Positions 1 to 64,000 of a DNA stretch of 64,000 bases are shown piece after piece (position 1 is the first letter of the stretch; every line of letters starts with the position of its first letter). Under the pieces are notes generated by a model. The model saw nothing but the letters and a program-made list of their open reading frames with translations, was not told the DNA's origin and ran no database searches. Source of the stretch: Penicillus capitatus. Its lineage: Eukaryota; Plantae; Chlorophyta. The translations under genes and the position numbers were made by a program. The stretch is taken from contig OZ287699.1 of NCBI GenBank assembly GCA_965649825.1, positions 558,001-622,000 on the forward strand, in the 5' to 3' direction.

Positions 1-143
1 CAGGCGATGGGGGACAGGAGCACCTAAGAGACTCGACATCGTGCAGTCGAAAGGAGAAACGCAACGATCGGCGCCACAAACGGTAAGATGCGTACAATGA
101 TGAGGGATCAAATATGATTCGTCGTCGTCGTCGGCAACAAGGA

Positions 144-2041
144 TTATTGTCGAGTGGGCACACCGAAGTTCTCCCAGACGCGAATCTCTCCGCGACTGCC
201 GCCAGTGACAAAGACCTGACCCCAGAGGCGAAACTCAGGAGGCAGCGTTTCGGCTGTGGGCGTCGTCAAGCCGATCATTTTCATAAGGGCATGGTCATTG
301 CTGCCCGACGGAGATCCCACGTCGAGTTTCTCACAGGGACGACGACAGATGTCGGGGCAGAAAGTAGCACATGGACAGAATCCGTGATGCGCTTGAAAGC
401 ACTCCCATTCTGAGAGCTTTTCGCGTTCTTGTTTCTTGAATGGCCGTGCAGCACCTGTCCAGACGTACACGCGACCATCATCCGATCCAGAAATGAGATA
501 GGACCCATCGACCGTCGGCGAGGCGACGATGGGACGACCAGAATCGTTGGCATGACCCTTGAACTTGCACAGATGTCGCGGAGGTGTTGTTGCCTGGAAC
601 AGTGCCATATGGTGGAGAGGGATAAGATGGGGAGAGGACTTGAAGGAGACGGATGCGTGAGTCATGTGTGCTGACGATAAATGTGTGATCGCCGACGTTG
701 GCGCGAACGATGCCTGTGACTTTTGTTCCCTTTCGATGACGTCCCGTGCGATTCTTGACATCAATCTCTGCACGTTTTTCTAATCGATTGCCGTTAAGAT
801 TGTAGATGCGACATCGACCTGGAGTGCGAACGGGGGTCATTGTTTTTTGATGTGACGTGAGAGGAGGTACCGTCAAAGCAGCCGGCAACGATCGTCCGGC
901 CATCTGCCGAGAAACACAAGGCCGTGAAAATGTCCTTCTCGCTGGCGATGCTCGCAGAGGCAACGACTTTGTACTCTGCGATATTCCAAAGTCGGAGGAC
1001 GCCGTCTCCAGAACCTAAGATCACACTTTTCTGGATGCACGCAAAGAGTGAACCGCGTTGTCTGCCTGAGATGAATCGACCGGCATCGAGGGGGTGGAAC
1101 CGAATTGAAGTAACGTAGTTGACATGAGGGAATTCCCGTAAGCAGTTCTCATGTCGAACATGCCACAGTCTCACACTTTTATCCAGAGCAGCCGATAGTA
1201 CAAATTCGGATTTGTGTGACCAACAAATATCGAGGATGTCAGATTTGTGCCCCCGGAATACTTGGAGAGGTACTGGATCGAATACGGGGATGTCGACTTT
1301 TTTCAGTGTTGAAGACTTTCTGTAAAAAGAGTGAGCGAGCAAAAAGAGTGAGATTGCCATACCTATTTTCCATCACTTGCCAGATGTAAACGTTTCCATC
1401 TTCTCCACCTGTTGCAAGCATGTTGTGATTCGGACTAAATTGCATGACCCAAACGACTCCTTGATGGATCTTTATTTCTTGTACGAGCCGCAAATCTGAC
1501 AGACATTTTTCGGACCTTTTGTTCGTCATCACCTTGCCATGAATGGACATCTCACTCTTTTATTAAGAGTGAGAAAACGTACAGGTCGTGTCTGATCGAT
1601 GCATGGTTCTCTGACAGAGTGTCGTGAGCACGGTGAAGGACTTTCTGAAATCTTCCGTCTAGTTCGATGGACAAAACTGAGTAAGGATGCACGCCTATCT
1701 CACACTTTACGCATTTTCTCACTCTTTTCTCTCGTTGCCTTACCCTGGGCTTCCCATCGACGGGTCACTCACTTGCCGTGGAGTGTTCTGGAGATCCTCT
1801 TGCGGTTCCTAAACAGAAAGACGTTGTCTTGGATGACGGTGATGAAGCACAGCTTCCCCACAGGCGTCCCAGGTTTGGGCAATTTTAGATATCCAAAGAG
1901 GTCGAGGAAATCGTCGACAGCAATCTGTTCGCCGTCCGAGATTTCGATACGGTCGCCGCTTTCATTAATGCGATATCTCTTTCCCGTCTCCAAGTCTTTG
2001 ATGATGAATTCTTCGTCGCTCAGCGCCGGTTCTGCGCTCAT
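144..2041 (-). CDS. WD40-repeat protein (WDR44-like), multi-exon
   Basis: Spliced frames give WD40 repeats: IHQGVVWVMQFSPNHNMLATGGEDGNVYIW, FRGHKSDILDICWS...LSAALDKSVRLW, FKGHAND...LISGSDDGRVYVW. Introns are 43-55 nt. ATG at 2041. Confidence 0.85.
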
Positions 2042-2210
2042 GATATGGTGGTGGTCAGCAAAATGAAAGCAATGAAGGTAAGGGACGGATGACGTGTGCG
2101 TGCGTGCGTTCGTTCGAGATCCAATGCGTCCAAGAGCCCTTCCTGAGAGTCTAACGACCTCGCGACGACCCGCGGGCGCGGTGCAAGGAAACAGCGATTC
2201 AGCAACGTCC

Positions 2211-2612
2211 ATGCGAACGGCCGTTATCTCCACCGAAACGATCCAACAAGTCCTACGCCATACGGCAAATTATCACACTAACGAAATGCATGATGGCTAG
2301 TACTTAAGCGAGAATCATGCACTTATCAAAGCCATCATGGAGGCCACCAGTCGTAACGAAGTGGCGGACTGCGCTCGGTTAGAACCTCTCTTTGTGCAGA
2401 TAACGCATGTCTCTGCTGGATGGTAGGTATCAACAGAAGCTTCAACAGAATCTGATGTACCTAGCCGCCATTGCCGATGCCCAGCCTCAACCTCCAATCC
2501 AAACAACCCAGGCACCTTCCTGTATGAAATTGTGTCCCGTTAGATTTTCTCCTCTCTTATACAGGGGATGCCAGCTCGGTTGCCAGCAGACTCCAATTCG
2601 ACTATGTCATAA
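2211..2612 (+). CDS. GIF: SSXT-domain protein (GRF-interacting factor / SS18-like)
   Basis: Joining exons across short introns gives ISTETIQQYLSENHALIKAIME...CARYQQKLQQNLMYLAAIADAQP, which matches the SSXT consensus. The last intron (GC-AG, 2512-2564) is less certain. Confidence 0.85.
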
Positions 2613-2708
2613 GATCTTACAGCGGATGTCCGGCAGCAAAATCGAAAAGCAGATCAAAGCATGCTCAAAAATGCACAAGGCTTGAAGGTCGTACAAAATT
2701 GTGTAGCA

Positions 2709-4036
2709 TCATGGGTTGGTTGGCTTCGTCTTGCCTCGAATCCGGACATGCAGTTTCTCTTCTGAGCTCGCCGTCGCTCCGAGAAGCTTTTCCTCTGTTT
2801 TCAACTGCTGTTCCAATCCAACGAGATGATTAAACTCTTTAAGTGTGACCATCTTGTCCAGCTCATCCTTCGTGCTGCCTTTCTCGGCCAAAGTCTTATA
2901 GACTTCTCTCAACGCTCTTGTCGCCGCCAACAAACCTAATCTCACACTTTTTACCAGATGAGTGATCTGTGCCCTCTCATGCCTGTGAGGGGATGGACAA
3001 CGATATGGAATCCCAGCTCTTGCAGCTCATCTAGATTTTTCATGGGCGTCAGACCACCCTCTAGTATATTACAGACACGCAGACCCTGTAGGAGAGAAGC
3101 AGTAAATGAGTAACACGTGTGAGGGTGTGCGTGCTTTTGTTCTCTTGCCGATTTCTTGCAGTTCGTAACGGCTTCTGGGAGCTTCGACGAAACCGGCATC
3201 CGCTCCAGCATCCTGTCGACTGAAAGAGTGACGGAGAAGCTGGGAAGAAGCTGTAGACCATGTAGAGATTGACACGGGTGATCGCTTCATCCAGTCCACG
3301 TTTCGCAGATGTTCCACGGGCATCTGTCCGAGCAATGAGAAAGAAATCTGCACCGTTGATAGCTTCAGACGCCGCATAGATCTAGCTCACAGCTTCTCGA
3401 TAGCTTCTTGTTTTGTAAGAGGCAGAAACGGCGGACCTTGGAAGCATGCTCCTCCATGGAGATGACTTCTTTGCCTCGCAGATGACCACCCATTTTGGGC
3501 CAGACCTGATCCTCGATGCAGCATCCCTTGCATCCAGCCTTGATCAACTGCCGCACTGTTCTCTGAACATTCAACACTCCACCACCACCTGCAGCTTCCT
3601 ATAAGCTTTTTCCTCTATTCGAGTAATGCCTGCCTGTATCCGCATCGGCAATGATCGGAAGATCGGGAACCGCATTGTGAATCTGTCCTGCTTTGCGTGC
3701 CATCTCCGGCGGCGTCAAGATCCCCAAGTCTGGTTCTCCGAGCAACGTAGCTGAGACGCCGAGTCCGCTGATAAAAGCCGCTTTGTGTCTTTCACTCTGC
3801 AGAATCCTGGCCGACCAGGCATCGTAGACGCCTTCAGGTCGCAAGGCCGATAGTGAAATGGCAGCCAGCGGTCGTCAACACGTACCCGGAAGTAACACGA
3901 TGCCGTTTTCGTCGATCAGTCGATGTACCGTCGTTTTCCGTGGCTTGGTGCCATTGCCTGCCGCAGCGACGCGACTCGCTGATCGGTACGCGTGGGATCT
4001 AACACGCCAGTAAACATTCGATGCTGCGACCTCCAT
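2709..4036 (-). CDS. Isocitrate lyase/PEP mutase family enzyme (PrpB / 2,3-dimethylmalate lyase-like)
   Basis: PGVYDAWSA, FISGLGVSATLLGEPDLG, IIADADTG, CCIEDQVWPKMGGHL, FFLIARTDAR, DAGFVEAP; multi-exon. Confidence 0.85.
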
Positions 4037-4199
4037 TCCGGTAAGAATCATGACGGTCCATTAAACAAACGACGCCGAAACCGATGTCGTTTGGTAAACA
4101 ATTTCGAGCACCACATGTTCAGCGATGTCAACCGACTGAGGATTGACCGTCCAAGAACGAACGCAGCAGCAAACAAACAAACAATAAAGAATGTGACGA

Positions 4200-5380
4200 T
4201 TAATTGGGGAACAATAAGTGTGAGACTTTCTCCACAGTATAGAGCATCACAGCATTCGCAGGAGCGGCCCGTACAAGACACGGTGAGAAGCCCTTGTAGA
4301 AGCGTCGAATGCCGCCATCTGCAAAGAGTTTCTGTCACAGAACAATCAAACGTCACTCTTTCTCACTCTTTTGTGACATGCGTTCTTACTTGAGCTGTCG
4401 GCACGAGACGAGGATAGGCGCGCTCTGATTTGACGATCGCATCGGACATCTGGGCAGATTTGATGACGTCGATCGGGTAGGTCAGGCACCAGTACATAAG
4501 CCCACCGATTCCGGCGGCGGAGAGAATGACGTAAGATGGCAGTTCCGAGGTTTTGCATTCCAATCTCTTCGCCATTTGCTCTTTCATCACCTGAAATGAT
4601 CCGAGGTAGACAGAATTGCCGGGGACATTGCGCAGAATAGTGGGAGCCAGTCCCTGAAAGGGACCCCGGATGCCGTTGGCCTTCAACGACTTATTGACGA
4701 CGTCCATAATGCCGGTAAAAGGTGGCTTGTAATTGGGATCGGCTTTGGCTCGAATGATCTGCACTTGGATCTGGGATTTGTAGAAATCGATGGGGCCTTC
4801 GGTAAAAGCGGCTGCAAAGCCTGTCATGGCACCTGCCTTGTAGAAGTCAGCCGTCGTCAGCTTTCGAACTGTCCCATCAGCATTCGTGCCCAGATACCGC
4901 TGCGATGCGCCAAAGGCTGTGAAAAGAGTTGCCCGAAAGAACATCTGTCCTGCAAGCGGAGAAGTCACACCCTGTCACATCATCTCACACTTTTGTCCGA
5001 GGGCACAACACAGCGAAAATCACACCTTGTACAGTCCTCCCATTCCTTCCCATTGAATCGTCTTTTTAAAACAATCGACCAGACCATCTAACAGGACACT
5101 TCTCGTCAGCGAACGAACGAACATCCGCTTGGCATTACGGTAGATGGGCGGATTGGTAGGCTGCGTCTGAAGTCGAACTTTGAGTGTGTCGAACGGATGG
5201 CCGACGAGAGTGACGGATAGGCCACCTGAAGCAATTCGGGTCACGAGCGACAAGAGCCGCGTCCGAGGAGGTTTCACCCGCGGTGCCGGCAACGATGTCT
5301 CCCACCACTTTGAAAATACCCGACGTGACAACCGGGGCCACGGCTGTCGATGCCACAACGTCTTGCGGTTTTGTCGTCAT
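4200..5380 (-). CDS. Mitochondrial carrier (carnitine/acylcarnitine carrier-like, SLC25)
   Basis: Three carrier signatures: [36 protein letters not shown]. The C-terminal exon reads [21 protein letters not shown]. Confidence 0.9.
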
Positions 5381-5626
5381 CTCGAGACTTCGCGGGCGGT
5401 GTTTGACAAAGAACTGCGAAAGCGAGCAGTCGGCAAAGATCGATCGTAGATTCTCCAACGGTGATGGGACACTTCACGATGGGACGTCTTCAGATATGGC
5501 CTGACCGCGAGCGTAACACAGGAGCAACCGTTTGGTCGAACGATCTTCCCACCATCCAACTGCAAGTGCGTTTTTTCTTGTCACCCTTCGTTTGTGCGCG
5601 TCATCTATTTTCGCACGACCACACCT

Positions 5627-6532
5627 ATGCTTCAATCTATGTCTACTCTCTTCGTATTCATCGCTGTCTTATGTATCCACGTGTGCGTTGGCCAAACTGC
5701 TTCGGCTCCAGAAATGCAGCCGTCGAACGAAGGTGACGTCGACGACATCGACGCCATCGCGTTCGTCGAGGAACACGGGATCGAAGCGTATGATGAGATT
5801 TTCTATCACAGGCGCTCAGACAATGTCACGGCATGTCTACAGTCTCCAGATGCCAGAAGCCGCGTCATCCAGATTTGTATGTCGCACACCATCATGGAGC
5901 AGTGTACTATCGGCGGAAAGAAATCGCACTTCAACTTTCATGACTGTCAGGGACGCTCATGCATTTCAGCCTTTTCGAGAGAACTGTCCATGTGTTTGCT
6001 GGAGAAGTCAGGCGTCATACCTGAACTGAACAGAGAGCTGAGCGAGGAATGGATATGCGCTCTGCCTACGGGTGGACATCCCATCTTCGAGTGGCAGCCG
6101 CCTGCTTTTATACAAGCGATGGGAAACAGAAGTCACTTTGACTGTTTGACGGCATTGCCTCCGAAGACACTCCTGGAACGTAGAGTCACGTGCGAAGACG
6201 GATACCCTATCGTGGAACACCGCTTGACATTTGTTTCTGAGTCATTTTTAAGAACCAATGAACGAAAAGTGCGATGCGTGGCATCACAGTCATGTGGATT
6301 GCCTGGGATCTTTACTGGAGAACTGGCATGTTACGCAGTCGCAGCTGAGGAGGAGGACGATCGTGATAACGGCGATGATGATGCACTGGATTTTGCAATT
6401 GCCGAATCTCCCGAGACATCTTTAGAGATTTTCGATGACAGTAGTCATGCTGTTAGAGCAGCCTTCTCTGCAGAAGGATGGATGATAGTGATGGCCCTAC
6501 TGATGATCTTTTTGAGTCTATTTTTTCAATGA
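5627..6532 (+). CDS. Hypothetical secreted/surface protein, Cys-rich, with C-terminal hydrophobic tail (possible GPI anchor)
   Basis: Intronless ORF of ~300 codons with an N-terminal signal-like segment (LFVFIAVLCIHVCVG), many Cys, an acidic linker and a terminal hydrophobic stretch (WMIVMALLMIFLSLFFQ). Confidence 0.6.
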   Translation: MLQSMSTLFVFIAVLCIHVCVGQTASAPEMQPSNEGDVDDIDAIAFVEEHGIEAYDEIFYHRRSDNVTACLQSPDARSRVIQICMSHTIMEQCTIGGKKSHFNFHDCQGRSCISAFSRELSMCLLEKSGVIPELNRELSEEWICALPTGGHPIFEWQPPAFIQAMGNRSHFDCLTALPPKTLLERRVTCEDGYPIVEHRLTFVSESFLRTNERKVRCVASQSCGLPGIFTGELACYAVAAEEEDDRDNGDDDALDFAIAESPETSLEIFDDSSHAVRAAFSAEGWMIVMALLMIFLSLFFQ

Positions 6533-7026
6533 TGTTCATTCGACGAAGTTTATCTCCCTTCAAGACCAATACAGACGCCATTCATTCCATGCCCATCGCA
6601 GACATCCGATGTCCTAATGGATTGCTGGGTAGAATGGATGCACAGTACATAGACAACATTCACACACATGGCCTTGGAGGATGAACCTGTGGGATTTTAG
6701 GATCTTTTTCTTACACACAATCTCTCTCCTTATATATGCATGCACATAATAATGACCTCAAGCCTCTATCAATTTATTCTTTTCTGCGCTATCGCTGAAA
6801 AGAGTGTGTTTGTATGGCTTCTCCTTTTTCTAGTAATTCATGCTGATGGGGGAAAGACTGATGACGTGATGGATCTAGGGAGTGTTTGTTTGTTCGTTTG
6901 GTTGCAATAATCAGGCGATCTATGTTCATAAAGCGTTCGGCGTCGTGCTTCCTGTGCGTTTGTTCACCCGTACCACCATTTGGCTCTCCGCCACAGAGCC
7001 CCGCCTTTGACGCCTTCTCCGCCAAA

Positions 7027-8575
7027 ATGCACACCTTTTCGTCGCTCCTCAACTCAGAGGCGACGCTCCCGGGCGTTGCTGACTACGAACACGTGGCGAC
7101 GCTCGTCCTCGGCGGTCTACTCGGATTCTTGGTGCGATCCAGCCATGGCCCCATCGCACACAACGTGTCTATCGACAGGTCGCGCTATGGGTCGGGTCCG
7201 GACGCAATACGAACATGACGGCACTCTCCCATTCCTATCTTCGCCGTGGCATCGCACTGATTATGCGCGGCATTGCCCTGCTCAAGTGTGGAGGTCGATA
7301 GTCACGGCCGTCCATCTTCGACGCGGTTTCTCTGCAGAGATGTGACGTTGGCCTCAATCTGGTGGACACCTCCTCCTCGCGTGCGTTCATGGGTAGAAAA
7401 TTCGTCAATGGGATCCACGTCGACCGTAACGGAAAGATCTTCGGCTGCTTCTTCGTCCTCAGACAAAACACGTACAGATTGGTAAGAGATCGCGATCTCG
7501 AGGTAGATGTCTTCCGAAAGAAATGATGTGACTAGGTATGGCACAGAACGTGACGTCGAAATTTTTTTGTCGCGCATCGGTGAAGACAACGGAAGGTGGA
7601 AGTGCATTTGTCAAAATACATTGGAAGGCTGCTTAAAATATGAAGCTTACTGCCGTATCTTGCCGGTTGCTCACTCTTTTGATCACAGATGATGTGACAT
7701 CTCGGTCTTATGTACTAGGGGGGTAAGACCGAATACAAGTCGGTGACGCTGGTGAAAGATGCCACAGCAGAAGAGATGACAGAGTTCTATCTGGATGATC
7801 AATGTCGTTGTCAATGGGTAAAGCAGTTTCTCACTCTTTTCGCCCGAGAATGTGTGACGGACTCTATAGGACAGTATGTTAGCGCATACCGAGCAACTCG
7901 AAAGCGGTTCCGTACGCGATCGCTGCGAAGTGGTGCGCTGGATTCGTCACTTTCCGTTTCCTTTTCTTACGGATCGAGAATACGTCATCGGCCGACGCAT
8001 TTTCCGTAAAGATGACATCATCTACACCGTCAGCAGGGTACCAAAGAGTGAGATCGTGCATTTCGAATATCGTTTTGTGTGATCAGGGCATTGAGCACGC
8101 CGCCGCGCCAATTCAAGATTCCTTGGTGCGCATGGACGTTTTCTATTCGATGTGGAGTTGTCGGGATATCGTGTGTCCTTGGGGAACAGATCAACGCGCC
8201 TGTGAAGTGGTGCTGCTGCACCATGAGCAGTTTAAGATCCCGGAGAAGCTCGCACGCTTCGCCGCCTGCAAAGGCATGTGGGGTTTCGTCAAGTCGATGG
8301 GTCCAGCCATGACATCCTACATCCAGACACAACGCGCAGCCTCTCGCTTTTCCCGTTTCTCGCATTCGAATTCCGAAATCAGTTTCACAACGAGCGAAGG
8401 CTCGAGCAGTTCGATGGAGCGCAACGGCAAACCGAACAAGCTCATGCGCACGGCAAAGCGTGCACTGATTGCGACGTTGGTGACGGTGATCCTCATCAGA
8501 AGATCCCAGGCTGCCCATTTGACAATGACATCTACTCGTACGACAACGAAAGCGAATGGATCCAAACAGAATTGA
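7027..8575 (+). CDS. START/lipid-transfer domain protein (PCTP-like)
   Basis: VRWIRHFPFPFLTDREYVIGRR, VRMDVFYSMW, EVVLLHHEQFKIPEKLARFAACKGMWGFV. The start codon is uncertain. Confidence 0.8.
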
Positions 8576-8959
8576 AAACCCTCTTGCCATATTTGATTGA
8601 ATGAAACAGCAACTGGTATCAAGGGATGTGTGTGTTCGTTCGTTCGTTTGTGCATGCTCTCGTGGGGAAGACACAACGGTTAAGATTTCTCCGTGGGGTA
8701 TCGATTTATGTTATTATCAAAGAAACAGCACGGGATGTGCGGTTTTGCCCATATGTTTGGCGCCGTTGTTGTCATTGGAATCCATTGTTATGATTGCGAA
8801 GTGAATGTCGTTTATAGAATGACCATTAGCCAGCCGTGTACTCTTTGTTCTCATGAGAGCTAAGTTACATGCATCACAACAGACAATAAAGTATACGCCT
8901 GTCGAGAACGGCACAAGATTGTGGCAGGCATCCCGCAGAAAGGCAAAACTGGATTCGGA

Positions 8960-11900
8960 TCACACGCGTGGCTCCACTAGCAGAAAACCTTCTCTCATGC
9001 GTTCCAGTTCTTCCAAGACTTCATCGATCATCGGCCGTTGCTGTGGATCTTCTGCCCAGCAGCGTTTGGCCAATTCTGTGTAGCATTCAGGGACGCCGTC
9101 TTCGAATGTTGGCCGCCAGTTATCGTACATGATTTTTTTGATGATCAGAAAAGGCGGTACCCCTTCCAAGGGACTCTCTTTGGAAACCAGTTCCCACATG
9201 ACGATTCCAAAAGAGTACACGTCAGATGCAGCTGTCAGTCGCTCCTCTCGGAAGAGCTCCGGAGGCATATGGGTTACGGTACCCGTCGTCTGCGTCGAAA
9301 CATGTGTTGCATGCATCCCTAGCTCACGGCTCAATCCTGTACCCCAAACAAAGATCACACTTTGTATAGCGGTCACACTTTTGGCTCACCGAAATCAGCC
9401 ACTTTCGCCACGAAGCGTTTTCGTTCGTGCGAGCTTCCATTCAACAGGATGTTGGAAGATTTCAGATCGCCGTGGATCGTATTGCGATGCTTCAGGTAGA
9501 GCATTCCTCTGCAGATATCCACACACGTCTCGACAACCAGCACCTGCAGAATGATCCTTCGATCGTGGAGGCATCGATCACACGACGGACCATATTGAGT
9601 CGCTGTCCTTTCACGAATTTTCCTTTCCTTATGGCCTTGTCTAGACTGCCCATGTCACAGTACTCCTGAACGAGCCATGTCTCGACGCGATCTGTCGAGA
9701 AGCTTCGCCCTGTCGAGGTCAAATCCAAGCTGCTACTCATGCTCCTAAACAGCCACGAAATCTTGTGGAAAGAGTGACTGAATACCGGTCACACTTTGGT
9801 GGCGGTTCTGGCCGATACTCATTCGGAACCATTTCAGCCAAATTGAGATATCCACCGCCGCCGCCGCCGATTTCTTTCCTTTCCGACGTCGGCGTTGGAG
9901 GGGCAGGTGGACTGGCAGGAGTCTGGATGACCTAAGATATCGCATATCAGCCGTCTAATCTGAAGGCAGATGCGTGGAGTGACCGGATGTTGCTGACTGA
10001 CCGTCGGGATATGTTCATCCTGCTTTATTTCACGAGTCGTTTGTACGAATGTCTGGACAATGTTCGGATGGTGCAAGTTAGAACTCAAAAGCGCTTCTCT
10101 CTGAGCAGAAGTGCCACGATAGCTCAGTCCATCATGCACGATGACCTTCACCGCTACCGTTGCGCCATTCCATGTGGCTACAATGATAAGGATTGCTCAC
10201 ACAAAACAAAAGAGTGAGTTCTTTACCTTTGAATACTTTTCCAAAGCTCCCAGCCCCGAGCAACGAACCCAATGTGACAGAACCCAACAAACGGCTTGCA
10301 GCTTGCTGATAGGTTTGATGCATATCCACGTTATATCTAGGAGGCAGACATGTTAAGTGTGACCCATAGCAGAGTGAGAGATAGTGTACGCAGCGAGAGG
10401 ATTGGTCGGAATTTCAGGTGTGAGAAATGTCCTCCGTGCTTCCTGGATACCCGTCTTCTCAGCGATCCGAGCCGTCACAGATCCTGTGGAGCGATCGGAT
10501 GCCGGTCCCGACCATCGCTCACTCAGTCGAAACCTGCACATATGCTCAAAACCGGAAAATGTGTGAGAATCACACCTGTAGATGGTAAATACACAGACCG
10601 CCATCAACACGCACATGACCCCAACAATGACAGCGGCTGAGAAGATCAAGGTCTGCTTGTCAGACGGATGTTGGGTGACGGGGATCGCCGTGCCCGGGTG
10701 ACTCTCTGAGTATTCCACGACGTTTTTGGAGTCGGTGCCGTTAATCACGCCTGCCGGAGGTGGAATAACCGTAACCAGACACTGACGCACATGGTATCGC
10801 ACACCGAAGGCCAGATCCCCATTACCATCTCCCCTTTCGATCAAAAAAGACGCATCTTCAATAAATATGGCACCTGAAGGGCACTCGGCCTCTTTCGGAC
10901 ATTTTTCTGCAACGCAGAGGGCAGCAGAGTCGAGATGGGAAGGCATCAATAAGGAGGTGCTTACTCAGCTGACAGCTCTTGAATTCGGTGAGTCGTGAGC
11001 GGCAGTCTTCTGCTTTCCAAACCTCGATTTGTTGTCGTCCACTGCCAAGGCCATCGGGCCGTGTTCTCTTGCGCAGTCCTTTGACCATCCTCTTCAGGTC
11101 ACTGTTACCGAACCCATGCTGCGTGTCCATTTCGATGATCACATTTTCCAACACCACCGTTGCCCGTGGGGAAGCGTCGATGAATGGAAAGATGACTGGC
11201 CATTCGTCCGATGAGAAAATATTGCGCAGGATGAGATCCGTCACGCGAATAATAGGAACACCTGCCACCTAGTAACCCATTCGCACAGTTCATTCTCTCA
11301 GGCACCATCTAAGGCGGTGCTTACGGGAACGCAGCCGTACAACCGTTCTTGGAAATTGATGATGATGAATGGGGGAATGGAGCGACTCGGCTCATAGATG
11401 GTGGTGTTCACCAGCACAGGCTTCTTCTTGCAGATCTTGAAATCCAACGCCACGTTGTAAGGAATGGCAATATGATCATTCTCATTTTCAATTGCCTAAT
11501 GATGCATGGACTCACTCTTATGTGTAAAAGAGTGACCATACCAGTGAGAAGGCTTTCGATACACTAACGTCGGCCTTTTTCCGGTGGACGAATTTGATAA
11601 TGGTATGCGTCAGGTGCCACGTGTAGTTCGGCGTCCATGGGATGGTGGTGTTGTAGAAAATGAGAGCTCCATGTGGACACCTGATGCCCTCATTTCTGTC
11701 GCACCACCAGTCCGTTATGCGACTCCCAGCGCCATAGGGCAACGCCGAAGGATCATCCATGACGGAACGGAGATACTTCGCATTGCGGCGAATCGTTGGT
11801 CCGTTCTCTTCGATGAAGACTTCGACAACGCAGTGATCCAATTCCAGATGCGTCTCCGGAATAGCACCCCGTTCGTTCTTCTCTGGAAGATGGACCCTCA

Positions 11901-12373
11901 GATAATGCATTCTGTCACACTTTAGAGATATGTGCAAAAGTGTGAGAGGATGACCTTTTAGAAATTAACATTTGTCGTCCGGAAAGCATTTGGTGCAAAG
12001 AGCGCCCGTCGAGATCGATTTTGGGCCGATCCTCTTCACTATACCGCATTGGATAGGCGCTCACTTCGATCATGCTCTCAGGGAGGGGCAGCCGCTCTTG
12101 AGGGTTACTGGGAAATACCCATCCGTAATAGTTGCGCAGTTCCACATCGCTATCCAAATATACTAAAGTCCTGGATCTAAAAGAGTAACCGATTTTGCAA
12201 AAGAGTGAGAAGCGTGAGGAGGCGTACTTGTTTTTCATGGCGTCGTGAAATTGCTGTGAGTTGATGACAAGATGCCTCTCCTCTTGTTGACGATTGAACC
12301 CGCCGCTTGCCGCCGTCAGTGTGAGAACGTGGCATAAAAGTGTGAGAAAGATGCGTCCATGCGTCGACTTCAT
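8960..12373 (-). CDS. Receptor-like TKL-family Ser/Thr kinase (signal peptide, long ectodomain, TM helix, kinase)
   Basis: GSLLGAGSFGKVFK, VAVKV, IHGDLKSSNILL, VADFGLSREL, GTVTHMPPE, DVYSFGIVMWEL; TM segment LIFSAAVIVGVMCVLMAVCVFTIY; exons joined across ~10 short introns. Confidence 0.88.
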
Positions 12374-12853
12374 GACGCCGCATGAAAAGAGAAGCACCGT
12401 CGAAGTCGGCCACGAAGCGTTGGGACTCTTCACTATAATGAACGTACCAACCAACAAACCACGAAAGCACACTGCTCTACAAAGCCGTCGTTTCACCAAA
12501 GAACTTCGCCGTTTGAATAAAGAAGCCACAACAGACGACGGCGTAACTGGCAGACACACGCCGCTGTCAAGCAACGAGCAGAGAAGCGGGGGAGAGCGCA
12601 CCGTCGAACTTAACGACCTAAAATGGCGCGTCCGTGATTGAAGCGAACTGTCACTTTTCACAGAAAAACCAGAGCGATACAGGGCGCGGATCGAAGGGCG
12701 TTGCGGGTCGAACAGTCACATCTGTACCATCACAGACGTCCTTATCCAGGTCACCCTTTTTGAAATGACAGGCAGGTGTTAAACTGTTTCGTCCTCGACA
12801 ACATGATCAACAGACACAACGTGATGCATCTGTTTACCCATCTTTCTCCTGTC

Positions 12854-15747
12854 TCACAATTTGTCTTCGTATTCGGATAGTGGTGCCGGTTCTGGTTTGA
12901 GTCCTTTGCGTTTGCGAGTGTCCAGCAGAATTTCGTTCGGTTGTGTGCCGGGCTTCATCGGATCTTGTGCCATGGTCTCCCAATGATCGAACACCGATTG
13001 TGGGAAAGCCTGTCCAGAAGTGGCGGCTCTGAGCGTCGATGTGAAACCGAAGGACTCGACGACAGGCAAATGGGCTTTGATATTGTAGATCGGCGTTCCT
13101 GGTCTCTGAGATTCCTCAAAGACGATACCACGTTTCTGATTGAGCACACTGTAGATACCACCCAGTGCTTGCTCGGGTGCTTGGATCTCGACCAGATAGA
13201 TGGGCTCCATCAAACGGGGCTCGGCTGTCAGCTGACAGGCATAAAGACAACGACGACAGGTCGGGATGATTTGACCGCCGCCGCGATGAATGGCATCGGC
13301 GTGGAGGACAACGTCATGGATCTCGAAGCACACACCACGCATGTTCTCGTCACACATCACACCTTCTTTCGTCGCCCACTGAAAGGCTGCAATACAGGAG
13401 TCTTTGATTTCATTAAGATACTGCACACCCTTGGCGACGTCGATGAACATATTGGGTCCCGTTGTGTCGGGACCAAAACACCAGACCTTCTTGGCCGATT
13501 CTTTGTCCCAGCCGAACGTGGAGCTCATGTATTGAGAGCGAGCCTTGGGATCATCTCTAGGGCCGATTTTGCCTTCTTCGATTGCTTCAGGGATGCCCTC
13601 TTCCAGTGGCCTGGCTGTAAGATAGATGCGATTGTGCTTGTTGGCTGATTTGGACATGCAGGTGTGATCCGATTCCTGTGAGACGGTCTCGCGGAACGAC
13701 ACGACAGGATCTGAGACGCGGATCTCGGCACCGCCCATGAAGTCTTCTTGGAGATCTTTTAGGCAGATCTCCAAATGCAGTTCGCCTGCGCCAGCGATGA
13801 TGTGCTCCCCTGTCTCCTCCATGGTGCACTGAACCATGGGGTCAGATTTGGACAGACGTTTCAGTCCTTCCACGAGTTTGGGCAGATCTCCAGCGACTTT
13901 GGGCTCCACGGCCACGCGCACGACCGGAGAAACGCTGAATTTCATTGCCTGTTACATCACATGTCAGAAACATCAGGGAACTGCGGTGTGCTCTGTACTT
14001 TGATGGGATGTGCATCCTCGTTCTTTTCGTTCGTCAGTGTGGCATTCTTTGTGATGAACTGATCCAACCCCACAAGTGCCACCGTGTTGCCGCAGGGGAC
14101 GTCTTCTACGGCATCTTGTCTTCTTCCCATGCACAGCACGGTCCGTTGAACATTCTTAATGGATAGATCTTTTTTCTCTCCGGGGATAAAATTCGGTCCC
14201 ATGATACGGACCTGTCACATCACCACCATCTCAGCAATCGTGGGACAGAAGAACATTGACCGCACTTTCTGTCCAGTATTGACTTTTCCAGAAAACACAC
14301 GACCAAAGGCAAAAAAGCGTCCCTTGTCGTTGGACGGAATCATTTTGGAAACATACAACATCAGTGGCCCATCGGCATCGCAGTTTCGAATAGCCGTGGC
14401 ATAAACGTCATCCAATGGACCTTCGTAGAGATTATCCACACGGTAGTTCTGTGCGATTCCTGGAGATGGCAGATGCCAGATCATCATTTCGAGTAGCGCA
14501 TCCTGCGCCGGTAACCACGTTTGCATCACACGTTTCATGAATGGTTTGGCCTGTAGATCCTTATCCTCTGCCTTGAGTTTATCTGTCACTCCCAACTTGT
14601 CCGTCATCGCAAACACCTTCTTCTTATCATCATTCATACAGGCTTCGATCAGATGTTTGATCGGTTCGTACACAAACTGCACGAAGCTGAACACAGCACA
14701 GAACACGTGTTGCTGCCATCACAGCTGCGTCAGGCATTTTGTAGTACCCTCTCTTGCACGTGGCCGTTCCTGTGCTCTTCTTTGTCCATTTCTTTGTTGC
14801 CGGATCAAAGAAATGATCTCCCCAGAGTCTCTCCATCATCTTCGCCTCCTCGATGCCGAACTTCGCGGCATACATCTTGGCAAATGTCGTCAGAGTGAAC
14901 GCCCATCCGTGCAGTCCGGCAGAAAACGAAACGGTGCCCTTGTCTGGGAAGACCATGCAGTCCCCCATCCGTTCATCCGTATACGTTGCCATGATCACAT
15001 TGGCGTTCTCGATCACACGCAGATAACCAGTGTAGGCTTCTTCGCCGTCCAACATGAGTTCCAAAAAACAGCGATCCAATTTGTTGACGGTTAGGACAGG
15101 ACGAATCCGTTCACCAAGCGCCTACATCCAGCACACCTGTCACATCATGTGCGTACAGGAATGAGATCTGACTTGACGCAGAACGGTCTCTGTCTGGACA
15201 CAGACACCTTCAACGCAGTCGACCACGACAAGCGCTCCGTCTGTAATGCGCAGCGCCGCCGTGACTTCGGATGAAAAATCGACGTGACCCGGCGAATCGA
15301 TCAGATTCACGAGATAAGCATTGCCATCGCGTTTTCCTGGAAGAACGACATCATCCATCCCATCCCGATCACAGCTGCCGCACCTGTAAAGCCCTTCAGT
15401 GCCTCATCTGTCATTTCGTAGTAGAGTGAGATTCCAGTCGATTTGATCGTAATGCAACGATCCTGTTCATCTTGACGCGTGTCCGTCAGACGCTGGTCTC
15501 CAGCCTGAGTGCACGTACATACTCTCTGGAGAGAACGGGCTGAGACCGTGTACCTGCTCTACGGCGATGATGCCTGCGGCCGCGACGAGTGAATCCGTCA
15601 ACGTCGACTTGCCTAGAACATCCGGCTGCAAACAAGGCATGAACGAACGTACATACCGTGGTCGACGTGGGCGATGACGCTCATATTACGGATGTTGTGC
15701 TTCTTGTCCATCAAGGCACGCAACTGGTCGATCGTGAACTTCACCAT
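12854..15747 (-). CDS. EEF2: Eukaryotic elongation factor 2
   Basis: [48 protein letters not shown], diphthamide motif [15 protein letters not shown]-terminus EYEDKL. Confidence 0.98.
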
Positions 15748-15819
15748 CGTGCTAGAGTCTTGGACGCGAACGCCGAAGAAATAGACAAACAAAGCAGGTG
15801 ACTCATCCGCCGCCACTGC

Positions 15820-15869
15820 TTTATATGACTGCCATGATGTGACGGACACCTTGGGCGTCATGATGTGAC
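15820..15869 (-). promoter_or_regulatory. EF2 core promoter: TATA-like ATATAAAG preceded by two GTCACATCA copies
   Basis: TATA-like element at ~15820-15825 on the minus strand, ~75 bp upstream of the EF2 ATG; CATGATGTGAC direct repeats covering the 9-mers at 15835 and 15861. Confidence 0.5.
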
Positions 15870-16640
15870 TGATATACGGACGACTGTCGAGGGAAATCTC
15901 GCTGCTGTTGCACACAGACGTCGACGCAATGGGATTTCGCGCCGTCATTGTGCCGTTTCTACTTGGGACTGGATCAATGCTGGCACTATTTGCGCTGATC
16001 ACCTCCCGAAAGGCCCCCTGTTGTCTTAGTGGCATTGAGGAGTGCGTTCACTGGCACAGTGTCTTAGTACTCTTAGGAGCTGTGTGCGTTTCGAGCTTTG
16101 ACGCCGCTTGGTGACAGCACAGGCGTTGTTCATACAGCAACCGTGTTCGTGAGTGTGGCGATAGAGCAGTGTTCGAATTATAGACAACTGCATCGGAACA
16201 CTATAGGACGCTGAGAGGGCGTCGGGACATGTCTTTGCTTCTCTCGTTTCTCTGGTGGCAGTCGTGCTGCATTCAATCACGTTTTCTTCACAGGCATCAC
16301 TCTTGTTTCATGACACACCTTGACGATTCAGTCTCGGTGCTTCGCTGTCATTGTTTGCCGAAACGTAGACGACGAAGTTTCTCGAGTAGCTGATGGCATG
16401 AGAGCGTCATCAGGAGATCCGGGTTCGATCGACCGTTTCCAAGAACGAGGAGGCATCACACGCAATAACGACGTCCATATCGCCAAGAGACCGACACCTC
16501 GAGCGGCAGCAAAACCGACAGTGACGGTCGTGCCTGATTGTACCCTCGACAGCAATACGGTGCTGGCGACTGACGGCAGGGGCAAAATGCAGAGACGTAA
16601 AGTCTGAAAAGAGCCGAGATTTCTCATGTCATGTCAGACA

Positions 16641-19600
16641 ATGTCGAGTGCAAAACGTCGGAAGGTGAAGGATGAGGCGGCGCCGAAGGAAACCTTCCGC
16701 TGTGAAGAAGACGTCCAACGAGCACTCTTTCAGAATGAAGTATGCTGCTATGTGACAGGAGACCTCGACAACCAGTCCTGCATGGCAGATCACGGCTGTC
16801 GCTAAAGAGGCACAGTTGAAAGATTTCAGCGAAAAAGAGCTGATCAAAATTCTGGCGATTCTGACGCGATGTTTGCGAGAAGAGAGTGAGAAAAGTGTGA
16901 CAGCGACGGCTTCGCATCTCAACTATGCTAAGAAGCTGTGCATGGACCCCAGTAGTGCTGTTTTGGATTGTGTCCCTTTGGAAAGACCATTGGAATGGAT
17001 GAGCCGTCTGCAATTTCGCACGACGCTTGTCGATGCCTCCGTGCCTGTGACAATGGAGCTTCCTTCATCGATCTTCTACGAAAAGGATTATCTAAACCAT
17101 CAGTACACCTGGAAGAAATTCCTCTACCTCCATTACTGTCGGAAGATCTGGGCAAAGCGATCAGAAGTGCTTTCTTGTCGGATGTGTTTCTATCGGGAAG
17201 AGCTGCGATCTCCGTATCTCTGCCTGGAATGGAAGACGGCCCATGGTTCTCAGAAGTAGAACAGAAGACAAGGGAGGATCGCAGAGAATGTGGAATGCAT
17301 CGTTTAGGTTTGATGTGGTACCTGTCCTCTGGAAAGATCTGTTTCCGTATCGGCGATTCTTACTTGAGCAGAACAATGTTCGTGGAATTGTGGGAGCAGA
17401 CAACCAGCTCGTGCCCACGCCTTGCAGCAATCTCATCCTGCTAAGGGATATCACTTTGGCAACGAACACGGCGTTTATTGACAAGACCATCGATTCCTTG
17501 ATCTCATCAGCAACTATTATCGAAACGCTGATTCTGATCAAAGTGAATATTCGAGGGACATGCATGGATAAGTGATGTGACAGCGTGTGTTTTACAGGTT
17601 TGGTGTCGGAGTCATAGACTGGATACTGTTGATGGTTTTGATGACATTGTGTGGACGATTCTCATCTTGAGGGGCATTCGGAAAGGACAGATCTCTTCGG
17701 ATGCACCATCTCTGACTGTGCTCTATTCCGTTCTATCACTCTTGAAATCTTCTAAGCTATCGAAGATCATGAATGCGACCGAAGAATGTTGGAATTTTGA
17801 AGAGGGGCCACACAAACTCGTTGGTAGTGACAAGCGACTGAGCGCCGAGGCGTTTCGCGAGCGGGAGATGGAGTGGATGGCTGATGTGACAGGTGGATAC
17901 AACTTGATCTGGGATGTCTCTCGCTCTTGGATGACGCACATGAAACACGCAGCGGAACGAACGCTCGCTATCTTGACAGGACAGCATCTCACAAGAGGCG
18001 TTGACCGAGCCAGAGAGATCTTCACAGAACTCCGTGCACTTCCTGCCCACTTCGATGCCGTGATCCGCATACCGATGCCATCCTCGGAGAAGACAAAACC
18101 ATGGGACACATCACCTGTCACGTCACTGATCGATTGTCAGGTGTCTCTCGCAACTGAGCAGTGATGTGACGTTCAGGAAATTTGTGAATCGGATCGAGAG
18201 AATACTGCAGGAGGCGTTGACGGATCGTTACACTTTGATGCGATGTTTACCAGATGCAGAGGACAGGACAGATTCCGAACAACAGCCCTGTGTTTTGGTC
18301 TGTCTGCAATTCGACAAGGAAACTGTGTGGCGATTGTCGGACAAGGGTCCATCCCCCGAAGACAAGGCCGCCGCAAAAACCTTTCGCGAGTTCTGGGGGA
18401 AGACATCCAAATTGACGAAGTTTCAAGATGGCTCTGTCTGCGAAGCTGTCACATGGGACAGTGAACCTGGTCATCGACACGAAATCATCGACAGGTGAGG
18501 ATAGCGTTGCAGAGAGGCACGTTTTCTGAATCTGTGTCTGCAGAATCGTTAACAGTGTTATCAAAAGACACCTCGGTGTGCAGCCTCAGGGTCAGGCATT
18601 ACAAATTGCTCCATTGTTCGATGTCGGCTGCGAAAGCCTGTCGACACAAGCCATCGACGCCACAAGACAATTGGCCGCAACACACGAGGTCGCTCAATTG
18701 TTGAGAGAATTGCAGGAGACAGCATTAAAAGTGCTGAGCGTTCAAGAAATAAGCCCATCCAGCCGCAGAACCTCATGTTTTGCAACAGCTTACCATCCTC
18801 TGGCGGATGCATCGGATGCAATGACGGACAATGCCGTTGCCCGTTGCATCGAACCGGTGGATCTTCTGGTCCATTTGGAAACCTCTGGCAGCTGGCCAGT
18901 TCATCCTGAAGCCTTTGAGCAGACAAAGATCGCTATGTACGCTCAACTCAGTGCCGTTCTACAAAAGAGAGGGCACTTTGCCAAAGCATCTCGCCGTTTT
19001 GTCGATCTCTTCTTCTCAGGCTTTGCATTTCGGCTCCATTTCGTGACAGAACGGTGCGCCTTTCTGTGCACATCTGCACATCTGTCGAATGATGTGACAG
19101 GGAAGAAAAGGAAGGTTCACTGCTCGTCATCACGAAGCACCGATACCACAGCCTTATCAAACGATCTGTCGATCGTCATCCGCCTCTCTCATTGACGGTG
19201 AAGCTGCTCAAGAGATGGGCCTCCGTACATTTATTCGATTTCCATCTGCATGACTGCCTTCTTGAATTGCTTGCTGTCTACGAGTACAACAAGCAAACGT
19301 CCCATCAACCCATCATCTCTCCGATTAGAGGTGGTCCTTCCAACCCCACAGATGCACCCACAATGCTTTCTTTGGCGTGCAGGATTTTTCAGAGTACTGC
19401 ATCTGATCTGGACGTTTCCGTGGTCTGCTATAGCACTTGTCGTGGATACGGATGATGAAATCAGTGCCAACGATATCCGATCCATACAAGCCTGGCACTC
19501 TGAGCAGAGAGCAACAGACCCTGACATGTACTCAATGGCCATCTGTACGCCCTTTGATCGACAGTCTTCGTTGACCAAGACCCACCCAGACACGTCTGTC

Positions 19601-20143
19601 TTGGCACGATTGAGATACCTCGCAGGCGATAGTGTGGCATCATCCCTGAAGCCACTGTCTTTTCTCTTTTCAGAAACCGACTGGACAGCATTCGATGTTG
19701 TTTTACACCTCCGTCGAGAAGCATTGGCGCATCCAGAGAGAGCACTGGCCGATGAGAAGTCCTTTGGCCAGGCCTCGGTGTTGAACAGAGATCCCGTCTC
19801 ATCCACCGTGCTCTCTCACATTCCCGTCGCTCTCATACAGCAACACGGGCGAAAGCATCTAGCACAACAGCTGTTGGTGGGATTCGATCCCTTGCAGTGT
19901 CTCTGGGAATCCCTGACATCAGCGTTCGGAGATGTCGCCGTGTTTTGCTGCGATCGGCAAGGCGGATGCCGAATCGGCGTTCATTGGAAGCCATCAGCGT
20001 TCAAGACAATCGACGAGGACGATGTCACACATCACACTTGTCGAAATCGAATCGATGGATGCTGTGTTGTCGATACGACGGCTATCCTCTCAGAGATCTC
20101 GACACTCGGCAAAGGAATCGTAGAAAACATCGAGATCACATGA
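16641..20143 (+). CDS. NOL6: Nrap / Utp22 / NOL6 (U3 snoRNP-associated nucleolar protein)
   Basis: FREFWGKTSKLTKFQDGSVCEAVTW, LETSGSWP...AFEQTKIA, VKLLKRWASVHL, LVGFDPL, IGVHWKP: typical Nrap motifs; multi-exon. Confidence 0.9.
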
Positions 20144-20168
20144 AAACCGTTCTCGAGAACGCTAAATA

Positions 20169-21016
20169 CTATACAAGGGATACGTTACGGGATGGATGGA
20201 GTCGGGTGTGAATGCAGTCCTTGAGCCCAGCCGATTCTTGCCAAGCACATTCACCGTATTTTCCAAAGCGTCCGCATTTGCCGTGGAGTCGATAGCACTC
20301 GTATTCGAGTTGTTCCTCGCACACGGTGTAGATGATGTCTTGTGAACAAATGCTCCCTCCACATCCGGTGACGTGACATTCGTCTGTTCGCGTTGGCTTT
20401 ACGCATCTTCCTTTCTCGCAACGCAGCTCGGGATAACAGAGGCGACACTCGTCATCTCTCGCACATCTCTAGGCAACTCAAAAGGATGCCCGACGGTGAA
20501 GTCGAGATGTTAGCTTACGGTTGGTGTACGGCAGAAATCTCTGGCAGGACAGTTAAGCGGCAGGCACTTTGCTGAGACTTTGCCCAGAGGAGCACATTGT
20601 CCATCGAATTCGCCGTCGCAGTTGACGCAGCCGACGCATTCGAATCGCATATCGCCGCAAAGCTGCACGCATTCGTCATCGGAGGTACATGCGTTCTACG
20701 CCAAATCCAATCACACAGCGTTCACCCCAGTCGAAGACCCACCCGTGTGCCGTTGTTCGTCAAACAATACGTCTTCAGCAGCGATTCCTTAAGAGATGCC
20801 GAACGAATGTCATCTTCGCCGTCACGCATATCCCTGACGCAATACATGTGTGACGTCTTCTTTGGTGAAGAGAGAAGATGAAGCGACAGTTTACCGTTGC
20901 TGACTCAAAGACAAGGAGAGTTGAATTGGCTGTTGTTCCCGCGACCGACTGTTCCAGGCAGTGATGCCGTGTGCGAAAAGCAGAAGATTGAAAACGAGTC
21001 TTTGGCAGAGAGACAT
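20169..21016 (-). CDS. Secreted Cys-rich protein with C-terminal cysteine-cluster domain
   Basis: Not evident in the ORF track; reconstructed across three short introns: MSLCQRLVFNLLLFAHGITAW...NACTSDDECVQLCGD...RCARDDECRLCYPELRCEKGRCV...ECHVTGCGGSICSQDIIYTVCEEQLEYECYRLHGKCGRFGKYGECAWQESAGLKDCI. The first splice is tentative. Confidence 0.7.
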
Positions 21017-21357
21017 GTTCGAAGGAATGCACAAATGACAGTCGGAGGGCCACTTCTGTTCTTGGATCGTTCCGAGACCCGGTCGACTTCGCGCCACGTC
21101 ATGACGACGCCATCCTGAAACGGAAGAGCGTCAAAGGGAAGTCAAGAGGCGCATGGACACAGCATTGCCATGCGAATGACGCTCAGCGCGACCGTTACGC
21201 ACCATAGTCGGGGACAAAGTATGACTTGCATCCAGCATCGATCACGGTGCGCAGTGAACGACCGTCATCGATGAAACGAATATCGACGTCGTAAGACGGA
21301 CGATTATGACGAACATGCAAAACGACAGGCAAGACAACGCGTTTTTAGTCAGAAGTG

Positions 21358-24300
21358 CTAGAAGTCTAGACATAAGGCATCGATATCGTCGCCGTCATCG
21401 TCGGAGACATCGATCGACGGTTGTGGATTGGATGGACTCGGGAGGGAATGGACAATCTCGTCTGTGTTCCTTGGCGGCTCGATCTCTCCATCCTTCCCTC
21501 CAGTGGAATGCGATGCTATGAGCTGAGCATCTTCGAGTTTCTTCTCTTCGAAGCGTTTGCGGAGTGATTCGAGTTTTTCTGAAAAAGGATCATGTCTGCT
21601 CTGCGCCACCTTTGTTCTCGCGGTGAGCATCGTCGCTGTGTCGTGTATCAAAGCGTGTATGATGTCTGCGTCAAAACGCCGTCGGAGGGCAGCTTTGTTC
21701 AGATAAAGACATAGGAATTCGGCAAAACACAGGAGATCTTTGTCCCTTCGGATGCTTTTTAGACAAACCTAACGTAGACATTCGGATTTCTTATCCACAA
21801 CAAAACTGCAGAAATGCGGTGACCTGTAAGATCCATGGAATGCACTCCGGAAGAAATGTGCATTGTGTTGGAATTCTTAGTACGGCAATGAAAGCTTGGA
21901 GTGTGATGTCCATTGCCAAATGCTCTACGACCAAAAAAGGAGGTCTCAAACCGTGTAGATGATTTGACGGCTGACATACGTTTCGCAGAACAGAGAATCC
22001 TGTCGAGAGCATCTCGGTCGAGGATCTGTCCGTGTTCTTTGAGTGCCGCTCTCAGAGCGACCTCGTCGTGTAAACGGCAGGCGATGTCACTTTCCTGTTC
22101 AGTGCAAAACAAACACAACTGTTCCTGAAGAAAGTCGAAGAGATGAAAGACCAGCAAAGCGATGGCCCTATATGGAATGTCGGTTGGATGCGAAGACATG
22201 ACCTAAAGCAAAACACACCATAGATTGCACACACGAGTGGAATCTCACTCTCCATTCTCACCTGCTTCAATTCCGAAATCATCTCTTGTGTTTCTTTCAG
22301 TAAGATCGGTCTTCCTTCCGGCGATAGTGGTGGTTCTGATAGATTCAGCAGAGAAAGAATGGATACGATCATCGCTCTCTGAATCGAGATCTCTCGATTG
22401 GTCGAGAAGTCCACGAGACAAAGCGTACTGTAAACTCTGAGAAACCCAGAGCTGTCATGTCTGTCTTCGCAGACTCGGTGGTCGATCTGATTGCATGTCG
22501 ATGAAAAGACAGGGCAGTCGTAGAGAGAAAGTGGGCATCGTTGAAATGCGAGACCTTGAATGACGACAGGCTCTCGCGATAACAAAGCTTAAACAACCAT
22601 ACACAACTCTCCACTTCCACCTCCTACAAGAACAGATGTCTTGTCATGCAAGCAAAAGGCACACGTGTCAACTTTGCAAAGGTAAGTGGTGGATTCACGT
22701 GACAGAGCGACCAGTGCCTTTTCGATCCATGGACGCAGACGTGAGCATCGCGTTGTGTAATCTGCCATTTTTGTGGACAGATGTGTGACGTACAGGATTT
22801 GCTGACAGAACGTGAGTTCAGGGATCTCTAGCTTCGATCGAAAAGCGTAGAGCTGTGTCCAAGCCTCCTGCGCCAGGGCGAAGCATTCTCGTTTCATAGC
22901 TTCCTCGATGACGACCTAGAAGAACGCATGACTGTCACACATCGAGATCTCTGAGCCGTCAGTTGGTTTGTACGCGAAGCAGGGATGGATGGAATCCCGA
23001 GGCCTCTGGCATAGCGTGCAAAATCTGATATGCCTTCTCCTGATTGTCCATTTCCATGGCATGCCAGATAGAAAGGATTTCATTAAGCACGAATCCTGAA
23101 TCCTTTTCCTTGCACATACAGATGTAGATGCTCGCCGCTTCGAGTCTCTGCATCAACAGTGCCGCACATGCCATAGCGCTAGAAATTCTGTAGGCAAAGT
23201 CATCGTCGGCGTATCGAATCGCGCATTCAAGCAAAGCAAGCCCCATTTCATGGGATTCCCCTTCGATCGCAGCAGATCTTCCGTGTTCATAGAGATCAGA
23301 ACAGAGATTCCTGCAAAGCGCCTCCCGATCTGCCTGCGACACATCTTAGAGAGATCGTGATTTTGAGGATGGGACTGCCTGAAGCATGGCTTCTCGGGAT
23401 TGTGGCGATTCGAGTATGGACAACAAAACTCTCTGACAAGACAACGAGCAACGCGAATGACTTCCAGCAGGATTAATGCAATCCCTTACCTCTTGTCCTG
23501 TAGCCAACATCAGTCGCGTCATCCTCAAAAGAGCGGGCGGTTTCCAATCCACTCTATCCAGTAGTTGGTTTGCAGATGCGCATATGATCATCTGTTGTGT
23601 TTCTCCAGCCTGTCGCAGGAGCTTCTCCAGACAGTCCCACGTCCACTCCCAACAACTAAGCGGCACATAACGATGGCGTGATGCAGAGGATGTGTTGGAG
23701 TGATCAACATATCAGAGCTGGAAGAGGACTCCATGTGTGTATCAAAAGCATCCATTGCTCTCTGCCAATCATTAACGACGCAGAAACAGTCGATCTTCAA
23801 CATCTGGTCTTTCTGTCTCGATTCGAGGGACATCAAATCTGTCACCGATATCGCACTGGCAATGGACTCGTCTGACTGCATCTTCTCTATCTCTGCAAGG
23901 CATTTCAGTGAACAATGGGGTTCGCCTTGGACAAAGAGACACTGTGCAAGTGCAAGGAGAACCTACAAGATCGGAATGATCATCATAATCGACATAACGA
24001 GGCGCGCCACCTCGATCTTCAACGACGCAAGAGTGAGGCTGCCGGAACTCTCATCGTATGCCGCTCGTTCGCCCAGTTGGATCACTTCGTAAGCTGTCTC
24101 CAAACAACGTCTGTCACCTTTCTTTCCAAAGAGGCTCTCCTTCGCCGTCATGAGATCTCGAACAGTCTTGATCGCCAACTGTGTCTTGACATCGACAGAG
24201 CACGCATCGAGGCCGAAGACGTCGCCAACATATCTCAAGATTCCGTCCAGCGCGTCCTAGTGTCGGAGACAGAGCCATTGGACATCCCCATGGCACTACT

Positions 24301-25303
24301 GTACTTGGTGTGCATTCTGTGTGCTGCAGGAGAGTCTTTCCATCTGAATGTCGATGGAGAGCTCTAATGACTCCAATATCTTTCCACTTGTGATCGGCAT
24401 CGTCTTCAGACCATCCAAAGCGTTCGTCAACAGACCATCTGCTTTGTTGAAGGCATCCAATTCCTTATAGACTTGTGCCAACTGCCACAACACATCTGTT
24501 CGCAGGTGCCAAGTCTTCTGAGACTTGAGATGTGACTTGAAGACAAAACATAGCAGCGGGGATGCGTTCGATCGAATGCATGGAAAGCTGCAAATGCAGT
24601 TCATGGAGTTCCCTGAAAAAAATAGAGAGACTTCGACATCTGGCAGATGGAACGGAACTTCATGACGGATCCCAATGCGTCGGCCACCTTCAGTGCATCT
24701 TCCGCGCGCATACTGCCAACCGATCGCTTTAGTTCTGAGCATTTCTTCTGCAACAGCCATTCGATTGCGCACACAGATCCATTTGCTGTTACGACGAACA
24801 CGCACATAGCACAGATGTCCGATGCGCTGTCGTCTCCATTCGGCGAGACATGCCATCATGTCGTCATCAGATGATGCATAAAAACCACGCAGTGACAAGA
24901 CCGAAGTCACTAAGATCTCCAAAGCACTGTCTAAATTCTCTCCTGAACAGCTTTCAATTTCAAATGTTTCGAGCAATTCCTGATGTCCCACCACTTGGAT
25001 GGTCATTTTCTCAGCGCTCAAGTTCCGTACCTCGATATACGTGATCAATCCTTCGAGTTCCGTTTTGCGCCGCTTATCGAAATCGACATTCCGTTCGGGT
25101 CTCTCGGACCTGCGTCGCTTTTGTCGTGGCGAATGGTTTTTCGCGTGAACGGCGGCCGAACACGTCTCGGATAAAGAGCAACGGTTCTTGGCCGATGTAT
25201 GCGTTTCCCTAAGCGACAGCGAAAGACGTGGAGGTTGCTTCTCGTCCTCAGATGGGACGTCCGACCTTGCCGAAGATGACCTCGTCCGGCGGTGCGTTTC
25301 CAT
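21358..25303 (-). CDS. Large TPR-like helical protein, probable ZIP4/SPO22/TEX11 meiotic protein
   Basis: Many consecutive minus-strand exons with TPR-like helices (LWQLAQVYKELDAFNKADGLL). The segment AASIYICMCKEKDSG...KAYQILHAMPEASGFHPSLL resembles, from memory, the plant ZIP4 segment. Identity is inferred, not searched. Confidence 0.5.
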
Positions 25304-25686
25304 AGGCGTTGGCGAGCTTAAACGGCCTTCCGTCCAAAGAGGACGATATGCCGCCTTGTCAGGAGCTACGAATTCCCCTGTCTGTCTATCACTCCCTATC
25401 TGTTGCGCGTCTTTCTCGTCGTTTTGTGAGAGTTCTGTTGTTTCTTGGTGTTTGGATCGGTGGTTATGCTTCGTATGTTTGTTCGGTCATCGATTTCTGC
25501 GAGATAGACGACGCGTTCGATCGTTGAACGACGCTGTCCCTTCACGCGTAACGATGGAGGCATTCTGTCTCGGTATCGGCATCTCTGTGTCGATTGAGTC
25601 GGCAGAAGGAAGATGAAAAAGCAGGGTCGCAGAGGGATACCCCCTGAGCAGGCCTTACTGCCACGTCATCACATTGTACGTTTCTG

Positions 25687-25725
25687 ATTGGCTGAGAACG
25701 TCGGCAGAATTCTTCGACATATAAA
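25687..25725 (+). promoter_or_regulatory. Histone H1 promoter: inverted CCAAT box and TATA box
   Basis: ATTGG at 25687 and TATAAA at 25720, ~70 bp upstream of the ATG at 25793. Confidence 0.55.
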
Positions 25726-25792
25726 TGCAGAGGATGGCGCCATTCTGCCAGTAACGCATCTGGTGTCTTCGCAATCGGTGTTCGTATCGACC

Positions 25793-26365
25793 ATGCCTGC
25801 CACGACTAAGAAATCCAAGCCGACGCATCCGCCGTACGCCGTGATGATCAAAGAGGCTATCGTGACACTGAAGGAGCGCACGGGCTCTTCTCGACAAGCC
25901 CTGCGAAAGTTTATCGGAGCCAAATACAAACTGCCTGACGGATGGGAAAAGAAGCTCAGTCTTTACCTGAAAAAGATGACGATGGACGGTGCCTTGGTTC
26001 AAGTGAAGGCGTCGTGGAAGTTGGGCGAGAAGCTCAAGAAGATGAAGAAAGAGTCGACGACGAAGGACCCCAAGAAGATGAAGATGCCGAGAAAGACCGC
26101 GGCCAAATCCACGACTACCAAAGCCAAGACTGCGACGAAAAAGATGACGAGCAAAAAGGCGGCGGTCAAGAAGAAAAGGACCCCAATGCCGGACGACAAG
26201 AAAGTCAAGGGAGTCGCCATGAAGTCAAGGGCCAAACAGGCAACGAAAAAAACCACGCCCAAAACAAAGAGACCCTCAAAGAAAACAACAGGCGCTGTCA
26301 AGAAAGCAGCCAGCAAGACCACACAGCCAGCCAGCAAGAGAGCGGCTGCCGCAGCAAAGAAATGA
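25793..26365 (+). CDS. H1: Histone H1
   Basis: H15 globular domain (HPPYAVMIKEAIVTLKERTGSSRQAL...LVQVKASWKL) plus a Lys/Ala/Thr-rich tail; intronless. Confidence 0.95.
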   Translation: MPATTKKSKPTHPPYAVMIKEAIVTLKERTGSSRQALRKFIGAKYKLPDGWEKKLSLYLKKMTMDGALVQVKASWKLGEKLKKMKKESTTKDPKKMKMPRKTAAKSTTTKAKTATKKMTSKKAAVKKKRTPMPDDKKVKGVAMKSRAKQATKKTTPKTKRPSKKTTGAVKKAASKTTQPASKRAAAAAKK

Positions 26366-26680
26366 ACAACGATGTCGACCTTCTCTTTTTGTTTTCCTGT
26401 TTTATCCTCCAGTCGACGCTGTGTGTATGTATATACATAGAGTGGTCTATTTTCATGGGGCTCGATAAAGCACCAACACCGCCTACCACCACCACTGTTA
26501 CCACGACCACATCGATGACAACGACAAACTTGAACTGATAATTTAAGACCAGCAGACATCATGCGAGAGATGCAGACGAATGCCATCTACCAGTCGCGTG
26601 CGTTCGATCCGAGGAACCAGTCAACCCTTTTCAAAAAGAATCGTGCATGGATGGCACGCATTGGCAGCACGTCTGCCTTC

Positions 26681-27199
26681 TTACACATGTTTGCCAATCA
26701 GGGATTTGAGTTCATCGACCTTGGCACCGGTCATGGAGGCGACTTGAGCACCGTTCTTGTAGAGAATGAACGTCGGGACGGTGCGAATGTTCACGGCTTT
26801 GCCGATCTCCTTGTTGGCGGCGTTGCAATTGAACTTGACGAAGAGAACGCCGCGATCACGCCACTGCTCTTGCATCAGCACCAGTTCTGGATACATCAGC
26901 TTGCAAGGACCACACCAGTCCGTGTAGAAATCCACCACAACGAGATTCGACCCCGCCTCTTCTTCCAGAAAGGGATAGTACTCCGAGGCATTGAGCTCAC
27001 GCAGCTGTGCCGGGGCCTTCGAAGCACTGGACGACATACAATCGACGGCGACGGGGAACCGCGCGACACCACGTTCTTCGCGCGGCGATATCCGCGTCCA
27101 TGGACGCAGCGGAGAAGAGATAAGCGGTGCTCTTGTATGCGATGGGCACACGGAGCGCGGTGTCGCCGTTGTCGTCCATGCAAAAGCGTGTGGCGACAT
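26681..27199 (-). CDS. Plastid-targeted thioredoxin (f-type-like)
   Basis: VVDFYTDWCGPCK active site, FVKFNCN, IRTVPTF; Ser/Arg-rich N-terminal transit-like extension. Confidence 0.9.
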   Translation of the reverse strand: MSPHAFAWTTTATPRSVCPSHTRAPLISSPLRPWTRISPREERGVARFPVAVDCMSSSASKAPAQLRELNASEYYPFLEEEAGSNLVVVDFYTDWCGPCKLMYPELVLMQEQWRDRGVLFVKFNCNAANKEIGKAVNIRTVPTFILYKNGAQVASMTGAKVDELKSLIGKHV

Positions 27200-27288
27200 C
27201 TGATGGATCCGTGCTACGCGTCACGTCATTGTTTACAGGCAGCTGTTTAAAGACGGGAGCAGCGTCGTGGTCGTCATCCTTCAGATAT

Positions 27289-27813
27289 TCAGAAGAGCAA
27301 CAGGCACAGAATCACAAAGGATCCCAGTATTAACAATAAACGCGTCAGAAAAGCTTGATGCTGCTGTTCAGGTGTCATTCGTGCCCCAGGTTGACTACCA
27401 TAGATTCCAAACAGCGTCGGCAGTATTCCTGGTGTTGGATTTCCACCCGCTGAATTCAGAGGAGACATCAAAGAGGCTGGATTGCTGTAGTCTGCTTCGA
27501 CGTACTGTCCAGCTGGACGGCGCTCAATTTCCACCATTTTTTCACTCTTGTCTTTATCTTTGTCCCCGTCAGAGCGACAGTAGATAGGGACGACGCGCTC
27601 GCCCTCCAAGTCGGACTTGCAAACGGGACAGACACGTGTTCCTTGCTGAGAACGAAACCACTTTGCCAAACACGGCCAACAGTAAAGATGCCCACAAAGC
27701 GTCACAACGGGGTCTTTGGCGAGCTCATAACAGATATTACACTCGAACGGCGACGATTCTTCTTCTTTCGGAATACCCTCCGGGTTCGATAAGGAAGCGA
27801 CGCGAGCAGACAT
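27289..27813 (-). CDS. C3HC4 RING E3 ligase RMA1/RNF5-like
   Basis: FECNICYELAKDPVVTLCGHLYCWPCL...CPVCK, RPAGQ, C-terminal TM anchor LLLILGSFVILCLLLF. Confidence 0.92.
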   Translation of the reverse strand: MSARVASLSNPEGIPKEEESSPFECNICYELAKDPVVTLCGHLYCWPCLAKWFRSQQGTRVCPVCKSDLEGERVVPIYCRSDGDKDKDKSEKMVEIERRPAGQYVEADYSNPASLMSPLNSAGGNPTPGILPTLFGIYGSQPGARMTPEQQHQAFLTRLLLILGSFVILCLLLF

Positions 27814-28688
27814 CAGACGGAATAGAACAAGGCACGCCTTCACGGCAACAGCGACCGAACGTACCAACATCGGTACATCGCGACATTGGCGAAGTAGTAT
27901 CACGTGGCACTACGGATATCTACCGAGACATCGTCGAGGCATGTCGAGAGTCCTGTTGGCCAAAATAGCACGTGTCGAATAATCTGCTGATCGCTCGCGC
28001 GCATGTGTCGTCCTGCCGCGGCCGATCCCATTGGATTTTTTTGGTCGTTCGAAAGTGTCACATCAATCATGCACTCACTTTTATCGCAGGCGAATCGATA
28101 TCTCGAACATTCCAATGTCCACGACGTATTTCGAGGACGCTCAAGTAAAAGCACGGCGTGATGTGGGGGTCACAAAAAGCACAGGCAGATGCGATGACAG
28201 CTGACATCACGCACTTCCTTTGCGCATACGGTAAGAACAACAAATAGCCTTCATTTGAGTATTGATGGCACACACTACAGCCTTCTTTGCTCGAAAAGAA
28301 CAGATGAATTCAGAAGACTCTTTAGAGAACGTGACTGAGAAGGTAAACAGGAGAAATGCCGTCGTCGAGGAAAAGTACCTGATCTCCTTCTCGATAAATT
28401 GACGACCGATCCTTCGATCCTTCGAATACGTCAGCTTCGAAGGTCTCACGTTCTTCGTCAAGACGACAACAGATTTCGCAGTTTTCATCAAACCCCACTC
28501 GAAGATGCTGTCGCTCTATGAGCGAGCATGGACACCATGCGTCTCGCATCCCGACGATGAAACCCTCTAAGATCTTTACCGGCATTAACCATCCCATCTT
28601 TCTGCAACTGTGCCTCGTTGCGCGTCTGTCGCCGTACGTCATCTGGGCGGGTTACAGTCGTTGATCGTTCCTCGCTTAGTTTGATGCT

Positions 28689-29381
28689 ATGTCTGCCGTC
28701 GTCGCTTTCGACGCGCTGTCTCTCGTTTTCTTCGTTCTCCACATACCAATTTCGTTCTTGATCGATGGCCAAGTCGGTAAACCTCGAACCTGTCATCGTC
28801 CACCAACATTGTGCTCATGCACAACATCCTGTCTGCAGTTTTCCCTCGAGAATATTTTCCCGATTGGGCCGTTCAGATGTGCGAAGACTACATCAACGAG
28901 ACAAAGGATCCAGTGGTATCGATCAACGACCATTGGTGCCACGGAGCATCTATCAGTACTGACCCATGGATGCTCATAGATGTCCGAAGCTGCTGTTTGG
29001 TTTCGTTCCCTTGTCGTCGCCGAGATCTTCTTCCAGGTTCCGTTCTTCGTTTTCGCCGCTATCTGCTATCTATATCGCCTCAAAATTGTCAGAATCCCGG
29101 CCATTCTTTACAGGTTGGCATCGATGCCGATGTCCGAGTCACTCAGAGCTCTTTTGTGCGATGGCAGTGCTGAAGCATGCACATCGTTGGTGCCCATTCT
29201 TGCCAGTTTTATTGTGCCATACATAAAAGGCAAAGATATTGAATACGATGTGGGACGTTTGATGCTGACATACGCTCCATTCTTCCTGATTCCCTTTCTT
29301 CTTGGATTGAGATGGACGGTCTACGCAGATCCACCATTCTCCAAGCCCCAGCAACAAAAGAGAAAAGAGAAAGACGTTTGA
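28689..29381 (+). CDS. EXPERA-domain membrane protein (TMEM97-like)
   Basis: FFVLHIPISFLIDGQ, YINETKDP, WFRSLVVAEIFFQVPFF, TYAPFFLIP, C-terminal KRKEKDV. Confidence 0.85.
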
Positions 29382-29514
29382 AAACGGAGCATGACACGCG
29401 GAATCGATCGTCAGGGGATGGAAGAAGAGAGGCACTCAGAATTGATGGGTATCGATTGAGGTGGTGGGCGGAAGAGTTAGTGATGGTCATAGTGAATGCA
29501 TCAACGAGTCAATG

Positions 29515-31473
29515 TCACATAATTCGCATCAAATCATCTAACCTATGATTTCGCATATCAGAAGCGGTACGGGGATTACGTGATCCATTCTTTGACACTT
29601 GAAAAGCGCGTGACGTGGCTTGCTGCGTAAATCTTTGACCCAATTCCGGACAGTTGCGCAGCATGACGAGATATTCATCGCTCGAGAGAATCTGCACAGA
29701 CAGAAACCATATGTATCACTCCATGCACAGGTGAGAGGGGATGCTGACCTCGAGGAGTCTGTCAGGCGAGGAAGAGAAATCGATACAAGCTTCCAGGAGT
29801 TCAGGACAGGAATGTTCATCGGCCGCTTTCACCAGCATGGCTACATTGTCGACCATTATTGTCTCTTTCATGTGCATCAGGCATTCCTCTCGGAGGCCGC
29901 CAATATCGTACAGATCGGCAACGCGAAAGAGATCCACGACCATGTCGGATGGAATGCTATCCAAGCATCCATACATGTACTTTGTCATCGATTCCAGTAC
30001 ACTGGGCTCGACTGCATCGAGCACGACCTCGCCCATCTGATTCTCGATCATCTCGACACTGAACATCCGATGAAACGTCCGGGAGGATGCTGCCAAAATC
30101 ACTTTGTGTGCCAAAACTTCCGTCCCTTTGGACTTGAGGACGACATCACATGTCTCTTGATCCAGGTAGAGATGCGAGATGCCTTTGAGCATGTCGAGAT
30201 TGTGGACACGAGCATTCAAAGTGGAAGAGTCCGGAGGCAAAGGGCATTTCCACATCATCTCGACTTCAACACAATAAGTCCCTGTGCCGATGTACGACAC
30301 ACTGTGATCTGGTTTACCGCTCGTCGTTGTTCCCCCCATAAAAACCAAGGTATCTCTCCATGCCACTGCCACATGGCCTCCTCTCGGTAGAAGATGGGCA
30401 TTGGGATGGGAGATCACGGACCACTGATGCGTTTCGAAGCTAAATTCATAGGTATCCCCGACAATGTCCCAGCTCTGTGGCTGACGGAAGACACGAGGAA
30501 ATCCCCCGTGTATAATCCATTTCTTTCCCAGAACGGTCGCCGTACATCCAATCCTGCCACACGGGACGTCTCCCTTGGCCTTGATCAAAAACCATTCCCG
30601 TTGTGCCAGATCCAGACAGAACATCGCCATGGTATTGTTCGAATCGGCATAGTTCAGGCAGAGTACGTACAGTTTCCCTTCGAATTCGGCAATGTCTTGT
30701 ACGTCATCGGGGGCTGGCGGCTCTCCCGTTGTTGTGAAGGCAGACCATGTCCGTGTCTTAAAATGAAATCCATAGAGGGACCCTGGATTCTCTTTGGATT
30801 GATCACAGTCGCCATTGTCTCCAAAAAGAAGCATTGTATCGCCGACGACGGTCACGGAATGCCACGCTCTGCTTTCCATCTCGATGCCTTCTTGCTCGAC
30901 AGGTTCCCACACAGCCGTAGCAAAGTCATAGGTATACATGTCGCGAAAGTACTGCACTAATGTGTCGCTATAACCTCCGAAGAGCCAAAGCTTGTTATCG
31001 TAAACGACGGCAGAATGGCCGGAACGAACGCAGGGGGATCGGGGAGAGTCGCGGAGTAGTGTCCACTCCGAATGGAGCAAATCATAGCGCCACATGAGCT
31101 CGGGTTCGGGCGAGAGTGCTGCATAGCCTCCACCCACCAGATAGATTTGGTCATGCCACAGGGCGATACCAGCGTATTCGCGTTGGGGTGCCTCTGACAC
31201 TGAGGACGTGTTCAGTCGGGTCACACGCCACTCCCAGGGAAGCGTATTCAGAAGATGCTGCGAAAGGCGCTCGACGAGTACTTCTCGGTCACCACGCGTG
31301 TCGATGTTGAGTGCTGCTAAAAGTAGACTCAGCTGGGACCTGGAGAGATGCTTCAGTCCAAGCGAGGCGAAACCGGGACTGCCCTTAACGAATGGCCCGG
31401 TACACGCACCCTTCGACAACGACGAAGACGACGACGGATTCATAACGCTAATCAACAACAAAATGATGAACAT
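29515..31473 (-). CDS. SAP-like + kelch repeats + BTB/POZ protein
   Basis: LSRSQLSLLLAALNIDTRGDREVLVERL (SAP-like); kelch GG motifs (IYLVGGG, RSGHSAVVYDNKLWLFGG); BTB CDVVLKSKGTEVLAHKVILAASSRTF; last exon 29515-~29690. Confidence 0.85.
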
Positions 31474-31512
31474 TCGGTCGAAACGCCCCAGCCGTCAACT
31501 GCAGCTTGCACC

Positions 31513-32565
31513 ATGTTCGTTGCCTTTTTCGCAGTGCTGTGTTTGGGATGGGGTATGGAAGGAACGACGGCGGAGGATCCGACAGATACCCTCCCCGGTG
31601 TACAGGACCTCAGTGCGTGACACCGAATGCGTACTGTGGGTATTGCTGAATCGACTCTGTTCCTTCTTACCAGCGCCCGAGACATTCGACAACGTCGTCA
31701 ATGGCAAAGTCCATGCCCTTGTTGAATTCTATGCGCCGTGGTTCGTTGCCGACGGCATGACCCATTGCCGAAAGAGATATGGCATGACAGGTGTGGTCAT
31801 TGCAAGAGTCTGACGCCGGAGTTCAAAAAACTGGGAGAAGAAGTCATGTCCGATCCAAAACTCAAAAATCGCGTCGTCATTGGGAAGGCACGATCGCTCG
31901 ATCATTGTCGCGTCCACTTCTGGAAGAATCGAGGATGCCGCTCGTAGGTCAATGCCGATACGCATCGTGAATTGGGAACGCGATTCGATGTCAAAGGCTT
32001 TCCGACGCTAAAGTGGTTCAGCCGTGGCAAACCGACCTCGTCACCGGATGAGTGAACGATTAGCCAAAAACAGACGGGGTTCTGATAAGATGTGCCTGGT
32101 CGATAGTTATAACAGCGGTCGTAAGCTGGATGCATTTTTGAGTTTCATACGAGAAAAGCTCGAAGCCGATAAAGGCTTTGGTCGTCTGGATGTCCTCGAT
32201 ACGATCGTTCAGAATTTCTTGACGGGCATGGATGTTTTTATATCGAGGCCGGCTGGATCTCTGCGTTGCAGGTGACAAAGACAGTGTCATTAAGGAAGTG
32301 GAGGAGAAGATTAATGGATGGACGGGGGAGGACCAAGAAAAAGGCGCTGTCTACTTGAAACTTATGCAAAAGACAAAGGAAAAGGTAATCGGTGTGCGAC
32401 ATGGATGTTCCTCATGCGATATTGATGTGACAGGGCAATGACTATCTGACAACGGAGCGCGCGCGAGTGATGCGTGTGATCGATTCTGGAAACGTGAACG
32501 AAGAAAAAATAGCTGAGCTGTCTCGCAAAGTTTCTATTATCTCGGCCTTTCTTCCAGAACAATAA
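31513..32565 (+). CDS. Protein disulfide isomerase (single CGHC thioredoxin domain + ERp29-type C-terminal domain)
   Basis: Signal peptide, EFYAPW|CGHCKSL across an intron, FDVKGFPTLKWF, helical C-terminal domain; no KDEL. Confidence 0.9.
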
Positions 32566-32951
32566 CTCTATGTGAAGCAAAATGCGCAAAGGCCAGCATC
32601 ACTCCATTTCTTCTATCGTCATCCATAACCATAAGCACAAAGAATCGACAGACGTGGCGGCAAACTCCGCCCCTAATGCGTTGCATCGTATTCTCGCACC
32701 AACGGTGGTTATTCTCTCCGATCTCTCAGTGACATTTGATCACTCCTGCAGCTGTTCTATCTCGACGGCATTTTCGGCAAGGGTGCGACCCTCATGCGCT
32801 GTGTGTTGGGCAACGTCTCATCCGACACTTTTGACGGCAGCACATCACGCGTGGATTCGTCGATTTCAAAACCCCGACAATACCATGTGCTTGACGACTA
32901 CACCATTCCAGCGCACAACAGTGCTAGATTGTATTCGGCATGCGGCGTTTG

Positions 32952-33725
32952 ATGTCGTTCGTGCGAGACGGAGTAATAAAAAGAGACGTTTTTAAGGAAA
33001 GCCGTCAGTTGATGTATCAAAGACATGTGCGAAATCGCCGGCAGCTATCACCTACCTTATCTTCCAAATCTATCCTTGAAACATACAGAAAAAGCGTCTG
33101 TCTGTTAAGTGACGATGAGACAGACGACGTCGGGGGGGGGGGTGAAAAACTAGGCGATCGACTATGGAGACAGAAGATCGGCATTCCTCTTTTGAACCTC
33201 TGCTCCAGAATGACCCCAGATACATGGACAGGTCATGTGTGCTTTCAAGACGCATTCTTACGCACGACATAGATCTGTTGTCGACGAGGACATGTATGAT
33301 GTGGTGATGAAAAATCGCGCATGTGAGAGGACCCCAGTCACATCACAGACGCGGCGTCTCCTGTCCACCGTCGTCAATCGAATCAACACGCAACGGACGA
33401 GAACGCGACAAGGAACCGTCGATGCTTTTCTTAACAACGCACGAAGAAATGCACATGATCGAACTTCCTTCGATTTTCGGGTACGACAAGGATATTCTCT
33501 CCTGTACTTCGACGCCAATCAAAGACCTTCCGTTCGTTAATGATGATGATAGCGCGGTGTACGACCACGAAAACATTTCTGATGGGACAGCATCTAAGTT
33601 CCCTTCTACGGAGGGCATCAGCATCCGAATATTCCAATATCCCCAAGGCGTCGATCATAAACGCGCTTTTCAGTCATATGCTATCGAACGCGACTCCCGT
33701 TTGGCTTTTTCATCCTTTCCTCTAA
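32952..33725 (+). CDS. Hypothetical protein
   Basis: Consecutive open frames joinable by short GT-AG introns; no recognised domain. Confidence 0.3.
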
Positions 33726-34881
33726 CCGATCGATCATGAGTAAAAGACTTCAGCTTCTCCTTTCGAACATGCCTGCTTACAAAGAAGAGGAGCCCGAAAA
33801 CCCCAAACGAAGTGACTGTCATCATTTTTCAAGACGTTCTCTCTATAATGGATGTCAGGTTTCGGCCGATCCGTCATTAGCGCCCTGCGCAAGACGCTGG
33901 CGGCCTCGTCTGTGAGTTATTTACAAACGTTACAGGAAGAGAGCGAAACGACGTAAGATCGCAACGACCATCACCTTCGCGTCAACCGTTTCCCTTCTGT
34001 CCCTGCAGCGAACAAGACTGCCCCATCCAACAGGCGAATCCCGTTGCCAATGATTTTTCGAACGACGACATCGAGGAGGCCATACGTCGATCGATCTTAG
34101 ACGTGGTCGAGGGACGTCATCCGGCCACGCGGTCTGTGTGCGAAATTGAACTCGAACGCATGGACAGGTGGTGGCACACCGTCTTAAGCGCCGCCGAATG
34201 AGCACGTTGTTGATGCAGAGGATGGCGCAATGGCGACGCCGCGTCGTGGTACGACGATGAAGGTTCTTGTTCTGGACAAATGACTCCGAAATCGGCAGCC
34301 TCTTCACGTTTTCAAGCATCGAGCTCGTCGGGCGTGACGTATCAGGATCTGTACTCCGTCTCGTCCGAAGAGTCGCGACGCACGTAGAACAGTCTGTCGA
34401 TTTCCATAACGCTGAGTGGAGTGTTTTTTTTTTCTTTGGCCTTTTGCCGTCGAGTTTGAATTGAGTGATGTTTCACGATATGATGAATCGTTCTGCTTTT
34501 GAACCGTTCCCATAAGAGCTGATGGGAGATGTTCAACAGCGGAAGGATTTTTTTCGAGTCTTGAGATCCCAAGCATGGTGCGTATGTCTGGCACACATAA
34601 CTTCAAAAATTGATCTTTTCCTCTTAATACGTGGTTCCCAAAATCTTGTCTATTGGCCATCTAACACATGCCTTCATGGTGGGAAACAAGTTTCCTTTTT
34701 GCATATATATGCATGCACACACGAAATGACGCGACAGAATCTGTTACGTATCGATCATCAGGTTTATGGGGGTGGGTCTTTTTCACAGTGCTGTCATAAT
34801 GCGGGTGAAGAGTGTCCTCACGTGGCGACATCCTCAAATCTCAAGGATCTTGTTGTCTGTTTTAGACTTTTATGTAAAGGT

Positions 34882-35292
34882 CTACGAGTGATGCAAAACA
34901 ACATCGTCTCTATCAGATCGCTGAACGCATTGGACGTAACGCATGGAATCCCAGATCCACAGGCCGAACGGACCTACTACGCTCCTGATGATGTGACGTT
35001 GCGCGGACAGCAAGGCGGCAGAAGCAAGTTCGTCAACTGAACATCGATCCAACCAAAACCCAATACAGACGGAAACAATTGAGAACACGCCATTCTCTCT
35101 TCAGTCGTATGACGAATAATGAGTTGAAGGACGCATTCGAGTGTCACATGGGTCAAAGGCTGTTCATCTGAGTCGAAAAAGTGTGAACTCCTTCAGAAGA
35201 GATCCATTCTGGACACACAGATTCGCGCGTGTTCCTGATCCCGCCATCAGTGCAGCGAGATCCGGATCCATTCGTTCAATGGGCGACGCCAT
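34882..35292 (-). CDS. Hypothetical protein (may extend further 3')
   Basis: MASPIERMDPDLAAL joined through a ~50-nt intron to a 95-codon open frame; no recognised domain. Confidence 0.3.
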
Positions 35293-35435
35293 GAACAAGG
35301 GCCAGTTCGTTTTTGCGACAGAAATTGGCTGTATACTATGAGAGATTTCAAGACGATCACACCCGTCTGTTACAGCTGTCACATCAGCGTCAGCTTTGAT
35401 ATTGGTGAACCGCTAACCTATTGCTTCGTATTTTC

Positions 35436-37566
35436 ATGTTCGGCGTGGCTTTGAAATTAACCGTGTCGAAGAAGAAACCTTCGCACCGCTCAGGGCGGCC
35501 CCTGCGTCAATACGATGGTAACTTTTTAAGTGAGCCTTCGCTTCGCGCGGACATCCACGCTTGTAGATTCGAAGTTTCGGCGTCAGCGCGTCTAAGCTCT
35601 TTGAGCTTCTGCGCCTCGGTTGTCTTGAGAAGCATTCCACGAGAACGCTCACACACAGCTTTAAAGACAAGGCCGTGCTGGACGACGACGTGCGTTTCTG
35701 ACCTTCGGCTGAACGACGAGGCACACACATGTCTTTGGCGTTGACTAGGAACTTAGAGAACTTCGTGTGACGAACGATTTCAGAAACATTCGCGCTTTCT
35801 ATGATTTTACTGGGAAGGAACTAGGGCGGGGAAGATTCGGCGAGACGCATATTATTGTGCACAAAGAGACAAAGAAAACTTATGCATGCAAATCTGTCCA
35901 CAAGGAAAGTCTCGTTCATGAAGCGGATGTCGAAGCCCTTCGAAGGTCATTCCACCGACATGACCCTTATGATGACGACAACTGACCCATGCGTGGGTGG
36001 GTCGTAGGGAGATCGATATTTTGAAACTCTTTAAGGGTTACGAGAGCATTGCCTCGTTTCATGATGTCTTTGAAGATGAATTCTTCTTGCACATAGTTAT
36101 GGAACTATGTACGGGTGGAGAGTTGTTCACGAAGATTGTGCAAAAGGTAAAAGAGTATGGTGTGGGATATGCTTCTGAAGAGGATGCCTGTGCAGAAACG
36201 CTTTACGGAGTATGAAGCCGCAAGAATGATGCGATCGATTCTCAGCACGGTGGCCCTCTGTCATGATCACTATATTGTACATTCCGATTTGAAGCCAGAG
36301 AATTTCATTTTCTCGCACGACGGGCCTGGAATGAAGCTGAAATCTATCGACTTTGGAATTTCTCAGTTCTGTCCATTTGGGAAGAAGCTGCATGATTTGG
36401 TGAGAGAGATCGCCTCGTATGAGATCTCGAGGATGAAACCTGTCGTAGGTTGGGACCGTGAACTACATGGCACCGGACGTGCTGGCAAGAGACTATGGTT
36501 TCGAAGCGGACATTTGGAGTTGTGGTGTCATCTTGTATCTGTTAATCAGCGGTATGTTTCTCTCGATCTCTCATCAGCACACTCTGCCACGATTCAGGAG
36601 AACCGCCATTTTATGGAAAAACGAAGGAAGACGTTGCAAAGTGCATCAAGTATTGGGATATCGATTTCTCCTATGATCCATGGCCTAAGGTTTCTCCATC
36701 GCTCAAGCGATGCATAAAGAGCATGCTCGACCGGCAAGGATTCCCTGTTATGGATGGGCTGGTCTCATGCATGTCGTGACTGTTTGGTAGAGAGCCTTCG
36801 AGGCGCGGCACAGCAAGAGAGATTCTCTTCTGTGACTGGATGGTCGAGCAACAAGCATCTCCTAGACAACCTATTCCAAACGCCATTTATTCCAAACTGC
36901 AGCAATTCTCAAGACACAATCTACTAAAGAGGTCGGTCAGTCGGTCCCTGTTATTGACCCACCCACGCATCTCAAAATTGCATGTTCTGCAGGTTGGGTT
37001 TGAGACTTATCGCAGGTGCCTTACCAGAAGGCGATAAAGGAGCGCTGCGGATTCTTTTCGAGCAACTAAAGCGAGAGCCCGGGCCTTTCCTCTCGGCCAG
37101 CGAACTTGAAGAAGCACTCGTAAACAAAGGACAGAAGATTCGAAAATTGGAACTGAAACAAATGCTGCGAGATATCAGTGTAAACAATACCGGAAAGATA
37201 TCATTCTTGGATTTCACTGCGGCAAACATGAGGGTCTCTTCTTCTCTGTCGACTCTTGAGGATTCACTTTCCTGGTTTGCATAGTTGGGACAGCTGGCAT
37301 CGGAAAAGAACATCGAGCAGGCTTTCCAGGAGATCGACCTTGATCGAAATCAATTCGTTGATTTTAGAGATCTCAAAGGCTTTCTCACAAAACACTGCGC
37401 TCCCTACGTCCGTTCTGCTTCCTCTCTTTCCTTCTCTAAGAGGTCTGTGTGCGATCAGAGTCCGACCAATGAAGAGATTAGGGAAGTCTTGGAGAGTACA
37501 GACTTCAAATCGGATGGCATTATCGATTTTGCCGAGTTCCGAGCGTTGATGAAAGGGAGCTATTAA
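35436..37566 (+). CDS. Calcium-dependent protein kinase (CDPK-like)
   Basis: [57 protein letters not shown], followed by EF-hand-like loops ([25 protein letters not shown]). The N-terminal exon is uncertain. Confidence 0.88.
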
Positions 37567-38036
37567 AACTTTCAATCGACACAGTAAAGGTTTTCAACTC
37601 TGTATGTATGCTTACCTACGCACTCACACATCCACGGTCCTGTAGCACAGCGCCGCGCGGAAAGTAGTTTTAGCCATAAGGTTCTGTGACCTGTCCTATT
37701 GGCTGTAGATTTGGTGATGTTCGACAATCAGTTTATAAAGGGAGGGATCTTATGTTTGTCACCTTTTATCATTTCATGCTTCGATCGAGCCGCCCGAGAT
37801 AGCAGAACTCATCGAACAAGTGGAATAAGCATCCGCATCTGCTAATAATAACATCAAGATGTTGTCATCTCTGCAAAACTCACGCCGCTTGAATCTGTTG
37901 GTGGACGCAACGGGGGTGGGTGTGTTGGTACAGAATACACATCGAAAACATTCTCGAATCAAAAGCAATGTGATTTCAGCTTTTGGAAGACTGCTTGCTG
38001 TTTATGATGATTTTTATAAATCGCATGTGTTGTTCC

Positions 38037-39206
38037 TTAGTCTTTGATTGGTATGTTGCGCCAAAACACAGCAAGGGAAGAACCAATGATGGCCATCCAC
38101 ACGACAGATATGGCTGGAATCACACGAACAGCCGGGTCACCAAAGTGCAAAACGGCCAAGAGGAAACTGAAAGCAGAGCTCTTCATCGATGTCTCGATAG
38201 CAGTTGTCCTTGCCACGACTTCATTATAATTGGCGAGTTTGCATGCAAAGTATCCGAGCAGACCACCCGCGAGATGCAAGATCACACAGGCGATCTGCAA
38301 CGACATCCCACCGTTCACAATCTCTGTAGCGCATTTCGCAATGGACGCCCCCACCAGAGCAATGGTCGAAGCAATGCCGACAATGGGACAGAATGGCTCA
38401 ATTTTGCGGCATGTCTTATAGGCAAATGTGTTAAGTGTGACGCCCAAGAAAATCGGCAGCAAGATCACTTGAAAGGTCGATTTTGCAATGCCCCAAGCAT
38501 CGACTGGAATCACAGTCCCCAAAACTTGTTTGCAGATTAGAGGTGTCATGAACAGACATCCCAGTGTTGTGGAGGTCGTCATCAACACCGACAATGCCAC
38601 GTCGCCGCGGGCAATGTATGTACAGAGATTAGAAGCCTGTCCTCCGTTTGTCGCCCCCACCAAGACCAGCCCTGCTATGAATGCAGGATTCATGCCCATC
38701 ATTTTCCCCACGAAAAATCCGAGAGCCGGCATGATACCATAGCATGCAAGAAAATTAATGGCAACCGGTCCAGGTTTCGTCGCAACGCGTTGAAAATCGC
38801 CGATGGTAAGAGTAATACCCATGCTGAGCATCAAAAGCGCCAGAGCTGCAGTAAAGTAATCTGTTGTGAGCCAGAGAAAGAGATCCGGTTTCCACACAGC
38901 AGCAAACGAGGCAACCGTCAGCCAGATCGGAAACAGTGTACAGAATGAGTCACTGGCCGATTTGATCGACGCACCGAAACCCGACCCTCCAGCCGACGGC
39001 GTGGAATCGGCCGAACGCAAACGCGTCTCGTCACGTACCGCCTCGTTGCCGAAGTGTCTTGGAAGGCGGCTCAGTGGCGCGACCTTCGGAAGAGGATGGC
39101 GCTGAAAGGTGGCGCTGCGCGAAGGGAATCGCGTGGATGTTCCTCGAACGGCATGGGTGTTGAGCTTCACCGCCGTTATTCTTTGTGTCGACTGCCCGAG
39201 CAACAT
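38037..39206 (-). CDS. Plastid bile acid:sodium symporter family transporter (BASS)
   Basis: LMLSMGITLT, GLVLVGATNGGQASNLCTYIARGDVALSV, TTAIETSMKSS; intronless. An alternative upstream ATG exists at 39374. Confidence 0.92.
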   Translation of the reverse strand: MLLGQSTQRITAVKLNTHAVRGTSTRFPSRSATFQRHPLPKVAPLSRLPRHFGNEAVRDETRLRSADSTPSAGGSGFGASIKSASDSFCTLFPIWLTVASFAAVWKPDLFLWLTTDYFTAALALLMLSMGITLTIGDFQRVATKPGPVAINFLACYGIMPALGFFVGKMMGMNPAFIAGLVLVGATNGGQASNLCTYIARGDVALSVLMTTSTTLGCLFMTPLICKQVLGTVIPVDAWGIAKSTFQVILLPIFLGVTLNTFAYKTCRKIEPFCPIVGIASTIALVGASIAKCATEIVNGGMSLQIACVILHLAGGLLGYFACKLANYNEVVARTTAIETSMKSSAFSFLLAVLHFGDPAVRVIPAISVVWMAIIGSSLAVFWRNIPIKD

Positions 39207-39324
39207 AGCGCGACCTTGTGCGTTCTTCAAACCTCTCTTCCAGGTTGAGAACTGTACGACAGAGCGAAGAATTTCCTTGCACGGTGGTGTTGAAGGGAAA
39301 AGCGCGACGCCACGTGCGTTTGGA

Positions 39325-40633
39325 ATGTCCACCCGCGAGCAATTGAAGAAAGCGCGGACGTTGCTCGATACCATTCCTGCAAGGGCGTACTACGAAGTCC
39401 CAGGAAAAGCCGACGTTCTCTATGAACTGCGCGATTATGCACAAGAGTCGCAACGCGGTGCCGATATCGCCCGACAAGAACTGTCATTTCTGTTCAAACC
39501 ATTTGAAGTGGGTCAGAAACCGCCTCCAACCAAAGGACAAGAACCTCCATTTGGCCGAGAGCCCACCATTCATGAGTATCTCGACTGGACAGTGACAGCT
39601 GCATCCAATCTCGAATCCCTTGTGAACATCATCGCTCATCTGTGCGGATCCATCTTATGCTTGCGTTTATCAATTCCTTAGGACTTTTCAGGATTTCGTG
39701 TCCTGACATTGCTCCCACGGTATCGTCCCTTGTGGCCGCCACCGACGGGGGAAGAACGAGAAGATCCCCCATTACCTGCTCAGGTGTGTCTGGGCGCCCC
39801 CAAGGAATCTATTCCTTTGCTGATGCCATGTGGACGACCAATTTCGGCCACGACTATTCGCTGCGGCACCGACTACATCGAAGTGCCGTTCTTTGCGACG
39901 AAGCCGTCGGCACGTGGCAAAGGAAATGGCAAAGCGTTGCTCTATGCCATCGAAGATATCTGCCGGTATGCCTCGGATCTTCGGCCTGGCCGAATGCGAG
40001 GTGTTGTGACATATGTGCAGGTTTTTGGGACTGTCCAAGATTTTACTCTGCTCGACGGATGATGCTGTGACCATCAGCACTTGGCAACATCTAGGATTTC
40101 GCCATACCATGGCGCATGAATTGGCAGAGTGGGATATCGCGCCGACGGATCTTGTGCACATGACCAATACAGTGCAGATGGTGAAGTTCATTGCGGAGAT
40201 GCCGCAGTGGAAATCTTTCCGCGTTCAGCATCAAGGCTTCGATCAGCGCCTGTATTACCTGCCTGCTTCATCGCACACAAAACAGCCCCTCACCAAAAAA
40301 CGAAAAGAAACACAGTCAGAGGACGGTGCATCGCCTCTTGTCAAGGCACTTTCTCCCAATGTATATCTATCTATCTCTCCAACGAGCATGGCCTAGGCGA
40401 CTCGCATAGAGCTGTCGGATGAGACACAGCAGAAAAGGGCAGAGAATGATGTCCCGGCTGATACCACACAGAGCATCGCTGTTTTGGAGGATAGTCAGAT
40501 CGATGTATCAGTGAAGAGTGGAAAAGATATGCAAGGGACACCAGAGAGCGACAGGAATAACATCATTGAGCAGCCTTTACAGACACAGAAGGCCGTTGAA
40601 TCGTCAGGGAACCCATGTAACGAATTTGGCTGA
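39325..40633 (+). CDS. GNAT acetyltransferase (IDM1-like C-terminal acetyltransferase domain)
   Basis: EVPFFATKPSARGKGNGKALLYAIE (acetyl-CoA binding motif A), ILLCSTDDAVTISTWQHLGF; multi-exon. Confidence 0.75.
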
Positions 40634-40714
40634 TCGCCGTAGGCAACGCTCTGGGCTGCGCCCTGTGTTTCTGCAGCAAGTTATATGCTAACCGAGAACA
40701 ATACTGGCAATACG

Positions 40715-42834
40715 ATGGACTCAATGAACGCTCCTCGTAATTTGATCATTTATTACAGAACGATCCCATCGATTCGGTGCAGGAACGATGGTGACGCGAG
40801 AGGTGGATCGAGAGCGACCGTCTTCCGGAAAAGTGCACCAGCTGTTACGCGGGGCGGAATTCTGGAGAAGAGCCACAGGTGCGTGCGATCGAAGAGAACG
40901 TTCAGCAAGATTCTGAAGGACAGGGATCTATCTAAGCTACAAGGTGACCCAAGCCAGGGCATCCTGTATGCGCCTACTCGGGCGCAACGAAGAGAGCATT
41001 ACGGAATGGATATGGAAACCACATAACGAAGCTACTGGACAACGGATGTATGATCTGTGTGTTGATTTGAGAGGTTTCTACCTGAAGGCAGAGGCTTCCT
41101 ACGAGATGCATGGCTCAGATGCGGATATTCTTAGGGCGGTCAGTTTTTGGGCACACGAGCAGACTTCATTCCTCAAGAGATATGCACTCAGTTATCCAGG
41201 CTGCATGATCAAGTGATCTACGGCATGGATATCGTCGACTGCAATATGTCGATCAGGTGCCCCCTATGCCACGAAGGCAGGTGGAGGATTTGCTGAAAAG
41301 AGAACTGGATGTCGATGATCTCTCGGATGTCTTCTCGGAGATCGATTTGGACACTCCGTTGGGCTCGGCCTCCATTGCACAAGTTGGCGGCGGCGCAAGG
41401 TGGTGCCTTTTGGGAAGATCCCTGTCTGTAGGTGCACAAGGGACGGCTACGAACGCGATCTGTGCCGCCTCTCTATCGCTTCTGTTCTTTGTTTGAACAT
41501 CGCCGGCATCAGCCTTACTATGTACATGATGGTGAACAGGCATGGGATATCTGTAATAAGTTCGGTGTCAGTTATCCAGAACTCAAGCGCGCCAACAAAG
41601 GCAGGGTGCCTCTCACTCTTTCTTATCGCCACCAGTGTCTGTAGGTGTGAATCTGACGGAAATACAGAAAGGTGCACGGCTACGAGTTCCGATCGTTAAG
41701 CTCACGAGAGGCGACCATCGTCAAGAGAACAGTGGGATGCTTTCCATAGCAATCTCTGTGGTGACATATCTCCATCGTGTAGGCTTTACAGGACAAAGGC
41801 GTATCGATGCTGCAGAGCGTGCCATGTTGCGGAGGGATCGCCCCACAGATGGCAGAGTCGCCATCAAAGTGCAGTACCCCGATGCTCTTGAAATCATGAA
41901 ACAAGATTTAGGGAATCTCCGCAAATGGGCCGCTTTTCTCTCAAAAACAGAAATTCAATTCGATCTGGTCTCTGCCGTGAGTGAACTGAGGAAACAGATC
42001 GAATTCGAGTTTGATTTCACCAGAGAGGCACGTGTGATGGATGCCATCTACATGGCACTGCAACCCATCAGTAAACGCGTGGCTGTGCCTCAAAGCATTC
42101 CTGGACTTGTAACCAGGCAGATGCTCATCATGTCTTATATGGATGGCATTCCGCTCAGAAACTTGTCTGAGAAAACGGCTTCCCTCTCACCCAGAAAGCG
42201 AAGAGCGGCCAAAGAACAGATTCTCCGTCGTCTTTGCGAAGCCTACGGCAGGATGATCTTTGGTGAAGGCCTGTTTCAGGCAGATGGACATCCAGGCAAC
42301 ATCCTGGTGCAAAGGGGGGCCAGAATTGCTCTCCTGGACTATGGCCAGTCAAAGAAACTGACATCTGACGAAGTCCAGAAGCTCAGTCAACTCATCGTCG
42401 CCATTACCAAGTCTGGCATTCCTGCAGCATTTGCACGACAGCTATGCTTAACCATGCAACAGGGATGACGATTCCGCCATCAGCGATGCCCTGGATGCAA
42501 TGGGGATTGTCATGGAGTCAGATGATTTGGCATTGAAGCGGAAAATGGCAGTCAATATGTTCGACACAAGAGGCAGAGTGGATCCCTTTGCCGAAGACTC
42601 TCCGTTGAAACAGAGCGCCATAACAAGCTTCCCTTCTGATCTCTTCTTTGTTCTGAGAGTCGTGCAGCTCATTCGTGGAATGAAGCAAGGAATGGAAGTA
42701 CGTATGATGCCCTCTCTCCCTTCTCACACGATCGGGTTTTCTAACTGGGCACGTCTTAGGTGGATTCAAACTTTAGTTCGGCCAAACTGTGGAGCAAAGA
42801 TGCAGGACGTGCTATACGTGCACTTTCCAGATAA
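40715..42834 (+). CDS. ABC1/UbiB atypical kinase with inserted LysM domain
   Basis: LRGFYLKGGQFLGTRADF, PLGSASIAQVHKGRL, VAIKVQYP, EFDFTREA, FQADGHPGNIL, LLDYGQ; LysM-like segment between VHKGRL and VAIKVQYP. Confidence 0.9.
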
Positions 42835-43366
42835 CTGAGAGTGATTTGCACCTACAATAATCAGTGAGAGCCAGAGACGCGATAATCATATCTTGCCGTC
42901 TTGTTCTCGGCTGGAATCTCTCTTTTTGGGGATGACAGACCACACATGACGAATTCTCATTCTCCTCTTTCGGGTATATGGCAGACAGACCATATCAGAG
43001 TCAATACTTGTGTGATGCGTGAAGATAGCCATCGCTTTTTGAAAACGAGTACTTATCCATGTATGGGATGGACATCACAAGTAAACTATGGATTATCACT
43101 TGCTGTCGGATAGAGACGAGGGGAGGAAGCTTATCAATCGTGGCATTGATCTCACTATCGTCGTTTGGGCAAAAGGTAAGCCCTTGCTCACCAAGTACAC
43201 GAAGTCACGTGCGTGCGTTCTAATCTTCTGGGTACTCCATATGCATTTTAATGTTGACATGAACGCGCGAAGAACACGCGCGATTCCTATGCCCTGCACA
43301 CGCCTTAGCAGTTGTAGATTTGACTGACGCGAACTGGACATATCATTCCACTCGGAGCGACGCATC

Positions 43367-43775
43367 ATGAGTTTGGAAATCTCGCTGGAACAGCTTTCTC
43401 AATACCGCGGCGAGGGCTCGTCCGACGTTTACGTCGCCATCAAAGGCATTGTCTACAACGTTACACCGGCCAGTGAATTCTATGGACCGGGTCAGTATCG
43501 TCACGTCCCCTCTTCCCCATTATCTCATGTCGTCGTTGGCAGGTGGAAGCTACCATGTCTTTGCAGGGCGTGAATGTGCACGTGCCCTGGCATTGATGAA
43601 ACTCGAAGCTGAATTCTGCAATGATGATCTGGAGGATCTCGAAGAGAAGAATCTGAAGATCCTGGATGACTGGATTAAGCGATTCAACGACAAGTATGCG
43701 ATCGTCGGCAAGGTATGTGCCTTCATGGATCGGACCATGTGTTCAAATTGCTGTCGCTGTCAGATTGTAAAATGA
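43367..43775 (+). CDS. Cytochrome b5-like heme/steroid-binding protein (MAPR family)
   Basis: VYVAIKGIVYNVT...FYGPG, YHVFAGRECARALA, LDDWIKRFNDKYAIVG. Confidence 0.9.
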
Positions 43776-43806
43776 TAAAACAGTGTCTATGAGACGTAAG
43801 AAAAGG

Positions 43807-45532
43807 TTACGACGACAAAATCGTGTCTTTGGACAAGTGACTGTGTTGTTGTGTGACCTCTGCGTTTGTGAATGGATCACTGCCCGCTTCGAACACGGCA
43901 GCCGCACCCATGCCGGATCCAACACACATAGATACGATGCCATAACGTGCGGCACGTCCTCGGCGTCGCATCTCGTGGAGCAGTGTGGCCGTGCATCGTG
44001 CACCCGTCATTCCCAAAGGATGTCCCAAAGCGATGGCACCTCCATTGACGTTGACCTTGGCTTCGTCAATGCCGAGCTTCTTGATACAGTAAGTAGCTTG
44101 AGAGGCGAAGGCTTCGTTGATTTCGAATAAGTCGATATCGTCGATCTGAAGCGATGCTTTGCGGAGAGCGACGGGAATGGCAACGGCAGGTCCAATACCC
44201 ATGATGGCCGGATCCACACCCACAGCAGCAAAACTGCGAAAGACTCCAAGAATCGGCAAGCGACGCTGCAACGCCTCGCGCCTTGTCATCAGCAAAACAG
44301 CCGATGCGCCGTCCGTCACCTGAGCCATGCGACATTGCAGTAGCATACGGCGCTCTTCTCGTTCGCACCTGCGATGAATTGCCTGCAGTGGTCGAACCGT
44401 TTTCTTTGAAGGCTGGTGGCAGTCGGGACAATGAAGCCACGTTACTGTTTGCTCGAATGCCATCATCTTGGCGCACAACGACGTCCGATTGCGTTTTTGT
44501 CTTTGGATCTTTCACCTACACCACATCAACCATCATCCCTCTTGGCGCTCCGAATGCATGCATCACGACACACTTTTGTGCGAACAGAAACGATCTCTGC
44601 ATCGAATCTTCCTTCTTGCTGTGCGGCGGCCGCCTTTTTGTGGGACCTGACAGCAAAGACGTCTTGTATCTTACGGCTCACTCCAAATCGTTCTGCGACG
44701 TTTTCTGACGTGATCCCTATCATAGTTCAATGCCCCTGTTATCGTTTCGTTGAAATGAATAGAGCGACGCACCCATTGGCATGAGGCAACTCTGTGTGTG
44801 CGCCATGGTCTGAATGCGAGGGTTGACACCTCCTTCCCACGTCATAGGATTTCGGCTCATGGTCTCCACGCCACCAGCGATAGCAACACTATAGTACCCA
44901 GCCTTGATGCTGGCAACGACGGTGGCAATGGCTTGCAGTCCCGAAGAGCACTGCCTGTATGACAGCAACCGAGAAGACATTGGTGATGACAGACAGTAGA
45001 ACGTGACATAACGGAAGACCTGTTGACTGTATGTACAGGGACGGTTTCAGGAAATCCAGCAAAGAAAGCACCGATACGCACTTCGTTTGCGCGTTGCGTT
45101 GAAGAACCAAGCACACTGCCAAACACGATATCTCCCACATCCTGTCATCCATATTGATGTGACATCTTGGCTGTGGTGGGTTGAATGTACCTCAGGACGG
45201 ATGCCAGTCTGATCAAGGACAGCTTTTAAGACAGTGGCACAGAGGTCGTCAGCTGATGTGTCCTTCAGTCCTCCGCGACGTGCCTACAGAGAACGGACTG
45301 GAGATCATATAGAGAGAGGGCGCCTGTCCAATCATGCTTTGGTCATCGGCGTTCGAACGGCACAAACAACGACGACATCGTCGAGACTGGGGCCCATTCT
45401 TGTGTATCCGGATGCATCACCAACTGCCATCTGTTGTGCCTAAAGTACAGAGACGGTTTGAAGGAGAGAAGAGATCGCAGACAGTGGCCGGACAGGAACG
45501 ACATGCTGTGCGATTTTGCCCAATCGGTCCAT
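43807..45532 (-). CDS. Peroxisomal 3-ketoacyl-CoA thiolase
   Basis: PTS2-like RLGKIAQHV at the N-terminus, NRQCSSGLQA, FEINEAFASQ, NGGAIALGHPLG, SMCVGSGMGAA. Confidence 0.93.
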
Positions 45533-45769
45533 AGCGATTCCTCGAACCCGGCTTCACCAATGATGACCAATAAAGATGTCAGCACCGATGCGTTGACTGC
45601 TGCGTGAACACGTCAGCAGTTATCGGAGAACGCTGACGCTGACGACGGTGCTGTATGTGATGTGACGTGCCTCAAGTGTCAGCCGATGTCCGTGCAGTGA
45701 TGGGACGTCCAGCGATGTACCTGCTTCCTTCTTATTGAGGCTTTGCGGAACGGGGCCGGCGGATAAGAC

Positions 45770-46994
45770 ATGTTGCGGATGGCCCTGTCTTCTATAAGCG
45801 TCTTCCTCGCGGTGATACTGACTGGCGAAGTTTTGTTGGCAGAGACGATATCAAGTGACGTCTGTGCACACCACGGTGGTCTGTTCGATTCTTTGGAACT
45901 CCCTCGTCTGTGCCCTCGACTGAACGCCAGCAGTACAGTCTCCTGCAAAAGCCATTCTCCCATGGACTGTTTTTGACAGAAAGTGGACGGGTCCGTAAGC
46001 GACCCGTCGTCAAGTCCATCGTCAGACAGGATGCGCTTTGGCATTGCATGAGAGACCCAGTGGAGAGAACGGCGATTAGAGAGCATGGATCTCTGCCTGC
46101 GTCAAGCACATCATATTCTCTGTACTCTTTGAGACCAGAGAGCTGGTCATTGCGCACGCCATCCAACGTTCTCGACACCAACAACCCTCGACAGAAACGC
46201 GAGCAAGATCGAGGGGGTGTTGACGTCCAGAATGTGGCCTCTTCGACATCGCCCTTGAATCCACTCTTCTTGCGACTGTCATGGGTACGCTCTCCTGCCA
46301 GTCTCTGAATGTGACCATCCATGGTCGATCTCTGTCTCCAGGTCTTATCCGCCGTCACAGCACCTCTTCTTTTTTTGGCATTTTTCTACGCTCTAAAATC
46401 GCATTTAATGAGTAGACGGGTGGTGTACGTCTTGACGAATAGAAGAGAGGGGGTCTCTTTGCTCCATCCGCACAGAACTGGAACGATACGGTAAATACAT
46501 CAGCGTCTGATCGATCATATATGTCGACGGTGTGGCTTTGCTAAGGTGGGTAGATCGTGGGATGCAAAGTGGAGTGAGTCATCTCTCTGGCCATACGAGT
46601 CGGCATCTACTTGATGAAGATTTCGACATGTGTACCTGCAGCAGCGAAGGCCTCTCTGATTACGAAATTGCTGCCATTCCTATCGAGACACACGTCTCAT
46701 GTCGTTCGGGGTATCGAATCCCCAGTGAATCCTGTTCCATTTGCCTCGAGGGGCTGAATGATGGAGACCGTATTAAGCAATTGCCACTATGCAAGCACAG
46801 CTTTCATCCGGAGTGCATTGATTCCTGGTTGCATCGAAGGTGCATCTCCTTCCCTCTACGACACCGAAGACAAACAGATTGTGTGCTATGTATTCAGTGC
46901 GACATGTCCCTTGTGCCGTCGCTCTATCTCAGAGCGAAGAACGGTACGTAAAAGGACAGCCGTGGTGAGGATTTCCCAGGCATCCCAAACCTAA
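45770..46994 (+). CDS. Transmembrane RING-H2 E3 ligase (ATL-like)
   Basis: Signal-like N-terminus, TM segment (WVLSAVTAPLLFLAFFYAL), CSICLEGLNDGDRIKQLPLCKHSFHPECIDSWL...TCPLCR. 5' exons are tentative. Confidence 0.75.
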
Positions 46995-47187
46995 AAACCT
47001 CTTCCCCTTGTTGCCGAAATATCCCATTTTTCGGATGCCCACAGACGCACTGTCGCTCTGTGAGAGCTGTTTCCGTTACAGATGCATGTGCTGAATAGCG
47101 CGCCGCTCTTCAATGCGTCCTGCATCCCAACCCCCTTCCTGTCTGCATTCCCTCATCGATGCTGTCGTTACTGTCTTGCGATCAGAG

Positions 47188-48037
47188 ATGGCGGCTGTCT
47201 CGATCGTGTCCGATCTCGAAACGTCATGGACTGGCATCGCCTGTCCGCGTCAAATGTGCCACGGTGAGCATGCACGACGGATCGTCTCCGAAGATCGCCG
47301 TCTGCCTTGCGCCTTGCCACGACTGACGCGATGGCATCGACGCTGTGCTCGAACAAACGACCGTTGTTATCCGCAACTCACAAAAACGCACAGGATAGCA
47401 TCTTATGTCGTCAATAGCGCTGCTCCTGGTGTCTATCCGCTCTTCGCTGCATCGCTGATCTACGTTGTTCCGTTCTACACCATGGTATACATTCTCAAAC
47501 AATGCTGCTTGCTTTCTTTCCCTATCTAGATGATCGTCTTTCCGCATTTTCCTCGGACCCGCAAGATCCTCTCCTCTTCTCGAGTCCTGCTGCCACTCGT
47601 GGTCGCTTATGCCTATCTCCTTGCCGCTTCTTGGCAGCCAGACACTCTTCACCTCATGATGCCTGGAGATATGCGAGAGGGATTCAAAGGTTCGCATTGC
47701 TGTCTTCCTAGACGTACAAAATACCTGCGTGGTCCTTTTTGCTGTTCCAGGATTCCATCCTCAGTTCTTCCCGAGACTCGACGCCATACAGATTCTCTTC
47801 TCCCGCCTGACAACTGCTGCCAGTCTTTGGGTGCACATCGTCGCTGTGAATTTCGTCATTGCACGAAATCTCTTTCTAGATGGTCCATCAACGAAATATG
47901 ATTTCCCATCTTGATGGTATGCGTGATCTGTAGGTCTCGTCAAACGAATCCCGACAAGGCATTCCTGTTTCCTTGCCATGTTCGCGGGTCCTCTAGCGAT
48001 TCTCAGTGCAACCATTACAGAAATGTTCAGGTCCTGA
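47188..48037 (+). CDS. ABA4-like / DUF4281 plastid membrane protein
   Basis: YVVPFYTMV|IVFPHFPRTRKIL, AYAYLLAASWQPDTL, LFSRLTTAASLWVHIVAVNFVIAR, HSCFLAMFAGPL. Confidence 0.82.
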
Positions 48038-48064
48038 GGATAGATAACATCAAGGGCATGCATG

Positions 48065-48739
48065 TTACATGCGCCCCCGCATCCTTCTCATAAATCCGTT
48101 AAACCAACTCTCTGGTTTTGTCGCCCTTTTCTCATTTTCATTCCTGTTATCAGAAGAACTGGCTGTCACATCCGTTTCTTTGGCGTAGATCTCGGCGTTC
48201 TGCACCACACGGTCATGTTCTGCGGCGAAGTGGTGAGAGGGTGGTGCCTTGAAAGGACGGGTTTGGTTTGCAATGAAATCTGCCTCGGCAGCCGCCTGTC
48301 GGGCTTCGGAGAGACTACAGTCCATGAACGTACCCAAAAACTGATCTCCCACAAACTGTCCCTCCTGAATCAGGAATTCTCCATCCGCCTTACGGGAGAT
48401 TCGCACACCGCATCCTTCCATCTGATTCTTGCACCACTGACCTCGATAGATACTACTGATTCTCCGTCACCTCTTCGATCGACTTAACCAAGAACCCACT
48501 CACGTTTCGCCCTTCCACACGTAGACACCATATCCATTCATGTCGCCATTTTGAAACTCTCCTTCGTAGCGATCGCCATTCGGATGCCGCAACACGCCCA
48601 GTCCGTGACATCTCTTATCATGGATCTGCCCATCGTATCTGCCAAATGTCCTTGAGCAGCTGAAGAGGACGTAAAGGACATACACTGTTTACCGTGATGC
48701 ATCTCGCCATTGGAGGGCTTTCCATTTTGCGTTCGCCAT
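48065..48739 (-). CDS. MORN-repeat protein
   Basis: YDGQIHDKRCHGLG, YEGEFQNGDMNGYG, YRGQWCKNQMEGCG after splicing. Confidence 0.85.
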
Positions 48740-48801
48740 CAAACCGCATTCATACCGTGCGTCTTTGTTAATCGTGTGGCTCTTCGATTGTGGAGCGGAT
48801 C

Positions 48802-51243
<2,442 letters not shown>

Positions 51244-51411
51244 GTTCACAGAATGTCGCTGTTTTTTGTGAAACGCGATTGCCTCCAATCTTCGGAGTTG
51301 AGATTTCGCTAAGGGAACACCCTTCTCCGACAGGCTTTTCTGCCTTCGTTACAAACGCTCTACCCAGTTTTCAATGCACGATATCATACAAACGGTGCCA
51401 ACAATGTCATG

Positions 51412-53747
51412 TCAAGCATCTGTTGTCTGCTTCTCAAATATATAGACAGAATCACTCTGGTCACACGTACAGAGGCACATCTCGTGATCGACGTAAGCGA
51501 TCTGCAATTGCTGTTGGCTTCTCGAACGAATCAGATCGAAGAGTGCTTCTGGAATGAGGCCCTGAGCCATCTGTATGAAAGGACTTGCTCTATACGACAA
51601 AGCACCCATGACAGTTGCCAATGGTCCGTTCCACAGAGTAAGCGGCAGATCCACCGCTAGGAACTCAATTCTGTCAGGGATGCTCATTTTGGAAAAGTCA
51701 ATCGAGGTCAGAATCTGAGGAAGATGCACTCTGACCTCTCTACTTGGTGAGACATGTTCAAGGCGAAGCTCTTTCTCGCTAGAAGTGACGAACTGTGCTA
51801 TTGATCTCTCGCCATTCTTATTCTTGAAGTTCTGGGAGTGAATGGTCACCTAAAATGTCACCGATCATGAAAATGGTTCCACACGGCAAACGATTCCCAC
51901 ACTGCTGTAACAGACGTGCGTTTCGCCATTGACATGCAGCAAGATGTTCACATGGTTGACGAGGAATGCCGAGAATAGCGTTTTTCTGAGTCGTTGTACA
52001 AGGCTATCCGATGAATACCGAAGTCTCCAGACTCCACACAGCAACGAGAGAATCTGTGCCTGCTGGAATCTGATCAACGCTGTCCTTGATGTGACAGTTC
52101 AGCACCTGTGCGTCTGTGTCTTGCTTCAACGCATGCGATCGTGCAAGCGCATGAACGATCTCGGCGAGATCTTCATGGTCGACCGTCTTCTGAGATAGCA
52201 GAAGGAGCAACGAGCCCTTCAATGTTGCAACGTCCTGTTTGCGATGCCCTGCTGGTGGACGAATGCTGTCAGGATCGTGTGGGGGAGAAGACGGCGCCGC
52301 TCTCTGGGCTGCCGTTTCTGATGGACGATTTCCTTCTGGGCGTTGATACGTCGCTGCAGCAGTTTCGACCGTTACTTCATTAGCCACGGACTTCTTTCGA
52401 AGATCCGTGGCCAACAGCAATTCATTCTCGGTCGATTTCGGGTCGTGCTCGATGATGGACGGCAAGATGGTGGATGCAATGTCTTTCGAAAGAAGGCTCT
52501 GTTTCTTCAGGCGGTATGACAGCGACGGGCTCTTCTGCAATTCCGTCACGTCTTGCTTTCCTCTATCTGATCCGCTTTCTGGCGGCGCCTTGTCATCTGT
52601 TTGTGCAGCAGATTCGGCAATGTCGTCCAAAGTACCATCACTGTTCGTCATCTCTACATCTAAATCGGTTGCTGTTATCGTGGAGGCGCTGATCATTTCC
52701 TCAGCACTGGCACTCTCTCCTGCACCGGTGCCCGTCCCGTCTTCCCCTTGTTCTCTCTCCTGGGTTATGTATGCAACGGCGTCGAACAAGACGCTCTCTG
52801 TCGAATAGTTGTCGAGGATTGTCGTATCGACCACTGGAGGCACGAGTGATCGCAACACAGGTACGTTCCCCTCTGGCACATGCACTTGTCGCTGACGGTC
52901 ACCACTATCGGCATCTGTCTGCACATCCTCCTCCAACGGAGTTCGAGGCGATATATAGCCATGCTCTCGTCTGATGACGTCCGTTGATGCGATTCTATCG
53001 CTCGGATCCTTTGCAGACGGTTTGGCGTTTTGAGTATCCGATAGGACGACGCCCGGATCTGTATTGCTGTCGACGGATGGCTGTTGTCGAACAGTGCCCA
53101 CCTGCAGCACCGGCTTGGAATTGTTAGATTCGACGTCGGATATCGTCTTCTCGGATAGGTCGTCGACCATAGGCCCCTCCATCTCAGCGATGACGCTTGA
53201 TGTATACTTTAACGAGAGGCTGTCTGGCGTCAAGTCGCGTTTGCTTTCTTGATCGGTCATAGAAGTGCGAACGGCGTTCGCTTTTGCACCTGTCACTTGT
53301 GTGTCGTCTGCTCGATTCGATAGCAGAAGTGGACGTCTCGACGGCGTCCAGTCGTCACTTTTGGGTCCATCCGCGACGGCATCCGTTCCAGTATGCGTCT
53401 TTGTCGTCTCCAAGGAAGTCGCATAGGAATGGGCGTTGACGGCTGCTGAGATCGTCGCAGTGAACTGCAGAAAACCAGCGAACCAGCGTCTGACAAAAAT
53501 CAGCCGGTCATGCAGTGCCTAAGAACAGTGCTTTAGTATCCGCGCAAAGACGCCGACGCACTCTTCTTCGTCCGCAAAACAACAAGAACCACGCCAAAAC
53601 GAATGCTGCCATGTATGCCACCACACCATCCTGCATCCAGGTTGCCACCTCCGCCGTACAAGCTTCGTCATGTTCAGCGACCATCGTTTTGTCCGTCTTT
53701 AGTTCGTGTTCGACCATTGGCGCATCCATCTCGTGGAGAAGCGACAC
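51412..53747 (-). CDS. Hypothetical membrane-anchored low-complexity protein
   Basis: N-terminal TM (VVAYMAAFVLAWFLLFC), a 469-codon acidic Ser/Thr-rich frame and a further 3' exon; joins are tentative. Confidence 0.5.
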
Positions 53748-54342
53748 GGGACGACCGCGATAGGCAAACGGACCATTGCATTCGAAAGGTGAAGCCTCCT
53801 GTTCTTCCTAGGGACGGGCAGTCCATTCGGGTCAAAGAAAGGGAGCGTCAACGAACGTATTCTGCCGAGATACGACCATCCCTTCGCGATCCTCGGCGTC
53901 CAATGCGATCTCCTCGAGGCCGTTTTCGATAGCGGATGATGATTTGGCATCTTTGTCCGGCAGCGGGCTGTGCCATGTGTGCAGAGCGTGCCCAGTCGTC
54001 AGAGGTTTGGAATGCGAATCGTCGTTTTTGAATGCGATTGATGGCAGTAATAGGTTTACCACTCGCCATTCGTCCTTGTCAATCGCTTCCGAGACTGTCG
54101 AGTCTTTTCAGAGACGTGGACGCGAAGGCAGGAATTTTTGATTGACATTCGAGACAGCTCCTGCGTTTTCTTCCGTTGGCGTCTTGCCTCCCACCGTCAC
54201 CCGCGTGCGTTGAGAGCCGCCCGCGTTTCATTTGTTTTCTTCTCGTGATACACAGCTCGTTCGCAAATTCGAGCGTCGGGCTGCAGGAAGACAACGAAGC
54301 TTCCAAGTGCTGTTCAAGAATCTGGAAATGAGCCAATTCTAA

Positions 54343-57300
54343 ATGGAAACACAATCTACATCAGAGATTTCTTGTCCCTTGTTAGAAAGCCATCATCGTG
54401 CATCTCAAGGGGATGCACCCGCGATCCACCGCCGTCATCTCCTCGTCCGCTCCGAAGACTTTGAGCAAATTTCGGTTGAGGCGAATGCGGCAGCGGATGA
54501 TGTCATGCGGACGCTTCACACCACCACCACCACAGCGACAACAGCACCGGATGCCAAAGCACTGGAAAAATCTGTCACCGCAATTGGCATATTGGATTTA
54601 GAAGAAGAAGGTGCATCCTTTCAAGTGGAACCAGACAGTGTACAGGACTTTATGAAAATGGCCCTTGACAGCCTAACGGATATTGAGACCCTAAAAGCAA
54701 CCAGTCCAGAGACCCATCACGCTTCTCCATCGCCCTCATCACTGTATTTTTTTAATTTGTCTTCACCCCTGGGGAACAAAAATCTCGCAGCGCAAGGGAG
54801 CCCGGTATCGACTCCTGGATCCGTTGATGTGAAAAACATGACGCTAGAGCTGCAGGCTGCGTTGCGTATTGCTGAATTAGAAGTCTCGCAGCTCCATGCG
54901 CAAGTCCATAGCAAAACACAACACCTTGAGATGGCCCAGAAAGCACTAGTCGAATACGAAGATGAAGTGAATGGCCTGAGGGCACAACTGAAGGGCTTTG
55001 CAGAGCTGTCATCATGTAAGCCACATAACAGTGCTCACAACGGACACGAGCGTCAAGTCTCTCATGAGAATATTGCCCGAGAATTATGGAAGGTGCATAC
55101 TGGAACGCACCGCATTCGAAAAAGTTTAGGAGACGGCGAAGGGACAGTGAGTGAGAGAGAGTACCAAGCCCTAAGGGAAAATCTTCACCAATTGAACGAA
55201 CGCCATGAGCAATTGGAACTCAGGAATGAAGGGATGAAAGTGGATTTAGAGAGCGTCACCGTTGAGCTCCGTGAAGCTCTGAAGAAAATCCAGGAGCATA
55301 AAGAACGCCAGGAGCTGCTGATAGAAGAGAATGGATCACTCATGAAAGAGAGATCGAAGCTGAAGGCACAACTCGTTCGCGCACAGGAAGAGCTCTTGTG
55401 TGTCTTGGCAGAAACGCCAGACGCAGATGAGGAGGTCTCCACCTATCGAAAGCGACTGAAGGAAGCACAGGAGCAAAGAGAGATGCTGCACCGCGACTTG
55501 GACTGCGCCAAAGCCGAACTGGCTGCTCTGAAATCCGAGCGGCTGGCCTCTCAGAAAAATAAGGAGCAGATCCCTTTTGCTGAAGCACCATGCAGGGAGC
55601 AGATTAGCGAAAAACGTGTGCTGGAACTCAGGGTAGGGTATCTATCCCATTCGGTCGCATGTCTGTCTTTATGACGGATGTCTGTGTGTCTTTGCTCAGG
55701 AAGTACTGAATAGCAAGTTGCGGGAACATCCAGAGATGCTGACCACCGCGCCAGAGGACGGTGATTCTGATGGAAGCGACCGAGAGAATGATCACGAGGC
55801 AAGAGAACGGATACACCAGCTTCAGGAAGCATTGTCTTTGGCATTGGAAGCAAAATCTCTCCTCGAAGAGAAAGTGGCATCCAATGTAGCGGTTCCATCA
55901 GATGGTCTGCAGGTAATTCTGGACGATATCAGCGAACTGAAGGCCAATTTCCAGAGAGAGCGACGTATGGCATTGCGTGAGCGTACAGAGAATGAAAATA
56001 TCATCATGAATCTTCAGCAGGAGAAGGATACGTTGCTGCATCAGATGCAAGAAGTGACTGCTGGACTCGGTGCACTTCAACAGGAAACACTTCGCGTGCA
56101 AGGAGAGCTTGCAAACAAGCGTCTCTCGGCAGAAGAGTTTAAGATTAAGGCAGAAGAGCGGATTCGAGAACTCGAGATGTCCAACATTGCTCATCAGAAG
56201 AGACTGGCACAGGTGCGTCGGCTGTCCCATCATTAGCCTCGGTTCCTTCCGCGGTTTAGAGCAGTGACAGCAGTCCGTCTGTTTTGCTTTCTCGTGGCAA
56301 CGCGAATTATCGTTTTCTGACGCTGTTTGGACACACAGACACATTTTCGATATCGCGCTGTGTAGGTACGCGAAGCATTGGATCTTTGCCTCGAAGCGAA
56401 GCGTGAGTTGGAGATTCGTGTCCAGCACTCGAACGTGGTATTGAGCGAACGGTTGCGTTCGTTCAGCCGCGTAAGAATGCAAGAAGAGGAGAACTTTATC
56501 AGTTTGCTGCGACATCGAGTCGAAACAGGGAATGCCGTCCACGTAAAACAGGCTGCCTTACAGGCAATAGAACATTTAGAGAGGATTCAGGAAGAAAACC
56601 AGAAATGCGTCAACTGGTCGTCGGCGTCCGTGGACTTCCCTACCGATTCCATGTCGGATACGGATGCCTCGAGCCAAGGGGAACCGAGAATGATGTCTGT
56701 GACGCCCCATCAGATTCGAACGCTGAAACGTGATTTGCGCGAGGTGAAGGCTCAAAGAGATGAGGCATTGAGTCTGTTAAAAGAGCAAAAAGCAACAGAC
56801 GCACGTCGTTTCCGGGAGATTCAAGAACTTCAACAGGAATTGAATGCGGCATTGGATCAGTACGAGACACTCCTTCCTCAGTTTCATGAAGTGATAAACG
56901 CAAAGAAGGAAATGGAAAATAAAGCGCAGCATTTGATGCATGAGCTGCATCAGCAAGATAAAAGTCGGCTGGAATTGGAAGCTGCAGTTGGGGATTTGAT
57001 GGCGGCTTGTCATAAAGTGCTGAGAGGCGCTGGAGGCACTCCACGCAAAGGACAGTCCCTGATCGATTCTATTCAATGGACCAGAGAAGATCTGGATGAT
57101 CTCTATCAAATCCTTCCCAAGAAAAAAGCGAGTTCGCACAAACAACAAAGACTCGTGCGTCACGTCGAGAAGACTCCTTCGACTGGTGGTAGCTCGACCA
57201 GCACTGTTCTTCAGTATCGCAATGAAGATCTGAGGCCGTTGATGGAGCAACTGAAGTCGATGGTGGATAAAGAACGCGATTTGCGGCGTTATTTCGATTC

Positions 57301-57733
57301 GCAAACCGAGAAACTGTCAAAGATGAAGGCAGAAACAGAACAGCGATCTCACTGGGTTCGGCGACAGTCCATGAGTCCTTCCACATCTGATGGCGACTAC
57401 CCCGCCACAGAGATGCAGATTCAAGAGCGATCTCATGCCATGAAGCGATTGAGCCAGAAAGAAGACGAAATCTCGGAGCTTCTGGCTGAACTCGGTCAGG
57501 TTCAGTCGATGGATCAGGAAGTGCAACTGCTGCTTGGCGGACTGAACCACGCCTCTTCGCAGTCGAATGAAGAGCTGCTGCATCCGATGACACGTGATCT
57601 AGGTGATCGACTAAATCGGCTAAATGATTGCGCCGGATCGTTGGAGAGGGAATTGGTTGCCGTCAAGACGGAGAACAAGCAGTTGAAGGCAGAGAAGCAG
57701 CTCCTGATACAGAGTCTCCAGTCCCGTTCATGA
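54343..57733 (+). CDS. Long coiled-coil protein
   Basis: Three long ORFs (443, 172, 451 aa) rich in E/K/Q/L heptads, separated by short intron-like gaps. Confidence 0.75.
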
Positions 57734-59392
57734 TGACTGACTGACTGACCCTTGTCGGCGAAGAATCACTTTTCATCTTCGTTCGTTTCGTTTTTTCTGA
57801 CCGTATTGTTTTCTTCGTGTGAATTTTTCGTCTTCGTGTGGACCGCTTCACGTGTTGTGCATATGCAATAGGTCAGTGATGAGGGTGCGGAGAAAAAAGC
57901 TAGGATGTTCATGTTGATTGATAATAATCAAGTGCTGCATTACTGTTGAATCACTACCTCCTTCATTTGCCAATTGCAGCATCAGCATCTACCTAGACTC
58001 CTATATAAATGGGTGCCTGAACTTTTATTCACACTATCCATAGCGTTACACATTGTTGCTAAGCTATGTTCAAGTCAATCCGCTCTCTGGCCGTTAATCT
58101 CACTCTCATTTTAGGACCACTCTGATTCTGACCTACCTCCGATGAGGAACTCGACGAATGCAGGCAAATACTGAATGCACGTGGCTTTGTGTAAACCAAA
58201 GAGCTGTGATAAAGCGCTTTCCATTGCTTCTGTGATGAACCACCACATGTGGATGTTCAATTAAAATGACTCCTCCCTCGGACAAGCGTCGCGGTGGGCG
58301 AATGGCATCCCATCCATCTATCCCATCCACAGTTCTCGCCGATTCTGATGACGGTAGAGCCATCGACCATATATATCGTATCGCAAAGAGGGTTCGATGA
58401 ACACCGAAGGCCATCGACCATACGGCTTTGATGGATTGCTCTATTTAGGCACCGTGTCAAATCCAACAGACAGAAAGAATCGAATACACTCTTAAAGGAA
58501 TGGAAGACGAGATGATGACTCAGGCAGGTAGGTGCTCTGATATAAAGTGCGTCGTGCATTGTCTGATGTGGGCGGTCAGGAAAGGCATCGCTGCATCCAA
58601 TGACATCTCGATCGCGATTTGCCGACGCCTTAGAGCACACGTTGACATAGTTCTGTATCTGTTGACTGGCCAGATGCGGTTGGTTGGCGTGCAGCTTAGG
58701 TGGAAGTGGATCTATCTTCCCGAAATCCCGCCAAAAGCGAAAACCTTTCCATCCAAAATGCGCTTTTCAAACATCCAGAGCTCCGTTTATGGAAACCTCT
58801 GCAGAAGCAGTCTGGATACTAGACAGCATTTTCTTCCAGACGCCGTGCTGGATGGGTTAAGGATGCGTCCCGGATTTCAGGGACTTGTTGCATTTCCTCC
58901 TCGAGCCGTACCTTCTTCCGATGAAGAGTCTTATGTCTCACCTATCCATCCTGCTTATCTCTCTTCACCGCGTCCGATGCATTGCAGGTCAGCAGTGCGA
59001 GGCAGACGTTACTGGAGAATCGATTCTTACTGTTGCATCATGTATCGCAAGGATCTGTAGATTTATCTCCACTGTTTCGTGTCTGTCTGTTTTCTTTCAC
59101 GATCCGCTTCGGTGAACACATCCATCCGCAAGCAGAAGAAGCTCGTTGCAGTAAATCTGCCGTTTCTACCTTTCTGCATGATTCTTCGTCCTCTATCGCG
59201 ATCTTTTGTAACGAACTTCCAAACGACACAAGTAACGTCTGTGTTCGAAGGACGCGGTCAGACAAGTGAGACCGATGCGAAGAACACCGAGCCTCGAACC
59301 TCATCAAATGCAGACAGCAGTAGACGGTCTCGGCCGTCCGTCACGTTATCGAGGCTGAACTGTTTGTGGTAGCCATTAAAGGTGACAGAAAG

Positions 59393-60466
59393 ATGTCAGG
59401 AGAATCACCGCGGACAGTAGCTGTCCTTTGTGGAAGACGTGAAGGTCTCTTCTTTTTGGACGAAGAAGCAGTTGAGTATCAGGTGAGACTGCGACAGCCG
59501 AGGCACAGACGAAGGGATGGTTGAAGGGTATGCTTATGACACCGGTGGAGTTTGTACACCTTGGTACAAAAGGACGCGAAAAGGAGTGGAAAAAAGTCTT
59601 GAAGTGTAGAGACCCTGCAGACCAAAGACGTCGTGTCTCTCTCGAAGAGTGGCTTTCTCAACCCGATGTCCCTGTCCGCAAAAAACCGAATCGCCCTGCA
59701 AAAAATACAGAGAAATGCAAAACAGTCAAGAAATCGACAAGAAAACTGCCTCGAAGCGAAGTCTTAGCTAAGAACATGACACGAGCCGCCGAGAAATGCG
59801 TGTTCTTTGCGGCCGATGGTGATCCAGAGATGGATATGCCACTAACACTCAAAAGCAGAAGAAGTAGCAAGACAAGAAGCGTCTTTGATTACTCAAAGCA
59901 AAAGACTCACGCACGCAGACGTTACACAAAACAAAGAGTCCAACGTGCACCTCAGGAATACCTTGCAGGCCAATTGAGCATGCCACCAATGGCGGTACTG
60001 CCCATATGTATGCTATCGTTTGACGCATGTGTGAGTGAGCTTAGGTGGACCTAAGTGTGATCGAGGTTCCAACAACGGGCTACAAACGTTTGAGGACGGA
60101 AGACAACTTCGAGCAGAGCTTCCTCATCAAAAGAGCCGCCGTTGAAGGAATGCATGATCACGTTCGCCATTTCGTTCCGGAGATTCTGGCTCTTGCCCTT
60201 CCCGTCGAGATCGACGGGAAAACCATCCCGCTCGATCGATTCTATCAACGTGTAAGTGCTCGTGCCACACTTCTTGACAAATAGAGTATTCGATGCAGGT
60301 CATGAATGGCGGCGGCTATGATGGTATTACCTCGGCGGATGCTTGGCGTGCCGTTGCTTCCGATCTAGGATGGACGAATGGCGATGCATCGACGGCAAAG
60401 AAGTTTGAGTCTCTGTACGAAGACATGCTTCTGTCATATGAAAGGTCGACGAAGTCGGCGGAGTAA
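59393..60466 (+). CDS. SAND + ARID domain DNA-binding protein
   Basis: Spliced N-terminus VAVLCGRREGLFFL...YQGMLMTPVEFVHLGTKGREKEWKKVLKC (SAND-like); C-terminus LDRFYQRVMNGGGYDGITSADAWRAVASDLGW...KFESLYEDMLLSYE (ARID-like); three introns. Confidence 0.8.
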
Positions 60467-62537
60467 CCTTCATCGGAAAAGATTCGAGGCGTTACTGTCA
60501 ATTCGACAGACGGATTCTTTTGGAAAGCAAGATTGAGGTTTGAGGCCTTAGCATTGTACAACGACGACGGAAGATCGTCTCTGCGCGTTTGTTACCCCGA
60601 CACAAGAGTTCTTCGTAGAAGAGCGTACAAGACATAGATATCGCTCGACTGCACACACATGGACTTAAGCATGCTTGCGCAAAAGACATGTGTCTTATTC
60701 TTCGGATGTCTTTTTGTCCGCCCGCTTTCATTCGGGACCGTGTTCAATGTGCTTTTCGTGAGAATGAACGAAGTCCATACAGTCAGGCAAGAATGACGCT
60801 TTCTGAACTCGGAGAATGACGAGCGAGAGATCCGTGGAAAAGATTGACGGCGACCTGATATCGATACTGACGTCAGCGGTTGCTTGTGTGCATGCGATCT
60901 CATAACAGCACAATAAAGAATTCTTGCCTGCGTGGAAGAACGGCAGATGATCACCGACAGCAGACATCATTCGTCCGACGTTGTGCTCGATATCCATTTC
61001 GGCGCCTTTCTTCGCGTTTGTTCTCGGCGACTTTGGAGGACGTTAGATCAACGTATCGTCCATACACTTCCTTTTATCGCGTCCGAATGACCAACCAGTA
61101 TGCACTTACCGTCGAGATTGCAGAAGAACGTCGACGTTTTGATGACGGTGTCCTCATTCGATCATCGCTGATGGACTCTCTATCAGCGATGGCGTGGATG
61201 ATGAGCCGAGGCGGCGAGGGTTAAAGCGATACCCATTCTCACTGAACATGCGTGGATAGGACGTTATTATGCTTCTATTCGTGCCAGATGCCCGACAAAA
61301 AGTAAAGTACATCAACAGCAAACAACGTGCAAAGACTGAGACTTTACCGTCTTAAGTTGCTTGTCACTCGAACAGAGGACCACGGATAAAACAGAATGAT
61401 ACATTTCACTCCGACGGGTCGAAGAGCTTTCTCCGATCCGCACGGAGCTAAGAAGTAGGCCAATCCTTAAGTTATACATTCACGGATCGCACAGAGACGC
61501 ATTGCTCGATCTTCATCGCGTTGGACTTTGCGCAACGTCTTTCTATCGAAATTCTTTTCGATGACGCTTCTCATCGCTGATCTTTCAATTACTGTCTCGC
61601 CTGCAGAGATAATCGATAGGACCTGTAAAGAACTGCTGAAATGTTCTGGATAGAAGATTGAAAGCGTTCAGTAAAACGGTGGCAGATGTCACTTCGTTTA
61701 TAGTCCTTTGTTTAGTAAGGTTCGTGGTTTTTTTCCGTTTGCGTTATCAAAGCGCATAACACACCGCAGTGATTTGCTCCTTCTTTATCAAGTATTAACC
61801 CACGAGATGGACATATTTCTGATTTCGCAAGAAATAAACAACATCGTCGAATATTCGCTCTATGAAGAATCGCCGCCGGATTTATGAATTTCGTGTTTGA
61901 GAACTGTACCGTATGCTCGAAGGTCCATGACTGGTATCCGTTTAACTGGAAGCAGGCAAACAGAATAGTCCCGTTTCACAGTTGATGTAGTGAATATCGC
62001 TAAGTAGAACAATTGCTTTCGGTATCTGTCGATGTCCGTTGTCGGCATCGTGCCAGTGTTTATCCGTCGCACATGTTATCCGTTTCTGTTTCCAGATACT
62101 TAGACAACCAACCAGCCAGGTAGCGCAAAGCTCTCTCATCGACAACTCTTTCTCGGTGCCGCGACTTTCAAGAAATCGCATATCTGTCTGCCACGCGAGA
62201 AGGCGTCGCGTACCGTAATGTCACATCGAATAGGCAAGACCCTTTCCTTGCATCTCGGGTCGGCACTTAAACGAATAGGGACGCAGTTTCGCCTCGAATC
62301 CGCATATGACGGCAGCCGTCCTCTTAGAGATCTCCCCATACAGCAAACCGTCTATCCTATAGATCCGTCGAATCCCGCGTCGGACAAAAGGGAGCAGGCA
62401 CAAATGACCAGTCATCCGTCTTTCGGCGTATTCCTTTTCCCGCCTGTCTGTCGGCATCGCATCGTTGTCATATCAACGCTCTGTATTGTGAGCTGACTGT
62501 GATTGTCGTTGTTATTCCTTCTGCCCGTCGTCAAATC

Positions 62538-63195
62538 ATGTTGCGTCGCGGAGCGCGCGTCTGGCACAGGTTCGTCTGTTCCGTAAGGCATTACTCTCAG
62601 ACGGACGTGGGGACCATTAGCGGTGTCCCGACGGATGCCTTGAGCCGAAAGGTGCGACAGCGTTGAGCAAATCGTTGAAGTCACGTTGAAGGACTGTTGC
62701 GTTACTATAGGTTTATATCATAACGCCTGCTCGGAGCGCAGCGCAGCATTTGCTTCATGGTACCGTTTGGAGTCCATCTCCTGCCTGGCACATCGAATTG
62801 GACGCCCAAGAAAAGTGCGAAGAAACGACGTCCTTCTCTACACGATCGAATGACTGACCGTGGGTGTGTTACTGTCAGATGGGCAAATCCTCTCATCGGG
62901 TGGACCTCGACGGCCGATCCTTTGGAGAATGTCTTCCGCTCTGGTAAAGTGCAGTTCTACACGAAAGAGCAAGCCATTCGCTTCTGTGAGCGCCAAGGCA
63001 AGTATTACTTGGTATGGAAATTATGACCAGCTGAGGAGTGGTTGCCGTCGATAAGGATATCGTTACGAAGTCATTGATTACAATGAGCGGACACGTGAAC
63101 GCACTAGGCGCTTTCAGAGCTATGGGGACAACTTCAGCACAAAACGCTGCGGATTGCCCGACTTGACGTCTCTCCGCTCTAACAGAAGCAAATAA
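62538..63195 (+). CDS. NDUFS4: NADH:ubiquinone oxidoreductase 18 kDa subunit
   Basis: ITPARSAAQ, KWANPLIGWTSTADP, FYTKEQAIRFCERQGYRY, FQSYGDNFS after splicing, including a GC-AG intron. Confidence 0.88.
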
Positions 63196-64000
63196 TACCG
63201 TTTCTCTGCTGCCACGTTAATGAAGTCGCCCATCAGGGGAACGGGATCAGTATCCTTTCGCTATAAATGAAGTGCTCGGGAGGGGGAGGGGAGATGAGGT
63301 GAGTTGTGGTGTGACGCACATTGAATAATATTTCGCCCTTTAAGCATTGTTAGAACAAATGGCCGCTTTCACAAGGACTGCAGTGTACGAATTCGGAATA
63401 AGCGCCACGCTTGAGGGTACGTACATAAGTACGTATGCGCAACAAAGAAACAAGGAAGATCAATACATGCCAGACAGAGGAGGAATAGAATTAAACTTCT
63501 CTTCGGTCGAAACAAAGAAACAAGTGAAGAGAGCTGCGAGGTCTTATCCCCAGTCGCTGCTTATTGAGTCATCAAGATCGTCAAAACAAAAAACACGGTC
63601 ACCAGCCGATGATGCAGCATTTGCTCTATACAAGTTCATCCGCGCACGTTAACTGACCCTGTTGCAGATCAGTGAGAGTGGGAGATCGATTTTCTTTATG
63701 AAGAAAGTAAACTCCTTCAAAACACTTTTTCTGATTTCTCTTTCGTTTAAGTTCAGGCCAAACTTTCAGACATACACGCGTATCTACACTTTTTCCAGAG
63801 GGTACAGACTGCACAAAATGAACATTACTGCCTGGGAGTCTAATGTCTCCCACACGCCATTCGGCGACCGTAAGCAACTTGGTTGGGAAGTGAACGGCGA
63901 CGACAATCTCCAGATCGTATCGCCACTTCGAGCTTTGGCTTTGACAAAAAAGAACATCAGTCAGCCTCCGATCTATTGGACTGGAGTCAGGAATGAATGA

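Follow-up and report, generated by a model that had tools for sequence, protein, structure and literature searches.

A 12-base word confined to the introns of a ~17-kb block of adjacent genes in an algal genome

Known motifs of chromosomal domains include the pairing-centre motifs of C. elegans, which are bound by the zinc-finger proteins HIM-8/ZIM, as well as the X-chromosome rex/MEX motifs and the Drosophila MSL recognition elements. Also in C. elegans, 21U-RNA (piRNA) clusters carry an upstream Ruby motif at a fixed distance from the small-RNA start, with a conserved 5' U. The introners of Micromonas, Aureococcus and fungi are shared over their whole length and form new introns that are absent from relatives. 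The BOC1 region of Mamiellales green algae covers hundreds of kb of low GC and holds many small AT-rich introns with no conserved motif (PMC3491373).

The regional intronic pattern described here is real and matches no described element. Its repeat unit is a sharply bounded 12-mer, A-AAAG-W-GTGA-G-A. In the window, i.e. the whole 64-kb stretch of DNA that was analysed, the 11-mer AAAAGWGTGAS has 17 exact matches compared to 0.16 expected from shuffles, and 16 of these lie at positions 1170-12346. The core AAAGWGTGA is matched 29 times (1.62 expected; largest shuffle 7), 26 times at 1021-12345 and on both strands. About 0.3 core copies are expected in this 12.4-kb stretch, in agreement with the first-pass annotation of this DNA, which had predicted well under one copy in 12 kb and had counted about 30 exact or near-exact copies there. 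When one-mismatch 11-mers are included (n = 14, background about 1.3), roughly 40 copies are recognisable in the domain. The annotation had also listed about three copies in the remaining 51 kb; there are exactly three, at 16892, 35178 and 41613, and the latter two are isolated, their number being at chance level. Among 100 predicted introns, the 12-mer is the only word that is clustered by region.

The excess of copies over background amounts to 18, 14 and about 6 at zero, one and two mismatches, respectively. In 13 of the 14 one-mismatch copies the mismatch is at the edges, and in one it falls in the GWGTGA core (p = 3e-4); this edge-tolerant, core-sparing gradient resembles a binding-site profile. 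Beyond the 12-mer no flanking conservation was found out to 60 nt on each side, the information content being about 0 per position. Ruby motifs are likewise small, intronic and clustered, with unrelated flanks, and occur on both strands regardless of host-gene orientation. However, they are also intergenic, whereas the 12-mer has no intergenic copies and resides in introns of about 50 nt. A Ruby-type 21U cluster was rejected, as no position within 60 nt of the 12-mer exceeds 0.25 bits of corrected information.

We read 73 kb of this genome, comprising the window and a 9.2-kb left flank, and found one domain. The left flank includes nine further copies, most of them within 4.7 kb of the window, so that the domain measures about 17 kb and extends beyond the left edge of the window by about 4.7 kb. 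It is gene-dense, with about nine unrelated neighbouring genes distributed over the two strands. The right border falls between the start of a kinase gene (12373) and the end of the EF2 gene (12854), and copies stop abruptly at about 12.35 kb: the neighbouring EF2 gene has seven short introns and zero copies. The earlier claim of regional confinement thus holds across the 73 kb read, and the claimed sharp limit stands for the right edge but not for the left, which lies beyond position 1021 on account of the nine flank copies.

GC varies between 0.46 and 0.54 across the window, the domain being of ordinary GC, and introns have a GC of 0.494 compared to 0.502 for the window; intron size and density are alike inside and outside the domain. 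Like BOC1, the domain shows a regionally confined intron peculiarity in a compact green-algal genome, but its GC and intron size are uniform and a conserved motif is its defining feature, and a BOC1-type region was rejected on these grounds (PMC3491373). Like the chromosome-domain motifs, the 12-mer is short (about 12 nt), asymmetric and indifferent to orientation; it is strongly concentrated in the non-coding parts of a single region, is lineage-specific and turns over rapidly. Those motifs, however, extend over megabases or whole chromosomes including intergenic DNA, whereas the present domain is short and intronic. It is also internal to a 1.58-Mb contig, about 480 kb from the nearer end, and therefore not near a contig end. 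Given its small size, gene density and ordinary GC, together with this position, the analogies to pairing-centre, dosage-compensation, centromere-adjacent and subtelomeric domains that had been proposed find no support in the 73 kb read.

Three relatives were compared. L004, a sister lineage that is 86.5% identical, has orthologous copies that are partly decayed, and the motif is absent from two more distant relatives, L001 and L005. The copies in the window are as follows.

1..12373, no strand: in-window part of the domain, delimited by motif and intron counts.
1017..1055, minus: WD40-gene intron of 39 nt (frame continuity, by eye) with an inverted pair, sense 1021-1029 and antisense 1043-1051.
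1171..1179, minus: coding copy in the WD40 repeat DKSVRLW, identical in L004.
1320..1362, minus: WD40-gene intron of 43 nt with two direct antisense copies, 1326-1334 and 1343-1351.
1545..1592, minus: probable WD40-gene intron, boundaries uncertain, with a hairpin pair, 1552-1560 and a partial AAGAGTGAG at 1565-1573.
1690..1755, minus: WD40-gene intron with an uncertain 5' boundary, holding direct sense copies at 1700-1708 and 1719-1727.
2942..2950, minus: copy near the 3' end of a PEP-mutase/PrpB-like gene in an ambiguous intronic or coding context; two 1-nt indels relative to L004 suggest that it is non-coding.
3213..3258, minus: PrpB-like gene intron of 46 nt with one antisense copy, 3223-3231; position kept in L001 and L005, both without the motif.
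4332..4389, minus: mitochondrial-carrier gene intron of 58 nt with two abutting direct sense copies, 4353-4361 and 4363-4371.
4972..5025, minus: carrier-gene intron of 54 nt in which a single sense copy, 4985-4993, precedes the genome-wide 3' element ATGATGTGACAG; orthologues of 46 nt (L001) and 37 nt (L005), both without the motif.
7666..7718, plus: START-domain gene intron with one antisense copy, 7671-7679.
7818..7869, plus: START-gene intron of 52 nt with an antisense copy, 7831-7839, and a degenerate sense AATGTGTGAC.
8039..8086, plus: START-gene intron of 48 nt with a sense copy, 8043-8051, 5 nt from the 5' splice site.
9337..9389, minus: receptor-kinase gene intron of 53 nt with two direct sense copies, 9355-9363 and 9373-9381; orthologues of 44 nt in L001 and L005, without the motif.
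9745..9794, minus: kinase-gene intron of 50 nt with an inverted pair, one copy at 9789-9797 that overlaps the 5' splice site (ccaaa/GTGTGAC, slash at the splice site) and an antisense one at 9769-9777.
10178..10226, minus: kinase-gene intron of 49 nt with an antisense copy, 10209-10217, and a degenerate sense TTTTGTGTGAG.
10337-10389 and 10534-10575, minus: two kinase-gene introns with degenerate copies only (CTCTCACTCTG, GGTCACACTTAA, GTGTGATTCTCACACATTTT); the L004 orthologue of the latter intron holds a perfect AAAAGAGTGAG.
11496..11541, minus: kinase-gene intron of 46 nt with a hairpin pair, antisense GTCACTCTTTT at 11527-11535 and AAGAGTGAG at 11512-11519.
11912..11954, minus: kinase-gene intron of 43 nt with an inverted pair, antisense 11937-11945 and sense 11915-11923, the latter forming the 3' end of the intron (...GTGACAG).
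12150..12227, minus: first intron of the kinase gene (3' end 12150 or 12175) with an antisense copy, 12200-12208, and a degenerate TTACTCTTTT.
12337..12345, plus: coding copy in the kinase signal peptide (IFLTLLC), identical in L004.
16892..16900, plus: outlying copy in the probable coding sequence of the Nrap gene, 4.5 kb to the right of the border, conserved in L004.

Motif-bearing introns make up 16 of the 27 introns in the domain (about 60%) and one of the 73 outside it (Fisher p = 1.4e-10). By sequence type, 22 copies lie in 1.56 kb of intron and two, at 1171 and 12337, in coding sequence, so that the earlier statement that nearly all copies are intronic needs these two exceptions. The 2.46 kb of intergenic DNA in the domain contains no copy, where about 35 would be expected at intron density. 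The element is thus tied to introns and not simply to non-coding DNA, and the earlier view of introns as the only neutral space available is not supported.

Such intron restriction is what an RNA-level element of splicing or structure would show. Copies in sense could serve as purine-rich enhancers or as decoy 5' splice sites that bind U1, those in antisense as branch point and pyrimidine tract, and inverted pairs could fold into small hairpins, either reducing the effective length of the intron or pairing it with a neighbour. The word does resemble these signals: the copies at 9789 and 11915 overlap a real 5' splice site and a real intron 3' end, a left-flank copy at about -7506 overlaps a predicted 5' splice site, and in some introns the antisense form CTCAC+TCTTTT is located 9-16 nt from the 3' splice site. 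Motif introns also fold slightly better than other introns (mean z -0.86 vs -0.12, p = 0.04), but the stems are only 9-11 bp. The orientation of copies relative to the transcript is balanced (16 sense, 18 antisense) and their distance to either intron end ranges from 0 to more than 35 nt, which disfavours an RNA signal read in one orientation; an ordinary splice signal, sense-only and at a fixed distance, was rejected on this basis. Nor is the word found in introns genome-wide, as 72 of the 73 outside introns in the 73 kb read, including the seven of the highly conserved EF2 gene, are motif-free while matching the domain introns in size and general signals. By comparison, the 3' element TGATGTGACAG of this genome, likewise restricted to introns, is sense-oriented, terminal and present along the whole window. 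Orthologous introns in L001 and L005 do without the motif, and there is no obvious reason for a splicing code to differ over 17 kb. We therefore regard a splicing or structural role as improbable, in accordance with the first-pass annotation, which had argued against a splicing signal.

Many introns contain two copies 10-22 nt apart, in direct or inverted order. In six or seven of them the arrangement CTCACWCTTTT-loop-AAAAGWGTGAG looks like terminal inverted repeats, and the presence of both orientations is typical of DNA transposons. The copies might accordingly be decayed terminal repeats, tiny MITEs or remnants of intron-creating transposons. Against this, homology ends at 12 nt, the loops (5-13 nt) are mutually unrelated, direct pairs are as common as inverted ones, and no target-site duplications were seen around the pairs; a MITE or terminal-repeat remnant was rejected for these reasons. 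Like introners, the motif puts a shared sequence into many introns of unrelated genes, in what is probably a green-algal host, but only 12 nt are shared, with no similarity in the 60 nt on each side. Introns of the carrier, kinase, PrpB-like and START genes are at the same positions in L001, L005 and L004, and domain intron positions and lengths are conserved in the motif-free L001 and L005, which means that neither new introns nor transposon ends are involved. Motif introns show no length gain relative to their orthologues beyond that of motif-free introns. An introner was rejected both on its flanks and as a recent intron gain. Transposon or introner ancestry, now largely refuted, is hardly credible; the two checks proposed earlier, on flanking homology and on orthologous introns, both speak against it.

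Comparison of orthologous sequences places all copies before the split from the sister lineage. Derived departures from the consensus number four in this lineage and 21 in L004. About 20 changes were expected on this lineage's branch (intronic rate, 19-23% pairwise divergence), and its observed share is lower than the 0.38-0.42 expected from relative-rate counts (p = 0.006-0.016, with about 25 sites and some ascertainment bias). L004 loses copies at about the neutral rate, and any constraint is therefore lineage-dependent or weak.

The main rival to selection is a selfish or neutral local burst, in which short-range templated repair, by microhomology-mediated template switching or short-patch ectopic conversion, spread the 12-mer from one intron to others nearby in an ancestor shared by both lineages, with copies decaying since. 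Copying in cis naturally gives local confinement, template switching yields direct and inverted pairs at such spacing, and the mismatch spectrum fits a single burst, as do the age of every copy, the near-neutral loss in L004 and the lack of the motif in the two distant relatives. Survival would be limited to introns: the word mimics a 5' splice site (AAG-N-GTGAG) in one orientation and a branch point with pyrimidine tract (CTCAC-TCTTTT) in the other, so that copies in promoters, UTRs or exons would do harm. However, the motif introns have not lengthened, copy boundaries are constant with no flanking bases co-copied where template switching should leave ragged ends, mismatches spare the core, this lineage has retained copies better than its branch length predicts, and the 73 kb contain no source array or longer master copy. 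We consider a burst possible but rather unlikely.

The reading that we tentatively favour is that of a lineage-specific array of cis-elements under selection, probably binding sites of a sequence-specific factor that works on gene bodies. The protected core and the slower change seen in this lineage lend some support to action at the level of DNA, and keep the earlier proposal of a binding-site array the best available, apart from its argument of "neutral space". The 12-mer would have arisen in the common ancestor of this alga and the sister lineage, inside pre-existing introns, replacing intron sequence without lengthening it. It may act at the level of DNA, or through the purine-rich strand that becomes single-stranded when the gene is transcribed, as a set of putative recognition sites for a factor such as one with several zinc fingers. 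This factor would work on transcribed gene bodies and confer on the gene block a shared property, for which chromatin state, replication, recombination and co-regulation are candidates. A plain DNA-binding array does not predict the lack of intergenic copies unless one further assumes that its sites have to be in transcribed DNA or do harm in UTRs and promoters. It is also a demanding task for selection to produce at least 35 12-mers from point substitutions, so that a copying mechanism may still be needed for their origin.

It is conceivable, if doubtful, that a green alga marks one block of about 17 kb and about nine genes by an intron-only 12-nt word that is legible in both orientations, as an address for a putative DNA- or ssDNA-binding factor. 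If so, the factor would confer a common chromosomal behaviour: the block might serve as an origin or replication-timing zone, load cohesin or condensin, be hot or cold for recombination, or form a chromatin domain under joint regulation, and the word would have evolved in the last ~15% of sequence divergence, with selection still maintaining it here.

A search of the window against Rfam gave no match over the motif-bearing introns; its single hit, at 49699-49819, is a TPP riboswitch.

Exact matches to the 11-mer AAAAGWGTGAS number 17 across the 64 kb of the window, where shuffles that preserve dinucleotide composition predict 0.16; 16 of the 17 lie at 1170-12346. Its core, AAAGWGTGA, was found 29 times (1.62 expected; 7 in the largest shuffle), with 26 copies at 1021-12345; the three core copies that the first-pass annotation had noticed outside the cluster are at 16892, 35178 and 41613. 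GC content is flat along the window (0.46-0.54), so composition does not explain the cluster, which is real and statistically very strong. A left flank of 9.2 kb, retrieved via a protein encoded in the window, contains 9 further core copies, of which 8 lie no farther than 4.7 kb from window position 1. The motif is absent from ten predicted introns at -8.9 to -5.7 kb, except for one copy that overlaps a 5' splice site. The right border is sharp: beyond the final copy, at 12337, comes the EF2 gene (12854-15750), whose seven short introns are all free of the motif. Together, the flanking copies and the right border define a domain of about 17 kb with about nine genes on both strands. The regional confinement proposed earlier thus holds within the 73 kb read, but its left limit does not, as copies continue for about 4.7 kb to the left of the window.

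Alignment of 35 core copies (26 from the window and 9 from the left flank) gave a sharply bounded 12-mer, A-AAAG-W-GTGA-G-A, with zero information at positions beyond it, up to 60 nt on either side. The domain includes 18 perfect 11-mers and 14 one-mismatch copies, while about 1.3 one-mismatch copies are expected from the rest of the window. The possibility that the copies are decayed transposon ends was set aside as very improbable, since flanking homology was looked for and none was found beyond the 12 nt; a transposon or introner origin is further contradicted by the lack of a target-site duplication, the ancestral intron positions and the absence of length gain.

A 1.58-Mb ENA metagenome contig (ERZ25074695, ctg340523) matches the window over part of its length at 99.3-99.5% identity, and the window therefore represents another haplotype or strain of the organism behind this contig; the nearer contig end is about 480 kb from the window. 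Over 1-23939 the two differ by about 0.5% at 1-11.4 kb and by about 0.9% at 13-24 kb, which again points to two haplotypes or strains and makes divergence lower in the domain than just outside it. The region encodes ordinary eukaryotic genes. From left to right these are an ADP-glucose pyrophosphorylase just left of the window (best named relative Botryococcus, 57%), a WD40 protein, a PEP-mutase/PrpB-like enzyme, a mitochondrial carrier, an intron-less secreted-type protein, a START-like protein and a receptor-type kinase, followed by EF2 (closest to plant EF2, 75-76%), Nrap, a linker histone, a Kelch-BTB protein, ThiC, preceded by a TPP riboswitch, and others. The pyrophosphorylase, the riboswitch ahead of ThiC and the plant-like EF2 mark the organism as a probable green alga.

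Genes were modeled with a purpose-written exon-chaining program that scores coding sequence with a periodic Markov model, rates splice sites with matrices and allows GT..AG introns 36-100 nt long. Chaining by codon usage alone gave poor models, and a permissive version merged genes and produced spurious introns of 100-200 nt. The final version recovers all seven EF2 introns, which had already been identified by manual comparison with homologues, and predicts some 100 short introns in the window as a whole. Their general features are a weak donor (AG|GT, then A/C at +4 and G at +5), a 3' portion rich in G and T, and YAG|G. The WD40 gene was fragmented, so its introns were read by eye; some boundaries are uncertain, and with these imperfect models intron-level statements are approximate.

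The core motif is present in 16 of the 27 introns predicted within the domain, whereas elsewhere in the window 1 of 73 has it (Fisher p=1.4e-10). In the same stretch, the 1556 nt of intron account for 22 copies, while the 2460 nt of intergenic sequence have none, against about 35 expected there at the intron density. The argument that introns are the only neutral space available therefore fails, and the process that introduces or maintains the word is linked to introns, or to non-coding sequence that is transcribed. Coding sequence contains two copies, at 1171 (WD40 repeat DKSVRLW) and at 12337 (kinase signal peptide). With respect to the transcript of the host gene, 16 copies are sense and 18 antisense, their position varies from intron to intron, and many introns include two copies 10-22 nt apart.

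Close pairs of motif copies in the domain (window positions)
1326/1343, direct pair
1700/1719, direct pair
4353/4363, direct pair
9355/9373, direct pair
1021/1043, inverted pair
1552/1565, inverted pair
9769/9789, inverted pair
11512/11527, inverted pair
11915/11937, inverted pair

The motif resembles a 5' splice site with one extra base (AAG-N-GTGAG) and, in the other orientation, a branch point with a pyrimidine tract (CTCAC-TCTTTT); because of this likeness it may be tolerated only in introns. Copies at 9789 and 11915 in the window overlap real splice sites, and one at about -7506 in the left flank overlaps a predicted 5' splice site. An ordinary splice signal was rejected, in agreement with the first-pass annotation, because the orientation is balanced, the position varies and 72 of the 73 introns outside the domain lack the motif. 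Other roles at the RNA level, as decoy splice sites, enhancers or small hairpins, would account for the intron restriction but leave the regional limit unexplained, and we consider them quite improbable. The folding of motif introns is only marginally more stable than that of the remaining introns (mean z -0.86 versus -0.12, p=0.04), and no small-RNA start at a fixed distance downstream of the motif was found within 60 nt.

A screen of all 6- to 8-mers in predicted introns revealed no region-private word other than sub-words of the motif. Another over-represented word, (A)TGATGTGACAG, follows a different pattern. GATGTGAC has 26 copies against about 2 expected; these are spread over the whole window, mostly sense, and located at the extreme 3' end of introns. 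It serves as this genome's example of a splicing-type element, in contrast to the domain motif.

Examples of the second word, GATGTGAC/(A)TGATGTGACAG (window positions)
4974, second intron word
14214, second intron word
15139, second intron word
17574, second intron word
19091, second intron word
32424, second intron word
52088, second intron word

GATGTGAC occurs 12 times in 20 kb of L004, a sister lineage, and twice in each of two more distant relatives, L001 and L005, which suggests a lineage-specific change in 3' intron signals. Introgression of the block from a lineage with different introns was rejected, as the density of GATGTGAC is equal inside (0.40/kb) and outside (0.41/kb) the domain; synteny across the domain border, conserved in four genomes, also counters it.

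Three orthologous regions with conserved gene order were retrieved. L004, part of a 790-kb ENA contig, covers 20 kb of the sister lineage and is 86.5% identical to window 1-19270, introns included. L001 (with L056, from one Logan sample) and L005 (from another, GC 44%) are more distant, with exons 71-88% identical (mostly 73-82%) and unalignable introns. In the comparison of orthologous introns that the first-pass annotation had suggested, intron positions in the carrier, kinase, PrpB-like, START and EF2 genes proved to be the same in L001 and L005, and motif copies are at chance level there (1 in 21 kb of L001 plus L056, 2 in 20 kb of L005). As negative controls, three short-intron loci on long ENA contigs of other green algae, found via AGPase paralogues, gave 1 copy in 61 kb. 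Introns of the window lineage and L004 are on average 7-9 nt longer than their orthologues in L001 and L005 (about 50 versus 43 nt), in the domain as well as in EF2, with or without either motif.

Examples of longer introns in the window lineage
14212-14262, longer intron
14687-14747, longer intron
3382-3436, longer intron

An insertion test gave no motif-specific length excess over orthologues. Since the intron positions are old and there is no motif-specific lengthening, the motif arose through replacement of sequence inside old introns, and not through intron gain or net insertion. L004 includes 13 perfect core copies, and nearly all window copies have an orthologue there that is perfect or carries one or two changes; conversely, two perfect L004 copies correspond to degraded ones in the window. 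This dates the copies to before the window lineage and L004 separated, and to after both had parted from L001 and L005.

At sites that can be aligned, most of them exonic, the branch to L004 exceeds the window branch 1.4-1.6-fold in length (223 versus 139 changes and 183 versus 130, with L001 or L005 as the outgroup). Intronic non-motif sites differ between the window and L004 at 19.3% (23.4% with gaps). Positions picked for a perfect window copy diverge by 10.2% (16.1% with gaps), which is about the neutral expectation from the L004 branch alone. With symmetric site choice and the consensus taken as the ancestral state, 4 derived departures fall in the window lineage and 21 in L004 (expected window share 0.38-0.42, p=0.006-0.016); about 20 changes are expected on the window branch at the intronic rate. 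Among one-mismatch copies, 13 of 14 mismatches are at edge positions (1, 2, 4 and 11) and one in the GWGTGA core (p=3e-4). These tests, which use about 25 sites with some ascertainment bias, point to constraint that is graded along the motif and stronger in the window lineage than in L004.

We describe the motif copies as a dispersed cis-element array with an unusual intron-only placement, and infer its function. Our tentative preference, to which we give somewhat less than an even chance, is that the array is selectively maintained and consists of candidate recognition sites through which a sequence-specific factor would act on gene bodies. The sharp 12-nt unit, the orientation independence, the homotypic clustering without fixed spacing and the core-sparing, slower-than-neutral change favor it. 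The main rival, which we regard as rather unlikely, is a burst of short templated copying among neighboring introns, followed by decay. Such a burst explains why the copies are locally confined, why they occur in close pairs, direct or inverted, and why L004 loses them almost neutrally, but leaves the constant copy boundaries, the absent length gain and the retention in the window lineage unexplained.

If the copies are binding sites, the domain would be a very compact natural case of a chromosomal domain set by a dispersed sequence word, and the intron restriction would mean that introns of a compact genome carry positional information for a whole gene neighborhood, beyond their own splicing. 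If they stem from copying, they would record a mutational process that repeatedly writes a short word into nearby introns, which would bear on the origin of intron sequences and, eventually, of new regulatory sites. Under either reading the motif is a simple marker with which to follow the region in metagenomes. With an orthologous region in a sister lineage, where copies are partly decayed, and two motif-free relatives, the birth and turnover of the motif can be traced base by base.

Pairing-centre and dosage-compensation entry motifs are dispersed recognition words of chromosomal domains, and C. elegans has Ruby-motif small-RNA clusters. These are the closest known kinds, from which the present domain differs in that it spans 17 kb rather than megabases, is strictly intronic and has no fixed-distance downstream signal. 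A literature text search with motif strings returned primers only and no description of the motif. In the literature on green algae, no regional intron peculiarity was found besides the Mamiellales BOC1 region, which has low GC and small introns without a conserved motif (PMC3491373) and is in these respects the opposite of the motif domain. A scan of JGI metagenomes for inverted 11-mer pairs yielded 46 loci, each a lone hairpin in unrelated sequence, with no additional cluster.

Several other elements were observed in the window.

Other sequence elements in the window
15836-15869 (+), CATGATGTGAC twice, direct, 26 nt apart, upstream of the EF2 gene, non-intronic
16883-16901 (+), AGAGTGAGAAAAGTGTGAC, resembling two motif copies in direct orientation, 4.5 kb beyond the domain
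49699-49819 (+), TPP riboswitch (RF00059, Rfam, 60.1 bits, full length)
2107, CGTTCGTTC / GAACGAACG repeat
4155, CGTTCGTTC / GAACGAACG repeat
5111, CGTTCGTTC / GAACGAACG repeat
8637, CGTTCGTTC / GAACGAACG repeat
15641, CGTTCGTTC / GAACGAACG repeat
17955, CGTTCGTTC / GAACGAACG repeat
31022, CGTTCGTTC / GAACGAACG repeat
55194, CGTTCGTTC / GAACGAACG repeat
56456, CGTTCGTTC / GAACGAACG repeat

The paired CATGATGTGAC may be a promoter element that reuses the motif word. The AGAGTGAGAAAAGTGTGAC stretch is probable Nrap coding sequence and is kept in L004. The riboswitch lies within the 5' part of the ThiC (radical-SAM) gene, adjoins an open reading frame at 49986-51149 and is apparently in or beside an intron, like those of green-algal thiamine genes. 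The short CGTTCGTTC / GAACGAACG repeats (10 occurrences of the 9-mer) recur near gene ends and in a few introns, and may represent a UTR or terminator-associated element.
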